From: a virus
Length of the DNA stretch: 64,000 nucleotides
Virus record (IMG/VR): IMGVR_UViG_3300042878_001565
Span: 27,180-91,179 of that record
Reading direction: 5' to 3' (one strand)
Positions 1 through 64,000 of the stretch are shown here, in pieces. Each line of letters opens with the position of its first letter. The first letter of the stretch is position 1. Both the position numbers and the translations under genes were made by a program. A model generated the notes under the pieces. That model was not told the origin of the DNA. It saw only the letters and a program-made list of their open reading frames with translations, and made no database searches.

Positions 1-3000
1 GCTTCTTCCATGTTACTGTATGTTTCTGCAGTTTCTTTACCAAGTTTTTTTTCAAGCTCTTCTAAATATGATGATGGTACTTTAGACTCATCTAAAATTG
101 CAGTTTTTAAATCACCAGTATATTGATAATCACGCTCAATACCCAATTGTTTAGCGTAACCAAAATTATTAAATTGTGCATTATTGTTTACAAAATTTTT
201 GAATGATTCATCTGATGCAAATATTTTTCCAGTAGAAATCATACCGGCATTACGTTTGTGGAAATCACCACCCTCAATGTTGTATAACGCCAAATCACCT
301 AAAAACAATGATGTGTAATTAGTATTTTGGATAAAGTTATTTACAATGTGTGCTCTAAAAATTCTAAGTTTTGTATCAGAAATTGATTCATTTTCTACAG
401 CGGTACTTTTATATTTCTCAATTAATTCATCTGGAAATACTGTATCTGATTTTAATTTATTTAATGTTTCAGCTTTTTTACTAAAGTATGACTTCAAATT
501 AGATTCAATGTTCTTCTTTAATCCAGGACTTAATTGTTTTCTGATGCTGAATGATTGCAGGTCGTCTATAGAAAGAGAACGAGCTAACTTCAACAAATCA
601 TTTTTGGTATCGACATCTAAAATATCATCAAACAAAAAGAAGTTTTTACCACGTTCAAAATACTTAAAGTCAATTGCAAAGTTTTCAGGATCAATTAAAA
701 TCTCCTGTTCTAATTTTTCCAATCGAACCATTCGAATTAACTCTGCTTCTAAATGACCAATCATTTCATTACTTAAAATAGAACCAGCGTATCCATCTGT
801 AAAAATAGTATCAATGTCTTGTGCATTTACAATCAATTCTTTGGTTTTACCACCAACAATTGAATTGTTTCTCATTTGATTTGCAAGAACTGTTAATGAA
901 GAAGATTTTGCTTCTGTTCTTGGTATCTCTTGAACACCATCTAATGTCAACAATACATCGGATAAAAATTTTGTTTTTTCATCAGAACCAATTGATGATA
1001 TACCTTTATCTTCAGATGTCATGTCTATCAATCTACCATCTTCGTCAACACGTTTTACAGTGTGTATTAATTTGGAACCAGATAAATTCTCAACTGAAAT
1101 TCTAATGCCAGGGTTTCTTTTACCACGTACCGTTGGATTAAAGTGATCTAATTGAAACATATCAACAAACCATTTAGAACCAGCAACAGAAGGATTTTCT
1201 AAATAATTAAATTTAGACATCCCTTGCATTGCAATTAATTCATCATAATGATTTGCTTTATTTAAAGCCTGCACCTCAACTGTAAGTGATGAGTTTAATA
1301 CTTTTTCACTTGCCTTCTCACCATACGCTGTCATCGACATAAACGATGTGCTATCGCTTGAATACATTGAGTGTAATTTGATTAAACTATTTATGAATCC
1401 AGCTTTTCCAATTTCGTCAATTCTCACACCATCTTCATAGTAATAAAAATCTTTTGCTAAATCAGATAAACTTCTAATCCCTGTACCATTAATTGCATCT
1501 TGTTTTTTTATAAGAAAATCAACAAAATATGGGTAATCACTAGCTTTAATTTTTAAATCATCAGAACCTTCTTTTAGTATTTGTTTAACAATTGGATCAT
1601 CTGAAATATTAATTCCAAATAATTTTAAAAACTCTACTGGTTCTGCGTATGCTCTTAATTTTGGCGTTGATGAAAACTGTGCTTTAGTTGCTTTTGGTAA
1701 TTTAAGATACGCACTTTTTGAAATAGAAATTCCACCATTAACAGACTCATGCACTTCTTTTAAAAACTTTGAATGATTTTTATTTTCAAAAAAAGATTTA
1801 AGGTTTAATGTATATGGTGAAAATTTATTTTCGCCTTGTTCTATACGTTCACCAATAATTTCTAATAACGATGTGAAATTATCATTCCAATCATTTTTAA
1901 TAAATGTTTCCGATGCTGCTGTTCTACCTGAATGCGAAGTAGTACGACTTTCTACAAAGTTTTCATCCTTTTCTTCATTTGTATATGTAACCGTTTTTTC
2001 AATAATTTGTTCTCGTAATAATACATCCGCTTTATTAAGAGATTGCCAAAATGCTAACCATTGATTCTGTTCTTCAAAAGTTGAAGAAGGTGAACCAGGA
2101 TTACCAAGTTTTGAAACAAGTTCTTTAATTTGAAAATCATCAATACTAGCTGCAAGTAATTTTTGATACATGTCGTCACGATCTAATGTATTAGTTAACA
2201 ACTTTGCAGTTTTAGCAAGCATTGTTTTAAATGGTGCAAGTTTTGCAAAACCTAGAGCATTAACTTCTAATGTACCTTTACCATTTTTAGAATAAGAACT
2301 GATGGTACTTAAAAGTTGTTTAGTTTGATCATCAACTAATTCTGAAATTGAAAATTCAGCACCAGTTCTTTCAAAAATAACACGTTCGTCATCTTCATAT
2401 TTTTCTTTTTCGGTATTGACATAACTGTACTCATTAATAAACAAAGATGCCATGTCACCATACGATTCTTGTTTGGTTAAAATTGTATCAATGTTTTCTA
2501 AATTTCCAAAGTTAGCAATGGCTTTATTTAAAGTATCAATAGCAAATTTTGCTGAAAGATTATTTGGTTCATCTTCTAATGTTAATTTGTGAATTGCAAC
2601 CTTTTGTTGTAATCTTTTTTTAACAAAATCTAAACCCATTTGTGTTAAAACAGGATTATTTTGAATTCTAAAAATACCATACCCATTGTATTTATCAGCA
2701 TAAGATTTTTTAAAATCAGCAACGATTGCTTGAGCTTCTTCATATTCTAATTTATTCGTAATAGGATTAATTGAAGCTAAATGAGTCATAGCAAATATAC
2801 CATTTTGCGAATTCTCATCTGAATTATCCATTGCATTTACACCTTCAGTAACAAATTCGGTAAACAATGCCTGCATTGAGTCCATTACTAAATGAGTTTC
2901 TTCTAATGAAAAATTAAGTTCTTTTTGTAATTCAGCTGATTGATATACAGCATGTGAATCTCTACTACTAAATTTAGAAACATCAATGTTACCTTCATAC

Positions 3001-5342
3001 AAGTTATTAAACATTGCATTCGTTACACCTTGAACACGATTCAATGCTATTGCATCAGATAGACGCATATTACCAAATAACCCTTTTAAAAGATTAGATA
3101 TTTTTTCAAAGAATTGTGATACTCTTGTTGAAAGTTTATTTGAATACTTTCCTTTTGACATAGCAAACTTACGGAACTCTTCAGCTAAATATTCTTCAAG
3201 TTCTAATTCATTTGCATTTGCAAAAGCAAGTCTTTTTTCAACGCCTTTAACTGTTACATCAAAGTATCCAGGTTTGTTTTTTAATTCAGCATACATGTTA
3301 TTTCTTTCTACCGCAGTAAGTATTCCCATACTATATGCGTGAAATGATTCGTGATATAAATCTGTTTTGCTAGAACCCAAATACATATTAATTGAATTAC
3401 CCACAAACTCTGCTAAAAAGTTTGGACCAAATTCATGAATTTCGTCTGAAAAATTTACCTTCAGTACACGCAATAATGGATTAGTTTTCATCCATGCATC
3501 TGCCCGCAATTCTTGTGCTTCAGAAACAGATTCTCTATTTTGAGATGCAAGTGATTGAAATAAACTTTTTCCTTTATAGTTTTCTTTTACCGTATCAAGA
3601 ACATCTATGTTAGTCACAACGTCTTCAACTTGTTCAGTAAATGAAACGTATGGATCAGATGCTTTAAACTCTCCTTGATTGTTTAATTCATACATTGTAC
3701 TACCAAGATCAATTACGTTATCTAAAATTGTTGTAAGCTTTGTTTTAACAACGCCATCTTCAATACCAGTTATAACATGTAATTGAGAATCTATGTTTGA
3801 TTTTGGTTTTAATCCAAAATTTATTGCAGGTGATTTAGAAATATAAAGCTGACCATTGTTGTAATACAACTGTTGTTCATCAGTTGTTTCTTCTAATGAA
3901 TTAAAAATCTTTACATCTGTCATATCACCTTTTGGTACAAAAGGAACACCTGTCCTATTGTAAACAAAATTTCGCAATGCTTCTTTAATGTCAGAAAAAT
4001 TTTCTTCTTTTATTTCAAATAAAACATTTTGAATATAAACGTGTGGTAATTTTTTCTTACCGTTTTCTGGTAAAAGAAATTCTGTAAATACTTTATCTTT
4101 TGAACGCTGTATTAAACTTGATATAAGAATATTTCTATCTACTGTGGACCATGCAGCATCTTCTTGATTTTCTTTTGTAGTTGCTACTTTTGGTTTAGTA
4201 TTTACAATTAATTCATACAAAGCTTCAAACTGTTCATCAGATATAGAACTTAACAATTTACTAAAAACGCTTGTTGGCTTATTTGAACCCTCTGCTTTTA
4301 ATTCTATCCAATATCTTTTATCGCGTTGATTTACCGAAAAATTTAATTTAGCCAAGTTTGCTATGGCCTTTAATGGATTTCTTTTATTGATGTTATATTT
4401 CATGACACCATGATCACTATTCTTGTAATCAATATCTAAAAGAATTGTTTTTCCATCTTCTATCCTTTGTGCAATTCTTGCAATTGATTTTAAATAGTTA
4501 TCAATTTTAGTTTGAACAATACGAGTGGCTTCTTCTATAGAAACACCATTATTTTCTGCATAGATTGCAGGCAACAATTCAGTCTGTCTTTTAAAGTGAT
4601 GCGGTTCTGTTTTAATTTTCATTACAGGAGAACTTCCTGTTTCAGAAACATTACCAGCTTCATTGAATTTTACAATGTTTCCTTTTGCGTCAGTAAACAA
4701 TAGAACTACGTCATTATCTTTTATACGAGCGTATTCAGAAACAACATCTGTTTTTGATAAAACATCTTGGCTTTTAAAAGCTCTTAATTTTAGATCAGAT
4801 GTTGGTGAATTTAAAATAGATAATTGAACACTCTGTCTGAATTTAGAGTTTCTTTTTTCTTCAACCGTAGAAGGAATTTCAGATAAATCTAAATTAAGAT
4901 TGTATGTTTTGTTAAACTCTGAAGACATTGCATCAAATCCCTCTTGCATGTTAACAACTGGAGGAAGTTGACTAACCCCTCCAACCATTTTACCTATTTG
5001 ATTAACAATATTTGGAAACTCTCCGTTTTCATTAACACTTGCATTAATTATTTCATCACGTAAAGCTTTAATGTCAGAAAATAAACTTTCATTTTTTTTC
5101 GTCATTGGTGCATTTAAGTGTGCATATAACATTTCAGGCGCAATAGTTAAATGCTGTAACACAATCTCTCTGGTCTTTTCTTTTGAAAAACCTAACTGTG
5201 GTTCAAAATCAGACAACGCTTTGTTAAAAAGCATTGTCATCATTTGTTTTGCAGTAACATTTCCGTCGTAAAAACTTGGAATCTCTTTCTTAAAATAAGC
5301 AGCAAAAAGATTAATTGAATTCGGAGTAATACAAATATTCAT
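1..5342 (-). CDS. Giant virion RNA polymerase polyprotein (crAss-like vRNAP), 3'-truncated by the window edge; N-terminal zincin protease domain
   Basis: ATG at 5342, 1 nt past the upstream stop (MNICITPNSINLFAAYF...). The same frame gives LYHESFHAY...LEEYLAEEFRKF (HExxH at 3339-3353) and SLFLGDLALYNIEGGDFHKRNAGMISTG (~220-320), resembling the GD-x-Y...D-x-x-KR...S-x-G block of crAss-like RNAPs. Its absence from the ORF track is consistent with no stop before the edge. The catalytic DxDxD is not seen and is presumably outside the window. Confidence 0.8.
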   Translation of the reverse strand, partial: MNICITPNSINLFAAYFKKEIPSFYDGNVTAKQMMTMLFNKALSDFEPQLGFSKEKTREIVLQHLTIAPEMLYAHLNAPMTKKNESLFSDIKALRDEIINASVNENGEFPNIVNQIGKMVGGVSQLPPVVNMQEGFDAMSSEFNKTYNLNLDLSEIPSTVEEKRNSKFRQSVQLSILNSPTSDLKLRAFKSQDVLSKTDVVSEYARIKDNDVVLLFTDAKGNIVKFNEAGNVSETGSSPVMKIKTEPHHFKRQTELLPAIYAENNGVSIEEATRIVQTKIDNYLKSIARIAQRIEDGKTILLDIDYKNSDHGVMKYNINKRNPLKAIANLAKLNFSVNQRDKRYWIELKAEGSNKPTSVFSKLLSSISDEQFEALYELIVNTKPKVATTKENQEDAAWSTVDRNILISSLIQRSKDKVFTEFLLPENGKKKLPHVYIQNVLFEIKEENFSDIKEALRNFVYNRTGVPFVPKGDMTDVKIFNSLEETTDEQQLYYNNGQLYISKSPAINFGLKPKSNIDSQLHVITGIEDGVVKTKLTTILDNVIDLGSTMYELNNQGEFKASDPYVSFTEQVEDVVTNIDVLDTVKENYKGKSLFQSLASQNRESVSEAQELRADAWMKTNPLLRVLKVNFSDEIHEFGPNFLAEFVGNSINMYLGSSKTDLYHESFHAYSMGILTAVERNNMYAELKNKPGYFDVTVKGVEKRLAFANANELELEEYLAEEFRKFAMSKGKYSNKLSTRVSQFFEKISNLLKGLFGNMRLSDAIALNRVQGVTNAMFNNLYEGNIDVSKFSSRDSHAVYQSAELQKELNFSLEETHLVMDSMQALFTEFVTEGVNAMDNSDENSQNGIFAMTHLASINPITNKLEYEEAQAIVADFKKSYADKYNGYGIFRIQNNPVLTQMGLDFVKKRLQQKVAIHKLTLEDEPNNLSAKFAIDTLNKAIANFGNLENIDTILTKQESYGDMASLFINEYSYVNTEKEKYEDDERVIFERTGAEFSISELVDDQTKQLLSTISSYSKNGKGTLEVNALGFAKLAPFKTMLAKTAKLLTNTLDRDDMYQKLLAASIDDFQIKELVSKLGNPGSPSSTFEEQNQWLAFWQSLNKADVLLREQIIEKTVTYTNEEKDENFVESRTTSHSGRTAASETFIKNDWNDNFTSLLEIIGERIEQGENKFSPYTLNLKSFFENKNHSKFLKEVHESVNGGISISKSAYLKLPKATKAQFSSTPKLRAYAEPVEFLKLFGINISDDPIVKQILKEGSDDLKIKASDYPYFVDFLIKKQDAINGTGIRSLSDLAKDFYYYEDGVRIDEIGKAGFINSLIKLHSMYSSDSTSFMSMTAYGEKASEKVLNSSLTVEVQALNKANHYDELIAMQGMSKFNYLENPSVAGSKWFVDMFQLDHFNPTVRGKRNPGIRISVENLSGSKLIHTVKRVDEDGRLIDMTSEDKGISSIGSDEKTKFLSDVLLTLDGVQEIPRTEAKSSSLTVLANQMRNNSIVGGKTKELIVNAQDIDTIFTDGYAGSILSNEMIGHLEAELIRMVRLEKLEQEILIDPENFAIDFKYFERGKNFFLFDDILDVDTKNDLLKLARSLSIDDLQSFSIRKQLSPGLKKNIESNLKSYFSKKAETLNKLKSDTVFPDELIEKYKSTAVENESISDTKLRIFRAHIVNNFIQNTNYTSLFLGDLALYNIEGGDFHKRNAGMISTGKIFASDESFKNFVNNNAQFNNFGYAKQLGIERDYQYTGDLKTAILDESKVPSSYLEELEKKLGKETAETYSNMEE

Positions 5343-5343
5343 A

Positions 5344-8300
5344 TTATTTACATTGAGTTTTTAAAGTTTCAATAATGGAATCTTCCACAAAAAGATCAGC
5401 CGCTACTGATGTGTCAAAGTTACTAAAAACATTTTGAAGCGCATCTTTAATAATCTTGCCTTTTTTACTAGAAGGTTTTGTTTCAAAAGTATCCTTTTTT
5501 ACAGGAACCTCTTCCGCAACCACATCCTTTATATTACTCAAAAAATTCAACATATCCAAGTTTTCAAGGTTCGAAGTTTCAACATTAAAAACTGAAACCG
5601 TATCTTTTGTGGAAGACATTATTTTATAACGTGTACCATCTTTCATTAAAACATCCTCTTTCGAGTGCTCGTTTTTATAAAATCCTTGTGCTAATTTTTC
5701 TTTAATTATATTTTCAACAACTTTAGATTGCTTATCAGAAAATAAAGAACCTTGTTGCATTTCATATTGATAAACACCAACAGCATAAGCTAACGATATA
5801 GCAGTAGGTCCATTTTTTATTTTTTTAACAAACTCTTGATGCAGAGGATGTGTTTCATATGCTTTTTGTGGTGCTTCTTTTACATTTTCTTTAATGAAAG
5901 CATTAACTAAAACATTTAATTCCTGTTCAGCTTTATCCTGTTCTGTTTTTTCTTCAAGTCCTTCTGTGAATAAATCACGTTTAGGATCTTTCTTTGGAGC
6001 TTCTATAAACTTTGTAAGAGGTTCATCTGCTATGTCTTTTAACATTTCGTTATACAACTTCACATGACGATCAATCGTTTCATCTGAAACATCAGCACGA
6101 TCTTCACCTTTACTAATTTGAGCTTTAATTCTTTTTTTAGCAAGCTCGCCATCTAAAGGCATAAGTTTATATTCCAAACTTAATTCTGGAAATTGTTTTT
6201 TAATAGCGTTTGTAAAATCACGTCTTCTTTCTTTTTGAAGATTAGTTGTATCAATAACAACTTTTTTGCCATTTTTAATTGCAGCAATAGTTCTCTTTTT
6301 AACCTCTTCATAAATTTCAGTGTCTTTACTTTTATCATTCATATCGCCTGTAAATTCTACACGCATAGCGTCAGGAGAAATTACAACATACTCATCTGCA
6401 GGTAAAGATTTAATCCATGTGCTTTTACCAGAACCTGATGTTCCAATTGGTAAAACAACTTTTAAATTAGCATCAAGTTTTTTAACGTCTTCTTTTTCAT
6501 ATAAACCTTCAAATGCAGCACGATCATAAATTATACGTTCTGTTTCAGATAAGTCTTCTAATGCACCAGTGTAACTACCAGTTTCAATTGTAAACAATTT
6601 AGAGTTATAGTATTCTTCCAAATATTTAAACTCATCCTCAATCATTTTTTGACCTTCTTCTGTAGAAAAGAAGTCAATTTCTTCTGGTGTTCTTGGTTCC
6701 TCTTCTGTTGACAATACATCTTTCTCTTCAGTAACAAGTTTGTTTTCAATAATCTTGTTTTCTTTTTTGACTGATGGTAACGCTACAGTTCCTTTCAGTT
6801 GTGCTTTTGTACCATGCTCAATCGAATAGATTGTACCAATTGGCTTATAACCTTTCTTATTGATTATACGAATACGATATGGATTCTTAACCTCAAGCAG
6901 TTTTTTGTTTATTTCTGTAGCAATTACAGGAACCAACATTCCTTTTCGTTCCAGTTTGAAAAACAAATCAACCAGTTCTTTTGTAGCCAATACTTCGTTT
7001 TCACTGAATTTTATATTATCGCTAATACGTTTCTTTTCAGCAGTAACCTCACGTTTAAAATCACGTACTGATTTTGCAAATGTTTCAGCTTCTTGTTTGA
7101 AAATCTTTGGATGGTAAATACTAATGAATCGACCAAGGGCTTTTCCAATTTTAACGGATACTGTTTTAAGTTTTCCTTTTGCATCTTCTTCCTGGAACTC
7201 TAATGTACCTGTAGTTAATGCATCCAAGTTTGTTGATGTACTTGTAGCTCTTTTCTTTTTACGATCTTTTTTACGTTGGAACTCTTCTTCAGCGTCCAAC
7301 AATTCCATAAATTCAGCTTCGTAACGTGCTTGTGCTTCAGCATCAAGTTTATCTTGTGCTTCCAATTCCACTAGCATTTTCTTTTCAAAAATGAAATGAA
7401 TTATTCCAGGAACATCTAACGCGCGTTCTTTAAAAGCTTTAATCAAATCACTACGTTCAGCATCTGTAAGAATTGATGTATCGATTGTTAATCCAGATTT
7501 AGTTAACAAATGATCCATTAACTCATCATCAGACAATACTTCTTTTACAGGTTTATCTTTACGTTCTTTACGTTCAGATTCTACACGCGCAGCATTATCT
7601 TTTTGAGATTGAGTTATAGCTTTTGCATTTTGATTGTATTCTACAATAGCATCAATAAAGTCTTTGTGACCATCTTTGATGTATCGATTGATTACATTCA
7701 TTTCAGACTCTGTTATATTACCATGCGATTTACCGAATACATTTGCCATAGCGTATTGCAACGTCAATGGAAATTGTTGGTATGGTACGTTTTGATCATA
7801 TATCAATGAACCATCTGCATTGTAATTAAAGTCATCTTCACTATATTCGATTGGTTCTAAAGAAGAATCTACAAGAGTATCTGTTACAACATTTGTAGTA
7901 GGAGAAACACTAACAGGTAATGCATCTAATTCTTGTTGTAATTGCTTTCTTTCAATAAGCAGTTTAGTACGTTCGGAGTTAAGCGATGTAATCTCACGAC
8001 TCTTTGTTATAGTACCACTAGACAACTTACCTGCTATGTTATTAACCATAGCATCAATATTTCTAATTCGGTTCTGCAAATCAGTTCTTTCTTCGGTAGT
8101 ATCATTTACTACTTCAAAAGGTGTTTCAGTTTCTTCCGTTTCAGTTTCTTCAGTTTCTTCAGTTTCCGTAGTAGGTGTAATGAAATCAGAAATAATCTCA
8201 ACCGCATCAGGTTTAATGTTAGCATCGGACCAAAATTCAAATTGAGTTCGGTCTTTTACTATCATCGTTGCCAACTCATCAACCGTTGTTAAAAAATCAA

Positions 8301-11300
8301 GTTCATCAACAAAAGCCACTTGTTGGTTACCCATCAACTTTTTAAACATTCTTTGAAAGAACTCTTTAAGTTTTTGTAAGAAATTACGATTAAGTTTTTG
8401 ATTTATAACTCTACCAGCAGCAATATCAAATGCTCTTGCAACTAACTCATGGTGATATTGTCTTGTTCCAAGTTCTTGTTCTGTACCATATACTTGAATT
8501 ACATATTCACGAACAGAATCATCACTAATTGCATTTGCTACTAACTGACCATATAAATCTACATTATTTCTTTCAGCATCAACAAGGAATGGATGCAAGA
8601 ACATTTCATGCAACATAGTTGTTTCATTCACATTATCAGCAACAATATATGCAGTATTAGTGCTTTCATCATAGAACCCAGCAGTATTTGCATCATCTAA
8701 CTGAAAGAATATGTTTGAAACAGCTTCTATACCATCCTGTAAGTTATCTGCATTTCTTGTCAACCAATCAATAACAGGACCTAGTTGACCAGCTTCATAC
8801 GCAGTCAAGTCTTTTAAGTTCTCAATCAATTCAGAAATAGATTCAGACTTATTGTACACGTCACGTAACAACTGACTTAATGCAGGTGAGTCAAATGATT
8901 TTCTTAATTCAATTACTTTATCGTTAATACCGTATCCACGAACAGCTTCAAATAAAATGTCAGCAAATTTTTGATGCATTGGATTTTTAAGACTATCCAC
9001 TATCTTTTTAGCAACGTCTGTTGACGTAACAATCGATACATTGGTTCCAAATTGCTTATTCAGCTTTCTGGCCATCTTTTCAAGATCCTTTAATCTCTTT
9101 ACTTCAGTTTTAGATTTAGCGTTAGTAGAGGTACTTAATTTACGTTCTTTTTTAGGTTTAGTTTTTTCATCTTCAATCTGTACATCTATAGCTCCTGGTA
9201 TATCCAGTGCTTGAGATGCTATATTAATACCACGATCAAGCATTGTTCCATTAAGCGCAGACTCTTTGCTCAATGATGTTTTAACCATAATCATCATATT
9301 TGTCCATAGAGAACGACGAGAAGAACTAACTTCATCCTTAACTTGAGATAGTGTAGCCTGTAATGATTTATTGTTTAATACTTCTATTATAAACTCTTCA
9401 ACATTATTGAACATTGATAGTCCTTCTACATTCGCTGTAGGAACAGTTTTCAAGAACAACGCTTTGGTTTGTTCCATCATACGTGTAGCAGTAGCTTTTA
9501 ATGTAGCATTGTCTTCAATGTTTCCAGCAATTTTTTCTTGAACTATTGCAGAAATAACTAAATTTTCAAACGATACCTGCGCATCTTTAAATTCAGAAGA
9601 AGCATATCGAATATCAATGTAAACAACATCTCCTACTTTCATTACAGGTGCTTCTGCATTATCAGTAAAAATAAGTTTTGCTTTTGTAGTGCTAACTGCT
9701 TTTAATAATTCACGTTCAGTGTTTGATAAGTCTTTGTTAGAAATTAATTTATTTAAAAATACATCTCCTTCTTTTTCATTCAAATCAATCATCTGATTTA
9801 AAGTAAGACCGTACTGTTTAAGAATGTCTTTTGATTTACGAGTGTCTGCTTTAGAACGTGAGTTTTTTCTAGCCAATCCATCTTTACCACCAGTAATAAC
9901 TTTACCAGTTAAGTTTTTATAGAACCCTTCAACAACACCCTGCGCATATTTTAGTTGTGCGTCAGTAGCTTCTTTTTGAGTCGCGATGTCATAAAATTTA
10001 GAAGGCATAATTCCTTTTTTCACAAGGTCATCCAGTTCAGTTAAACTGAAATAAATACCTTTTTCCGACAACATCTGCATCATCTTGCTTGACTCTTTTC
10101 GAACTTGGAATGCTTCTAAAGAGTTACTGATGTGTTGCGTCTTGTTATCAAGAATATGATTAAGAACTTTTTCCTGTTCTGCAATAAAGTTTCCAGCATA
10201 CGTTGGATCAGATAAAGTGTTTGCAAGTTTTTTAAATGCTTTACCTTCTTTTGTTAGATTAACATGGTCATATACTGAATCAAATGTACGATTAGCAAGT
10301 GCACGTTGTTCTTCTTTTGATAAACCACTTGTTTGATCAAATGACGCTAATACGTCAACGTATGCATCAAACATATCACTATGATCACTTTCATTAAATT
10401 CACCTACTTCTGCTTTTTCAACTTTATCAATAGATTCTTTATATTTTTTTAATGCTGCAAGTTTAACAACAGCTTTATCATACTCACGTTTAGCTGTACC
10501 TTTTAAATCTAATCCTTTGCTTCCTTCTACTTGTGTTTCTAACACTTCAATATTTTGATTCAATGAACTAGAGTCTAATAATGAATCACGTTCAATTGTA
10601 GAAAGATTTAATGACTTGCTTAATTTTTCATCCATTGCTTTATTTCTATCAGCAATAGATTGAATATTTACATTCGAAACAAGCATTTCTTTTTTAAGAT
10701 TTTCAAATGCATGGTATCTAACTACATTAGCTCTATAGTCCTTATCTGATGGACGAAGATCACTAACCGTAATTGGATTAATCATTTCATTTTGAATCTT
10801 GTCATATTGATCCTTATGTTCATTTACACGATCTGCTTTCTGTACAAGTTTAGCTCTAAATTCTGAAGCATTCTGTTCAGTAATATCAGTTCTATTAAAA
10901 GCTTGATTTAATTCTTGAGCTGTTCCATCTTTAGCCATGCTTTTCAAATGCTTTACAAAATCATCTTGCAAATCATTATCAAACATAGTTTGTAATTGAA
11001 GACCAAAGGCTTCTTGTTTTAAATCCTCAAGGTCTTTTGTATTACCATTTTGAACAGCTTCCAGTATTTTATCTTGAATAGCTTTTTGTGCAAAGATTGG
11101 TTTTTTAATTTCCTGTAGGAAGGCGTGTTCATTTTTGATAAAAGCATTTAATAATTCAGCTTTAGCTTGAATTTGTTTAAACTGCGAGTCTTTATCTTTT
11201 TTATACTGATCGCGATTAAATGCAGCATTGTATAATGTTTTGTTACCACCACCTTGAGTAAAATCAAACATTAAACTTTGTACTGTATTAACTGGGCCCA

Positions 11301-12870
11301 TAAAACCACCTATCAAAGCACCACCCAAAAATGTTTCCAATCCTGCAGGTTTTCCTTGATTATCAGCGTTCATTACCCATTTTCCATTTACTTTAACTTT
11401 ACCATGAAACAAAGAATTGTATGAACGATCAAAGTCTTCTGATAAAACATCCCATTGAGAACCGCGTAACTGACGTTCTTGCTCTGTCTTACCATAATAA
11501 TACTTACTTGTATTTGAAATTAAGTCTTGACCAAGTTCTTGCGAACCTTCAGATACACCACTTAATGCAAATTGGCCCCAGTATTCAGCAGCACCACGTC
11601 CACCACGACCACCAAAAGCAACAAGTTTTCCACCAATGTATCCTGGTTGACGAGCAACAACATTAAATCCAGCCTTTCCAATTTTATTTAATTTAAAAGC
11701 TCTGCTTAAAGCTTTTTCGCTTGTAAACATATTATCAAGACCTAAAGCATTTGTTGCATAAATTAAACCAAAGTTTGCGCTGTATGTAGATGAATAAACA
11801 TTATTTCCACGAGAAGTAATATCATTTAATGCATCTTTAGAAAGACTTTGTTCCGGATTAGCCTTATGCCATTGTTTCATTTCATCGTTAACAAATTCTT
11901 GACGAGCCATGTTAGCTTCAAGTTTTGCTTCACCATGCGACATTGTAAATTTACGAGCATCTCTAACAATAGCACCAACACCAACAGATAAACGTGCAAG
12001 ACCATTAAGATCTTTTAATTTATCAGCAGTTCTTAAAAAGTCAATTGTGTTAGCTGCAGGGTTTAATGCATGAAATGCACCTTTACCTAATTTACTCCAA
12101 AATCCACGAGCAGTATTTAAATCAGTAAGATGATCAAAAGTTCTAAAATATTTATTTGATTGCGATGATGCTCTCCAAGCTTTACTTATACCATTAAAAC
12201 CACGCTCTAAATTTTTAGAAGTTCTAGCCAGCGCAGCTGTTCCGCCAAGACCACCACTTAAAAATGTACCAATGGCTAACAATCCTTCTTCTGCAGCAAT
12301 ACCACCAATAATACCAGCAGTATATCCAGCAGATAACATAGCATTACTAGCACTTCCTAATTTACCTTCACGTGTAGAAGAATAGGTTTTCATAATGTCA
12401 CCAAAATCTTCGTAATTATCACTAGCTGAAAGGGAACCTTCTAAAAAAGTATCTTGTGCACCAATACCAGCAAGTTTTAAAAACCCTGTTCCAGCACGAC
12501 CAATATCATCCCATCCATCTGTAGCAGCATTAAAAGCAGTGTTATTATCTTCATATGGATTAAAACCAACTTTACCAAATACATCAGAACCAAAAGACTT
12601 TAATCTTTTTAAATCTGTTTGTGTGTATGAAAAGTTTTGAGATTTTCCAAAAGACTCATTTCGTTTAGGATTTTTTTGTGCAACCAGACTAGAAGCCTGG
12701 TTAAATAATTCTTGATTTTTTTTACGAGAATCAATGCCTTTCTGAATAAGCTCAAGTTTTTTTGCATCTTCACCTGATAGTTTTTGTACAGGTTTATTAT
12801 CAACATATTGAACATCTTTTGCAGATGCTTGATCTACACCGCTGCTTTTACCAGTAACTACCTTTGCCAT
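5344..12870 (-). CDS. Giant cargo/ejection polyvalent protein (2508 aa) with hydrophobic Gly-rich segments, a metallopeptidase-like domain and a C-terminal P-loop (AAA_33/PNK-like) kinase domain
   Basis: AGFYDE...TMLHEMFLHPFL...HHELVARA (zincin-like, ~8440-8690); VVLPIGTSGSGKSTW...ISPDAMR...VVIDTTNL (Walker A at 6421-6444); lies directly upstream of the vRNAP. Confidence 0.75.
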   Translation of the reverse strand: MAKVVTGKSSGVDQASAKDVQYVDNKPVQKLSGEDAKKLELIQKGIDSRKKNQELFNQASSLVAQKNPKRNESFGKSQNFSYTQTDLKRLKSFGSDVFGKVGFNPYEDNNTAFNAATDGWDDIGRAGTGFLKLAGIGAQDTFLEGSLSASDNYEDFGDIMKTYSSTREGKLGSASNAMLSAGYTAGIIGGIAAEEGLLAIGTFLSGGLGGTAALARTSKNLERGFNGISKAWRASSQSNKYFRTFDHLTDLNTARGFWSKLGKGAFHALNPAANTIDFLRTADKLKDLNGLARLSVGVGAIVRDARKFTMSHGEAKLEANMARQEFVNDEMKQWHKANPEQSLSKDALNDITSRGNNVYSSTYSANFGLIYATNALGLDNMFTSEKALSRAFKLNKIGKAGFNVVARQPGYIGGKLVAFGGRGGRGAAEYWGQFALSGVSEGSQELGQDLISNTSKYYYGKTEQERQLRGSQWDVLSEDFDRSYNSLFHGKVKVNGKWVMNADNQGKPAGLETFLGGALIGGFMGPVNTVQSLMFDFTQGGGNKTLYNAAFNRDQYKKDKDSQFKQIQAKAELLNAFIKNEHAFLQEIKKPIFAQKAIQDKILEAVQNGNTKDLEDLKQEAFGLQLQTMFDNDLQDDFVKHLKSMAKDGTAQELNQAFNRTDITEQNASEFRAKLVQKADRVNEHKDQYDKIQNEMINPITVSDLRPSDKDYRANVVRYHAFENLKKEMLVSNVNIQSIADRNKAMDEKLSKSLNLSTIERDSLLDSSSLNQNIEVLETQVEGSKGLDLKGTAKREYDKAVVKLAALKKYKESIDKVEKAEVGEFNESDHSDMFDAYVDVLASFDQTSGLSKEEQRALANRTFDSVYDHVNLTKEGKAFKKLANTLSDPTYAGNFIAEQEKVLNHILDNKTQHISNSLEAFQVRKESSKMMQMLSEKGIYFSLTELDDLVKKGIMPSKFYDIATQKEATDAQLKYAQGVVEGFYKNLTGKVITGGKDGLARKNSRSKADTRKSKDILKQYGLTLNQMIDLNEKEGDVFLNKLISNKDLSNTERELLKAVSTTKAKLIFTDNAEAPVMKVGDVVYIDIRYASSEFKDAQVSFENLVISAIVQEKIAGNIEDNATLKATATRMMEQTKALFLKTVPTANVEGLSMFNNVEEFIIEVLNNKSLQATLSQVKDEVSSSRRSLWTNMMIMVKTSLSKESALNGTMLDRGINIASQALDIPGAIDVQIEDEKTKPKKERKLSTSTNAKSKTEVKRLKDLEKMARKLNKQFGTNVSIVTSTDVAKKIVDSLKNPMHQKFADILFEAVRGYGINDKVIELRKSFDSPALSQLLRDVYNKSESISELIENLKDLTAYEAGQLGPVIDWLTRNADNLQDGIEAVSNIFFQLDDANTAGFYDESTNTAYIVADNVNETTMLHEMFLHPFLVDAERNNVDLYGQLVANAISDDSVREYVIQVYGTEQELGTRQYHHELVARAFDIAAGRVINQKLNRNFLQKLKEFFQRMFKKLMGNQQVAFVDELDFLTTVDELATMIVKDRTQFEFWSDANIKPDAVEIISDFITPTTETEETEETETEETETPFEVVNDTTEERTDLQNRIRNIDAMVNNIAGKLSSGTITKSREITSLNSERTKLLIERKQLQQELDALPVSVSPTTNVVTDTLVDSSLEPIEYSEDDFNYNADGSLIYDQNVPYQQFPLTLQYAMANVFGKSHGNITESEMNVINRYIKDGHKDFIDAIVEYNQNAKAITQSQKDNAARVESERKERKDKPVKEVLSDDELMDHLLTKSGLTIDTSILTDAERSDLIKAFKERALDVPGIIHFIFEKKMLVELEAQDKLDAEAQARYEAEFMELLDAEEEFQRKKDRKKKRATSTSTNLDALTTGTLEFQEEDAKGKLKTVSVKIGKALGRFISIYHPKIFKQEAETFAKSVRDFKREVTAEKKRISDNIKFSENEVLATKELVDLFFKLERKGMLVPVIATEINKKLLEVKNPYRIRIINKKGYKPIGTIYSIEHGTKAQLKGTVALPSVKKENKIIENKLVTEEKDVLSTEEEPRTPEEIDFFSTEEGQKMIEDEFKYLEEYYNSKLFTIETGSYTGALEDLSETERIIYDRAAFEGLYEKEDVKKLDANLKVVLPIGTSGSGKSTWIKSLPADEYVVISPDAMRVEFTGDMNDKSKDTEIYEEVKKRTIAAIKNGKKVVIDTTNLQKERRRDFTNAIKKQFPELSLEYKLMPLDGELAKKRIKAQISKGEDRADVSDETIDRHVKLYNEMLKDIADEPLTKFIEAPKKDPKRDLFTEGLEEKTEQDKAEQELNVLVNAFIKENVKEAPQKAYETHPLHQEFVKKIKNGPTAISLAYAVGVYQYEMQQGSLFSDKQSKVVENIIKEKLAQGFYKNEHSKEDVLMKDGTRYKIMSSTKDTVSVFNVETSNLENLDMLNFLSNIKDVVAEEVPVKKDTFETKPSSKKGKIIKDALQNVFSNFDTSVAADLFVEDSIIETLKTQCK
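8122..8170 (-). repeat. Low-complexity TETEE tandem repeat encoding an acidic linker
   Basis: Repeated (ttc)agtttc units translating as TETEETEETETEETET. Confidence 0.7.
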
Positions 12871-12873
12871 ATC

Positions 12874-15237
12874 TTATTTTTCTTCTTGTTTTTGTAACTC
12901 CTTGTATTGTTTCAAAGCTTCATAAAAATGTAACTCTGCATCATCCCATTTTGTTGAAGATGCAGGACCTATGTTAAATTCCATATCTTCAAATGAACCA
13001 GGCATGATTAACGAAGGTATTGAAGTTTTACCAACTAACATACCTTCTTTATTAACTATTTTTGATTGTTTAAAATCACGTGTATTCAATAAAGGTTTTT
13101 CACCAGTGTAATTGTATGTAAAATCAGAAGTTGATTCTTGAGATGCAGTATAATGAGGATCTTTAATTTTTTGCAATTGATCGTTTGGAATAAACATTGC
13201 CATTTTTTTACCTGTATCTTCATCTCTAAAAACATAAGAACTGAACTGACGATTACCACCAGGGTGTGCATAAAATTCAGCTGTTACATTTTCACCAGCA
13301 GTTTTAAGAAATGAATGTAGTTTTTTTATAGTTTCATCATTTTCTTGAAACTCATTTTTAAATGAATTTAATTTTTTGTCAATATTTTGATCAGTAATAT
13401 AAACGCCACCTTGGATATTGAAAATACTATTTTCAACAGATTGATTATTAACCATTGATAAAACATTTTGAATGGTTTTAAATTTTTCCATGTTGCCTGT
13501 TGAGTTTTTATTAGAAAAATCTAATCCTCTTAATGCCACAACTTGAGATGTGTTGTTACCAAAACCACCAATTTTATTTCCATTTTTATCTTCAGATAAA
13601 ACCATCAATGAATTTTTATATCGTTCAGAAGGATCAACCTCATTAAACTTTTTAACAAAAATTTTATTTAATCTGTCGTATGCTTCATCATATTTTTTTC
13701 CATGTCTATTGTCATCTTGAGTTATTTTCAAACCTACAGGCGACCAATCCGTTTTGCCTTGATACGTATATTTACCATCTTTAAACGTCATTTCATCAAA
13801 GTTAATTTTAGCACCTTTGTATGCTTTTTTCATTGACTCTCTATTCACAGTTTGTTCAAAATCAGCACGAGTTCTAACTCTACCATCTTTTGTTAAAAAT
13901 GAATTAACAAGTGTATTTTGATCAACAAAATCAGATAAAGTAACATCTAAATTTTCACCATACATTTTTTCTTTTGCTTGGTTTCTTGATGCAGAATCTA
14001 CTTTAGACCAATTATTGAATAATAAACCTGTACGAACCATTCCCTGGCGACCTTTTAAAATTTCATCTTTTTGTCTATCGACACCGCCTTGATTAAAAGA
14101 AGCAGCAACTGAATCAGAATTACCATAAAAGTCATCGTGGTTTAAAGAATCATGATGTTTTTCAAACAAATATTTAGTTCCATAAAAACCTAAACTGCTT
14201 GCAAGTTTTGTAACAGCGTCGCCTTGTTTTGCCAGATATGCATATTTAGCTTTTGGATCTTTAATTCCATTTGCTTCTCTTAATATTCCTAACGCAACAC
14301 CGCGATCTTTATTTTTAGAATCTCCTGTAACAGTACCATATTTAGATACATGTGTCAATAAATCTGTAGTATATGCAAATGATTTTTGTGCATTATCTAT
14401 ATCATCCTCATCTAAATCTTTACCACCTGCAGCATACTTATTTAATATTTTTGATGAGTTGGCTGTCCAAGCACCCATAACTGGCGTAGAATACTTTAAA
14501 TACGTTTGCTGTATAGCTTTTTCATGATTGACAATAGTTTTGTATCCTAAATCAAAATTAGTATCAAGCGTAGAACTCATTGCAGGAGCACCTGTTTTTT
14601 TATTCCATACACCAGATGGACCATCATGTTCACGATCATAATCTTTTTGAGCCATGAATTTATTGTCTTCCGGACGTATAACATACTTTGAATCATTTTT
14701 AAAATTCTCTGGAGCCAATGTAGTTTTAAAATCTTGAAACGCGTTATATGCATTAGTGTATGTTGATGCCATATCACTACCACCATTCTTTAATGCTTTT
14801 AGAAATGCAGTATTATGCTTCTCTAAAGTCTTATACTTATCAACAAAATCTTCAGAATATGATTTGTTTTTTTGTTTTAAGTTTGCTAAAACATTTGGAA
14901 TTCCTACATCTATTTGTTTTAAAAAAGGATTATTTTTATTAGGATTAGTTATCTGTTCTGTAATAGCTCTAGCAACAGCATCTCCTTGAGCTTTTTTAGA
15001 GTTTTCAGCATATACTTTAGAAAATTGACCTTCATACATAGAAGCTATAAAACCCATATCAACATCTTTAATACCAAGTTGTTTAACAATTGGTGCATAA
15101 TCAGTTTCAAATTTTTTAGGTGGTACAACTGCTTTAAAATTTTTAAGAGGATCTTTTAAATCAATAGGTGTTTTAGGAACTGAAACAGGTTTATCTGGTT
15201 CAGTGCTCGCTTTAAAATTTTTAAGAGGATCGTTCAT
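12874..15237 (-). CDS. Putative virion cargo protein (787 aa)
   Basis: Long ORF in the cargo block between muzzle and vRNAP; duplicated N-terminal DPLKNFKA; no recognisable catalytic motif. Confidence 0.55.
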   Translation of the reverse strand: MNDPLKNFKASTEPDKPVSVPKTPIDLKDPLKNFKAVVPPKKFETDYAPIVKQLGIKDVDMGFIASMYEGQFSKVYAENSKKAQGDAVARAITEQITNPNKNNPFLKQIDVGIPNVLANLKQKNKSYSEDFVDKYKTLEKHNTAFLKALKNGGSDMASTYTNAYNAFQDFKTTLAPENFKNDSKYVIRPEDNKFMAQKDYDREHDGPSGVWNKKTGAPAMSSTLDTNFDLGYKTIVNHEKAIQQTYLKYSTPVMGAWTANSSKILNKYAAGGKDLDEDDIDNAQKSFAYTTDLLTHVSKYGTVTGDSKNKDRGVALGILREANGIKDPKAKYAYLAKQGDAVTKLASSLGFYGTKYLFEKHHDSLNHDDFYGNSDSVAASFNQGGVDRQKDEILKGRQGMVRTGLLFNNWSKVDSASRNQAKEKMYGENLDVTLSDFVDQNTLVNSFLTKDGRVRTRADFEQTVNRESMKKAYKGAKINFDEMTFKDGKYTYQGKTDWSPVGLKITQDDNRHGKKYDEAYDRLNKIFVKKFNEVDPSERYKNSLMVLSEDKNGNKIGGFGNNTSQVVALRGLDFSNKNSTGNMEKFKTIQNVLSMVNNQSVENSIFNIQGGVYITDQNIDKKLNSFKNEFQENDETIKKLHSFLKTAGENVTAEFYAHPGGNRQFSSYVFRDEDTGKKMAMFIPNDQLQKIKDPHYTASQESTSDFTYNYTGEKPLLNTRDFKQSKIVNKEGMLVGKTSIPSLIMPGSFEDMEFNIGPASSTKWDDAELHFYEALKQYKELQKQEEK

Positions 15238-15246
15238 AATATTAAT

Positions 15247-17034
15247 TTATTTTTTTGTCAATTTTTTATAATAATTTGAAGCATGTGTTGCATAAGGAAT
15301 ATTAGCATAATCTGGTTGAGCACGAACATATTCAGCAAAAGCATCTACATCTTTATCTTCATGTTTAATATTTGCATTTTCTAATCTTTTTTTAAGAAAA
15401 GTTTTAGTTTGTTCTTGGTCATAATATGTATTTCCTGCTAATTCAGATGGACTAACAACATCAGGATAAATATAAGGATCTTGTTGTTCTTTTAACAAGC
15501 CATTATATTTCATTTTTTCTTTTTTAAGTGTAGACTCATATGCAGCTATACCTGACTTAACATTTTCATTAGTAGATTTACCAGCTTTATAGTCAGCAAG
15601 CATTTTACCAATTTCTACATCATCTATTGGTCCAGCACCATTTGCTATAATTGCATTAGAAATAAAACCTATTTTTTTTGTATCAGCTCCATTTTCCATT
15701 AAAGCAATAGCTTCTCGTTGTTCATTTAACTCGTCAGATTTATCTTTTGGTGCTTTTGCAGTAGCTTCAGCTGCATCATTTTTCATTTTTTGAATTTCTT
15801 TATCAGCAGCAATACGTTTATTTTCTATTGTAAGTTTTTGTGAAAACTCAATTTCATTTAATTTATAAGCATCTACTTCTTTTTTTGTACTATAATCAGA
15901 ATACGCTAATATTTTTGCAGAATCTTGAATCTCATCCATCATGAAAGATGCACCAGCTTGTTGATCTAATAAGTTACCAGCTGAAATAATACTCATGTTA
16001 TTATTACGATTAGCAGATACTTTATTTACATACTCTAAATAATCATTTGCTTCTTTACTACTTTGTTGTAAAGCTAAAATTTCTCTATACTCATTGTACT
16101 TTTGAGAACCTTCTTTGATTTTACCTTCATTGATTTGTTTTTCATAAGTGATCACTTTAGAATCAAGTATATCTTTATCAATTTTTAATGTTGATGCAGC
16201 TCTATCAATCTTATCAGTATAAACTTTGTGCTGGCTATTCATATAACCAACCATAGCGTCATTCTCATCTTTGTATTCACCATTATTAATCTTACCTCTC
16301 ATCCAACCTTTTCTTTCAACAAATGCTTTTGTAGCATACATCTCTGTAAATTTTGGATCATCTGCTAATGCTTTTGTAAACAATGCAGTTAAAGGATTAA
16401 TTAATTGTGTGCCATTAGTAGTTGTAACCATGTATCTACCATCTTCTGATAGTTTGTCTGTGGACATTTTAAGACCAGATGCTTTAAAATACGTTAATGC
16501 TTTATCAAATACTTTATTGTATGGAACATAAGTTACATCACCATAACTCATAGCTTCAGTTGAATTTAATCCTTTAAACTCTTCCATTCTATAGTTTAAT
16601 GCATCTACACCTTCTTGCCAGAATTGACCACCACATTTTTCAGGATCAATGCAATTTTTAAATGATTCGGCTTTGCCTATTTCATTATTGTAGTTTTTAG
16701 TCCAAACCATATCCTTAACAATATTTTTGTTAGTGTATATTGATTGGAAAACATTTGCTGCTGCTTGTACGTTTGTATCCAATGAGAAATCAAGACCTCC
16801 CATTTTTTTAATATCATGATTGATTACTTTAAAAAATTCATCACGAGCAGCAACATTTTCAGCTCTGCTCATGTCTGAATTAAGTATGGAACCATATAAA
16901 TCATTAATTTTTTTATGACCTGCAACATACGCAGACTCTTTTGTTTGCAACATTTGTTGATCAAACGCCAAGTTGCTTTGCGTTGGATGTGTCTGTGTTA
17001 CATAATCTGTTACTCCATTTAAAAAAGTTGCCAT
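15247..17034 (-). CDS. Putative virion cargo/ejection protein (595 aa)
   Basis: Helical ORF in the cargo block; MAT-start and synteny typical of crAss-like internal proteins. Confidence 0.55.
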   Translation of the reverse strand: MATFLNGVTDYVTQTHPTQSNLAFDQQMLQTKESAYVAGHKKINDLYGSILNSDMSRAENVAARDEFFKVINHDIKKMGGLDFSLDTNVQAAANVFQSIYTNKNIVKDMVWTKNYNNEIGKAESFKNCIDPEKCGGQFWQEGVDALNYRMEEFKGLNSTEAMSYGDVTYVPYNKVFDKALTYFKASGLKMSTDKLSEDGRYMVTTTNGTQLINPLTALFTKALADDPKFTEMYATKAFVERKGWMRGKINNGEYKDENDAMVGYMNSQHKVYTDKIDRAASTLKIDKDILDSKVITYEKQINEGKIKEGSQKYNEYREILALQQSSKEANDYLEYVNKVSANRNNNMSIISAGNLLDQQAGASFMMDEIQDSAKILAYSDYSTKKEVDAYKLNEIEFSQKLTIENKRIAADKEIQKMKNDAAEATAKAPKDKSDELNEQREAIALMENGADTKKIGFISNAIIANGAGPIDDVEIGKMLADYKAGKSTNENVKSGIAAYESTLKKEKMKYNGLLKEQQDPYIYPDVVSPSELAGNTYYDQEQTKTFLKKRLENANIKHEDKDVDAFAEYVRAQPDYANIPYATHASNYYKKLTKK

Positions 17035-17071
17035 CTTGTAATTTTTATAAAGGTATTAATTAAATGTAAAT

Positions 17072-19267
17072 TTAAGAGTGTTTAGTTGTAACTTCATCTG
17101 GTTTTAATATGTCATCTTCCTTAAATTTCCAGTCACCACTCATCTGTCCTTTCAAAATAGCCAACACTGTTTTTTCATCAGTACCTGCAGGTAATTTAGA
17201 TTTTAAATCACTGTATTTTTGAGCAACATCTTCCGAACTTGTTTCTCTACCATCTAATGGTTTAGCATTTGCTAAATAGATTTTACCTGTAAGAGGATCA
17301 ATTTTTTCGTAGTTACTATTAACATTTAAGTTATAACGATTACTTCTTTCAGTATAAGCATTGTTTATTGCTGCAGTAATTGCATCATCTGCTTTTTCAT
17401 GTGAATTAACAAAGTTTTGTACACGTGTTGCATGTTGAGCCCAAAGATTGGTAGCTTCTTGCGACTCTTGTGCATGTTTAGCATTTGCCAACTGTGTATT
17501 TGATTGATTAACTTGATTATATAAACCAATGTTTTTCGTAGAGTTATCATCAATTGCACCAGCCGCTTTAGCATAAACTTGAGCGTTAATACTATTTATT
17601 GCAGCTTGTGTCGATGCTTGACTTCCAAAAGCACCAGCAGTTCTTATTGCACCAGCCGCTAAAGTATTTGCTTCTGCAATCTTACGTTCAGGACTATCAA
17701 ATTGTGGTTCTAATAAATTAAACTGTGATGCTTTTTGCCATTCAGGAATATTAATAATATGGCGTTTAGCAGCAAAAGTACGATTCATTGTATTTATATC
17801 CTGTATTCTAAATCCATCTGGATTAATAGATGGTGGAATTGGATCTAAATTTTTGATTGTACCTTTTTTATAAACATCTTCTGGTGCAGGTTTTATTGTA
17901 ATAGGTGCTTGAGGGTTACCTTTAAACCCTGCAGTTTGTCCTGTAGTAGTATCAGTATAAATACCATCAGCTTTTGATAACGGATACGCTTTATTATTAA
18001 AAGTACTTTCATCAGCAATTCCTAATTTAGGAGCTTCAAATGGAGATAATACTGTTTGTAAATCTTTACTATATGAATTTTGATTTAATGCTAATTGATG
18101 GAATGCAATATAAGATGCTTGCTCTTGAGCAGTTTTATCTGAACCAGGTATTTCTAAATCTTTTTCTAAACCTTTACCTTTTAAAAAGTCATTTGTATAT
18201 TTTGATGTATTTTTATCAGACGAAGCTTGACCAATTTGTGTATAATCAATTCCATGAGCTCTTAATGCAAGATTTCTTTTTTGCATATCAAGGAAGTTAT
18301 CCATAACTTCTTTTTCAGTACCTGCAGCTGACCATTTTTTATCTTTAATTGCCTTACCGTAATCTCTACCATGTATAGTCGAATTAGTCCAAGCATTATT
18401 GTATTCAGTAAATAATGCTTTTTTAAATTCAGGGTTATCCCGAAGACTTTCAAGGTATTGCCATTGTGCAGCAATTTGTTTATTACCATTAAAGTATTTT
18501 TTTAAATCTTCGTCTTTACCTTTCCATTCAGGAACAACACCTCCACCATCAACGTATTTTTTTATACCGCCTAATGATAAGAATTGTGAATCACCACCAA
18601 GTGCTGCTTGATTCAATGGACCGCCAAACGCAGCTTGTATTGCATCTGTTGCTTGTTCAGCTTGTTCTGCATCAACTGAAAATAATTCTTCTGGTGTAAC
18701 ATGCGTTTTATCAAACCAAGGATTGAATATATCGGTCATTCCATCTTTAAAGTTCTTTTTAGATTCTTGCCATAACGCTAAACTTGAAAGATTAAACGCT
18801 GCATTTTTCATTGTCAATGTAGCACTATCTTTTGCAATTTTATCTTGGTATTCATCTTTAAGAATTGCTTTTGCTGTTGCTAATGCATCTAACCATTTTT
18901 TAGAAACTTCCGCAGGTGTCTTTTCACCTTTACCAGTTTCACCAAAGTATTTTAATAACTCTGGATCTTTGATAATCATTTTACGATTATTAGAAAAAAT
19001 AAAAGAAGAGCTTTCACCTTCTTCTCCAGCAGAAGGTGGATCCATTGGAGTTCCGCCTTTAGCATGAGTTTTACCACCAATAGCTTTTAGTTCAACAAGA
19101 TTATCCACATTACGATTGTAATTAGTCCAAATTGTTTCACCTTTTTCTGCTTCAATGGTAGCCTTTTTTTTATCAATCGGCTTTACCGTCTTATTTAGGT
19201 TCCCATCAGCTTGTCTGTTAGGAAGTCCTACCACTTTGTATTGAGCCATATTATCTATTTCTTTCAA
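17072..19267 (-). CDS. Cargo protein with EAEKGE / GKTHAKGG motifs (likely true start MAQYKV at 19249)
   Basis: EAExGE and GxxHxxGG motifs typical of crAss-like cargo proteins; several xxxGG motifs; Gln/Asn/Ala-rich coiled C-terminal half. Confidence 0.65.
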   Translation of the reverse strand: MKEIDNMAQYKVVGLPNRQADGNLNKTVKPIDKKKATIEAEKGETIWTNYNRNVDNLVELKAIGGKTHAKGGTPMDPPSAGEEGESSSFIFSNNRKMIIKDPELLKYFGETGKGEKTPAEVSKKWLDALATAKAILKDEYQDKIAKDSATLTMKNAAFNLSSLALWQESKKNFKDGMTDIFNPWFDKTHVTPEELFSVDAEQAEQATDAIQAAFGGPLNQAALGGDSQFLSLGGIKKYVDGGGVVPEWKGKDEDLKKYFNGNKQIAAQWQYLESLRDNPEFKKALFTEYNNAWTNSTIHGRDYGKAIKDKKWSAAGTEKEVMDNFLDMQKRNLALRAHGIDYTQIGQASSDKNTSKYTNDFLKGKGLEKDLEIPGSDKTAQEQASYIAFHQLALNQNSYSKDLQTVLSPFEAPKLGIADESTFNNKAYPLSKADGIYTDTTTGQTAGFKGNPQAPITIKPAPEDVYKKGTIKNLDPIPPSINPDGFRIQDINTMNRTFAAKRHIINIPEWQKASQFNLLEPQFDSPERKIAEANTLAAGAIRTAGAFGSQASTQAAINSINAQVYAKAAGAIDDNSTKNIGLYNQVNQSNTQLANAKHAQESQEATNLWAQHATRVQNFVNSHEKADDAITAAINNAYTERSNRYNLNVNSNYEKIDPLTGKIYLANAKPLDGRETSSEDVAQKYSDLKSKLPAGTDEKTVLAILKGQMSGDWKFKEDDILKPDEVTTKHS

Positions 19268-22200
19268 GTTTAATTCCAGCTGCTTCTAAAGCGGCCACGT
19301 CTGCATCAGTTAAATCATAAGCACCACCAAGGTCATATACTTTTCCACCATGTGAAAACGTCATAGGTCCACCCATAGCTGATTTAATAACTTCACTATT
19401 CCATCCGTTAAATTGCGGTGTATCAATTGCACCATAAGTATTACCCATGTTGTTAACTTGGTCACCTCTATTAATACCACCTTCGTTTTCACCCCATTGA
19501 TTAAAATTACCTTGGTCATTCATACCAGTACGAGTAGTATTCATTGCTGAATTCATTGCCATATTTTTACCAGGTGTATTATTATGCATTTGATCAGTCC
19601 AATTACCAAATTTTTCCATACCTGCACTTGCAGCTTCATATCCATCAGCCCAACTTACTTTTAATTTACTTTTACCAGTAACTTTTCCTTTACCAGATTT
19701 AGCTGCTTGATTTGGATCAATAGTTATATTGTCATTTTTTTGCATGCTTGCAGGAAGAGTAGGATCAATTTTATTTCCAGCAACATCTGTAGTTGGTGTA
19801 CCAGTACCCCAAACCATACTGTTTGGATTAGTTGCTAATCCTTCTACAGGAATCATACCTGTTCCATCAACCGCTTTAGGAAGGAAATCATAATTATTTT
19901 TATACGTCATACCACCCAAAGCCATTTTTAAAACTTGAAGCGCATTATGTATATCATTATCAGAAGGACCACCAAATGCATATTCTTTATACTTGCCTTC
20001 ATAAGGATCGTAATAAACATCCTTTCCCTCTGCATTAAATAAACCATCTGTGTTTTTTTCAGTAGGTGTTCCTTTTACTATTGATTGCTCCTTTTGCATT
20101 TTAGTTTTAGCAACATTTAAAGCATCAGATTCTCTTTTGCTTTTTGCATCTACTTGGGGTAAAAGAAATTTATCCCAATATTCATTTGCTGCTTTTTTCT
20201 CGGTCGGTGAATTTGTTGGCATTGCACCCCACGCAGAACTGTGCTTACTGTATTCAGCATCGTTATATTCAATAGATCCTGGATCCACATTTGATGCAGT
20301 AACTGCACTTTGCGCAGTAGTTGTAGAACCAACATTGTTTGCTACAGGCTTTATAACAGCAGCAGGATCTGCAGTGTTTGTTGCTACTTGAGTTTTAGCA
20401 GTTAAACTTGGAAAAACTGTTGCAGGATTAGTAGAACTTGCAGGAACTGCTTCCTTTCCAATATATGGATTTGCTGCATCTAATGCTCTCTGTCTTTCTT
20501 CTTCCGCTTTTGTTGCATCTAATTCTTTTTGATATTCATTTGCATTTTCAGTTGGTGAATCATGAAAAGCTCTATACACACGCCCTCTTTGATTATATAC
20601 TTCATCTGCTTTAGTTAATGTAGCTGTACGATCTTCTCCTGCTTTTTTTGTAGCGGCAACCGTTGCAGCATCTGTTGCAGTTTTAATTTTAGCATTAGCA
20701 TCAAACTGTGAAAAGCGTTGATAATCATTTGCTAATCCAGCATTAGGATTAGCGGTAGTAATTTGATCAATACGTGTTGACTCATCAAAGTTTTTACCTA
20801 TATAATCTGCTAATAATTTATCACCAGTTTCTGTACCAATGCTACCATTTAAATTAGCATTTTTACCAAAAGTTTTAAGTTTATAATCATTAATTCCTTT
20901 AGTAAAAGCATCATCCCAAACTCCTGTTTCAGGTACACCCATAGTTGCTTGAAGGGCTTTAATATCATCTGCAGGCAATGGTTTATCTTTTGTATAAATA
21001 GTTCCATTGTTCCATGAACCTGTATTTACTTTTCTATCAACTTTTACATCAGCAAATTTACCAGTTGCCGGATCGTATGTTTTATCAGCTTTGTATTGTG
21101 CATACAAATCATCCTCTTTTTTAGCTTGTTCGGCACTAGCCCAACCTTTAGGATCATATTTACTTACACTTAATTGATTACCCATAGCATCAAACCTCAA
21201 TGTTTGATCACCTACCTTTTTTTCAGTTATTCCCGGTGCAGCTGGTATTGAACCTGGTGCGTTTCCAGTATTACCTGCAGTACTCCAATCTAAATCAAAT
21301 GCTACCTTTTGCCTACCAAAAATACCTTTTTTTGCTTCTGCATGAGTAACTTTAAATTTAGCATTAGGATCATTTGTTAACCCACTTGAATCCCATTTCA
21401 TATCACCATTATCCCATCCTGAATTACTCATAAATCGTCCAAAAGGAGATGCTTGTAATTTAGCAAGGTTTTGTTGTTCAGGTGTATTGTTAAAATATTT
21501 AGGTTGATTTGCACCAGCAGTAGCTGCAGCATCTGCTACAAACTTACCACCAATCATTTTACCAGATGCGCCCTCTGCTATTGTAGGTTCAGCATTTGGA
21601 ACAAATTTATTACCAGCCCATGTACCAGCAGTTCCATCTGCAATTGGTGCAGACCATTTAGAAGCTAAATCATCTACGTTTAAATGTTTTGTTGCATCTT
21701 TTTCAGCAGCATTATGTTTATACATTGCAACTTGATATTCAGCAGATGTTTTATAATCATTTGGATTTGGTCCACCCCCTGCAAATTTTGGTGCAGATTT
21801 TTTTAATGATGGAAACTCATTTTCAAAATCATTAAGTAATGCATTCTTTTTAACACTTTTTACAAAAGCAGCTTGTCTATCTTGAATGTAACTATTAGAT
21901 GTAGAATCAACTTCAGGCATACCGCCACCTAATGCTTTTTGTATTAAAGCACGAGCGTTACCACCAAAACGAGCTACTGGTGCTTGTTGTTGACCGCTTA
22001 ATTGTTGTAAAACATAAGTTCCAACTTGTTCATCAATTTCACCGCTTTTGATTGCAGCCATTAATTCTTGTTGAACTTGTTCTGCACTAGCTCCTTTTTG
22101 CATCATATCCTGAACTTGTGCAGTCACTTGATCCGCTTGCGCTTGCAAATCTGGAGCACCCCCTTGAGCCATACCTGGCATTGGTGGAGCACCTTGTTGC

Positions 22201-22541
22201 TGTTGCTGTTGCATCATAGCCATTTCTTCAGGAGATGGCTGACCGCCTTGAGGTGCGCCTTCCATTTGCTCTTCTCCTTGCCCTTGTGGTTGTTGACCAC
22301 CTTGCATAGCTTGTTGAATAACAGCTTGTGCTTCTTCAGGTGGCATACCAAGTTGTGCAAATACTTCCATGATTGCTTCTGGCGGCATTTGTTCTTGTAA
22401 CAATTTTTGTGCTACATCAATAGGTTGCGCACCTTGTTGCATCATTTGCTGAACCATTTGCATCACTTGTTGCATTTGTGCACCTTGCCCTTGTTGACCT
22501 TCTTGAGGATTTGCTTGAGGATTTGCTTCTGGATTTTCCAT
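19251..22541 (-). CDS. Cargo protein (1096 aa) with Q/M/G/P-rich N-terminus, repeated GG motifs and a peptidoglycan-binding-like domain
   Basis: Immediately downstream of the muzzle gene; MAQGG/ARFGG/KFAGG/YAFGG/FSHGG motifs; DIKALQATMG...TGVWDDAFTKGINDYK...NGSIGTETGDKL resembles PG_binding_1. Confidence 0.65.
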   Translation of the reverse strand: MENPEANPQANPQEGQQGQGAQMQQVMQMVQQMMQQGAQPIDVAQKLLQEQMPPEAIMEVFAQLGMPPEEAQAVIQQAMQGGQQPQGQGEEQMEGAPQGGQPSPEEMAMMQQQQQQGAPPMPGMAQGGAPDLQAQADQVTAQVQDMMQKGASAEQVQQELMAAIKSGEIDEQVGTYVLQQLSGQQQAPVARFGGNARALIQKALGGGMPEVDSTSNSYIQDRQAAFVKSVKKNALLNDFENEFPSLKKSAPKFAGGGPNPNDYKTSAEYQVAMYKHNAAEKDATKHLNVDDLASKWSAPIADGTAGTWAGNKFVPNAEPTIAEGASGKMIGGKFVADAAATAGANQPKYFNNTPEQQNLAKLQASPFGRFMSNSGWDNGDMKWDSSGLTNDPNAKFKVTHAEAKKGIFGRQKVAFDLDWSTAGNTGNAPGSIPAAPGITEKKVGDQTLRFDAMGNQLSVSKYDPKGWASAEQAKKEDDLYAQYKADKTYDPATGKFADVKVDRKVNTGSWNNGTIYTKDKPLPADDIKALQATMGVPETGVWDDAFTKGINDYKLKTFGKNANLNGSIGTETGDKLLADYIGKNFDESTRIDQITTANPNAGLANDYQRFSQFDANAKIKTATDAATVAATKKAGEDRTATLTKADEVYNQRGRVYRAFHDSPTENANEYQKELDATKAEEERQRALDAANPYIGKEAVPASSTNPATVFPSLTAKTQVATNTADPAAVIKPVANNVGSTTTAQSAVTASNVDPGSIEYNDAEYSKHSSAWGAMPTNSPTEKKAANEYWDKFLLPQVDAKSKRESDALNVAKTKMQKEQSIVKGTPTEKNTDGLFNAEGKDVYYDPYEGKYKEYAFGGPSDNDIHNALQVLKMALGGMTYKNNYDFLPKAVDGTGMIPVEGLATNPNSMVWGTGTPTTDVAGNKIDPTLPASMQKNDNITIDPNQAAKSGKGKVTGKSKLKVSWADGYEAASAGMEKFGNWTDQMHNNTPGKNMAMNSAMNTTRTGMNDQGNFNQWGENEGGINRGDQVNNMGNTYGAIDTPQFNGWNSEVIKSAMGGPMTFSHGGKVYDLGGAYDLTDADVAALEAAGIKLERNR

Positions 22542-22601
22542 GTTTATAAACTTATATTTTAATATACAAAAAATAATTAAGAAAAGGTAACTATAAAAAA
22601 G

Positions 22602-25600
22602 TTACCTCTCCGATACTAATAAATTACCTAACGCTAAACTAACTAGCATTTCAACGTTACCGCTTTTAATTTTACGCAATATAACTTTGTTTTCAAAGTG
22701 TCTGAATTTTTTTCTTTGCAGTTCATTTTTTTGATAATCTAAATTATTAATGTTTAGACTGCGAATATAACCATTCTCTTCTGTTTTCCATATAGTTTCA
22801 TGTACACCAGAAAATTCACCACGATCTTTAGTTATATCCCAGAACTGATTAAAACGACATTTCTGTTCTTCTTTTGAATAAAGAATATCAATATAATTCA
22901 AATGAACTTTTGGAAAGTTAACAATGTCAGTTAAACTGTTTTTTGGATTCAATTTTAGTTTTAATAATCCTGAACATTGTTCCGAGTTATAAATTATAGC
23001 TTCATCAAAACCATGATCTAATACATGATGGCGATCAAAACAATTATTGTCATAAATGTATGACTCTAAATAGAATTCAACATTACGTAAAGTAGATACA
23101 GCAAACTTACTATTCATTTGAAACTCTACTTCAAACGGATAGTCAACACCATAAAAATTACAATAACTTTGACAAGTTTGATTGTGTTTCCAAATACTAC
23201 CTTTCTTTGTTGTTAAAAATGAATTTCTACCTGTAAATGATAAATCTGGATGCCAGTCATGATACGAAATAAATTCAGCTGATTTTGGATCAAATGAAAG
23301 TGTCCACGAACATTCTTTAAAGTACATTGGATCTTGAACAGTTGTTGGGTATTTACCATTCACTAAAAAATTTCCTTTACCTACATATACAAGTGTCGTT
23401 CCTGTAGGAAGGTCTTTCCTTAAATGATAATCTTTTTTACAGAAGTACAAAAGCATATATTCATTATCATAAACTGTTTGACATCCAATTCCTGCAACAG
23501 GATTATCGCTTATATCATAAGAAGGAAAATCTTCTAATAATTTATATGGTAAATATGTATTTAACCAAAACTTATTATTTTTTAATGAAATTTCTTTTAA
23601 ACCTCCAGCGTATGAAAATATTTTTCCTTGATTTAAATTAATCCAGTATAAACCAAATGGTGTATTAATTACAGATAATCTACTTTGACATGAACCATAC
23701 TCCATTGATTTATCAGCATTAACAATATTTTGAACATCGCGTGCAAGCAATGAACCATCTCCAATAGTTAATTCGTCACCATTAGAAGTTTGTAATGTAT
23801 TAACACCAGGCAATCTTCCAGGAGCTGTATTATTAAATAAAATTAATGCACCTGTTTGATCAATAGCTTTTATTGCAACTATTTCACTTTTAAAATCTTT
23901 ATTATTTAATGGAAGAAATACACTCCAGTTATCAGCTTTGTATTCTGTTAACTGCGGCAATGACCACAATAATCTACGCGGCCTATACGTATAACATGAT
24001 GAATACAATAATGGATCATAATCATTTAATTGAATAGTGTTCCATGAAAATTTAGTAAAAGGTAAATATGAAACAGCAAGACTTCTATCCATTTTATAAT
24101 AATTGTCTGTTTTAATTATGTTCATATCAAACATAGTTTTTAAATCAGAAACAATTGGATAATGTTTTTGAACAACTAAATCACCATAATCTCTATAATC
24201 TAAATTATATTCAGATTCACAGTAAAAATCTTTTACACCTGAATTAAATAAATAAATGTATGCATTTTTAACTACCAACCAACCACGAGGACCGGGTACT
24301 CTATCAAAACAATGTTTATCAGATGGTGTTACAATACCCTGCCAAAATGAACTAATAGAACCATTATCAACTGCAGTATAAATTGCATTCGGCAAACTTT
24401 GAATAAACTCACCAAAATCAAATGGTTCAGTATCCATCCAGAAAGCTGTACTCTCAAACATCTGATAATCCTTATAGTTAAATTCAGCACCATCTGGTTC
24501 ACCATTTAACCATCTTTGAAAATAAAAGAATGTATTTTTTTCAGAATATCTTCCGATGTATGTGTCACCACCAAAAATTGTTTCTGTAGATGTATTAAAA
24601 ATAGTAACCCCTGAAACATTTTTTATATACGCATTTGTGTAATTACTTTGAGTTGGTAATTGTTTAATTCCAAACAGTTGACTATACTGATTTCTTAATC
24701 TTGTTTTAATAGCAGTATAGTGTGATGATGCTCTACGTGCATAAGTATTAAATACACCTTTTGCAGGAAGATCTGATGCTTTTTTTCCACGCGATGTATC
24801 AGAAATAGTTGGATTATCTATTAATTGATTAGTATTTAAAACAACCATCTCTTGACGGTTTAAATGATTTATGACGTGGGTTGTTAAAAAATCATGGACA
24901 CCATCATTAAGGTATCTAATAGTACCAATATCCTTTCTTCTGTTAGTTGCTTTAGGACTAGCAAAGTTTTCATAACCACACACTGCTTGAAACTGTAATG
25001 CATGTTGTCTATATTTATTTAAAGCTTTTATCATTGTTAATAATGCATCCGAACCTTCTCCTACATAATGTGTAAACATTTGAATTGCTGAAACAGCACG
25101 AAGTAAACCAGGAGAACGATTTTGATCTTTATAATGTATTTCAGATGTTCCTGAATTTACGTTAGAACCAGGTATAGCACCAGCAACTCTACCTAGTGTA
25201 TTTTGTAATTTATTTTTCATATAGTTGGTAGATGCAAGCCCCCAAGATTGACCAGTTATACCATCAATAAACGAAGTCATATTTTCAGTTGATTGCAATA
25301 AACCTTCTGCAGCTAAAGGTGCAACTTTAGCAAGTATCGCAGCAATTTTACCAAAAGCATTGGTAGAACCAACACCTAATGTAATAGTTTCTTGATCAAA
25401 ATATTTGTTACCTGTCCAAACAAGATCTTTTGTACCATTAATTTTACTAATAGCAAATCCAATACCATAAATTATTCCAATACCAAAAGAAAGGTCTGTT
25501 ACAAATTTATGTTTTGGATGATTACGAGGTTCTACAAAAGAACCATTAGAAACACCCCATTGTTCACCATAAATTTTTAATTCATCATCAACCAAAAATG

Positions 25601-27602
25601 GTTTTGAAAACATTGTATCCGGTGAATGAAATGTAAATTTATCTTTTACATATCGATCATTCGGAACATAGTTTACAATATTTCCTTCTGCACCAAAAAC
25701 AATATTCTCATACGATGTGTTAACAGGATTACCTGAACCATCTTTTCCTATAGAAATAAAAGGATCTGCAGTCAAATCATTAAATGGATAGTTAGCATAT
25801 AATCCAGTACGTGAAGAACCATTTAAAACTTTTGGTATATCATACTCAAACATATTATTAATAAGTCCTTTGTACAATACAGTTTTATTTCCATTACGAC
25901 TTCCACGTAAAATTTCATAACCAACAATGTTTTTAATTGTAACACCGTTGTTATCTACAGGTGGTCTAACATTTTTAAATGCAACACCCATTACACGAAT
26001 GGTTCTTGTACCACTTTTATAATGATTAGTTAAATCATTAAATCCAATTCCAATTGTATTTTCTGGAAATTTATGATGTCTAATTGGTTTACCACATAAA
26101 TCAAAATTAGAATTTCCAACATCAGACCATAGATGTGATGAAGAATTCCATCTTGATGGATGTTTATCATCATAAAATTCAGATGACTCATGGTAACCCA
26201 TTCTACCTTCAGCAACTAAAGTACCACCATCATCTGTTGGCACACCTAAAAAAGCTGTAACCCATGCAGTATTATAAACTTCAAATACTTTTGGACTATA
26301 ACCAGATTCAATAATATTTGGTGTAGCTGGACATACCGCATTTTCTAATATAGAACTACCTGCAGATGAAGAATCTGATGGTAATATATAATTACTTGGA
26401 GCACGTCCGGGAATATGATACGAGCTTGTTTTATCACCTGTATTATAAATCCATCGAATAAAGAAAGGATAATTCTCATCTCTCATGTATCCTACATTGG
26501 TTCCGCCATTCTTATAATAAGTATCAGGATACTCTACTAATTGCCAAAATGATTCTATTTGATTTGCTAACGGTTGATAATTAAAATCAAATTTTTCTGT
26601 AGGACCAACACGCATTAAATAATTACCATTTTCATAAATAGCATCAGATTTATCAGGAACAGCTGTAACTAGAAAAAGTTCTTTTTCATCTGGAATATCC
26701 GGTAACTCTGGTGATAAAAAATCTATAGTAATAAAAGTTTGGTTTGTGCTATATTGACCAAGAATTTTTGATATTGTTTTATCAGCAATAGTAAATGTAA
26801 CTACAACTTCATATTGTTCAAAAGTTGTATCAAGATCTGATAAAGTTAATTCTAATGCACTATTTACATTTTCATGTGTAAATACTGAAACTACATTAGA
26901 CATTACAGTATAATCTGTTTTTTTTAAACCATTAACTAAATAGTAAATCTGAAAATGGTAACTACCGTTTTTAATACTTCCAGAACTCGGTCCTTTTTTT
27001 ATTTTTAATTTTGGCGTTTGAATAAATGATTCTAATCTAATCTCATTGCAATCCAAAATCTTGCGTCCTAAAGTATCTAGTTTATCAACACATGTAATAC
27101 AACCACCAGGTAAAGAACCATTGCTGTCAGTACATACCTGCACCCATGGAATATTTTGAATATCCATAGTTCTATCGGCATTTAAACCATCAGCCCAATA
27201 TGCTTTAAATGAACAATCAAAAGTAGGTCTTACAACACCTTTTATTAAATGAGTTTGTTTAAATGCAAGACATGCATTATTTACTAATCTTGTATATGTA
27301 CATGTACCCTCTACAAACCTTCCAATTTCTGATTGAAAGTTGTTTGTAGAAAATATTAACCATTCATCATTCACAATATGTAATGCACTAATAATAGTAT
27401 ATGGAGCTTCATCACATATTATATTAGAAAACTCATTACTTAATTTTCCTAAATCTCCTTTATGTGAATTATTAATTGCGTTACGTGCATAAGTCCATGC
27501 ATTTTCTGGCAGATGAAAATCATTTACATCTGATACAAATCCAGCTTCAAAAGTTTGAGATTCCTGACTAGACTGGTTTGATTTTTTTTGTTTCTTTGCC
27601 AT
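22602..27602 (-). CDS. Tail stabilization / muzzle protein (P22 gp10-like, crAss type)
   Basis: 1666 aa, beta-rich; GFVSDVND...WTYARNA N-terminus, GYMRDENYPFFIRW, CGKPIRHHKFP, IVGYEILRGSR, FTFHSPDT, SWTLSFDPK..FISYHDWHP motifs; syntenic position. Confidence 0.85.
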   Translation of the reverse strand: MAKKQKKSNQSSQESQTFEAGFVSDVNDFHLPENAWTYARNAINNSHKGDLGKLSNEFSNIICDEAPYTIISALHIVNDEWLIFSTNNFQSEIGRFVEGTCTYTRLVNNACLAFKQTHLIKGVVRPTFDCSFKAYWADGLNADRTMDIQNIPWVQVCTDSNGSLPGGCITCVDKLDTLGRKILDCNEIRLESFIQTPKLKIKKGPSSGSIKNGSYHFQIYYLVNGLKKTDYTVMSNVVSVFTHENVNSALELTLSDLDTTFEQYEVVVTFTIADKTISKILGQYSTNQTFITIDFLSPELPDIPDEKELFLVTAVPDKSDAIYENGNYLMRVGPTEKFDFNYQPLANQIESFWQLVEYPDTYYKNGGTNVGYMRDENYPFFIRWIYNTGDKTSSYHIPGRAPSNYILPSDSSSAGSSILENAVCPATPNIIESGYSPKVFEVYNTAWVTAFLGVPTDDGGTLVAEGRMGYHESSEFYDDKHPSRWNSSSHLWSDVGNSNFDLCGKPIRHHKFPENTIGIGFNDLTNHYKSGTRTIRVMGVAFKNVRPPVDNNGVTIKNIVGYEILRGSRNGNKTVLYKGLINNMFEYDIPKVLNGSSRTGLYANYPFNDLTADPFISIGKDGSGNPVNTSYENIVFGAEGNIVNYVPNDRYVKDKFTFHSPDTMFSKPFLVDDELKIYGEQWGVSNGSFVEPRNHPKHKFVTDLSFGIGIIYGIGFAISKINGTKDLVWTGNKYFDQETITLGVGSTNAFGKIAAILAKVAPLAAEGLLQSTENMTSFIDGITGQSWGLASTNYMKNKLQNTLGRVAGAIPGSNVNSGTSEIHYKDQNRSPGLLRAVSAIQMFTHYVGEGSDALLTMIKALNKYRQHALQFQAVCGYENFASPKATNRRKDIGTIRYLNDGVHDFLTTHVINHLNRQEMVVLNTNQLIDNPTISDTSRGKKASDLPAKGVFNTYARRASSHYTAIKTRLRNQYSQLFGIKQLPTQSNYTNAYIKNVSGVTIFNTSTETIFGGDTYIGRYSEKNTFFYFQRWLNGEPDGAEFNYKDYQMFESTAFWMDTEPFDFGEFIQSLPNAIYTAVDNGSISSFWQGIVTPSDKHCFDRVPGPRGWLVVKNAYIYLFNSGVKDFYCESEYNLDYRDYGDLVVQKHYPIVSDLKTMFDMNIIKTDNYYKMDRSLAVSYLPFTKFSWNTIQLNDYDPLLYSSCYTYRPRRLLWSLPQLTEYKADNWSVFLPLNNKDFKSEIVAIKAIDQTGALILFNNTAPGRLPGVNTLQTSNGDELTIGDGSLLARDVQNIVNADKSMEYGSCQSRLSVINTPFGLYWINLNQGKIFSYAGGLKEISLKNNKFWLNTYLPYKLLEDFPSYDISDNPVAGIGCQTVYDNEYMLLYFCKKDYHLRKDLPTGTTLVYVGKGNFLVNGKYPTTVQDPMYFKECSWTLSFDPKSAEFISYHDWHPDLSFTGRNSFLTTKKGSIWKHNQTCQSYCNFYGVDYPFEVEFQMNSKFAVSTLRNVEFYLESYIYDNNCFDRHHVLDHGFDEAIIYNSEQCSGLLKLKLNPKNSLTDIVNFPKVHLNYIDILYSKEEQKCRFNQFWDITKDRGEFSGVHETIWKTEENGYIRSLNINNLDYQKNELQRKKFRHFENKVILRKIKSGNVEMLVSLALGNLLVSER

Positions 27603-27604
27603 CT

Positions 27605-28546
27605 TTAGTATCTTTTAAACATGTTCCAGTAATTATGATATTGAGCTTTACGATTGGTTTCCCATATTTTTCTCAATTCCCCAAAGTCTGGTGTATTCAC
27701 TAATGTATTTGCATTGTTACGAGCGGCTTTTAATCTTTGTTCAACAATTTGAAATTGCATTTGTGTAACAGCTTCACCATTCATAACAGCATTTTCAAGT
27801 ACACGTTGTTTGATTGCATACTCGTAATACTCGTTTAGCATATCATGATCAGGAACTAATAAGTTTCCTTCATCATCTTCAAGTAATCCTTGATAGTTTA
27901 AATACAATTTTCCTGTAGGAAAGGAAGTGTATATAAATCCATTTTTAATATATGCTGTATTTGAGGACATCCATTTTTGATTTGGACAATCTAAATCAAT
28001 TACATTTCCATTATCAACAATTTTTATTGAATGAAATTCAGTCCATGTTCTTGTTTCATATTTCAGTTTTTGAACCAACATCATTGATTGGCCTGTACAA
28101 CTTAATGTTACAGAACAAGAAGTATTGCAACCACATGTTTGTGGAACTTGTCCACATGAATTACATAAATTTGCTTGAGGATTAACAACTGGTTCAGCAC
28201 AAATATGAACTTCACCTGGGGGTGGTGTATATAATCCACCTACCGGCATATATTCAGTATGTGTTCCTTGAATTACAGGTTCTGTTACTTTATGCTGACT
28301 AACGATTAATGCAAAGTTTAATACATTAAAATTGTTTGGAAGTTTTGCTTTTCCTTTTTCAATTTCAAGTACTGTTTCATGTGTTTTAAAAACCCTTAAT
28401 CCAAGGTCATAATTAACACGCTTTGCAATTTTAATAAATTCTTGAGGATTGATTAAACCGTCTAAATCAAAATTTCTAAAATCAGTTTGAATCTCTGCCA
28501 ATAACTGGTCGTAAGTTCTATACTTTAACTCTGTGTGTGCTGCCAT
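27605..28546 (-). CDS. Tail ring/tubular protein with a Cys-rich insertion
   Basis: IEKGKAKLPNNF...YIKNGFIYTSF..GKLYLNYQG...DDEGNLLVPD pattern of crAss-like ring proteins directly upstream of the muzzle. Confidence 0.75.
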   Translation of the reverse strand: MAAHTELKYRTYDQLLAEIQTDFRNFDLDGLINPQEFIKIAKRVNYDLGLRVFKTHETVLEIEKGKAKLPNNFNVLNFALIVSQHKVTEPVIQGTHTEYMPVGGLYTPPPGEVHICAEPVVNPQANLCNSCGQVPQTCGCNTSCSVTLSCTGQSMMLVQKLKYETRTWTEFHSIKIVDNGNVIDLDCPNQKWMSSNTAYIKNGFIYTSFPTGKLYLNYQGLLEDDEGNLLVPDHDMLNEYYEYAIKQRVLENAVMNGEAVTQMQFQIVEQRLKAARNNANTLVNTPDFGELRKIWETNRKAQYHNYWNMFKRY

Positions 28547-28547
28547 T

Positions 28548-29213
28548 TTATCTGATTATATTTTGTTTATCATCTGATTGATCTATTGGAATTTTTGCCA
28601 ACGTCATTAACTCTTGTGTACTCATTTGTTCCATTTCTGCAAATAAATAATCTGGAAGATTAAATGCTTTTTCCTGCATAATTGAACAATCATCTTTACC
28701 ACAATATCCATCTAAAGAATCTTCCCACATTGCTTCAACCATTACAGCTTCCCATTCAATATCTGGAAAATACAAATAACCATTGTTAAACCAAAAATAG
28801 TTAGTCTTGTTATATTTAAAATTAGTTGAACGAACCATAGCAACATAAACAGTTGATGAAACTTGTTGAAACGTATCGCTAAAATCAATTGGGCTTACGT
28901 TTCTAAATATAGGACCATTGCTTCCACTAAATACTTTAGGTAATTTTTCTTTTGTTCTTCGAATTGTACAACCGGTTTTAATACCAGCGCAGTTTGCTTC
29001 AATTTTATCAACTTCAATTAGTTCAACAAAAGGAAGTGTTTCAAACAAGGAATCATAAACCATAAGTTTACGTTCATTATCCTGTCTTCGAATTAATGCT
29101 TTAGAATACTTTAAAAGTATATTGTATATCAAACGATCTGTAAGAAATGCATCTTCATTTACCGCTTTAAATACATTTCTTATTCTGGACGTTGCTTCTT
29201 GTATTGTTGTCAT
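28548..29213 (-). CDS. Tail ring protein
   Basis: LTDRLIY...C...RTKEKLP...YFWFNNGYLYF pattern; synteny with ring and muzzle genes. Confidence 0.7.
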   Translation of the reverse strand: MTTIQEATSRIRNVFKAVNEDAFLTDRLIYNILLKYSKALIRRQDNERKLMVYDSLFETLPFVELIEVDKIEANCAGIKTGCTIRRTKEKLPKVFSGSNGPIFRNVSPIDFSDTFQQVSSTVYVAMVRSTNFKYNKTNYFWFNNGYLYFPDIEWEAVMVEAMWEDSLDGYCGKDDCSIMQEKAFNLPDYLFAEMEQMSTQELMTLAKIPIDQSDDKQNIIR

Positions 29214-29222
29214 AATACTTAT

Positions 29223-29702
29223 TTAAAAATTGTAACTCAATGTTAAACACCGTTGCCAATGTTTTCTGAAATACTTACTTGCTGTTCTTTTAAATTCAAG
29301 CACCGGAGTAAATGAAAATAAGTTATTATTCTTTATTACATTTCGAACTGAACCAGTGGAATAAACAATTCTCATGTAGTGTCCATCTGTTTCCCAATTC
29401 TTATGATATACTGTTATCCCAACTTCTTTAGAACGCTTGTAATCTACTAATTTCTTTTTTGGTTTACCTGCATTATTAATACAGATCATACCTATGTTTT
29501 CTGGAAGCACTACACCATAAGTATTATTCATAGTTTCTGCTACCATATTTTTATTAAATGTTCTTGCAATGTTTATCAAATCATGCATGGTAATGTTTGC
29601 ATATTCCGGATGTAATTTTTTAAATTCCTTCAATTCTGCATACTCAATTACTTTTCCTTTCTGTTCTGTTACCCTTGCTTTCTTTAAATCTGGTATTTGC
29701 AT
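29223..29702 (-). CDS. IHF/HU-like DNA-binding protein
   Basis: GVVLPENIGMICI...VDYKRSK...YHKNWETDGH...FSFTP; an IHF-like gene in this position is typical of crAss-like tail modules. Confidence 0.65.
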   Translation of the reverse strand: MQIPDLKKARVTEQKGKVIEYAELKEFKKLHPEYANITMHDLINIARTFNKNMVAETMNNTYGVVLPENIGMICINNAGKPKKKLVDYKRSKEVGITVYHKNWETDGHYMRIVYSTGSVRNVIKNNNLFSFTPVLEFKRTASKYFRKHWQRCLTLSYNF

Positions 29703-29748
29703 AACTTATAATATAAGAATTTTAAGTCAAAAATACAAATTAAAATGC

Positions 29749-29777
29749 AAAAAGAAACCCTCTATTCCTAGAGGGTT
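29749..29777 (-). terminator. Rho-independent terminator
   Basis: Minus strand AACCCTCTA-GGAA-TAGAGGGTT followed by TCTTTTT. Confidence 0.75.
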
Positions 29778-29795
29778 CAAAATACAAAGAGTAAA

Positions 29796-29861
29796 AATTG
29801 GCCCCAGATTATCCCAGGACCAATTCTAGTCAGCCACATAAACCAACCTCTCTGTGACAGC
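29796..29861 (-). ncRNA. Candidate structured small RNA / 3' UTR element (two hairpins)
   Basis: GC-enriched intergenic DNA. Minus-strand RNA folds GUCACA/UGUGGC around the loop GAGAGGUUGGUUUA, then a 12-bp stem AAUUGGUCCUGG/CUGGGGCCAAUU. G-U pairs favour the minus strand. Confidence 0.45.
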
Positions 29862-29863
29862 GT

Positions 29864-31648
29864 TTAATATTTTATAATATATCTCATTGTAATACTTTTT
29901 TGTCTGTTATCTCCTGATGATGTACCTGTTGCAGTACCAGTAACTGGTCCAGCACCAGTTCCTGAAATAGTACCGCTAGCAGGAGTAGGAGAACCAGTGC
30001 CACCAGAAGGTGCAGTATTACCAGCAAAATATTCTTTTTCGTGAATGTGAGTTGTTGGAGTAATAAATAAATCAAATTCTCCTGGATTATCAACATCTTC
30101 ATAATCAGGATTATCTACCCAATCTTTATCCATTGATGTATAACTACCTTCACCTACACCATCACTTCTAAAAATATTATGCTTGTGAGAACCAGAAGCA
30201 ATAATATTTGCAGTAGATCCATCAGTTGATGCTAAAGAGTGAACGTGACTTGGAAGATTGGCAACACCAACATTTACAGATGCTGTACCTGTTAAAGTAA
30301 CAGCAGCAGTACCAGTAATAGTTCCGGTAATAGTTCCAACAATAGCATTATCTCCAACTTCAGTTCCAGTATTTGCAGCTGTTCCACCATAAGGAATTTT
30401 ATCAATTAAATTTGGAACCGAAAATGTATTTATGGGCACTGGATTTAAATCGTATTCAGTACCAATTACATCCCATAAATCACCATAAGTAATTTTAGAA
30501 ACTACTTGACCATCGCATAGCAACCATCCTATTGGAATAGCAACACCTATGCCACCAGCCCATGGAATAACACCACCTACAGGAAATAAACCTGCACCTG
30601 CAGCTTGAGCTGTTGAATTACCACCACCTGTATTTGGTATAGCATCTTGTCCTGGAACATTATATGATACACTAACTTCTATACCAGCAGCCGGAATGCT
30701 TCCATTTCCATGTATTAAAGTTACAACATATATATGGGTATTACCTGAAACTCCAAATCCATCAACTTTATAAATACCAAAGTTTGCAGAATTTTGAGCA
30801 TCAACTAATTGTATAATACTATTTTTTACAATTCCTACCACCCATTGTATCCCACCATTTATAGCACCTATAGTACCACCATATCCATTTATTGTAGTAT
30901 GACTAAGTGCTATTTGTGTAACGCCAGCATAAGTTGTTGCAGCACTAACACCAACCGTACCGGCAACCGCACCGTCACCTTTCTTATAGAGAACTGAATT
31001 AGCACCCATGTTTCCTTGAATACCCAATGAGCCAGCTGCACCAGCTAAACCAGGACTTCCCGGATCTCCTTTAGGAAGAGTAAAGTTTAATGCATACGGA
31101 TTGGTTCCAGTAATTGCTACTGCAGGTGTTGTTCCTTGTGTGACAACACCAATAGTTATTGTAGGAGCAGGTCCAATTTGACCTGGTGCACCATTTTGTC
31201 CGGGATTTCCTGGTTGACCTTGTTGACCAGGATTTCCTTGAGGGCCAGCTGGACCTGGAGTTCCACTTCCAACACCAGCTGGACCTGGAGGGCCTGAAGG
31301 TCCTTGAAAACCACGAGGTCCTCTTAATCCTGTTGCTCCACCAGCTCCTGCACCACCACCGGCTCCAGTACCACCATTAGCTCCACCTGCTCCATTAGCA
31401 CCGTTTCCACCAGCTCCGCCATTAGCACCGTTTCCACCAACACCGCCATTATTACCATTAGTTCCGTTTCCACCAAAACCGTTTCCACCAAAACCATTAT
31501 TTCCATTTGAGCCATTGCTTCCATTTGAACCACCGCCAAAACCGCTGTTTCCATTTCCACCAAGACTATTGCTTCCGTTTGAATTATTTAAAGAACCGTT
31601 GTTTTGACAAGATCCTTTACAAGTTTTAACTTTACATTTTATACACAT
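29864..31648 (-). CDS. Tail fibre protein: Cys N-terminus, Gly/Asn-rich repeat, collagen repeat, tail collar domain
   Basis: GGNG repeats, a (GxY)n run, FPVGGVIPWAG...GWLLCDGQ...LWDVIG...FSVPNL collar motif, HxH motifs and a C-terminal MRYIIKY. Confidence 0.85.
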   Translation of the reverse strand: MCIKCKVKTCKGSCQNNGSLNNSNGSNSLGGNGNSGFGGGSNGSNGSNGNNGFGGNGFGGNGTNGNNGGVGGNGANGGAGGNGANGAGGANGGTGAGGGAGAGGATGLRGPRGFQGPSGPPGPAGVGSGTPGPAGPQGNPGQQGQPGNPGQNGAPGQIGPAPTITIGVVTQGTTPAVAITGTNPYALNFTLPKGDPGSPGLAGAAGSLGIQGNMGANSVLYKKGDGAVAGTVGVSAATTYAGVTQIALSHTTINGYGGTIGAINGGIQWVVGIVKNSIIQLVDAQNSANFGIYKVDGFGVSGNTHIYVVTLIHGNGSIPAAGIEVSVSYNVPGQDAIPNTGGGNSTAQAAGAGLFPVGGVIPWAGGIGVAIPIGWLLCDGQVVSKITYGDLWDVIGTEYDLNPVPINTFSVPNLIDKIPYGGTAANTGTEVGDNAIVGTITGTITGTAAVTLTGTASVNVGVANLPSHVHSLASTDGSTANIIASGSHKHNIFRSDGVGEGSYTSMDKDWVDNPDYEDVDNPGEFDLFITPTTHIHEKEYFAGNTAPSGGTGSPTPASGTISGTGAGPVTGTATGTSSGDNRQKSITMRYIIKY

Positions 31649-31658
31649 GATTTTTTAT

Positions 31659-33428
31659 TTATGGACATGATAAATTTATACCTAAATCATTTAAAGCAGA
31701 AACAATTTCATTTTTATAATAAACAGCTGTACTTCCAGCAACAGTATCTAATCGATATTTATATATGTTTGCTGCAAACTCTGCTGATAAATTATAAGGA
31801 TTTGTATAAGCACCTTCATCTATAAATGTTGCTTGAACCAATGACCTAAAACCTTGAAAACTATTTGGTCCTGTATTTATTCTAAACATACAACCTCTGA
31901 TATCATAGTTTTGAGTTGCCGCATTTGCTAAATTAGTTTTAACTTGAACAATATCTGCATCATATCTTTTTGAAGCATCATTACCCCATTCACCTCTTCT
32001 TACCGTATTATCCCATGTTGGACTACCTGCATTTCCATACCAGTATGGAGTATTTTCATCTGAAAAAACTAAGTTAATTACAAGATTGGTACTTGGATCA
32101 AGTGTTCTACTAATATTTCTATCAGCTCCTAAACATAAAGCAAATGCTTCAAAAGTAGAAGCTCCAGTTACTTGAGTATTATTCATACTTAACACTTTAA
32201 CTTTTTCATTATAAAGTGCTACATCATTATTATAAAGTTGAATTAAACAAGCTTGCAAAATAGTACTTTGCATTGTTTCTAAAGGACTAAGAGTACTACC
32301 CATTGAACCTGAATCATCAAACCAAATATTAATTTCGGTTGATTCATCAATTTGAGGTGTTGGTGGTACAATTGGAACACCGCCATTTTCAAGACAATCT
32401 ACATCTATTCTACAAACTGGTACACCAGCACATACATCTAATACTCCTACTGGACACGAATATTCACTTGATAATGTTCCACTAGGTGCGGTTGCTATAC
32501 CAATTAAATTTTTTGATGAAAAATATATGTATGGATTAATATCAGCTTCAACATTTGTAGCTTTTAACAAAGTTGATTGAAAAGTAGCTAATGGTATATC
32601 ATATATTTCAGCAAGAATAGCTGCTTGTGACTTTACAGGTCCGTTAAAGTTTTTACCAGTAAGTCTTATTACGTGATTACCTGATGGCAATGTAATAGGA
32701 AAAGCAAATAAGTTAAAAAAACAACGATCTCCTTGATTAGAAGTAGTTCCATCAAATATTGTTGTGTATGGACCAACTCCACCAATTGTATTTAATGCTA
32801 CTTCTAATTTTACATAGTTGTCACCAGAAATAGCACATATATATTCTTTAGATGTTGCTATATTAAAACATACATTAAATGAAAATTCTTCACCTGGATC
32901 AACTAGTGTAGTATCATCTCTATTCCAAACACCAGCATTATTTAAACGACCAAGTGGTATATTAGAAGCACCTATATCTCTACCCCACAAATCACTTTCA
33001 GTTGTACTTAATATAGGAACTGTTGTCGAAGCACTATCTTTAATAACACTACCAACATAAGTTAAAGGTAGTGAAAATATAGGTGCAGTTAAATCACCTA
33101 AAGATTTAAATAAAAGTACACCTAGTTTATTATAAGCTGCATTTCGACTAGCTTTTTTAATAACTTGTGGTGTACCTGGAAAAACAGGTGTTTGAAGTGC
33201 TTGACACTTACCTGTTGTTGGATCAGGAATACTAAATTCAGGACAAGTACATATACAGGTTATTGGTTTCCACGTAGGAAAACCAGCTGTCATTGTACCA
33301 TCATGATAATTAATATTTCTTGCGTTTGGATCAAGTATTTGCCATCCAAGTTGTTGATCTAAAAAATATATATCATGGAAACATGGATCTAACCAATCCG
33401 TTCCATCAAAAACTTTATAATTTCCCAT
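31659..33428 (-). CDS. Putative tail-associated protein with a C-terminal vWA-like domain
   Basis: INIWFDDSGSMGST (MIDAS DxSxS) and later LVFSDE; Cys-rich linkers flank a beta-sandwich-like middle part. Confidence 0.6.
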   Translation of the reverse strand: MGNYKVFDGTDWLDPCFHDIYFLDQQLGWQILDPNARNINYHDGTMTAGFPTWKPITCICTCPEFSIPDPTTGKCQALQTPVFPGTPQVIKKASRNAAYNKLGVLLFKSLGDLTAPIFSLPLTYVGSVIKDSASTTVPILSTTESDLWGRDIGASNIPLGRLNNAGVWNRDDTTLVDPGEEFSFNVCFNIATSKEYICAISGDNYVKLEVALNTIGGVGPYTTIFDGTTSNQGDRCFFNLFAFPITLPSGNHVIRLTGKNFNGPVKSQAAILAEIYDIPLATFQSTLLKATNVEADINPYIYFSSKNLIGIATAPSGTLSSEYSCPVGVLDVCAGVPVCRIDVDCLENGGVPIVPPTPQIDESTEINIWFDDSGSMGSTLSPLETMQSTILQACLIQLYNNDVALYNEKVKVLSMNNTQVTGASTFEAFALCLGADRNISRTLDPSTNLVINLVFSDENTPYWYGNAGSPTWDNTVRRGEWGNDASKRYDADIVQVKTNLANAATQNYDIRGCMFRINTGPNSFQGFRSLVQATFIDEGAYTNPYNLSAEFAANIYKYRLDTVAGSTAVYYKNEIVSALNDLGINLSCP

Positions 33429-33430
33429 AT

Positions 33431-34087
33431 TTATTGTTTAATCCAAATATCTCCAGCACGTAGTTTATTTGCAACATACGTTCCACCTACAGCTGTTGTG
33501 TCGATAAAGTTAGTAGTAAAACCTGGAATAGCCGCATAAACATTTTGAAAAGTTACATTTGTTGGTTCACCATTAGGACCGCCACCAGGAAAACCACTTG
33601 CTGGGCTAACAAATACTGCTACACCTCTACCATCGAATCCATTACAACCATTTTCAATAACAAACGATTGACTTACTGCATTATCAGTTCCATTGTGCAA
33701 ATCAATTTGAGCACCACCTCTACATCCAATATTTTGTGAAGCAACAACAGAAACATAGTTTCCATCTTTACCTTTATCACCTGGCAAACCTTGATCACCT
33801 TTAAGTCCAGGTGCACCTTGTAATCCATCAGTACCATTAACACCAGAAGCACCACTTGGTCCTAAAGGTCCTGACGTTCCATCTTTTCCTGGAGGTCCTG
33901 ATGGTCCTAATTGTCCAGGATCACCTTTATCACCTTTATCTCCACCAGAACCAGAAGGTCCTTGAGGTCCAGCTAAACCTTGTTCTCCTTTCTCTCCTTT
34001 CTCCCCTGCATCACCTTTAAAACCGCGTGGTCCACGTACTCCTTTAGGAACAGGTGAACATAAACTATTTTTTTCGCAATCTCCCAT
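33431..34087 (-). CDS. Collagen-like fibre protein
   Basis: Continuous Gly-X-Y run of about 90 aa; C-terminal GDIWIK motif. Confidence 0.85.
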   Translation of the reverse strand: MGDCEKNSLCSPVPKGVRGPRGFKGDAGEKGEKGEQGLAGPQGPSGSGGDKGDKGDPGQLGPSGPPGKDGTSGPLGPSGASGVNGTDGLQGAPGLKGDQGLPGDKGKDGNYVSVVASQNIGCRGGAQIDLHNGTDNAVSQSFVIENGCNGFDGRGVAVFVSPASGFPGGGPNGEPTNVTFQNVYAAIPGFTTNFIDTTAVGGTYVANKLRAGDIWIKQ

Positions 34088-34106
34088 GATTAATTTTTTT
34101 TCAAAG

Positions 34107-34700
34107 TTAATAATGTATTTTAATATTTGGTCTATTTGATGTCAATGTACCTACACCTGTAACCGGTGCAGTAGCACTTGCTTTTGTTATAACAGAACTT
34201 ATAATAGTAGATCCATCATTACCACCAGAATCTCCTTGATATGTACCCCAGTTATTTTCCCAAACCAGCATAAGATTTTTTACGCCATCATAAACAAAAG
34301 GAGTATCAAGTGTAAATTGATACCATACATTATTATTTGATATTCCAAATGTAAAAGCAGCTTTAGCAGTAACTAATCCAGTAAGAGTTAATCCTGCAAA
34401 TGACATGTCCGGACTTGCACTAAAAACAGCTTGATCAACCATTGCTAGTTTAAGCACTTGATTAGGAAAAGATCTAGGTGTTGCATAACTTCTAAAATAC
34501 AAACTTATGGCTGTAATAGTTTTAGCACCACCTAATTCAGCAGCTTTCCAAATAACAGCGGTCTTACCATACTGATCTGAACCATTTAATATCAAATTAT
34601 AAACACGTGTGGAACCTGTACCAATTTGTAAAACCCCACCAGTAATTGGAGGGGTTACACCAACATCTCTGTGTCTTAATGTTCCTATATGATTTTGCAT
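34107..34700 (-). CDS. Adhesin-like beta-sandwich protein, candidate receptor-binding tip
   Basis: WKAAELG...ITAISLY...WYQFTLDTPFVYDGVKNL...RPNIKI resembles a module recurring in Bacteroidota surface proteins. Confidence 0.5.
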   Translation of the reverse strand: MQNHIGTLRHRDVGVTPPITGGVLQIGTGSTRVYNLILNGSDQYGKTAVIWKAAELGGAKTITAISLYFRSYATPRSFPNQVLKLAMVDQAVFSASPDMSFAGLTLTGLVTAKAAFTFGISNNNVWYQFTLDTPFVYDGVKNLMLVWENNWGTYQGDSGGNDGSTIISSVITKASATAPVTGVGTLTSNRPNIKIHY

Positions 34701-34702
34701 AA

Positions 34703-36454
34703 TTATACTTTTAAATCACCACCTAAAAACCAAACTCCGGCTGAATTAAGTGTCATTGTTGCAAATGAATATTGTACTCTTAATCTTTTTTCACCACCAG
34801 TTGAATTAAGTATTTCCGGTTGTGCTGGTGATACTCCACTTGTTCCACCAACAAAACTTACTTCACCTGTACCTTGTCTAATAATTGTACATGTAAATCC
34901 AACAGGGGGCAATGCATTAAGAAAGCTTGATGTTTTTGTACTAATTATTACAGCACTAGAGGAATTAACATAAATAATACTATTGTTATGCCATGGTCTT
35001 AATATAAAACTACCAGTTACAGTAAATATTTCTGGAATTGAATCACAAACCCAACCATAAGTATATGAATAAACTCCAGTAAATGAATCATAAAAAGTTG
35101 TTCTTAAACTATATGTATAAACAGCATTTTTTTCTGTATTATAAACTTGATAACCAACAGGAACAGTTAATGCAAGCATCTCTGCTTGTGTTTTACTTGG
35201 TATAATGTATTGATTACTTAACTGTACACCAGGAGTTGACCATATTCCAGCTGCTTTAGGTCCATACATAATGTATGTAGTTGTGTCTAAATAGAAATCA
35301 CCATTAACACCTAAAATATTACTTGGAACAGTTGTTCCATTTAAAACAGTTTTTCCAGCAGGACCAGTTGTTCCAACAGCACCGCGATCACCAGCAATAC
35401 ATAAATTAAAAGTGTCAGTAATTGTTCCTGTACCTACTACATAATCAACACTTATAACTACAGTAGATGTTGGATTGGCAATAAGATTATTTACAATCCC
35501 TTCCATCCAAAAAGAATTCTCTAACCAAATTTTTACGCGAGTTCCTATTTTCCATCCAAGATTATTAATAGCCGGAGATAATGTAAATGTTTTTAAACCA
35601 GTACTAAAAGTTAAAGGACCGTTCCAAACTACACATGTTACAGCATTTTGTCCAGCTGCTCCTGTCGAACCAGTTGGTCCAATTGGACCAGTTGCTCCAA
35701 TACTTCCAGTTGCGCCAGCACTACCTGTTAACCCAGTAGGTCCAGCAGGTCCTGTTGGGCCGGCAGGTCCTGTTGATCCAGTTGGACCTGTAATACCTGC
35801 AGGTCCAGTAGGTCCAGTTGCACCACCTGTACTTAATAAAGCCCATTCTGCTCCATTAGCTGTTGGAGTAACTCCAGTTACAGGTCCATTATAAACCCAA
35901 TAAGAAGCTCCATTATACAAAACAGTATCATCTGTAACATAAGTTGTAGCTGCATTGTAAGTTCCTTTCCAAGTTAATCCACCAGGAGAAACTCCAGGGT
36001 TACCTTGAATACCAGTAGCACCAGTTGGGCCAGTAGCTCCGGTTGGACCTGTGGGGCCAGATGGCCCTGTAGGTCCTTGTGAACCATTAGTTCCGTTTGT
36101 ACCATTAGTACCATTAGAACCACGCATTGATGTAGCTGAACCCCAAACGCCTGCGGCTTTAGGTCCATATAAATCTAATGTAACAGTGTTAATGTAAAAA
36201 TCTCCATCAACGCCTAATGCATTTGATGGTACAACCGCACCATTTAAAGTTGATTTTCCATCTTCACCTGGATCACCTTTAACACCATTAATACCATTTA
36301 CAGGAACACCAAAGATTTCTTCCCATGCTGAATTTCTCCATACATAATATTTATCATCAACATCTACATAATATGCAACATGCGGCAAAGTTCCTAATGC
36401 TGGTCTATTAATAGCCAACGGAACAACAATAATTTGAAAACTTGAATTTGACAT
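34703..36454 (-). CDS. Collagen-like tail fibre with duplicated module and carbohydrate-binding-like motif
   Basis: GPT/GAT collagen runs; two copies of LNG..PSN.LGV.GDFY......YGPKAAG.W; [22 protein letters not shown]; C-terminal [14 protein letters not shown]...WFLGGDL fibre domain. Confidence 0.8.
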
Positions 36455-36464
36455 ATCTTAATAA

Positions 36465-37748
36465 TTAATCTGTTATATTAGCAATTTGTTCAGAATCTAC
36501 AGAATCATAATATGATAACCTTAATCCATTGGCACTGTTCATAAACAGTTTTTTATTATAATTTGCATAAACGTGTAATGCAGGTGTAAAATCTGTAGTT
36601 GCTACATCAATTTCTATCGATGTATTTTTAAATGTATTTACAGTAATATTACCATCAAATAATAAACCTGTTACATTAAGCATTGAATTAATTTTATTAA
36701 ATCTAAATAATCCAGTAAATGATACATTTGTACAAGTACCTGTAAATAAATTTGAAGTAAATTCACCAGAAAATGATGTATTATATACATGATCTAAAAA
36801 AGTTCCGTTTTCAGAATCATTTTTAAATGTTACATTATCCGCTGATTTTGCAAAAACAATATTAGGTAAATCAAACAAGTTAACGTAAGATTGTGCTACA
36901 GCTGCTATACTTGTATTTCTAACTCTATTAAATCCACTAAAATTAAATGTAGGAAATAATTGGCTACCTAAACCTAAATCATAATATGATGAAAATACAC
37001 CTAATGCATCTTTATATCTTTTAAATTTAACACGTCTGTGATCATAATCTGTTTCATTTCCATATTCATCTTTACGATAAAGAATACGTCCTAAAGTAGT
37101 AAAGCCACCAACAGGAGTTGTGTATTCAAGTTGATAATGAATAATATCTTTTGGGTATGCAACATCAAATGCTTCAAGTTGTAATTGATTTGAACTTAAT
37201 GCAAATACAATTAACGGACTTACTGTTTCAGTTTGTAACGTTGTTGGAAGAGCACGTGTAGCAGGACTTGAATATTCAGGTAAATCATACATTGTAGTAA
37301 AATCAGTTATTCTGTAATATTCACCACGTTGTAATGCATTAGTTACTTTTAAATTTAATAAATTCGCATGTGTAATATCAATAATAGTTGCACCAGTAGG
37401 CGATGGTAAATTTGAAAATAAATTTTGAAAATAATCAACTACGCTTTCCAATGATGTATTAACATCATCGCCAGCATTATAAATAGTTACACCACCTACA
37501 ATTTTATCTTCAGGCGTATGTGTTTTATCACAATAGTAATCTGTTATAGATGAAAATATTTTTGCAAGGGAATCTCCTTTAGAATAGATCTTATCTGATC
37601 CACAAAATTTATTTTCACCAACGTGTAATACACATTCAGATGATACAACTTCAACGCAAGGTTGCGGAACTGCACACGCAACTGGATTACATTCAGCACA
37701 TGGTACATGTGGAGTTGGTGTTGTTTGATTACATGATGAACATCCCAT
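36465..37748 (-). CDS. Tail fibre/spike-like protein with Cys-rich N-terminus and a beta-helix-like C-terminus
   Basis: IDITHANLLNL...L..GEYYRITDF.T...GRI..RKDEYGNETDYD motif seen in Bacteroidota phage fibres; N..F repeats. Confidence 0.6.
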   Translation of the reverse strand: MGCSSCNQTTPTPHVPCAECNPVACAVPQPCVEVVSSECVLHVGENKFCGSDKIYSKGDSLAKIFSSITDYYCDKTHTPEDKIVGGVTIYNAGDDVNTSLESVVDYFQNLFSNLPSPTGATIIDITHANLLNLKVTNALQRGEYYRITDFTTMYDLPEYSSPATRALPTTLQTETVSPLIVFALSSNQLQLEAFDVAYPKDIIHYQLEYTTPVGGFTTLGRILYRKDEYGNETDYDHRRVKFKRYKDALGVFSSYYDLGLGSQLFPTFNFSGFNRVRNTSIAAVAQSYVNLFDLPNIVFAKSADNVTFKNDSENGTFLDHVYNTSFSGEFTSNLFTGTCTNVSFTGLFRFNKINSMLNVTGLLFDGNITVNTFKNTSIEIDVATTDFTPALHVYANYNKKLFMNSANGLRLSYYDSVDSEQIANITD

Positions 37749-37769
37749 AATTTTATTGTTTAATTTTAT

Positions 37770-38486
37770 TTAGTAGCGATTATAGAAATACCCTGTTATG
37801 TATGAACGATATTGAGCAGTTGTCATAATAGTTGTATCACAACCATCGCATTGTATAACTATACCTCTTTGTATTAATAATATAAAAAATGCACTTAAAT
37901 CTAATTTACTTAATGCAGGTGAAATTGTTTTTAAAAGATTAAGCATAATACCTAATCCACTTTTTCCGTTAAACGTAGATGCTTCAACTAATCCCCCAAA
38001 TAAAACAGTAGTATCAGTGCCAGTTAACATAAATAATTCTTGAACTGACGCAGCAAAATCATTTGAACAACACGTAGGTGTTTTATCATAAACTAAATTA
38101 TTGCTTGTTTGAGTTTCTGTTGGTTTAAATTGATTAAAATATTCACCACGAAGTTCTACAGGTAATTGATAATTAACACAACATCTGTATTTTAGATTTA
38201 CATCAAAAGGAGTAGCTTCAGGAACACCATAAGGTAAAGTATTACCTAAACCATTTTCTTCAATTAAATCATTAAAACGATAAGCTGAACCTAAAAAATA
38301 AAAACCATTTTTTGAATTACAATCAGGACAACAAAAATTTTCGCTAGATGTAATAGAAATTCCAGAATCTAAAACTGAATCTAAACTTGTAGTCATTGAA
38401 ACCCCATCAGAAACTCTTCCAAATACTTCTTTTATTAAAAACACCAATGGGTTTATACATGGTGCTGGTAAACAATCTACTGACAT
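37770..38486 (-). CDS. Cys-rich hypothetical structural protein, paralog A
   Basis: CCPDCN.K.GFYFLG and other Cys blocks shared with 38497-39204. Confidence 0.6.
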   Translation of the reverse strand: MSVDCLPAPCINPLVFLIKEVFGRVSDGVSMTTSLDSVLDSGISITSSENFCCPDCNSKNGFYFLGSAYRFNDLIEENGLGNTLPYGVPEATPFDVNLKYRCCVNYQLPVELRGEYFNQFKPTETQTSNNLVYDKTPTCCSNDFAASVQELFMLTGTDTTVLFGGLVEASTFNGKSGLGIMLNLLKTISPALSKLDLSAFFILLIQRGIVIQCDGCDTTIMTTAQYRSYITGYFYNRY

Positions 38487-38496
38487 AATTTTTTAT

Positions 38497-39204
38497 TTAA
38501 GAACATGATTTATCATTATAACTATTTGCTACAGCCCAAGAATTAAAAGTATTTGCGCTGGCAATTATAATTCCACAATCAAAACATTTAACCACTATAC
38601 CTAATGTATCAAATAATGCTGTGAATATTGCACTCCATTCTGTTTCAGTTATACCTGAATATTTTGCTGCTATAGATGTTACCAATGTTCCTATAGAAGA
38701 AGCTTCTCTTATTGTGTTAAATTCAATTAATCCCATTGCTGAAAACAATGCAGGATTATTTATCATTTGTCCAAGAATTGCTACATCAGATGTAAAACTG
38801 GTATTACAACAATCTGGTTTAATTTTAATATTGCTGCTATATATTGCATGTGTAGCTTTATCTATATAAATATTTAAACAACATGGTGCTTTACATGAAA
38901 CTGACGTTGTATTAAATTTAAAAGTTACTGCTAATGCATTAAATTTAGCTAATCCACCTAAAAAATAAAATCCATATTTATCATTACAGTCAGGACAACA
39001 AATACCAGCATCATTTGATGCAATGATACCTGTATTTAAAAGCGTTGTTGCTTTTGCAATAAAATTACTAATGTCATGATTAACATCAGAATTATAAATT
39101 TGATCTATCAAATACTCCAATGGATGTTTACAAACAACACAAGAACTTTGAGTTACTGTAGTGTTGCAACATACTGGATTATTTATATTAATTGAATTTC
39201 CCAT
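38497..39204 (-). CDS. Cys-rich hypothetical structural protein, paralog B
   Basis: Colinear similarity to 37770-38486. Confidence 0.6.
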   Translation of the reverse strand: MGNSININNPVCCNTTVTQSSCVVCKHPLEYLIDQIYNSDVNHDISNFIAKATTLLNTGIIASNDAGICCPDCNDKYGFYFLGGLAKFNALAVTFKFNTTSVSCKAPCCLNIYIDKATHAIYSSNIKIKPDCCNTSFTSDVAILGQMINNPALFSAMGLIEFNTIREASSIGTLVTSIAAKYSGITETEWSAIFTALFDTLGIVVKCFDCGIIIASANTFNSWAVANSYNDKSCS

Positions 39205-39725
39205 TATCCTGTAATTAATGCATCAACTTTTGTTTGTAAAGATAAAATTTGAACTTGCATGTTAGCTATAGTTTGATTTTGATTTTGAAGCGTTCTATAA
39301 AACTCACACACCTTTAATCCAATTAAACTAACGTAGTTGTTAATTTGTGTAACAGTTCCACCAACTTCATTTTCAAAACAACCAGCTACTACAATTTCAC
39401 AATCAGGACAACCTGAAGCAACAGTTCCAGTTGATGTAGTAGATGCACCGCCAGTTTTAATTATACATAACTCATCTAAAATTGCTTGAATTAAATCTAT
39501 AAATGTTTTCATATCACAAGTATCTACAATACAAGAAGCGTCATAGTTGTTAACATCTGTGTATGTTAATAACAAGCAAATCTTTTCTGCAAATTGTGCT
39601 AATACGTCACTAATAGTATCCCCAGTACATAAATGTAAAAAAGGAATATCAGGTCCTTGCCATACTACACAATTACTTGATGTAGTGACGCATCCTGTTG
39701 GTTTTGTATTTGTCGGTCTTCCCAT
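39204..39725 (-). CDS. Cys-rich coiled-coil fibre/adaptor protein
   Basis: SSNCVVWQGPDIP...C.GD.ISDV module and a C-terminal heptad coiled coil. Confidence 0.55.
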   Translation of the reverse strand: MGRPTNTKPTGCVTTSSNCVVWQGPDIPFLHLCTGDTISDVLAQFAEKICLLLTYTDVNNYDASCIVDTCDMKTFIDLIQAILDELCIIKTGGASTTSTGTVASGCPDCEIVVAGCFENEVGGTVTQINNYVSLIGLKVCEFYRTLQNQNQTIANMQVQILSLQTKVDALITG

Positions 39726-39761
39726 ACTATAATATAATTAATTTTTTAATAAAAAGCAAAT

Positions 39762-40400
39762 CTATGGACAACAAATAGAGTTGTCTGTAATTAAATCTAA
39801 TTTCAAAACTTCCATATCAATTTTTGCTGATGTAAAATCAGAAGGACAACAAAATTTAATTCCAAATTTTAATGTCTGAATTTCTTTAAAAATAACACTT
39901 GCAAAAGTACACATAATTGTTTCGACTTTTTCAGGATCTAATTTATTGTAATCAGGTTCAGCATAAATAATTTTTTTAGTAACTACTAATCCTTCATCCA
40001 TTATAACTTGTTCAGGAAGACATTCTTCACAAGTTTCAACTGTTGTTACTTGTGCAAAATACTCTGTAAAAGGAATTACATTAATGCCTTCAACCAAACA
40101 ACCTTCTTCTAATTTAAAACAACCGCAAACAATATTACCGCTTTCATCAGTTATTGAGGTAATAACTTTTTGTAGTAAATCATCTGGATGTACTGTATTA
40201 GCTGTACCATTAAAAGAAAATATTGTGGGTTGACCACCAATATTACAAGGTTCATCATTACAACATTGAACGAGTTGATAATATTCATTATTATCATTAT
40301 ACGCGGCATCATCACTAAAAGTGTAATATGTACCAGCGTAGTCCTCTAAATCAAAATAAAGAAACCTTGGTTGAAACCCTGTAAGTATATCAAGTATCAT
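39762..40400 (-). CDS. Cys-rich hypothetical structural protein (possible tail hub)
   Basis: Acidic, Cys-rich ORF; C-terminal KFGIKFCC...ICCP; synteny. Confidence 0.45.
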   Translation of the reverse strand: MILDILTGFQPRFLYFDLEDYAGTYYTFSDDAAYNDNNEYYQLVQCCNDEPCNIGGQPTIFSFNGTANTVHPDDLLQKVITSITDESGNIVCGCFKLEEGCLVEGINVIPFTEYFAQVTTVETCEECLPEQVIMDEGLVVTKKIIYAEPDYNKLDPEKVETIMCTFASVIFKEIQTLKFGIKFCCPSDFTSAKIDMEVLKLDLITDNSICCP

Positions 40401-40570
40401 TACTGTTTAGTTTTAATAGTTGGTGCAACTGGTGGTACAGATTGTACTGGTGTATTTTGTGTGTTATACAAATTAACGCATACAGAACAACACTGTGCTC
40501 CATTTAATGCTACTACTAAATAAGAACCGCCACACGTACACGTACCGCAGTTTGAACATGAAATTGCCAT
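40400..40570 (-). CDS. Small Cys-rich protein (56 aa), not in the ORF track
   Basis: MAISCSNCGTCTCGGSYLVVALNGAQCCSVCVNLYNTQNTPVQSVPPVAPTIKTKQ*; tiles the gap exactly, with a TAATG stop/start overlap. Confidence 0.75.
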   Translation of the reverse strand: MAISCSNCGTCTCGGSYLVVALNGAQCCSVCVNLYNTQNTPVQSVPPVAPTIKTKQ

Positions 40571-40572
40571 AA

Positions 40573-41133
40573 TTAAAATATTTTACATGAAAAAGCATCT
40601 AATAATTTTTTAGCATAGTTAAATATAACCATACCTTTTTCTGCATCCAAGCAATATTCAACACTTGCTTTTGCTGCATCTATGTATCCACTAATACGCA
40701 TTAAGTCTTTAAACTTTGCATCTGTTTCCGCACCTGGTTCACAAGCACCTAATTGTAATTTACATAACTCTGCTTTCAGTTGTTTTTTGATTGCAGTTAT
40801 GCGTAAATGATTATACTCTACGTATAATTGTTCGTTTGGTGATATAGAATATTTTATTACATAAACACCATCAGGTAGTTCATTAAATAATACACCGCAT
40901 TGTCCGCTTTGAAGTTTTAATTCACACGCATTCAAATTAAAGATGAATCCCTTTTCTACTACTATAGGAACAGTGGTAGAATTAAATTCCACACAATCTT
41001 TAAATCCAGGAACTAACACTTGAAGTGTAGGACAGACGTATGGCATAATCGGATCATACCAACTTGTATCTTCAATTCGAAGGATGCAATCCGTCTGAAT
41101 ATCAGGAATATTTAAACTTAATTTGTTTGTCAT
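40573..41133 (-). CDS. Putative tail hub/structural protein (start corrected to MTNKLS)
   Basis: LPDGVYVIKYSISPN motif; the upstream 14 codons of the tracked ORF overlap a terminator. Confidence 0.55.
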   Translation of the reverse strand: MTNKLSLNIPDIQTDCILRIEDTSWYDPIMPYVCPTLQVLVPGFKDCVEFNSTTVPIVVEKGFIFNLNACELKLQSGQCGVLFNELPDGVYVIKYSISPNEQLYVEYNHLRITAIKKQLKAELCKLQLGACEPGAETDAKFKDLMRISGYIDAAKASVEYCLDAEKGMVIFNYAKKLLDAFSCKIF

Positions 41134-41145
41134 AATGTCAAAGTT

Positions 41146-41186
41146 AAAAAAAAAGGAGAATAGAGAAACCTCCATCCTCCTTTTTA
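41146..41186 (-). terminator. Rho-independent terminator
   Basis: AAGGAGGATGGAG-GTTT-CTCTATTCTCCTT followed by a long T tract on the minus strand. Confidence 0.8.
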
Positions 41187-41208
41187 TGAAGAAACTTAAT
41201 TTTAATTC

Positions 41209-42729
41209 TTACAATACAGCAGCAGTAAATGCTGTGTGAGCAAATGTTTCTAAAGCAACACCTTGTCCAGCAGCAGTTAACCATGCAGCCATAAATGTTT
41301 CGAAATCTGTAGCAGCTCCCGAAGCAGTTGGTACATAAATAACCAATGAATATTGATCATCATCATAAACACTTGATGGGTTATTGCGACGAGGAACTAC
41401 GTGCTGAATTACGTAACGTGTATATAACACATTAGGAATTGCAGTAAATAATTGATCACCTTGATTAATTTGACGTAATCTTGCATCATCATGGAAATGA
41501 TTTTGTAAATAAGACTCATCTAAGATAACGTCTTTCAATACAGTTCTACCAAAACCTTGACCAGCAAATCCAGCAAATTCTTCTTGAACACAAATACCTT
41601 TGAAGTCACATGGAAGACCAGTTAAATCTGTCAAAGATGCTTTGATTCTTACGATCTCTCTTTCTTGGAAATCAGATTTTTGGAAAGAACAAACTCCAAA
41701 TTCAGTATCGATGTAAGCACCAACTAAACGTAAACCAGCAACTTTACCAGCAACGTGAGCAACAGGAACGTAAGCGTCCATTAATGCCAATGTATCTAAT
41801 TTAACACCTGCTTCAGTGTAAACAATTGGTTGAATGAAATCTTTCAAGAAAACATCTTCCATGATTTGTTTAGCCCAATCAATCATTACTGTTGTAGAAT
41901 CAACAGCAGAAGGAACCGCACCATTTGCACAACATCCTGTGTAAGCAGCTAATGTTCTGTAAGCATCATGATTTAACAATCTTAATACTGGAGAACCATA
42001 CAAGTCTAATCTCAAGTTGTATGTTTCACCACACAAGAAATCAAAGTTTGCACAAGAAGGAGCAACAGTCAATGTGATTGTTGGAGCAGTTGTTGCTGTG
42101 TAACCAGCAAGAGCATTTGTAGGTATTGTTAATACGTTGGTAGAAACATACGCACCATTCCCTCTATCATGAACAGCAACTGCAGTAATAACACCACCTG
42201 CAACAGTAATGTCAACAGTTAATCCAGAACCAGCACCACCAGTTGTTGGTAAGTCTTGAAACGTACCATTCGTAGTGATCGTACCTGGAGTTGTAATTGC
42301 AGCAACAATGTTATCTAAATTTGTAGCACCGATATGAACAATATTTTGTTCAGCTGCAGCACCAACAACTTTAAAGAATTTGTTAATGTGCAACGGATTA
42401 ATCAATTTTGATTTGTTTGCTTCATTGTATCCACCATGGAAAGGACCGATTTTGTCATCTTTCATTAACGAACTAGCCGCTAAATGTAATGGAACCGCTC
42501 TACCCCCAACAACACCTGTTAAAACAGATTTGAAAGTTTTTGGATCAAAGAAACCATAACTTCCTGCACCTAATCCATAAGGAGCAGCAGCTTTTGATAA
42601 ACTTCTTGTGTGAACACCAGCTTCGATTACGAAACCGTTGTTTAATGCTACAGTTGTGTTAGCAACTGATGCTTGAGTACCCTTTGAGCCTACAAAAGAC
42701 TTGCGAAAGGATGAATTGAAATAACTCAT
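41209..42729 (-). CDS. Abundant structural protein, probable auxiliary capsid protein
   Basis: 506 aa; high-expression-type codon usage like the MCP, own upstream motif and own terminator; GFAGQGFG motif; position downstream of MCP and ring genes. Confidence 0.6.
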   Translation of the reverse strand: MSYFNSSFRKSFVGSKGTQASVANTTVALNNGFVIEAGVHTRSLSKAAAPYGLGAGSYGFFDPKTFKSVLTGVVGGRAVPLHLAASSLMKDDKIGPFHGGYNEANKSKLINPLHINKFFKVVGAAAEQNIVHIGATNLDNIVAAITTPGTITTNGTFQDLPTTGGAGSGLTVDITVAGGVITAVAVHDRGNGAYVSTNVLTIPTNALAGYTATTAPTITLTVAPSCANFDFLCGETYNLRLDLYGSPVLRLLNHDAYRTLAAYTGCCANGAVPSAVDSTTVMIDWAKQIMEDVFLKDFIQPIVYTEAGVKLDTLALMDAYVPVAHVAGKVAGLRLVGAYIDTEFGVCSFQKSDFQEREIVRIKASLTDLTGLPCDFKGICVQEEFAGFAGQGFGRTVLKDVILDESYLQNHFHDDARLRQINQGDQLFTAIPNVLYTRYVIQHVVPRRNNPSSVYDDDQYSLVIYVPTASGAATDFETFMAAWLTAAGQGVALETFAHTAFTAAVL

Positions 42730-42806
42730 TTTTTACAGTTTTTAATTATTAAATAATACATTAAGTAAATAATATACAAAATGTTTTTCAAAAATGCAAG
42801 ACTTTC

Positions 42807-42950
42807 TTAACATTTATTTTTAGATGATCCACCCATTGATTTTTTAGGCATTGATTTTTTTGCTCCAGCCTTTGCTGGTGCGGCTTTCTTCGCCCATGGT
42901 GGAACCCATGCTCCTTTTGCAGGTGCGGCTTTTTTCTTTGCTACTGCCAT
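42807..42950 (-). CDS. Lys/Ala/Pro-rich basic micro-protein (47 aa), not in the ORF track
   Basis: MAVAKKKAAPAKGAWVPPWAKKAAPAKAGAKKSMPKKSMGGSSKNKC*; A-rich leader; no acidic residues. Confidence 0.7.
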   Translation of the reverse strand: MAVAKKKAAPAKGAWVPPWAKKAAPAKAGAKKSMPKKSMGGSSKNKC

Positions 42951-42977
42951 TTTTATTTATATTTATTGATTACACGA

Positions 42978-43679
42978 TTAATTATTTTGCTCTACGGATT
43001 GTTCAGCAATTTGATTTGCAGTAATACTTTCAATATCACCAGTAATAATTTTTACACATTCATCAATTAATAATTCAATGACATCCTCTTTAAATTCACA
43101 TTCAACTTCTTCTAAAGAAGGTTCGGTTGTATATGGATTTACAGTTCCTAAAATTTGGATTCTTTTTGGTTGTCTAAAGTATGTTAAAACTATATCTTGA
43201 ATATCAAATTTATTGTTGGTATATATTTTAATTACATTACCACCCATTGTACAAAAAGTTTCAGCCCATTGAAAATTTGGATTCTTATTTACATCGCGTA
43301 ATAACTCATCTACATTTCCTTCTTCAGCTAAATAGATCATAGCAGGTCTTGGTTCACAACAGTCTGCTTTCATTTTAGCACTAATACGTTTCCACTGGAA
43401 ATAATCTTTAGGAAAAGAGTTTGATGCATAGTACCCATCTTTCTTTCCAAACTGCATAGAAAGAGTCGTAAGTAACACTTGAATGTCATCTATACGTCTA
43501 TTTGAAGATTCGTTTCCAGTTTTTGTAAGATTAGTTCCTTGGATTTGTCTTCGACACCAACCAATCATACCTTTGTTAAATGCTTCAACGATTTGCCAGT
43601 CCATGATATTATCATAGTCATTACTAGCAAGTTTATTCATTCGCTGTTTAACTTTTACTTTGATTACTGAATTTTTCAT
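42978..43679 (-). CDS. Ring/head-tail connector protein
   Basis: NKLASNDYDNI...ESSNRRIDDIQVLL...LTYFRQP...ECEF pattern of crAss-like ring proteins. Confidence 0.7.
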   Translation of the reverse strand: MKNSVIKVKVKQRMNKLASNDYDNIMDWQIVEAFNKGMIGWCRRQIQGTNLTKTGNESSNRRIDDIQVLLTTLSMQFGKKDGYYASNSFPKDYFQWKRISAKMKADCCEPRPAMIYLAEEGNVDELLRDVNKNPNFQWAETFCTMGGNVIKIYTNNKFDIQDIVLTYFRQPKRIQILGTVNPYTTEPSLEEVECEFKEDVIELLIDECVKIITGDIESITANQIAEQSVEQNN

Positions 43680-43843
43680 CCTTTAACCTTTTTTAAATTT
43701 GGATTCTTTTTTTTTGCGGCAGGTGATGCTTTACGTGCAGATGATGCTAATATTGCACCAGCACTTTCCATTGATACACCTTGTTTAGATGCAATGTTTT
43801 TTTGTGCTGCTTTAAAACCCATTCCCTTTTTAACCTTTGCCAT
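43676..43843 (-). CDS. Basic micro-protein (55 aa), not in the ORF track
   Basis: MAKVKKGMGFKAAQKNIASKQGVSMESAGAILASSARKASPAAKKKNPNLKKVKG*; ATGA overlap with the next gene. Confidence 0.75.
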   Translation of the reverse strand: MAKVKKGMGFKAAQKNIASKQGVSMESAGAILASSARKASPAAKKKNPNLKKVKG

Positions 43844-43965
43844 TACTTTTTCTTTTTAGTAACCGGTTTCTTCATGTTACGACCAATCATCATTCCTGCT
43901 TGAAAAGATTTTTTAACCTTTTCTGCACAATCTGATTTTTTTGTACTAGCTGTTGTCTTTGCCAT
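43843..43965 (-). CDS. Basic micro-protein (40 aa), not in the ORF track
   Basis: MAKTTASTKKSDCAEKVKKSFQAGMMIGRNMKKPVTKKKK*; TAATG overlap with the next gene. Confidence 0.7.
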   Translation of the reverse strand: MAKTTASTKKSDCAEKVKKSFQAGMMIGRNMKKPVTKKKK

Positions 43966-43971
43966 TTCAAT

Positions 43972-44967
43972 TTATTTAGCCCATAATGATTCAACTCTGG
44001 CCATCAATTTGTCCAGGATGTCTTCATTCAATGGATTGTTTAAAAATTCTAAAACATCTGCACTATTTCTTCCAAGCATTATGTTTTCAGTTTCTTCATA
44101 TAAAACACCATCCGCTTTAACGATAATGTATTTATGGAAAGATGCATCTTTAATAATTGCTTTTAATTTAAGTACATCATGTGACATTTCTGCATGTTCA
44201 ATAAACAATGAAGCACAACGCTTTTTATCGCTATCGTATGACAATCCTTGTATGTATGAATCCAAGTTAGAATAAACTGTATCAGGCAATGTTCTATTGC
44301 TATACTGAATACTATCTTTAACAATGTTTTTAGCAATGTAATATAGTTTTCTTGGATCTTCATCAGACAAAGTATTCAATAAAGCCAATGCTTTATTTTT
44401 CAATTTAACTGAAGAAACTTTGTTAGCCATAGTATCGATTTGTCTATCTAAATACCATTTCTTTTTATTTCTTTTACAATCTTCCCAGCTTGTTGCAACT
44501 AATGAAAAGCCACCGTTCTCAATACCTTTGATGATAAGTAAATGGTCAAGGTTATTTACAGGATCCAAATAAACATCATCGTTTCCTAATTTCAATAATA
44601 CCTTACTCCAAATTTCAGAATTGTTTGGTCCAAACATTTCTACTTTACTCCAAAAGTCTTTGTCATCAACATCAATGTGATTAAACGCTCTTTCTCTTTC
44701 AAGCATAGCAACGGTTTCTCTAATGTCTTTAATAACAGCTTTCTTTTTAGCTTCATCAGTGATTTGTTTAATCTCTGGTGCAAACTCATACAATCCGTTC
44801 AAATAACGAATCTTACCGTTTTGTTCAATTGCTGCAAGTGGTTCTACTTGAAACGTATTTGGGAAAACTACATAGTTATAATTTTCTAATCCCATATTCT
44901 CTACATCTGGATCGCTAAATGGTTTGATAGCGATTTTTCCTAATGCTCCTAAATTTTTTGCACTCAT
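43972..44967 (-). CDS. Conserved crAss-like capsid-module protein downstream of the MCP
   Basis: RYLNGL.E...FWS....LG...VYLDP...LGRN...V.EFLNNP.N motifs; synteny. Confidence 0.65.
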   Translation of the reverse strand: MSAKNLGALGKIAIKPFSDPDVENMGLENYNYVVFPNTFQVEPLAAIEQNGKIRYLNGLYEFAPEIKQITDEAKKKAVIKDIRETVAMLERERAFNHIDVDDKDFWSKVEMFGPNNSEIWSKVLLKLGNDDVYLDPVNNLDHLLIIKGIENGGFSLVATSWEDCKRNKKKWYLDRQIDTMANKVSSVKLKNKALALLNTLSDEDPRKLYYIAKNIVKDSIQYSNRTLPDTVYSNLDSYIQGLSYDSDKKRCASLFIEHAEMSHDVLKLKAIIKDASFHKYIIVKADGVLYEETENIMLGRNSADVLEFLNNPLNEDILDKLMARVESLWAK

Positions 44968-44992
44968 GTTCGTTGGTTTATTTTTGTACTGA

Positions 44993-45000
44993 CAAATTTA
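44993..45000 (-). promoter_or_regulatory. Bacteroidota sigma-A -7 element (TAAATTTG)
   Basis: Matches TAnnTTTG about 25 nt upstream of the ATG at 44967, just past a terminator. Confidence 0.55.
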
Positions 45001-45002
45001 AT

Positions 45003-45026
45003 AAAAAACAGCTTCCGAAGAAGCTG
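45003..45026 (-). terminator. Rho-independent terminator with a UUCG loop
   Basis: CAGCTTC-TTCG-GAAGCTG-TTTTTT. Confidence 0.85.
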
Positions 45027-45035
45027 CTTTGCAAT

Positions 45036-45302
45036 TTATGATAATGCTGCGATTATCAAATTTAATTTTGTTTCAATCAAAACTAAATTTGCATTAACCG
45101 TAGTAATAGTTTGTGCAACCGTTGCACCTGTTGCTACAGGAGTTAAAGTTACTGCACCAGCTGCTTTTACAGCTCCATTTGCAGCATTAATTTGATCCAT
45201 TAAGCTGTTCAAATGTGCTAATCTTGCAAATTCAAATGTTTCGAAATCTGCAGTTTTTAAAACAGTTGGCGTTTTTAACGCGTTTAATTTTACTAAAGAC
45301 AT
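45036..45302 (-). CDS. Small head fibre/decoration-like protein
   Basis: 88 aa directly after the MCP; Ala/Thr-rich with a C-terminal amphipathic helix (KLNLIIAALS). Confidence 0.5.
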   Translation of the reverse strand: MSLVKLNALKTPTVLKTADFETFEFARLAHLNSLMDQINAANGAVKAAGAVTLTPVATGATVAQTITTVNANLVLIETKLNLIIAALS

Positions 45303-45315
45303 AATAATTAAGTTT

Positions 45316-45347
45316 AAAAAAAAGGAACTGGTGGTTACCAGCTCCTT
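45316..45347 (-). terminator. Rho-independent terminator after the MCP
   Basis: AAGGAGCTGGT-AACC-ACCAGTTCCTT followed by a T tract. Confidence 0.85.
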
Positions 45348-45366
45348 CTTTTAGTGAATATTCTAA

Positions 45367-46983
45367 TTATAAAGAACCACCTGTTAAAGGATTTCTCATA
45401 ACGATTTTCAATACTTTAGTAGGATCTTCTACTTTGATCGCAGGCATTGCTTGCGTCATGTAGATTTGGTATCCATTGAAGTTACCAGATGAAGCAAACC
45501 CTTGAGTTCTTCCTAGGTAATCCATAGTACCATTCACGTATCTCCACTGAAGGTCTTTATTCCAAGCTGATTTTAACAACTTGATGTTATCATTACCATT
45601 TTCAGTGATGTCGAAAATGATGAATGAATAAGAAGACAATCTATGACCATCGATGATTGGATTTTCGATTTCATTGTTTTGCAAGTTATCGAAAGCAGGG
45701 TTCAATACAAACTTGATGTTTGCCAAGAAAGGAATCATGTACTCTGTGAAAGAGAATCCGAAACCTAAATCCATCCCTTGGTTCTTAACAGCTCCAAGTT
45801 CTTTAGCATTCATAACCAAACCAGAAGACATTGCTTCACGTTTGATAGCTTCATTGATTAATCTCATACCACCCATACCAGTTTGTACGATCAACTGACG
45901 TTGAGAGTCTGGTCCTTGGAAGTCAACTTTACCATTGTAGAAGTTGAAGATTTCAGAACGGAAGATGTCTAAACGGAAATCAGCTTTGTTGTAAACATGT
46001 TTGAAAGACAAATCTAATTGTTTCCAAAGTCCAACTGATAAACGTAGATCATCTGGTCCATCTTGCTTGATACGACCACCTTTACCCCACATAAGGTAAG
46101 TTTCGATGTCATAAGCAATTTTAGAAAGATGCGCTGCTTCTAATTTCGTGATGAAAGAACGAACAAGATTTCCATTTTCTTGTGCTTTTTTCACGTAATC
46201 AACACCTCTGTCTTTTACCATACCTTCTAATGTATTGATAGAAGGATCCATAGTTGTATCAAAGTTTTTCCAGATTTCAGTTACAGGAACTGAACCATCT
46301 ACTTTCATACCACCTTTCTCCATCAATTTAACTTTAGAAGAGATTGTGTAATGCACGTGTGCATCTGAATTTCCTACGTAATTGTAGAACTCACGAGTTG
46401 AGTGAGTCATAGAAAGATCAGAATATCTTTCACCATACTCACCACGAGCAGAACCTACTCTAAAGAAATACGTGTTGTTCGTCAAGAAACGGTTATCAAA
46501 TACACCTTCAGAATCATTGTTTGGCATTTGAACTGTATAGATTACACCATCACCTAAATCAAGGATGTCCTCGTCAGTGATGTATAACTCTTTACCATTG
46601 AACTTATCATAAGTGATTATATCACCATGACCAAAAGTTCTTTTGTTCATTTTGATTTTAAACGGTGTACCATCTAAACCTTTGCTCGTGTTGTTTGGAT
46701 CTAAATCCTCAACAATGAACGGAAGTTCTTCAGAAACTGGTGTGCTCCATTTATACTCACCTCTTGGGTGTTGAACCTCAATTACGTTCTTACCGTTAAA
46801 AGAAGACATTTGATACAAAGGCATCTCAACTTTTTTAACTTGAGCCCATAATTCAATAGGACCTAAATCATCAGGTTGTGCGTCTTTCATCAAGTTCATT
46901 AAGTGGTAAGAATCCACATGAGAGCTCGCTGTGTAATGGTTGTCACGAAGGAACATACCATTATTTAAAACTGGTGTACTCAT
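45367..46983 (-). CDS. Major capsid protein (crAss-like)
   Basis: 538 aa; terminase-portal-scaffold-MCP synteny; LMWGKGG, QTGMGGM, FVLNPAFD, YSFIIFD motifs; strong codon bias; downstream terminator. Confidence 0.88.
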   Translation of the reverse strand: MSTPVLNNGMFLRDNHYTASSHVDSYHLMNLMKDAQPDDLGPIELWAQVKKVEMPLYQMSSFNGKNVIEVQHPRGEYKWSTPVSEELPFIVEDLDPNNTSKGLDGTPFKIKMNKRTFGHGDIITYDKFNGKELYITDEDILDLGDGVIYTVQMPNNDSEGVFDNRFLTNNTYFFRVGSARGEYGERYSDLSMTHSTREFYNYVGNSDAHVHYTISSKVKLMEKGGMKVDGSVPVTEIWKNFDTTMDPSINTLEGMVKDRGVDYVKKAQENGNLVRSFITKLEAAHLSKIAYDIETYLMWGKGGRIKQDGPDDLRLSVGLWKQLDLSFKHVYNKADFRLDIFRSEIFNFYNGKVDFQGPDSQRQLIVQTGMGGMRLINEAIKREAMSSGLVMNAKELGAVKNQGMDLGFGFSFTEYMIPFLANIKFVLNPAFDNLQNNEIENPIIDGHRLSSYSFIIFDITENGNDNIKLLKSAWNKDLQWRYVNGTMDYLGRTQGFASSGNFNGYQIYMTQAMPAIKVEDPTKVLKIVMRNPLTGGSL

Positions 46984-47009
46984 TTATTTATTATTTATTA
47001 ATTACTAAT

Positions 47010-48281
47010 TTATCTTGCAAAAATGTTTCTTGCACTTTTCTTCAACGTACTACGTTGATTACTTCCTTCTTTGGTATCAGTTACTGAAGATGAACCTTGT
47101 CTTGAAGCTTCTTCTGTCTTTAACATTCTTACCGTTTTTGCATTGGCATCTTTGCTACCTATTTGTTTTATGTTGCTTCGGTAATCATCTGGATCTGCTA
47201 ACAACCATAGTGCTTCTGCAACTAATGATGGATTTGCATTTTTTCCAAACTGGTGTTGCTCTAACAAATATCCTAAAGCATTTGTAGGTTTCCCTTCTGC
47301 AGTTTGATATTTACTTGAATCAACTAAACCGTAGTACAACATGTTTTGAATTTTAGAATTTAATGGAATTCCATTAAGCTCTGTAGTGTTCAGTGTTTTG
47401 TATATTGTATTCGTGTACTCTTTTTGAGTTTCCTCTTTTCTAATTTTTGATGCTTGTTGATCTTTCAATCTTTTTTCAACAACCTCTGCTTGTTTTGAAT
47501 CTAACTTCGGTTTGTACCTTTCAGCAAATTTTTGAAGATCACCTCTATCCTTTAAAAGATTAATTTCATCTTCAATTTCTTCTGTTGTGTCAAAAGTTTG
47601 AGAAGCTTGATACCATTGTCTGATAATATCTTCTTGATCTTTTTCAACTGTAACATCTAAATCAAAAGTTTCTTGAACCTTTGCAAGTTGTGCAAAAATT
47701 GATTTTGTATCCTGGCCACCATTTAATGCATAATGTACAGCCGCTTGAACTTCTTCAGGTAATTGTTTGAATAGTTCAACTGGTGCATTCTGTGCAGCAC
47801 TGGAAACCTGTGAAGAAATGTTTGCTTGAATCAATTCCTTAAAATCAGCTAACGTATAATCTTCTAAAGATTTATCATCATCAAATGCTTGCAGCGTACC
47901 ATCTTCGATAAGACTTTTTGCTGCTTCAATCATTGCATCTTTGCTTAACGTAGGTCTTCCACCTTTGTTAATAGGAGCTTCATCTTCATCTTCTTCATCA
48001 TCAGATAAATTAGAATCTACAGCATTTGCAACTGCATCTTTTAATTGATCATTACTCGCATCTTTTAATGCTTCTGGTGTAGCACTATCAATGTCATTGT
48101 CAAGGAACGATGTGTCAACATTGCCTGAATTTAAAACCGAAGGTTTGGTACTTGTACCAGTTACAATCGATGCGGAATCAATTCCTAATAATTCATCCAA
48201 GTTATCAAAATCAACTTCCTCTACCGTTGTATTGGAAGCTTTTGCAGCTACATCAGCTGCTGCTTTTTCTTCTTCTGTCAT
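47010..48281 (-). CDS. Acidic scaffold-like protein
   Basis: Very acidic, helical 423-aa protein between portal and MCP. Confidence 0.65.
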   Translation of the reverse strand: MTEEEKAAADVAAKASNTTVEEVDFDNLDELLGIDSASIVTGTSTKPSVLNSGNVDTSFLDNDIDSATPEALKDASNDQLKDAVANAVDSNLSDDEEDEDEAPINKGGRPTLSKDAMIEAAKSLIEDGTLQAFDDDKSLEDYTLADFKELIQANISSQVSSAAQNAPVELFKQLPEEVQAAVHYALNGGQDTKSIFAQLAKVQETFDLDVTVEKDQEDIIRQWYQASQTFDTTEEIEDEINLLKDRGDLQKFAERYKPKLDSKQAEVVEKRLKDQQASKIRKEETQKEYTNTIYKTLNTTELNGIPLNSKIQNMLYYGLVDSSKYQTAEGKPTNALGYLLEQHQFGKNANPSLVAEALWLLADPDDYRSNIKQIGSKDANAKTVRMLKTEEASRQGSSSVTDTKEGSNQRSTLKKSARNIFAR

Positions 48282-48410
48282 AATGTGTTGGTTTTATTAC
48301 TGACTATAATTAATATACGCAAAAATATTGGTTTTTAAATATAATATGTTTAACTATTTTTAAGTACCATTTAGTTTTGAAACATACTATAGTTAAAACC
48401 TAACAAATCA

Positions 48411-51146
48411 TTACTTGTTAGGTTTTTTCTGATCAAATTTATTCTTGTTTTCACGTGCGATTGCAAAATCCATTTGTTTGTTTCTGCTATCAGTTGCTAG
48501 TTTTTCACGATCCAAATCAAGTTTTTGTTGAGCAATATTGTTTCTATTGTTTTCTTTTTCTTGATTAAACCCCATTGTTTGTTGGTATTGTTCAGTAGAT
48601 TTAATTTCTTTCATTGCATCAGTGTAATCTGATTCTTGATTTTGATTAATATCTTGTTGAGCTCCATATCCAGAAGATTTAATTTCAGCTTCCAATAAAC
48701 GATTTCTACGATCTTTTTCTTTCTCTCTGGATTCATGATCCATAAGCATTTGTTTCTCTTGTTGTCTTGCTTGGATTTCAGCTTCTTGTTGTTGTTGTGC
48801 TTGTTGAGCTTCTTCTTGACGACGAGCATCTGCTTTTTGTTCAATTGCTTTTAATGCATTGTTAATTGTTCCTAAAGAGTCCGACTGCATAAGTTTACCT
48901 AAATCATAAACAGAAGCACCGGTTGTATTATTAGAAATAAATAATTGTTTTAACTGTTCAAGGATTGCACGATTATTTGCATTTGTATTACAGAATACAT
49001 TTAAGTCAATTAGTAATAAATCTGTACCATTGATTTCAAAATTTGCTCTTTCGTCTTGTGCAATCATTCCTTGCAAACGAACTGATGATTTTGTTGAATG
49101 ATAATACTGTGCAAGATTTGTACGCATCTCGTGTACACGCGGCATTAACTGATCGCAGTGTTGTGCAAAATATGTTTCAGTTTGTGCAAATGAACCAGTC
49201 ATTGCTTGTTCTACACCAGTTGCTGTATTTATCTGACCAAGTTGTTGGCCCATACGTTGAGGATTTAATCCCACAACTTCCATTGCTTGTTGTTTAAAGT
49301 AATTAGCTAATTGAATCCTAGACATCAATCTATTTGATTGTTCCATGTTTAAAACTTGGTAATGTTGGAAGTTGGTTGCACTTTCTGTATTAGCAATACT
49401 TGGATCTAATGGAAGCATAGAAAAATCTTTCATTGCTACGTATGCTTTAGCCAAGTTACCTTTCCCCCAGTCTTCACCCATAGAATGCTTTGGTAATGCA
49501 TTTTGGTCAAGTACAACGACAGTTCCAATCTCATCGATAAGAATGTCAGAGATTTGATTGTTAACTATGTTAAATCCAATCTGTGCAGGTTTCATTAAAT
49601 CTACTAATGAAATTGATTTAGTATTTCTGTCTGAAAACACACGACCTTCAATTGGAAGTTTACATCCGTATAATGTTTGATCACCTTTAAATTGGAAACG
49701 TAATGGTCCAGGAGTTCTTCTACCAACACCAATATAAATAGGATCAAAGTCGCTATCTTGACTTGTGTTAAAGATTGTACGGTTGTTACCTATCTTAACC
49801 CCACCAATAGTTTGGTTAATCCAAATCCATTCAATGTGGTCACCAAATACTAAATTGTTTTCAGTTTTATTTTCAGTGAATGTGGTGTTATATACTGGTT
49901 GATCAACAACCAAATAATGCTCATCTACAATTGATGTTATTACTGCACCATCTGCATCAATCTTTGTTAAGTGTCCTATCTTTCTTTGTGTTTTCCAATA
50001 CACTGTAGAAACACGTAACATTTCTGAATTATGTAAAAGTCCTGTGTGTTCACTTTCTCCAATGATCCAAGACACAACATCATGTGCATCGTATGCATTA
50101 TCCATGTAAGAAAGATGACGTTTCATATCAACTCCTGTTTTTCTATTTTCATCAACTGAAAGATCAGAATCATATAAAGAACCATCGTTTGGAACACCAT
50201 CAATCATATAACGAGCAGAACGCGCAGGATGCAATAATTCAAGTGTTTCTAATTGATCTGCTGTCATTAAGTATCCATACTTATCAACTACATCACCAAT
50301 AGTTAACATGTCAATCCATCCAGCCCAGTTTGCTTGAGAGATGTATTGTGTGCTTGGTGATTTATGATAAAATGTTAATGCTGGATTTAACAATTCAATA
50401 TTGTAATCATCTTCCAACATTTTAAAATGCCAGAACTCACAATCAGCAATCAATGAATCTCTAAAAGCAACTTCTTCCATTTCATCCATACGGAATCGAT
50501 TGACATCAATTGCATGTTGTTTAGAAGCCCATTGTTCTCCTAATGTTTGATATTTTTTAGAATAGAACTCTTCAATTCCTGGAAGTTTTTTTAATGCTTC
50601 TGGATCAAGTTGTTGTTGTGCTTCTTCGGAATTAGGATCCATTCCCATTTCTAGCATTTGAGCCATTAACTTTTGCTGTGCATGTTCAATCAATACAGAA
50701 CTTATATCCTGTACTTTTTTATCCATGATTTCATTAAAAGAATACTCATCTATAGCACGATAATCAATACGTGTATTTCTTTTTGCAAATTCACTAACAA
50801 GTGTATTGATTACATTTGGTATGATTGGATAGAATTTTAATTCCATTGCGCTATCACGATCTTCAGTAAGAACTTCCAACATCTCTGTCATGTCATTCTC
50901 TACAGTAGGAATGTAATCAGTCTTATCGATTGTACCTTTAGCCAACTTATAATTTTTCATTATACGTCGAGCCTTGGTAGAAATTTGTTTAATTCCTTGC
51001 CATTCTAACCAATCCATGTTATGTCTGTACCACTCATCATCTTTTTCATCAGCAGGTAAAAACTGTATTGGTTGGGTAAATACACCAAATTTACTTTTTT
51101 TGGTTTTTTTACCTTTCTTAATGTCCATTGCGTTTATTAACTCCAT
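48411..51146 (-). CDS. Portal protein
   Basis: 911 aa after TerL; LKFYPIIPNVINTL, YGCKLPIEG, SLVDLMKP.Q..FNIVNNQI, G..PQR.GQ...TATGVEQA motifs; coiled C-terminus. Confidence 0.9.
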   Translation of the reverse strand: MELINAMDIKKGKKTKKSKFGVFTQPIQFLPADEKDDEWYRHNMDWLEWQGIKQISTKARRIMKNYKLAKGTIDKTDYIPTVENDMTEMLEVLTEDRDSAMELKFYPIIPNVINTLVSEFAKRNTRIDYRAIDEYSFNEIMDKKVQDISSVLIEHAQQKLMAQMLEMGMDPNSEEAQQQLDPEALKKLPGIEEFYSKKYQTLGEQWASKQHAIDVNRFRMDEMEEVAFRDSLIADCEFWHFKMLEDDYNIELLNPALTFYHKSPSTQYISQANWAGWIDMLTIGDVVDKYGYLMTADQLETLELLHPARSARYMIDGVPNDGSLYDSDLSVDENRKTGVDMKRHLSYMDNAYDAHDVVSWIIGESEHTGLLHNSEMLRVSTVYWKTQRKIGHLTKIDADGAVITSIVDEHYLVVDQPVYNTTFTENKTENNLVFGDHIEWIWINQTIGGVKIGNNRTIFNTSQDSDFDPIYIGVGRRTPGPLRFQFKGDQTLYGCKLPIEGRVFSDRNTKSISLVDLMKPAQIGFNIVNNQISDILIDEIGTVVVLDQNALPKHSMGEDWGKGNLAKAYVAMKDFSMLPLDPSIANTESATNFQHYQVLNMEQSNRLMSRIQLANYFKQQAMEVVGLNPQRMGQQLGQINTATGVEQAMTGSFAQTETYFAQHCDQLMPRVHEMRTNLAQYYHSTKSSVRLQGMIAQDERANFEINGTDLLLIDLNVFCNTNANNRAILEQLKQLFISNNTTGASVYDLGKLMQSDSLGTINNALKAIEQKADARRQEEAQQAQQQQEAEIQARQQEKQMLMDHESREKEKDRRNRLLEAEIKSSGYGAQQDINQNQESDYTDAMKEIKSTEQYQQTMGFNQEKENNRNNIAQQKLDLDREKLATDSRNKQMDFAIARENKNKFDQKKPNK

Positions 51147-51147
51147 G

Positions 51148-53373
51148 CTATTTTAAATTTTTGAATGGGTTTCTACTTTTAGTAAAGCTACTACTTTGTT
51201 TGTTCATTCCGATATTTTTAAAAGGACTTCTATTTAATTTATACAAATTTTCTGAATTTTCCAAATATTGAGTGTCTTCATATTCAACTCTTTTCTTTAA
51301 ACCACGATTTGATTCTTGAATTTTAACAAAGGTAATCAATGCACCCAAAGAAATCAACCTATCGACATTGACTCCTGGTTGGTATTGTTCCATCTCCACC
51401 ATTGCCATAATATCAGGTATTCTGCTGATACCAAAATACTTTTTGTACACTTTACCATTTTCATCAACTTCCTCATCCAGTTCTTCTTTTAAGAACTCAA
51501 TTAGGTAACTTAACATAACTGTTTTAAACAGCGTTGATACGTTTCTCCAACCATATTGTTGGAATTGGGTTTTTGATGCTTGTACTTCTTTAGAAAGAAC
51601 CATTTGAGATGATGGAACCAAATACTTCTGTTTACGTTTGAATTGCATGTACTGAATGAATAACGGTACGTTGTTCTCAACTATTGTCCACGCTTGATAC
51701 CATTCAATTAATATTTCCAGACGTTCATGGGTTTTATTAATGTCATCGAAACGACCACACCAACAAGCAACAATTTTATCGCCTTCAATGTGTACTTCAA
51801 CGTCACCATTCTCTTTTACTCGTTGTACTTGTACAGGATTTTTGTAAATGTAAATAGAACACAACGATTCCGATGTAACGGTTTTACCTTCACCAACTGG
51901 ATCGACTGATGCAAAATATGTTGTACAGAAATCTTTTTCTTCATCTGGTTCTTCCCATACTTGAATTACACCAGTCTTGTCTTCTGCTGCTTTTTGTATT
52001 GGAAAGTCTTTGATTGGTGGTTTGTTTGTTAATGATGCAACAATTCCACCAAGAGTATCATACTCTAATTTGTATGATTTGTATGGATAGTCACCTTCTT
52101 CAATATCACGTTTATTACTTTTAATTAATTGTGTTGGAAATATACTTTCACCACGAAAAGCAAATGCTTCTTCTAAGTTAGTTGGATGCTGTGAAATACG
52201 AATTTGATATTGTTCTGGATCTAAATCTTTCTTCCATTGAATACGTTTTTCTTTAATTGATTCAAGTGCTTCGTCAACTTTACTGTTTCCAAACTCATCA
52301 ATAAAAGGCGGCATTGACCATTGTTCAGGAATAAACAATCCTGTTTCAGCAGTAACGCCTTTATCATTAATCCATTTATTTTTTATACCATAAAAGCCAT
52401 TTCCTTTTGGTTTGTACATGAATTTCTTCAATGGTTCACATTGTTTCAAATCACCCACAGATCCTGCAGCAATAAAGTATCCAGTAGTAATATCTCCAGA
52501 CTCCATTGCTGGACGCATGAACTCGTATGTGTTATCCATCGATTTAGCAATTCCAGCTTCCTCATAAAAGAATAATGTACATAAACCCCCTACCCCTGCT
52601 GTATCCGATTGTTCAAATGATAATGATTGAAGTACCCCTTTTCTTCCTTTTTCAGTCTTACGTCCATTCTCAACGTACTCAATCTTTTGTTGCCATTCTC
52701 CAACACCGCCTGGATTCATTGGACGATACCAAGCGGTATGTTTATTCAAGAAAATTCTATACGATTGTAAAATTTTCCATGTACCAGTTACACCTGTGAT
52801 GTACGCTGATAACGATGCTCCAATTTTTAGTATTGGCGATTGTTCGAACCAAAGTACATTTAGCAATTTTGCAGCGTGATATAATGAAGAACCAAACTGA
52901 CGTTTCTTTAAAACAACGCCATGCTCGTAATTTAATTCACCTATCCATTCATACAACGCCATGTGCATTTGTGAATCCCAAATGTCCGTAAAGTCATCTG
53001 TCTTTTTAACCTTGTCTGGTATTTGTAAAAAGTTAATCCAGAAATAGTAATCACGTGGTAAATACCATTGTTTAGTTCCTACTTTAAAAAATACTCCTTT
53101 CCTAGATTTTAATTTTTGGTCATCCCAGTAATTAATAAAATCTCGGCTTCCTTCTAATGCTTTGGTATAATAACCATGTTTTCTAAAGTGATTTCCTGGT
53201 TCCTGAAAGATTTGAATTGTTTCATCAAATTCATATTCACCGGGTTCTTTAAAGTAATTTGTTTCCAAATCATTTTTAAATTCTTCTCTTGATTCATATG
53301 ATACAAATCCCCATACCCCATTATCATAACAGGGTATTTCTTTGTATATAGGACCTAATTTATCACTTGCCAT
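51148..53373 (-). CDS. terL: Terminase large subunit
   Basis: LKKRQFGSS (Walker A-like), FFYEEAG (Walker B), ASVDPVGEG and VENN (RNase H-like nuclease), NVDRL. Confidence 0.92.
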   Translation of the reverse strand: MASDKLGPIYKEIPCYDNGVWGFVSYESREEFKNDLETNYFKEPGEYEFDETIQIFQEPGNHFRKHGYYTKALEGSRDFINYWDDQKLKSRKGVFFKVGTKQWYLPRDYYFWINFLQIPDKVKKTDDFTDIWDSQMHMALYEWIGELNYEHGVVLKKRQFGSSLYHAAKLLNVLWFEQSPILKIGASLSAYITGVTGTWKILQSYRIFLNKHTAWYRPMNPGGVGEWQQKIEYVENGRKTEKGRKGVLQSLSFEQSDTAGVGGLCTLFFYEEAGIAKSMDNTYEFMRPAMESGDITTGYFIAAGSVGDLKQCEPLKKFMYKPKGNGFYGIKNKWINDKGVTAETGLFIPEQWSMPPFIDEFGNSKVDEALESIKEKRIQWKKDLDPEQYQIRISQHPTNLEEAFAFRGESIFPTQLIKSNKRDIEEGDYPYKSYKLEYDTLGGIVASLTNKPPIKDFPIQKAAEDKTGVIQVWEEPDEEKDFCTTYFASVDPVGEGKTVTSESLCSIYIYKNPVQVQRVKENGDVEVHIEGDKIVACWCGRFDDINKTHERLEILIEWYQAWTIVENNVPLFIQYMQFKRKQKYLVPSSQMVLSKEVQASKTQFQQYGWRNVSTLFKTVMLSYLIEFLKEELDEEVDENGKVYKKYFGISRIPDIMAMVEMEQYQPGVNVDRLISLGALITFVKIQESNRGLKKRVEYEDTQYLENSENLYKLNRSPFKNIGMNKQSSSFTKSRNPFKNLK

Positions 53374-53383
53374 ATTTTAAGTA

Positions 53384-53896
53384 TTAATCATCATAAGATA
53401 ATCGACTTCCCCCTCTTGCTCTTGATGATTGTTCTTCTTCCAAATCTTTTGCTACACCTTTAAATGATTTTCGAATTCCATCAAAGTTTTTAGCAGCTTG
53501 AACTATTGCCGAAAGGTTACCATCTCTACCATCAGTAATGGTTTGAGTGTTCATATAATTAGCAAGTTCTTCAAGCATATTTGCGATACCATTGTATGCA
53601 CGTACAGTTGGCGTTTCATACAATCTCTTTGCTTTCTCCATTGCTTTTATAATCAACGGATCTTCTGTATCAAAGTCAGCTTTAATGTCTTTTAAAATCT
53701 CTCTATCTAGGCCATCTTGTGGTCTATTGAAATATGGATTTTCTTCACTGCGACAAGATAAGTAAAACAAGTAACAGAAAACCTTTATGTGGTTCTCTGG
53801 AAAATTATCAATGATGTTCTTGAACTCTGCAATAGCATAACAATGCTCTGTAGGAAGAAGAGTTTTTTCTTTAAGTTCGAATAGTTTAATGGCCAT
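53384..53896 (-). CDS. Hypothetical protein, candidate terminase small subunit
   Basis: Helical 170 aa immediately upstream of TerL; C-terminal RARGG. Confidence 0.45.
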   Translation of the reverse strand: MAIKLFELKEKTLLPTEHCYAIAEFKNIIDNFPENHIKVFCYLFYLSCRSEENPYFNRPQDGLDREILKDIKADFDTEDPLIIKAMEKAKRLYETPTVRAYNGIANMLEELANYMNTQTITDGRDGNLSAIVQAAKNFDGIRKSFKGVAKDLEEEQSSRARGGSRLSYDD

Positions 53897-54728
53897 TTCC
53901 TAATATTTTTTCGCGGTTTAACTGTACATATTTAAACATAGCAATTACTTCTTTTTCCAAGTATGGTATGTTGTATGGTGTGATGCTTTTAACCATTGCA
54001 TTTCCTTCTTTATCTAATTTTGCAATTGGATACCCATGTTTATTTAAACCAGCTAGTTCAAATTCAACATGATCGATACGCATTAATCCAGGTTCTAAAT
54101 TATAATTATGTTTTAACATCATGTACATATATGTACTTAACTGTAATGCATAATCGTTAAAGTTGCAATCATCCAGATGTGATAATGGACCAAGCATTTT
54201 TTTAGTTTTGCCTGTACGTGCATTTTTAAAACCTTCAGTATCAATTTTCTTGTTAGTTTTGTAATCATACAAATCAATTACATCAGCAACAACCTCAACT
54301 CTATCTGCTTGTCCACAAATACCCACAGACATTAAATAAATTAAATGTTCTGGATGTATGCCTTCAATTAATTGTTGTGCTGGTGCAATCTTAACACTAC
54401 CTTCCATTAATGGATTGATGATCGTTAAATCAATTCCTCTGCGTGTAATAGTGTTGCAATTCAATGTATCTTTTTCACGTTGGTCGTGATACCAGGAACC
54501 AACTGTTACAGCACGTGTATTTTCAGCTTTCCAGATTGCACGAATTTCTTCAGGAGTTTTACCAACATACTTTGGATTCTTTCCTTTAGAACAAGCGATG
54601 GACATTGCCATCTCATCGAATGGTTCTTTGAAATGATGTATTAATCTTGTGACACTAATCCAATCTATTGGCTCTGTTCCTTCAGCACTTACGTACTTGT
54701 GATCATCTGCATAAAATTTAATTGCCAT
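53886..54728 (-). CDS. PD-(D/E)XK nuclease (RecB/Cas4-like exonuclease)
   Basis: SVT.LI...GSWYH...E...ICGQADRV...YDYKTNK...YALQLSTY. Confidence 0.85.
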   Translation of the reverse strand: MAIKFYADDHKYVSAEGTEPIDWISVTRLIHHFKEPFDEMAMSIACSKGKNPKYVGKTPEEIRAIWKAENTRAVTVGSWYHDQREKDTLNCNTITRRGIDLTIINPLMEGSVKIAPAQQLIEGIHPEHLIYLMSVGICGQADRVEVVADVIDLYDYKTNKKIDTEGFKNARTGKTKKMLGPLSHLDDCNFNDYALQLSTYMYMMLKHNYNLEPGLMRIDHVEFELAGLNKHGYPIAKLDKEGNAMVKSITPYNIPYLEKEVIAMFKYVQLNREKILGNGH

Positions 54729-54731
54729 AGT

Positions 54732-55034
54732 TTATATTTTTAATCCTAAAATAATTCCTTCTGCTAATTTTTGAATCTCTTCGTCATCAGAATCCAACAT
54801 TCCAAATAATTGTTTACGTCTGGTTGCAGTCACTACACCTAAATCACTTGCTGCTTTTAAATGCTCGCGCATTGGACTTTGGCGTATTGTTTTGTTTATC
54901 ATAGCATGTCCTTTTGCTCCTGTCCGAATAGTAATATCTCTTGCACCTTCTAGTTTTTTACTATAAAAAGCTGATACTTCTTTTTTTACAAACTCATCAA
55001 AATTAAAATCTGTCATTAGATCATTCTGGAACAT
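54732..55034 (-). CDS. Hypothetical protein
   Basis: ORF tiles the operon. Confidence 0.5.
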   Translation of the reverse strand: MFQNDLMTDFNFDEFVKKEVSAFYSKKLEGARDITIRTGAKGHAMINKTIRQSPMREHLKAASDLGVVTATRRKQLFGMLDSDDEEIQKLAEGIILGLKI

Positions 55035-55338
55035 CTTCTCTTAATTTTTGTTGTAACATATATTCTTCCTCAAAGGTAAGGATTGCTTTCCATCTTGGTT
55101 CTTCCAATGGACAAGTTGCTGACAACGATCTCCATTTTAATTTCATTGAACATCCGCAATCACCACAACAAGGGCCGGTTCCAGGTACTGCACATTTTCC
55201 ATCAAATAATATACACCCTTCACAAAACTTTTTTCTTTCTGCTGCAATTTCTTCTATGTGATCAGTTTTGAATATGTTATTCTTGATCCCTTCCAGAATC
55301 TGCCCTTTTGCTTTCCAAATTTTTATTACGCTTTTCAT
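55021..55338 (-). CDS. Cys-rich putative metal-binding protein
   Basis: R..FCEGC...C......CCGDCGCSMKLK.R....CP...W. Confidence 0.6.
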   Translation of the reverse strand: MKSVIKIWKAKGQILEGIKNNIFKTDHIEEIAAERKKFCEGCILFDGKCAVPGTGPCCGDCGCSMKLKWRSLSATCPLEEPRWKAILTFEEEYMLQQKLREDVPE

Positions 55339-55672
55339 ACAATGGTTCGTAGTATTTATTACAATTTTCTAATGCTTCTTCTTTTTGAGTTAGTTGTTCC
55401 TGCGTGAACTTAAACCTAATAACTTTTTTAAAGTCTTCCTGTTCATTACTTGACAAGAGTTTTTTAAGCCCTGTAATGTCACGTTTTAATTTAACTCGAC
55501 TCAATCTCAATGTTCCAAGTCCATGAAGAAAGATTGTAGTATGCTTCATTGCTTCAATCTTTTTTCTTACAGTAGAGTAGTAAAAATCTACTACGTCTTG
55601 TGTTAGACTTTCAGATACCCCAAGGTCATCTGCAGTTTTCTTTATTAATGTTCTACCCTTTGTTGGTTTCAA
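55277..55672 (-). CDS. IHF/HU-like DNA-binding protein (TTG start)
   Basis: LIKKTADDLGVSE....VVDFYY..V...I.......IFLHGLGTL, an HU/IHF N-terminal pattern. Confidence 0.6.
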   Translation of the reverse strand: MKPTKGRTLIKKTADDLGVSESLTQDVVDFYYSTVRKKIEAMKHTTIFLHGLGTLRLSRVKLKRDITGLKKLLSSNEQEDFKKVIRFKFTQEQLTQKEEALENCNKYYEPLYEKRNKNLESKRADSGRDQE

Positions 55673-56024
55673 AATGAAATACTTTAAGGTTTAACAATAT
55701 GTTCCCAGTTGTAAGTATGTTCAACTCTTCAGTTAATGAAACAAGTTTGTTACCAAGTCCACTACGTTTAACTAATTTTTCTTTAACGCACTTGGTAATA
55801 AAATTTCTGGTCGTTTGCATATTACCAAAAATATCTTCTGTAACAACTTGTTCGCAAAAATCAGACATGTTTATTTCACCATACAAACCAAGTAAAGCCA
55901 GACAATCTTGTTGTGCTGGACTTAACCTAATTTTATTTACGAAACAATATTCATTAATCTGAAATCGAATGATGTCATACAATGATAAAGGGATTTGTCT
56001 ATTTACAACAAGTGCCTTCGCCAT
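55653..56024 (-). CDS. Putative winged-HTH protein
   Basis: QTTRNFITKCVKEKLVKRSG helix-wing pattern. Confidence 0.45.
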   Translation of the reverse strand: MAKALVVNRQIPLSLYDIIRFQINEYCFVNKIRLSPAQQDCLALLGLYGEINMSDFCEQVVTEDIFGNMQTTRNFITKCVKEKLVKRSGLGNKLVSLTEELNILTTGNILLNLKVFHFETNKG

Positions 56025-56026
56025 AA

Positions 56027-56287
56027 CTATTCAGCTTTTTTTTCTGGTTCATCACTTTCAGCAGCTGCTTCATTTTCTTGAAGTTGCATGTTAATTTGCA
56101 TGAACTCAATGCGTGATTTGAATCCATCTAAACGCGCTATTTCAATACGCGATTTACATTCTTCATACTCTGTTTGTAAACGTAGTAATGGTAACTGATC
56201 TTCAAAGAAAGCAATCTGCTTTGCTTTAAATTCTGCAAGTTGTTCTGGTGTGTAACTTACTTCTTTTTGGTTGGAATTTTCTGACAT
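56027..56287 (-). CDS. Hypothetical coiled-coil protein
   Basis: ORF preceded by a TAnnTTTG element. Confidence 0.55.
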   Translation of the reverse strand: MSENSNQKEVSYTPEQLAEFKAKQIAFFEDQLPLLRLQTEYEECKSRIEIARLDGFKSRIEFMQINMQLQENEAAAESDEPEKKAE

Positions 56288-56308
56288 AATATTTATTATT
56301 TATTGTCA

Positions 56309-56316
56309 CAAATATA
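56309..56316 (-). promoter_or_regulatory. Bacteroidota sigma-A -7 element (TATATTTG)
   Basis: Consensus match about 21 nt upstream of ATG 56287, downstream of a terminator. Confidence 0.6.
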
Positions 56317-56350
56317 CTACTAAATGGTTAACTAAAAAATGTTTAATCAT

Positions 56351-56376
56351 AAAAAAAGCTTCCGATGAAAGAAGCT
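56351..56376 (-). terminator. Rho-independent terminator
   Basis: AGCTTC-TTTCATCG-GAAGCT followed by a T tract. Confidence 0.65.
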
Positions 56377-56406
56377 GATTTATTTTAACTATATCTATAA
56401 GAGGTT

Positions 56407-56700
56407 TTATTTCAATCTACCATTGTTTCCTTTACCGTTTCTTGCTCTATTTTTGTTTGCAGATTCGCTAACTAATTTTCCCGATTTGGTATGTGATTTA
56501 TCTTTACCATCTTTGTTACCATAAGTTCCAGATTTTCTATTAGCTGAATTTAATTCTTCTCTGTATTTCACACGCGAAGGAGTAGAATGATATTCTTTAT
56601 TATATGCATTCTTCTTTTTTCTTGCTTCAGGATTTTCGGCAAAATACTTTGCAGATTTACTTGTTCCTGTTGATTTTCCAGCTAATGAATTTCTTGCCAT
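56407..56700 (-). CDS. Small basic protein, degenerate HNH-like
   Basis: GNKDGKDKSH...NKNRARN resembles minimal phage HNH proteins. Confidence 0.45.
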   Translation of the reverse strand: MARNSLAGKSTGTSKSAKYFAENPEARKKKNAYNKEYHSTPSRVKYREELNSANRKSGTYGNKDGKDKSHTKSGKLVSESANKNRARNGKGNNGRLK

Positions 56701-57296
56701 TATACAATATCTTTAGATTCAATTAATGTATATGAAAAATGATTACCATGAATCTTTGCAGCTAATTTACAAATTTTCATGAATGCATCAAAGTCTTTTA
56801 CTCTTTTGAATACTTGACATCCTTCTGACCAGTTCTCAACCCATGTAGAATCTTGTCCAGCTTTATGAATGTTTATACCAAACATTCCTGTATCTGTATT
56901 GTCTTCATCATACTCAAGATCTTTATCGACATCTCTAAATACTTTTACTGTCTGAAGTCTTTGGCACAAAGCATAATATTTACCTTGATGTTTATCAACA
57001 GTATAAGTTTTTCTATATTGTCCTGGAACAAGTCTTGCAACACCTTTTACATTGTGATATTGCTGCACACCTTTTTTACCTGGTTCAGTTGTAGCAGCCC
57101 ATTCAAAAAATTGCCAAACACCTTTATCATCTTTAAATGAAAGTGTTAATACATCATCAAATAAGTTTGTTACTTTTTTACCAGTCGAACTATTACGCAC
57201 ACCAACAATATTAACATCATATCCTTTGTTTGCTGCATCATTGAACCAAGCATAACCTTTTGCTATTACAGCTCTTTTAATTTGCTCTAACGTCAT
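56700..57296 (-). CDS. Putative endolysin with an L,D-transpeptidase(YkuD)-like His/Cys motif
   Basis: ATTEPG...LVPGQY...FGINIHKAG.....ENWSEGCQVF; adjacent to two holin-like genes. Confidence 0.55.
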   Translation of the reverse strand: MTLEQIKRAVIAKGYAWFNDAANKGYDVNIVGVRNSSTGKKVTNLFDDVLTLSFKDDKGVWQFFEWAATTEPGKKGVQQYHNVKGVARLVPGQYRKTYTVDKHQGKYYALCQRLQTVKVFRDVDKDLEYDEDNTDTGMFGINIHKAGQDSTWVENWSEGCQVFKRVKDFDAFMKICKLAAKIHGNHFSYTLIESKDIV

Positions 57297-57301
57297 ATAT
57301 T

Positions 57302-57535
57302 TTAGTTTTCAGGTTCAACGGTTGGATTATCTTCTTTAGTTAATTGCGAAAGAGCAGCTGTTGCTGTTCCCACTGCAACTAGATACCCAGCTCCGGTTAC
57401 GATAGCAACTGGCAATACTACTGGTGACGCAATTAATGCTGCTCCAACTGCTCCAACTATAATTCCAATGCGTTGTACTTTTTTCCAAAACTTTGGAGTT
57501 TTTGCTTTCCATCTTTCTTTTAAGTTTTCCATCAT
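57302..57535 (-). CDS. Holin-like small membrane protein
   Basis: RWKAKTPKFWKKV followed by two hydrophobic segments ending ALSQLT. Confidence 0.65.
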   Translation of the reverse strand: MMENLKERWKAKTPKFWKKVQRIGIIVGAVGAALIASPVVLPVAIVTGAGYLVAVGTATAALSQLTKEDNPTVEPEN

Positions 57536-58089
57536 TCTTCTTTTTTAGGTTCATCTTTAATGTATTTTGACAACTGTCTTAATATTGGTAAATATTCAGT
57601 CCAACCCAGCCTTTTAAAATTTTCAAGGTTTGACCAAATCAAATTTATAATAACAAAGTTATAAAAAGAATAATGCAACCATGAATAAATATTAAAGTTC
57701 CAACCAAAAAATGTTTTAACTGGTATATGTATTGATAAAGCATTTGAACAACCAATCATGATCATATATACTAATAACTTTAGCCAACCCTTTCCAAATA
57801 ATTCAGAATCAAATTGCATCTTTTCTTTTCTTGATGCTCTAATTCCTGTGAACATTTCTAAAAAGAAAAGTATGATTAAAACTATTCCAACTGGTAATTC
57901 TATTCCAAATACTAGATTAAAGTAATACGCTAGGAAAGCTAATACAGCACTCATTGCAGTTGCAAAACCTGCAAGATCTGGATGAAAGGTACTATTTAAA
58001 AAATGAGGTGTATCCTTATACCCTGCTGACATAACAAACTTACATATTATATTTTTCATTATACTATAACTCAAATTGGTTTCTAACAT
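57532..58089 (-). CDS. Holin (3-4 TM, toxin-secretion/phage lysis holin-like); likely start at MKNII
   Basis: Several TM helices; EMFTGI.AS...F.S...K; SNLENF..LG signature. Confidence 0.7.
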   Translation of the reverse strand: MLETNLSYSIMKNIICKFVMSAGYKDTPHFLNSTFHPDLAGFATAMSAVLAFLAYYFNLVFGIELPVGIVLIILFFLEMFTGIRASRKEKMQFDSELFGKGWLKLLVYMIMIGCSNALSIHIPVKTFFGWNFNIYSWLHYSFYNFVIINLIWSNLENFKRLGWTEYLPILRQLSKYIKDEPKKEE

Positions 58090-58306
58090 CTAACGGAATA
58101 TTCTCCATTAGTTGAAAATCTGCAAATAATAATGGTGTCATTTCAACTATTAAATCAGCTACAAAAGATAATAAATCTTGTTTTGTTGAAATAGTTTCAT
58201 AACTACATATATATTTAGAAATTTCTGGAATTGCAGGATAAACTTTTATGTTTACCTGACCATCGTCTAACACAATTGCTTCATATGTTAATGTAAATTT
58301 TTCCAT
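58064..58306 (-). CDS. Hypothetical protein (possible fibre chaperone)
   Basis: Small acidic ORF directly after a fibre gene. Confidence 0.45.
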   Translation of the reverse strand: MEKFTLTYEAIVLDDGQVNIKVYPAIPEISKYICSYETISTKQDLLSFVADLIVEMTPLLFADFQLMENIPLDVRNQFEL

Positions 58307-58311
58307 AATTA

Positions 58312-59967
58312 TTATATTGAATAAACACCAAATTTAGATAATTCAAATTGCCCTGTATTTGTTACTGAAGTGACAGCCATACATCTACTAGCGAAAAAGT
58401 TTAACCCTTGTGAAGTTAAAGGTAAATTTGTTGAGATTGTACCTTGTGCAATTGCCCCAGTTTCTTTATTTATCACCTCATATTTTACATCTGTAGACAT
58501 AGGTTCGTTGTATATCTGAATGCTATATACAGTTGTTGAAGCAGCCCCTGCTGTTCTATTTGCTGGAAAACCAACTCCTAAATCAACCTTTGTTGCAGTA
58601 CCAGAAGCATCATTATGAAACACTTGTAAATTAGCATCACCATTTTCAGAACCTACACCGATTATATTAGTTAATACATTAACTAAAGTACCTGAAACAC
58701 CACCGTAACCTAAGTCACCAGTTTGACCACCCAATCCATAGAATTGTTGACAACCAGCAGCGTAAGCAGTATCTGCAATATTAAAATCACATACATATCT
58801 AAAACCACCCTCTATATACCACAATAAAGCTGAACCTCTATTTCCTGTATATCTTCCTCCAGATACAGTCGAAGCATAATATCTAAGTCTGACTTGTTTT
58901 GTCGCAAAGCTGGTAGAGGCAACTGATTGAGCCAGTGCTGCACCGGTAATTGACATTGTTACACCACCTTCTGCAACAACTGTTGTGGTATTGTTATTAA
59001 TTGTAATACCTCTATATATTTCATGAGGACTAAAGTTTGGAATAAACTCTGTTGTTCCGCCACCTGTATATTGAGGAATATTTAATGTGCTACCAACTAA
59101 TGTAGCTGCACCTGATGTTCCTGTTGTTGTTAATGTATCAATAGTTCCCGGTGTAAATCCTAACCAACCAGCTACTGTTTTGAATTCATGCAATCCTGTT
59201 ATTGAATTATATCCAAGCAATGTGTTATTTGCTCTTCCTACTACAGATACATCGTGAAGCTCATCAATCTCAAATCCATTTTGTGGTTTTACAAAAATTT
59301 CTCCAACTGTAGCACTTACTCTTGTTACAACACCAATGAATACAAGATGAGCAGGTGCAACTGGTTTAGTTGTTAAACCATAATGCCAGAAAATTAGATT
59401 GCCATTAGTTCCAAGCCATACAGCATCCCCATCAGTAGCTGTAGAAGTATTTAATCCAGCTAACAAACCTTCTGTAATTACTTCTCCTTGATAGTTTGCT
59501 GCACCTGATGCAGTAACTAATCCTAATGTTTTTGATGAAGTAGCTTCTGCACTATTGTCTGCTTTAGAAACAAGCATATTAGTACCACTAGCACCGCTTA
59601 CATAAACAGCTTGTCCAATAGTTAATGCTTCTGCATATTTTACAGAATGTTTAACATTTGCTGTAGGAATACTTGAAGGTTTGTTTAAAATTTGAGCATC
59701 TCCAGAAGTTGCATTCCAATCCGGATTAACATTTACTTCAGCACCTACAGCAATTCCTGCAAGTTTTGTTTTTTCTGCAGGAAGCATAAGCCCTGCATTT
59801 GTAGCATCTGCAGCTAATATTGTAGCATCAGTTCCTGAATCAGAAACAACTGTACCATTGCTCACTCCTGGAACAAAAGTTAAATTGGTAGAACCACCAC
59901 CGCCACCACCTGTTGATGTTTCGTAGTAATCTAGTTCACCAGTGTCTGGGTTAATTTTCCAAGGCAT
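58312..59967 (-). CDS. Fibre/virion surface protein outside the main tail block
   Basis: ATNAGLM...EKTKLAGIA.GAEVNV.PDWNA..GDAQILNKP fibre repeats; GQAVYVSG...KTLGLV...QNGFEIDELHDV domain; C-terminal beta-rich domain. Confidence 0.65.
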   Translation of the reverse strand: MPWKINPDTGELDYYETSTGGGGGGSTNLTFVPGVSNGTVVSDSGTDATILAADATNAGLMLPAEKTKLAGIAVGAEVNVNPDWNATSGDAQILNKPSSIPTANVKHSVKYAEALTIGQAVYVSGASGTNMLVSKADNSAEATSSKTLGLVTASGAANYQGEVITEGLLAGLNTSTATDGDAVWLGTNGNLIFWHYGLTTKPVAPAHLVFIGVVTRVSATVGEIFVKPQNGFEIDELHDVSVVGRANNTLLGYNSITGLHEFKTVAGWLGFTPGTIDTLTTTGTSGAATLVGSTLNIPQYTGGGTTEFIPNFSPHEIYRGITINNNTTTVVAEGGVTMSITGAALAQSVASTSFATKQVRLRYYASTVSGGRYTGNRGSALLWYIEGGFRYVCDFNIADTAYAAGCQQFYGLGGQTGDLGYGGVSGTLVNVLTNIIGVGSENGDANLQVFHNDASGTATKVDLGVGFPANRTAGAASTTVYSIQIYNEPMSTDVKYEVINKETGAIAQGTISTNLPLTSQGLNFFASRCMAVTSVTNTGQFELSKFGVYSI

Positions 59968-59969
59968 AA

Positions 59970-60215
59970 TTACGAAAGTATTATTGATGTAATACGTGAT
60001 CCTTCAACTGCAGGGTTTTCATAACTGATAGTTTGTGTTACAACTTCAATTCCTTTTGGTGTTGAACCTGTATGAACAATCACAGTAATGTTTTGTGTTA
60101 TTCCGCTATAAGTAAATTCTTTTTTATAATCTAAAGCATTTTTAATGCGTCCTAGTTTTGATGAACCACCGTTAATCAACTGAACCATTCTGTTTTGATA
60201 ATCTTCGTTTGTCAT
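59970..60215 (-). CDS. Hypothetical protein (start corrected to MTNEDY)
   Basis: The upstream 22 codons of the tracked ORF overlap the promoter-like motif; the remaining 81 aa are beta-rich. Confidence 0.5.
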   Translation of the reverse strand: MTNEDYQNRMVQLINGGSSKLGRIKNALDYKKEFTYSGITQNITVIVHTGSTPKGIEVVTQTISYENPAVEGSRITSIILS

Positions 60216-60279
60216 AATGTAATGTTTACATGTTATTATAATATACAAAAAAATAATTGCTTCGGCAACAAATTTAAAC

Positions 60280-60310
60280 AAAAAATCCCTTACAAGTTAA
60301 TGCAAGGGAT
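60280..60310 (-). terminator. Rho-independent terminator
   Basis: ATCCCTTGCA-TTAACT-TGTAAGGGAT followed by a T tract. Confidence 0.75.
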
Positions 60311-60327
60311 CTTCTATAGGAAAAGAA

Positions 60328-60609
60328 TTAATGTTTTCCAATACAATGTGATTCTTGAACCACGAAATAAACTTTATCATTCAGTTCGAATTGATCCGCA
60401 TACGACAATTGCTTTGGTGTTATTAACACATGATCACCTGGTTTGCAGAATGTAACCTCTGGTCCAACTGCATCTACCTTTAATTTGTTCCAAGACTTTC
60501 TGAATTCAGCTTCTTTAGCTGCTTGTGCATCTGCTAATAATTCAATAGCTCCCGCTTTTTTTTCTAATGTAGGCATCTCAATGATTACCAATTTCCCTGC
60601 GTATTCCAT
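60328..60609 (-). CDS. groES: GroES-like co-chaperonin
   Basis: GKLVII...GAIEL...VDAVGP.V...KPGDHVL....F.LNDKVYFVVQE..CIG. Confidence 0.75.
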   Translation of the reverse strand: MEYAGKLVIIEMPTLEKKAGAIELLADAQAAKEAEFRKSWNKLKVDAVGPEVTFCKPGDHVLITPKQLSYADQFELNDKVYFVVQESHCIGKH

Positions 60610-60616
60610 GATTTTT

Positions 60617-60859
60617 TTAATTAAAGTTACTAATTCTTTGTTTCAATACTAAAATGTACGATCTCATTATTGTAGATTGCAATGTTAATCTTGCACGTTC
60701 ATTTGATGGAACGGTGCTAAATATTTCACCAGCAATAAATGTAACAAGTGCATTGTATCTAACAACCAAGTCATTAAGTTCATCAAAAACTCTTTCTTGA
60801 TAGGCCTGTACATTTTCAGGTTTTTCCAAATTTAATTCTAATTCTACTTCTTTAGCCAT
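60617..60859 (-). CDS. crAss001_48/T4 Y16Q-like helical protein (candidate immune-signal sponge)
   Basis: YQERV..E..DL..R..AL..FI....F.......RL..Q...M.SY..VL..RI. Confidence 0.65.
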   Translation of the reverse strand: MAKEVELELNLEKPENVQAYQERVFDELNDLVVRYNALVTFIAGEIFSTVPSNERARLTLQSTIMRSYILVLKQRISNFN

Positions 60860-60864
60860 CTTAT

Positions 60865-61440
60865 TTATTTTTTGGTTAAGTCTTTTAACCTTGTTAATAC
60901 ATCGTTTCCGGTGTGTCCATCAAAAGGATACAACGCTTTTTCTTTTACTGGTGCTTGAAATAATGACCAATCTTTCATTTCATAGTGATTAGTAATCTGT
61001 CCTGTAGGAAGAATTGCTACTACAACAAACCATTTCCCATCAAAACAAGCTTCACCATCGTTATGTCTAATTGATTTATGTACTTCATACAATCCTTGTT
61101 TAGCCCATTCATTAAACAATACAGCATTGTACATTTTTCTGAACTCATACAACTCATTGAACGTATGGTATCCATCAGATACATCACCAAGATCACCTGC
61201 AACATTGTACGTTTTGTCAAAGATGTCTGGCTTACATGGATAGAACTCACCTTCAATTCCCTGGATAATGTAATCGCCTTTCGATGCTCTCATTGTTCCT
61301 TCTAACGTGGATATGAAAAGACCATCACCTTTGAACTCACCTTTGTCATTTCCATCAAAGAACTCTTCAATTTCAACTCTGTTGCTTCCAGTCCACTGCA
61401 CTGCAGAAATTGTCACTGGTTTTTTTGTGTACTGATTCAT
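60865..61440 (-). CDS. Two-domain fusion: KKPV/GDYII phage domain plus WDGH-like domain (start corrected to MNQYTK)
   Basis: KKPVTISAVQW...TLEG.M.AS.GDYII.G..GEFYPCKPDIF.KTY fused to VSDGYHTFNELY...H.DG...LPTGQITNHY...FDGHT. Confidence 0.7.
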   Translation of the reverse strand: MNQYTKKPVTISAVQWTGSNRVEIEEFFDGNDKGEFKGDGLFISTLEGTMRASKGDYIIQGIEGEFYPCKPDIFDKTYNVAGDLGDVSDGYHTFNELYEFRKMYNAVLFNEWAKQGLYEVHKSIRHNDGEACFDGKWFVVVAILPTGQITNHYEMKDWSLFQAPVKEKALYPFDGHTGNDVLTRLKDLTKK

Positions 61441-61441
61441 A

Positions 61442-61522
61442 CTATTTGTTTTTTGATTCATTGTACTCGTAGATCAACCTTGTGATCTCATACATACTGT
61501 TTAAAAAATAACCTTCAGGCAT
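61442..61522 (-). CDS. 26-aa micro-ORF, not in the ORF track
   Basis: MPEGYFLNSMYEITRLIYEYNESKNK*; fills the gap exactly with identical TAG-T-ATG junctions on both sides. Confidence 0.5.
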   Translation of the reverse strand: MPEGYFLNSMYEITRLIYEYNESKNK

Positions 61523-61523
61523 A

Positions 61524-62105
61524 CTACTTGTTTTGTTTTCTGTAAGACTTTAAAATTGCAAGGTAATTAATTGCATCATCGATAGTATCATCAACTGCTT
61601 CATCCTTTACCATAGCTTCCTTGTCAAGCAATGTTGAGATGCGCGACATCTTATCCATCAACCTTACCAAAATTCCACGTTCTACAGACACTCCTGCAAT
61701 AGTAGAATTTCTAAAGTTTGCAAAAGGATCATTGTTACTTCCACCATAGTCGTGATTTTTTCTTGTTGCTGTTTCGAAACATGCAGTAAATGTATCTGCC
61801 ATATCTTGCAATAATGGATTCATTGATACTTCTCTTGTAGGTTGTGTTTCACCTACATTAGCTTTCGCAAATACATTTTCAGATTCTTCTCTGATTTCTT
61901 GTGTTGAGTTCATATTATTTATTTGTTGAATTACACTGTAAGCTTCATTAATTTTTTCCTTTCTTCTTAGATACTCTAATTTAGCATCTAGCTCTTCTCT
62001 ACTTAAATCCATATATTCTGTTTGTTGGTTTCTATCCATAATATCCCATTCAAAGTTATAACAGCCTTCTGCTATCAAGCGATCTCTAAATTTACCCATG
62101 GTCAT
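61524..62105 (-). CDS. DUF1599 / nucleotide-modification-associated domain protein
   Basis: RKNHDYG...DPFANF...GILVRLMDKMSRI..L....VKDEAVDDTIDDAINY. Confidence 0.75.
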   Translation of the reverse strand: MTMGKFRDRLIAEGCYNFEWDIMDRNQQTEYMDLSREELDAKLEYLRRKEKINEAYSVIQQINNMNSTQEIREESENVFAKANVGETQPTREVSMNPLLQDMADTFTACFETATRKNHDYGGSNNDPFANFRNSTIAGVSVERGILVRLMDKMSRISTLLDKEAMVKDEAVDDTIDDAINYLAILKSYRKQNK

Positions 62106-62521
62106 TACTTTATGTTGTAAAACTTTCCGAGTATGTTTCCATTCAGAAATTCATCGGACTCCAATACGCCATATACAAATTGTAACTTGGTTTCCCAATA
62201 CGACAATTCGGTTTTGCTTTTGCAGATGCGTACAATCTCACGTTTGATAACCACACCATCTTTGTGTGCAGTTTTCAATACTTCATTACTACTAAAGTAA
62301 TTTTGATATGTAAACTTGCGCTTTCTTGTATAGGTCTTCAATCGCTTGTCTGTTGGCATATCTTTCTTTGCCAATTTTGTTTTAACATCTGCAAAAAAAT
62401 TCTTTTTACCAATGTATCGAACTGATTTCCCATCAACGATAGCCGCCATTTCATAAATGAAACCAAAGCCATCTTCTGGAACATGCTCTTCCAAAAATTC
62501 TTTACCTTCGTATATCCACAT
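62105..62521 (-). CDS. GIY-YIG-like nuclease
   Basis: FGFIYEM.......RYIGKK...Y.SS...REI........LSYWE...Q....VL....F.N.NI. Confidence 0.7.
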   Translation of the reverse strand: MWIYEGKEFLEEHVPEDGFGFIYEMAAIVDGKSVRYIGKKNFFADVKTKLAKKDMPTDKRLKTYTRKRKFTYQNYFSSNEVLKTAHKDGVVIKREIVRICKSKTELSYWETKLQFVYGVLESDEFLNGNILGKFYNIK

Positions 62522-62522
62522 A

Positions 62523-62759
62523 TCAATGTCTGTTTTTAGCTCGTTTGTTATAATTGAATACCTGTTTGCAAAAAGGAACTACATCCGATTTATTTGCATT
62601 GTGTTTGAACTCTTCTGGATTATCATACCTGCGAACAATGTGTTCGGAAATATGTTTTTTATACACTGGAGTTAATTGGTCAAGTCCAATTCCCATACAC
62701 CAAGATGAAATATACATTTTCATTTTGCACTGGTTCTTAAAAATGGTAATTATTCTCAT
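62523..62759 (-). CDS. Hypothetical protein
   Basis: ORF tiles the operon with an ATGA overlap. Confidence 0.45.
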   Translation of the reverse strand: MRIITIFKNQCKMKMYISSWCMGIGLDQLTPVYKKHISEHIVRRYDNPEEFKHNANKSDVVPFCKQVFNYNKRAKNRH

Positions 62760-62959
62760 ATAAATTTTCTTTTTGCTTTAGCGTGTTTCACTCTTTTCTT
62801 TTTTGGTGTTGCTCGCACCCTTGCCTTTTGCATATCACGTTTCATCTTATAATCCTGTTTCATCATTTCATTTCTTCTGCGTACCAGATCTTCGTTATGG
62901 ATACTACTATAGGAAGAACAACCTGTAATCAAAATGATTATAATATAAAGAACTTTCAT
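62756..62959 (-). CDS. Small putative lipoprotein with a basic C-terminus
   Basis: MK + hydrophobic stretch + lipobox-like ITG-C followed by SS. Confidence 0.55.
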   Translation of the reverse strand: MKVLYIIIILITGCSSYSSIHNEDLVRRRNEMMKQDYKMKRDMQKARVRATPKKKRVKHAKAKRKFI

Positions 62960-62961
62960 GC

Positions 62962-63450
62962 TTATCTTTTTTCAACTAATTCATCAAAATAAATCAAGCA
63001 ATCTTTTGCAATAGTCTTGCGTTTGCGTGCAAGATGTGGATTCAACATTATGTGTTTAAATTCTACACCATCTTTCACACCATTAATATAATACACAACA
63101 CCACCTTTGTACAACCTCTTCATAAAATCAGCATACTTGTTACGTGTGTACTTCAACTCTTCCATCAATGTCGTATCTGTGTGAGGAACCTTGCGATCAA
63201 CATACAAAATATTGTAACTACCATTGGTCATATTGGCCATCTTCAAGATGCGCCCATAATCAACAGGCGTGAAATGTTCCAGGATATATATTAATGCTTT
63301 GGAATCGATAACTACATATTCATCACTGTGTACAATCACCAAGTCTTCATTGATAATATTCACTGTAGTTCCTTCAGGAAGAACCTCGCCAGTAGAAGTA
63401 TCCACCAGTGTTCCATTGCTCTTTACCTTATTAACTATTGGTTTAATCAT
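62962..63450 (-). CDS. RepL-like winged-HTH DNA-binding protein (start corrected to MIKPIV)
   Basis: VDTSTGEV...TL.EEL.Y.R.K...FMKRL.K.GV...IMLNP pattern; the extra 48 codons of the tracked ORF are palindromic repeats and promoter. Confidence 0.6.
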   Translation of the reverse strand: MIKPIVNKVKSNGTLVDTSTGEVLPEGTTVNIINEDLVIVHSDEYVVIDSKALIYILEHFTPVDYGRILKMANMTNGSYNILYVDRKVPHTDTTLMEELKYTRNKYADFMKRLYKGGVVYYINGVKDGVEFKHIMLNPHLARKRKTIAKDCLIYFDELVEKR

Positions 63451-63454
63451 GGTA

Positions 63455-63462
63455 CAAATATA
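63455..63462 (-). promoter_or_regulatory. Bacteroidota -7 element TATATTTG, probably producing a leaderless mRNA
   Basis: TAnnTTTG lies 4 nt upstream of the ATG at 63450. Confidence 0.65.
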
Positions 63463-63480
63463 ATCAATTTTTGTATGCTG

Positions 63481-63585
63481 TGCACCTTTTTTGGTGCAAT
63501 GATGAAATTTATTTGCACCTTTTTTGGTGCAGGCATCAACGTATTCATTAGGTTGTAGAAGAGAGTCTGCACCTTTTTGGGTGCA
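63481..63585. repeat. Three 18-bp inverted repeats TGCACC-N6-GGTGCA (operator/iteron-like)
   Basis: Copies at 63481-63498, 63514-63531 and 63568-63585; T6 spacers, with one T>G change in the third. Confidence 0.85.
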
Positions 63586-63983
63586 AGTAATCATTACAAT
63601 TCTGTAGCAATCAACCAGTTAGAAAAATGCTCTATATTAGTATATTCCAGAGGGTAATTCCAAAAAAAATTTTGGGTAATTTGAAAATCGGAGATGTAAG
63701 TGTTTGTGGGGGTCCTTCTATATAAAAACCCCCGGCTACTTCGTAGCTTGGGTGTACCCCCTATGTTTGCTAGCAGCTTGAATAAATTCAAGTACCATAC
63801 CTACAATTCTTCCTGGCGGAAGAACACCACCGCACACAGTGTGCATCAGTACATCCAACACACCACACCCAACCAGGGCACAGCCTGACTCTCATCCTAC
63901 CGAGGACCAGGGCGGAGCCACCGACCTACATATATATGTAATTATCTTACTCCAAAGACTAAAGTCTTTTAAAAATATATATT

Positions 63984-64000
63984 ATGAGTAACTGGAATGA
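63984..64000 (+). CDS. Possible start of a divergently transcribed gene (partial)
   Basis: ATG AGT AAC TGG AAT after an AT-rich leader; only 5 codons visible. Confidence 0.25.

Follow-up and report, generated by a model that had tools for sequence, protein, structure and literature searches.

We identified, in an uncultured crAss-like phage, a conserved RNA hairpin that is probably a phage riboregulator of head-protein synthesis; no expression data are available for it. The structure of the hairpin, its conservation among relatives, the complementarity of its loop to the leaders of two head genes and the conservation of these target sites were all observed. They are best explained by an antisense RNA that is borne in a 3' UTR and pairs with translation-initiation regions. 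We consider this explanation likely, and within it the accumulation of the RNA, its pairing in vivo and the sign of its effect are inferred.

Genome context and probable host

The window, that is the whole stretch of DNA analysed here, comprises 64,000 nucleotides and corresponds to bases 27180-91179 of a 91,179-nt virus record in IMG/VR. All long open reading frames (ORFs) of the window are carried by the minus strand, and gene starts were taken from ATG-only ORF calls made in the present analysis. The gene layout is that of a crAss-like phage, with terminase, portal, a 423-aa gene, MCP, a 331-aa gene and tail genes, followed by a collar-fibre-like gene (29864-31648) and then by virion proteins and giant proteins. 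The MCP was assigned by its match to the PHROG major head protein (E = 9e-28). Pfam and PHROGs gave no family name for the target proteins described below, and the word 'scaffold' for the 423-aa gene is a guess from its position only.

Among cultured phages, Flavobacterium phage FpV4 and Cellulophaga phages come nearest at the protein level (~24-30% identity); their hosts are Flavobacterium and Cellulophaga. No close phage was found in GenBank, where MCP identity was at most 28%. The best GenBank MCP match, which covers 99% of the length at 28% identity, is Leptolyngbya phage Lbo-JY46 (PP438436.1); this phage is cyanobacterial and not a Bacteroidota phage, and it also matches the 221-aa virion protein.

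An SD-like sequence was found in only 2 of the 74 genes of the window phage. Several genes, including all three target genes, have upstream a TAnnTTTG box, which is the -7 box of Bacteroidota promoters (PMC7366714). A Bacteroidota host fits because of these few SD-like sequences and of the TAnnTTTG boxes, and the host of the phage appears on such signals to be an SD-independent member of the Bacteroidota. Translation initiation in Bacteroidetes is not SD-dependent and is tuned by mRNA structure; it depends on an unstructured stretch upstream of the AUG, A/C-rich unstructured leaders being favourable (PMC6847099). One of the only two SD-like genes is 40573-41175, with the start AGGAGGATG. A strong 16-bp terminator-like hairpin with a T run (41150-41185 of the window) overlaps the start of this gene.

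A hairpin and two terminators in the gap after the collar-fibre-like gene

The collar-fibre-like gene 29864-31648 is separated from the next gene, 29223-29702, which encodes a 159-aa protein, by a gap of 161 nt (29703-29863). The gap holds the following features.

29833..29858, minus strand: conserved RNA hairpin, with 5' arm GUCACA (29858-29853) and 3' arm UGUGGC (29838-29833)
29852-29839, minus strand: hairpin loop of 14 nt, GAGAGGUUGGUUUA, which contains GUUGGUUU and whose core UUGGUU is invariant in relatives
29826..29833, minus strand: single-stranded linker CUGACUAG between hairpin and terminator, complementary to UAGUCAG of both target leaders
29789..29827, minus strand: first intrinsic terminator, a 14-15-bp stem (29827-29794) with G-U pairs, then a U run
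29749..29778, minus strand: second intrinsic terminator, a 10-bp stem (29778-29755), then a U run
29728..29735, minus strand: promoter box TATTTTTG, a Bacteroidota-type -7 box (TAnnTTTG) that serves the 159-aa gene

The original prediction had described a 6-bp stem on the minus strand exposing a loop at 29839-29852, and this is what we found, GUCACA pairing with UGUGGC around GAGAGGUUGGUUUA. It had also placed a 12-bp hairpin with G-U pairs and a terminator in a gap of 160 nt. Both are present, but the gap measures 161 nt, and the stem has 14-15 bp and is itself a terminator. The GC enrichment claimed for the gap is true of its core (48% at 29794-29862) but not of the gap as a whole (34%, against 32.7% for the genome).

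The fold of 29790-29866 has a z score of -3.2 versus shuffles. The stems 29827-29794 and 29778-29755 meet the criteria of intrinsic terminators, whereas the hairpin 29858-29833 fails them since it is followed by the linker CUGACUAG and not by a U run. The sequence of the first terminator is replaced in relatives, yet its stem and U run are always retained. The second terminator is found only in the closest relatives and is missing in locus L016. The linker CUGACUAG is kept in all alignment rows of the window clade and is confined to this clade, and relatives show an equivalent promoter box, either TATATTTG or TATTTTTG. The minimum free energy (MFE) structure of the whole 164-nt gap contained an outer helix, ACAGAGAG/CUCUUUGU, that would sequester the loop. 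The 3' partner of this helix is missing in relatives such as L016 and L006, and we rejected the helix because it is not conserved, whereas the hairpin 29858-29833 is.

Screening of the whole window against Rfam 15 gave no match at gathering thresholds. The best permissive match, PyrR, scored 25.7 bits where 54 are required (E = 0.11), no better than expected by chance, and ARAGORN found 0 tRNA or tmRNA genes in the window. The leader of the 159-aa gene (29703-29727, and its equivalents in L018-L084) contains a conserved box, TAGTATATTA or TTATATTATA, located about 10-15 nt before the ATG. The TATATTA seen in this box recurs in the leaders of the 423-aa gene.

Conservation and covariation of the hairpin in relatives

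Homologs of the downstream 159-aa protein with 34-99% identity were found, and a profile-derived scan of IMG/VR gave 247 related loci confirmed by tblastn, of which 80 were listed and 79 of these were usable. The hairpin was present at the same place in all 79 usable loci among the 80 listed of the 247. It is retained down to ~32-36% identity of the neighbouring protein, with unrelated upstream genes. In each of the 79 usable loci the stem-loop comes 3-25 nt past a stop codon, a short linker connects it to a strong terminator, and a TAnnTTTG promoter follows. Absence of the loop from relatives had been set beforehand as an outcome that would refute the original prediction, and the loop is kept in every relative (79/79 usable loci).

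These loci provided 49 distinct sequences in which the loop TTGGTT (UUGGUU in RNA) is invariant. The stem occurs in many versions, including GUCACA/UGUGGC, GUUGCAG/CUGUAAC, GUUACAG/CUGUGAC, GUGAUGG/CUAUCAC and GUAGAG/CUCUAC, and 90.5% of the stem cells of this 49-sequence set are paired on the named structure. One stem position takes six pair types (UG, CG, UA, GC, AU and GU). The stem has 36 double-change cells compared with 11.2 +/- 2.8 after shuffling, a number matched in 0 of 500 shuffles, and its covariation score is 0.50, slid controls reaching at most 0.15. Many of the stem changes run through G-U, which argues for pairing in RNA rather than in DNA.

A simple stem search around each RTTGGTT was too permissive in these AT-rich genomes, and a covariance model was therefore used instead. 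This model (CM R1) matches the window at 29826-29864 with E = 3e-4 and has exactly one match per genome in 7 genomes, and an exact-pattern scan found 56 further contigs with one match each. CM R1 gave no match on FpV4, and in the region of this nearest cultured relative that was examined (1-30 kb) both the hairpin and the leader motif are absent. The 'phages' collection, searched with the DNA and with the 159-aa protein, gave no match, and the element is absent from any cultured relative among the cultured and GenBank phages searched. Since the relatives are phylogenetically linked, the P values given in this work overstate independence.

The gene that precedes the hairpin is unrelated between relatives (L005-L084): it is collar-fibre-like in some of them and encodes Cys-ending or other proteins elsewhere. 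Conservation starts a few bases past the stop codon of this variable gene. Judged from the arrangement of these loci, the hairpin-terminator unit marks a fixed border of a hypervariable tail-fibre cassette and may be a recombination boundary. One subclade has an extra ~393-aa gene with its own promoter between the hairpin-terminator unit and the 159-aa gene (58889-60070 in G006 and 62657-63838 in G008, loci L104 and L111; also in L034, L045-L057 and L068-L083). In this clade the hairpin can moreover help to locate the hypervariable tail-fibre locus, whose conserved right-hand border it marks.

A complementary motif in the leaders of two head genes

The hairpin loop is complementary to AAACCAAC. 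The window contains 9 copies of this motif versus 3.9 expected, a count equalled or exceeded in 4 of 100 shuffles, and a start lies no more than 25 nt from 2 of the 6 sense copies (binomial P about 0.002). Taken alone, the statistics within the window are modest. The comparison was extended to six complete or near-complete relatives and to parts of eight more genomes. In seven genomes, 14 of the 68 copies are located at most 25 nt upstream of a start in sense orientation, versus 0.56 expected (P about 6e-16). A lack of motif enrichment at starts over background, which had also been set as a refuting outcome, is ruled out by this result.

The original prediction had listed four places for AAACCAAC as pairing sites and the motif is present at all four. 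The two sites that flank the MCP gene are conserved; the two others, at 55662 and 39697, are not. The target sites retained after this comparison, with a possible third one, are as follows.

48275..48307, minus strand: target 1, initiation region of the 423-aa gene 47010-48281, which lies between the portal and MCP genes; GUCAG at 48304-48300, AAACCAAC at 48294-48287 (5 nt before the AUG), AUG at 48281-48279
44960..44994, minus strand: target 2, initiation region of the 331-aa gene 43972-44967, which lies after the MCP gene; GUCAG at 44993-44989, (U)AAACCAAC at 44980-44972 (4 nt before the AUG), AUG at 44967-44965
56267..56272, minus strand: possible target 3, AACCAA in codons 5-7 of the 86-aa gene 56027-56287, weak and degenerate in the window

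AACCAA was found in 25 of 25 leaders of the orthologs of the two genes flanking the MCP gene, taken from 14 genomes. In the seven full genomes the distance to the ATG was measured for 14 leaders: the proximal AACCAA, always in sense, stops 2-8 nt short of the ATG in 13 of them and 12 nt short of it in the post-MCP leader of G006. The motif of target 1 is present in the 423-aa ortholog of all genomes checked. In every genome of three clades, AAACCAAC itself is located 1-7 nt upstream of the ATG, in sense, in the orthologs of both the 423-aa and the 331-aa genes, and the two remaining clades have in the same leaders AAACCAAU or sometimes AAACCAAA. The target genes are the first cistron after the promoter in each mRNA.

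The small ~88-aa gene is probably a third target. In its orthologs AAACCAA(C/U/A) is found at -13 or in codons 2-5 (codons 2-7 for the orthogroup as a whole), and because the motif is kept in different reading frames the constraint is on the nucleotides. The duplex energy of this site in the window is unexceptional (rank 65/74 with the loop alone and 18/74 with the whole module). In G002, the leader of a 109-aa gene (72669-72998, locus L100) has AAACCAACAACCUCUC 15 nt before the ATG. This sequence matches GUUGGUUU together with the clade-specific GAGAGG part of the loop, with -17.8 kcal/mol and rank 1/73, and the 109-aa gene may be a clade-specific extra target.

Two candidate sites were rejected as probably coincidental. 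One is AAACCAAC at 55662..55669 (minus strand), after the TTG start of the HU/IHF-like ORF 55277-55672. It covers codons K-P-T, and relatives keep Met-Lys/Asn-Pro but not the nucleotides (AAGCCAAC, AAACCGAC, AACCCAAA and others), the motif being lost through synonymous changes. The other is AAACCAAC at 39697..39704 (minus strand), 21 nt into 39204-39725 (codons 8-10). There the motif occurs in 2 of the 6 genomes that have the orthogroup and is not retained beyond the closest clade. The HU/IHF-like ORF has a weak match to Pfam Bac_DNA_binding (E = 0.045), uses TTG as start codon both in the window and in 4 of 6 relatives, and overlaps the end of the preceding gene by ~20 nt.

Predicted pairing between the hairpin and its targets

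To rank the genes as pairing partners, the loop alone was folded against positions -30 to +15 of every gene. The two genes flanking the MCP gene were both in the top 5 in G000, G001, G002 and G003, both in the top 9 in G004 and G008, and at ranks 13 and 15 in G006. The energies predicted for the loop only are modest (-7 to -12 kcal/mol). When the whole 41-nt module was used instead, these two genes took ranks 1 and 2 among the 74, 73 and 127 genes of the three window-clade genomes, with z scores of -2.7 to -4.0. The duplex predicted for target 1 has 28 bp (3 of them G-U), extends from -26 to +7 and reaches -30.2 kcal/mol (rank 1/74), and the one predicted for target 2 has 21 bp and reaches -24.6 kcal/mol (rank 2/74). 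The net gain predicted after opening of the hairpin is -20 and -12.5 kcal/mol for these two window-clade targets.

In the predicted pairing of the window clade, the linker CUGACUAG engages UAGUCAG in both leaders, the loop engages (AU)AAACCAAC, and, for the 423-aa gene, UGUCA of the 5' arm engages AUGACA at the start. The two pairing blocks are separated by a variable 5 to 11 nt. GUCAG is found at most 40 nt upstream of the start in only 2-3 genes per genome of this clade, and 6 of these 8 occurrences are the two targets. CUGAC in the RNA and GUCAG in both leaders are seen in the window clade only, and the other clades have neither. The module of the window clade (29826-29862) also reads as if the leader of the 423-aa gene (48275-48307) had been copied imperfectly in inverted orientation, with 28 of ~34 positions pairing. 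This suggests that the extended antisense region arose by inverted duplication or by convergent extension from the loop seed.

We then followed one partner pair, in which the base just 5' of UUGGUU faces the one just 3' of AACCAA. Three clades have G-C at this pair, the G006/G013 lineage has A-U, and in the G008 clade the loop G faces U or, occasionally, A; a loop G facing A is seen for some targets of both the G006 and the G008 clades. As far as the distribution of these states allows us to judge, the G-to-A loop change is a single lineage event. Swapping the loops between clades did not significantly weaken the predicted pairing (rank 34/120 permutations). The original prediction had proposed to test whether the loop and the leader motif are both conserved or co-vary. 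Both are conserved, but covariation between them is suggestive only, because the loop swap was not significant and the G-C/G-U/A-U series amounts to one event. Since the loop swap was not significant, the evidence outside the window clade consists of two invariant complementary cores of 7-8 nt and not of true covariation. On comparative grounds, the appearance of a second block in both partners of one clade is a stronger argument than the single-pair series.

Proposed mode of action

The hairpin starts 3-25 nt past the stop codon of non-homologous upstream genes and is followed by a terminator, and no promoter conserved among relatives was found upstream of it. With no conserved promoter and with unrelated upstream genes, the hairpin is to be regarded as a 3'-UTR element, possibly processed. 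The phage sRNA of the original prediction is supported as a conserved element with complementary target sites but not as a free-standing sRNA gene, and the purpose given for it there, to set the stoichiometry of assembly proteins, is an inference. The element has three of the features expected of trans-acting sRNAs derived from 3' UTRs: an accessible seed (an invariant loop core in a covarying stem, 49 sequences), conserved target sites (25/25 leaders, 14 genomes) and a shared terminator without a promoter of its own. We rejected a cis-antisense RNA of the lambda OOP or P22 sar type, as the hairpin shares its strand with the targets and is 15-18 kb distant from them. Terminators are located between the targets and the hairpin, and action is for this reason most likely in trans.

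We propose that the gap would form the 3' end of the tail-fibre transcript, with the conserved stem-loop followed by an intrinsic terminator, and that the active form would be either the 3' UTR of the mRNA or a processed, terminator-protected fragment of ~70 nt. The exposed loop (core UUGGUUU) would base-pair in trans with AAACCAA(C/U) of short 5' leaders, those of the 423-aa pre-MCP and the 331-aa post-MCP genes, each of which comes first in a head-gene transcript. This pairing would be lengthened in the window clade by the linker CUGACUAG and the 5' stem arm, giving an imperfect duplex of ~30 nt that reaches from about -27 to +7 and includes the start codon. The initiation region would be occluded, and translation of the head genes would be repressed as late tail-fibre transcripts accumulate. 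We infer that repression is likelier than activation because initiation needs an unstructured region and the duplex covers the start codon. The hairpin RNA could also be an 'anti-leader' adaptor supplied in trans and not a repressor. A separate stable RNA would then recruit or position the 30S subunit or protect the 5' end, an interaction of the SD/anti-SD kind being moved from the rRNA to a phage RNA. We consider such an adaptor very unlikely, and it is not excluded because the evidence leaves the sign of regulation unfixed.

Alternative explanations

Complementarity between transcripts of the same strand is by definition an inverted repeat in DNA, and a phage or host DNA-binding protein, for example a late-gene regulator, could recognise AAACCAA(C) both at the head promoters and where the tail-fibre operon ends; one site in two orientations would then be all that the 'complementarity' reflects. 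The position of the three target genes just downstream of TAnnTTTG boxes and a core that is invariant and not covarying would both suit such a site. However, the leader motif keeps its distance to the ATG (2-8 nt) and not to the promoter box (14-36 nt), it is always in sense orientation in the leaders, and intergenic copies in four genomes are 12 in sense and 2 in antisense. The tail-fibre copy is always in the loop of a stem that covaries via G-U, which duplex DNA does not need, and the 5-11 nt between the two blocks of the window clade would be awkward for a rigid composite protein site. Moreover, leaders of the G008 clade have AAACCAAT while the hairpin has the complement of AAACCAAC, a combination that RNA accommodates as a G-U pair, whereas as DNA the two sites differ. 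A DNA site is for us quite unlikely. A hairpin with a merely structural role at the 3' end (a stabiliser, an RNase barrier, or a protein-binding or termination-efficiency hairpin) is also conceivable, the likeness to the leaders being a historical by-product, for example of an inverted leader duplication, without trans pairing today. Indeed, a stop codon and a terminator always enclose the hairpin, which lies at the border where the hypervariable tail-fibre locus meets conserved sequence, and the module of the window clade does resemble an imperfect inverted copy of the leader at the scaffold position. A decaying by-product would nevertheless not keep an invariant loop core of 6-7 nt and a leader core down to 63% MCP identity, and here stems, terminators and surrounding leaders turn over while the loop and leader cores stay invariant. 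The second complementary block, which arose in both partners of one clade, also speaks against a purely structural role, which we regard as unlikely.

The position of the leader motif, which ends at -2 to -8 and thus takes the SD position in genomes nearly devoid of SD sequences, could mean that AAACCAA is an initiation signal read by the host ribosome or a host factor, either by rRNA pairing or as an A/C-rich enhancer. The hairpin loop would in that case be a mimic or decoy of this partner, or unrelated to it; no host rRNA data are available. Such a signal would be in keeping with head genes that are likely highly expressed, and A/C-rich unstructured leaders do favour initiation in Bacteroidetes (PMC6847099). 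It is difficult to reconcile with a motif that is carried by only 2-5 genes per genome, that is not found in the MCP gene itself and that is inside the ORF in the third orthogroup, and it leaves the clade-specific second block and the pairing with the start codon unexplained. We find it rather improbable, and antisense pairing from the 3' UTR remains the explanation that we prefer.

Significance and comparison with known systems

No regulatory RNA family for crAss-like phages or Crassvirales was found in Rfam 15 or in literature searches, and to our knowledge very few regulatory RNAs have been characterised for any Bacteroidota phage. The element described here has a clear anatomy, with a covarying stem, an invariant loop and a terminator, and is present in single copy together with a conserved head regulon of two to three genes. 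Its predicted pairing site is at the SD position in a lineage that does not use SD sequences. It offers a concrete case in which post-transcriptional timing can be put to the test in environmental phages, here a large and uncultured group, and a natural system in which to study how initiation regions are recognised by SD-blind ribosomes and how they are blocked.

The c4 antisense RNA of phages P1 and P7 (immI) and the sar RNA of P22 block translation of phage mRNAs by pairing of exposed loops or segments with the ribosome-binding region. Processing of a longer transcript yields c4, which controls an antirepressor; the sites that c4 pairs with belong to the transcript it comes from and lie a short way off, not directly opposite it. 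sar is a true cis-antisense RNA. The hairpin is likewise a phage RNA with an exposed loop complementary to the initiation region of phage mRNAs, pairing being predicted in our case. Unlike those of c4 and sar, its targets are structural head genes, 15-18 kb off, on the same strand, and two to three in number and unlinked. CopA, RNA I and Sok are kissing-loop antisense RNAs with U-turn (YUNR) loops, which are cis-encoded and fully complementary to their targets. The phage hairpin resembles them in that a stable stem presents a pairing loop, the UUGG of which fits YUNR (a U-turn is only compatible with the sequence), but it is neither cis-encoded nor fully complementary.

The 3'-UTR-derived sRNAs CpxQ and SroC have their regulatory seed within the 3' UTR and share the terminator of the mRNA, and in icaR of Staphylococcus aureus a 3'-UTR motif pairs with the ribosome-binding site (3'UTR-5'UTR interaction). 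As in these RNAs, the phage seed is embedded in a 3' UTR with the terminator of the mRNA. Unlike icaR, the phage hairpin probably acts in trans and not within one molecule, and the organism and the family differ.

UTR-derived sRNAs exist in Bacteroides, and GibS of Bacteroides thetaiotaomicron represses by pairing across start codons (PMC7366714). The phage hairpin shares with GibS and other trans-acting sRNAs of B. thetaiotaomicron the SD-less Bacteroidota context, a conserved single-stranded seed for the start-codon region of few mRNAs, extended seeds in AT-rich transcripts, and a Rho-independent terminator as 3' end (PMC7366714). It differs from GibS in being encoded by a phage and not by the chromosome, without any sequence or Rfam relationship. 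Finally, the seed of GibS is in an unstructured 5' end, whereas a hairpin loop and a linker present that of the phage RNA, which is located in a 3' UTR and has no promoter of its own.
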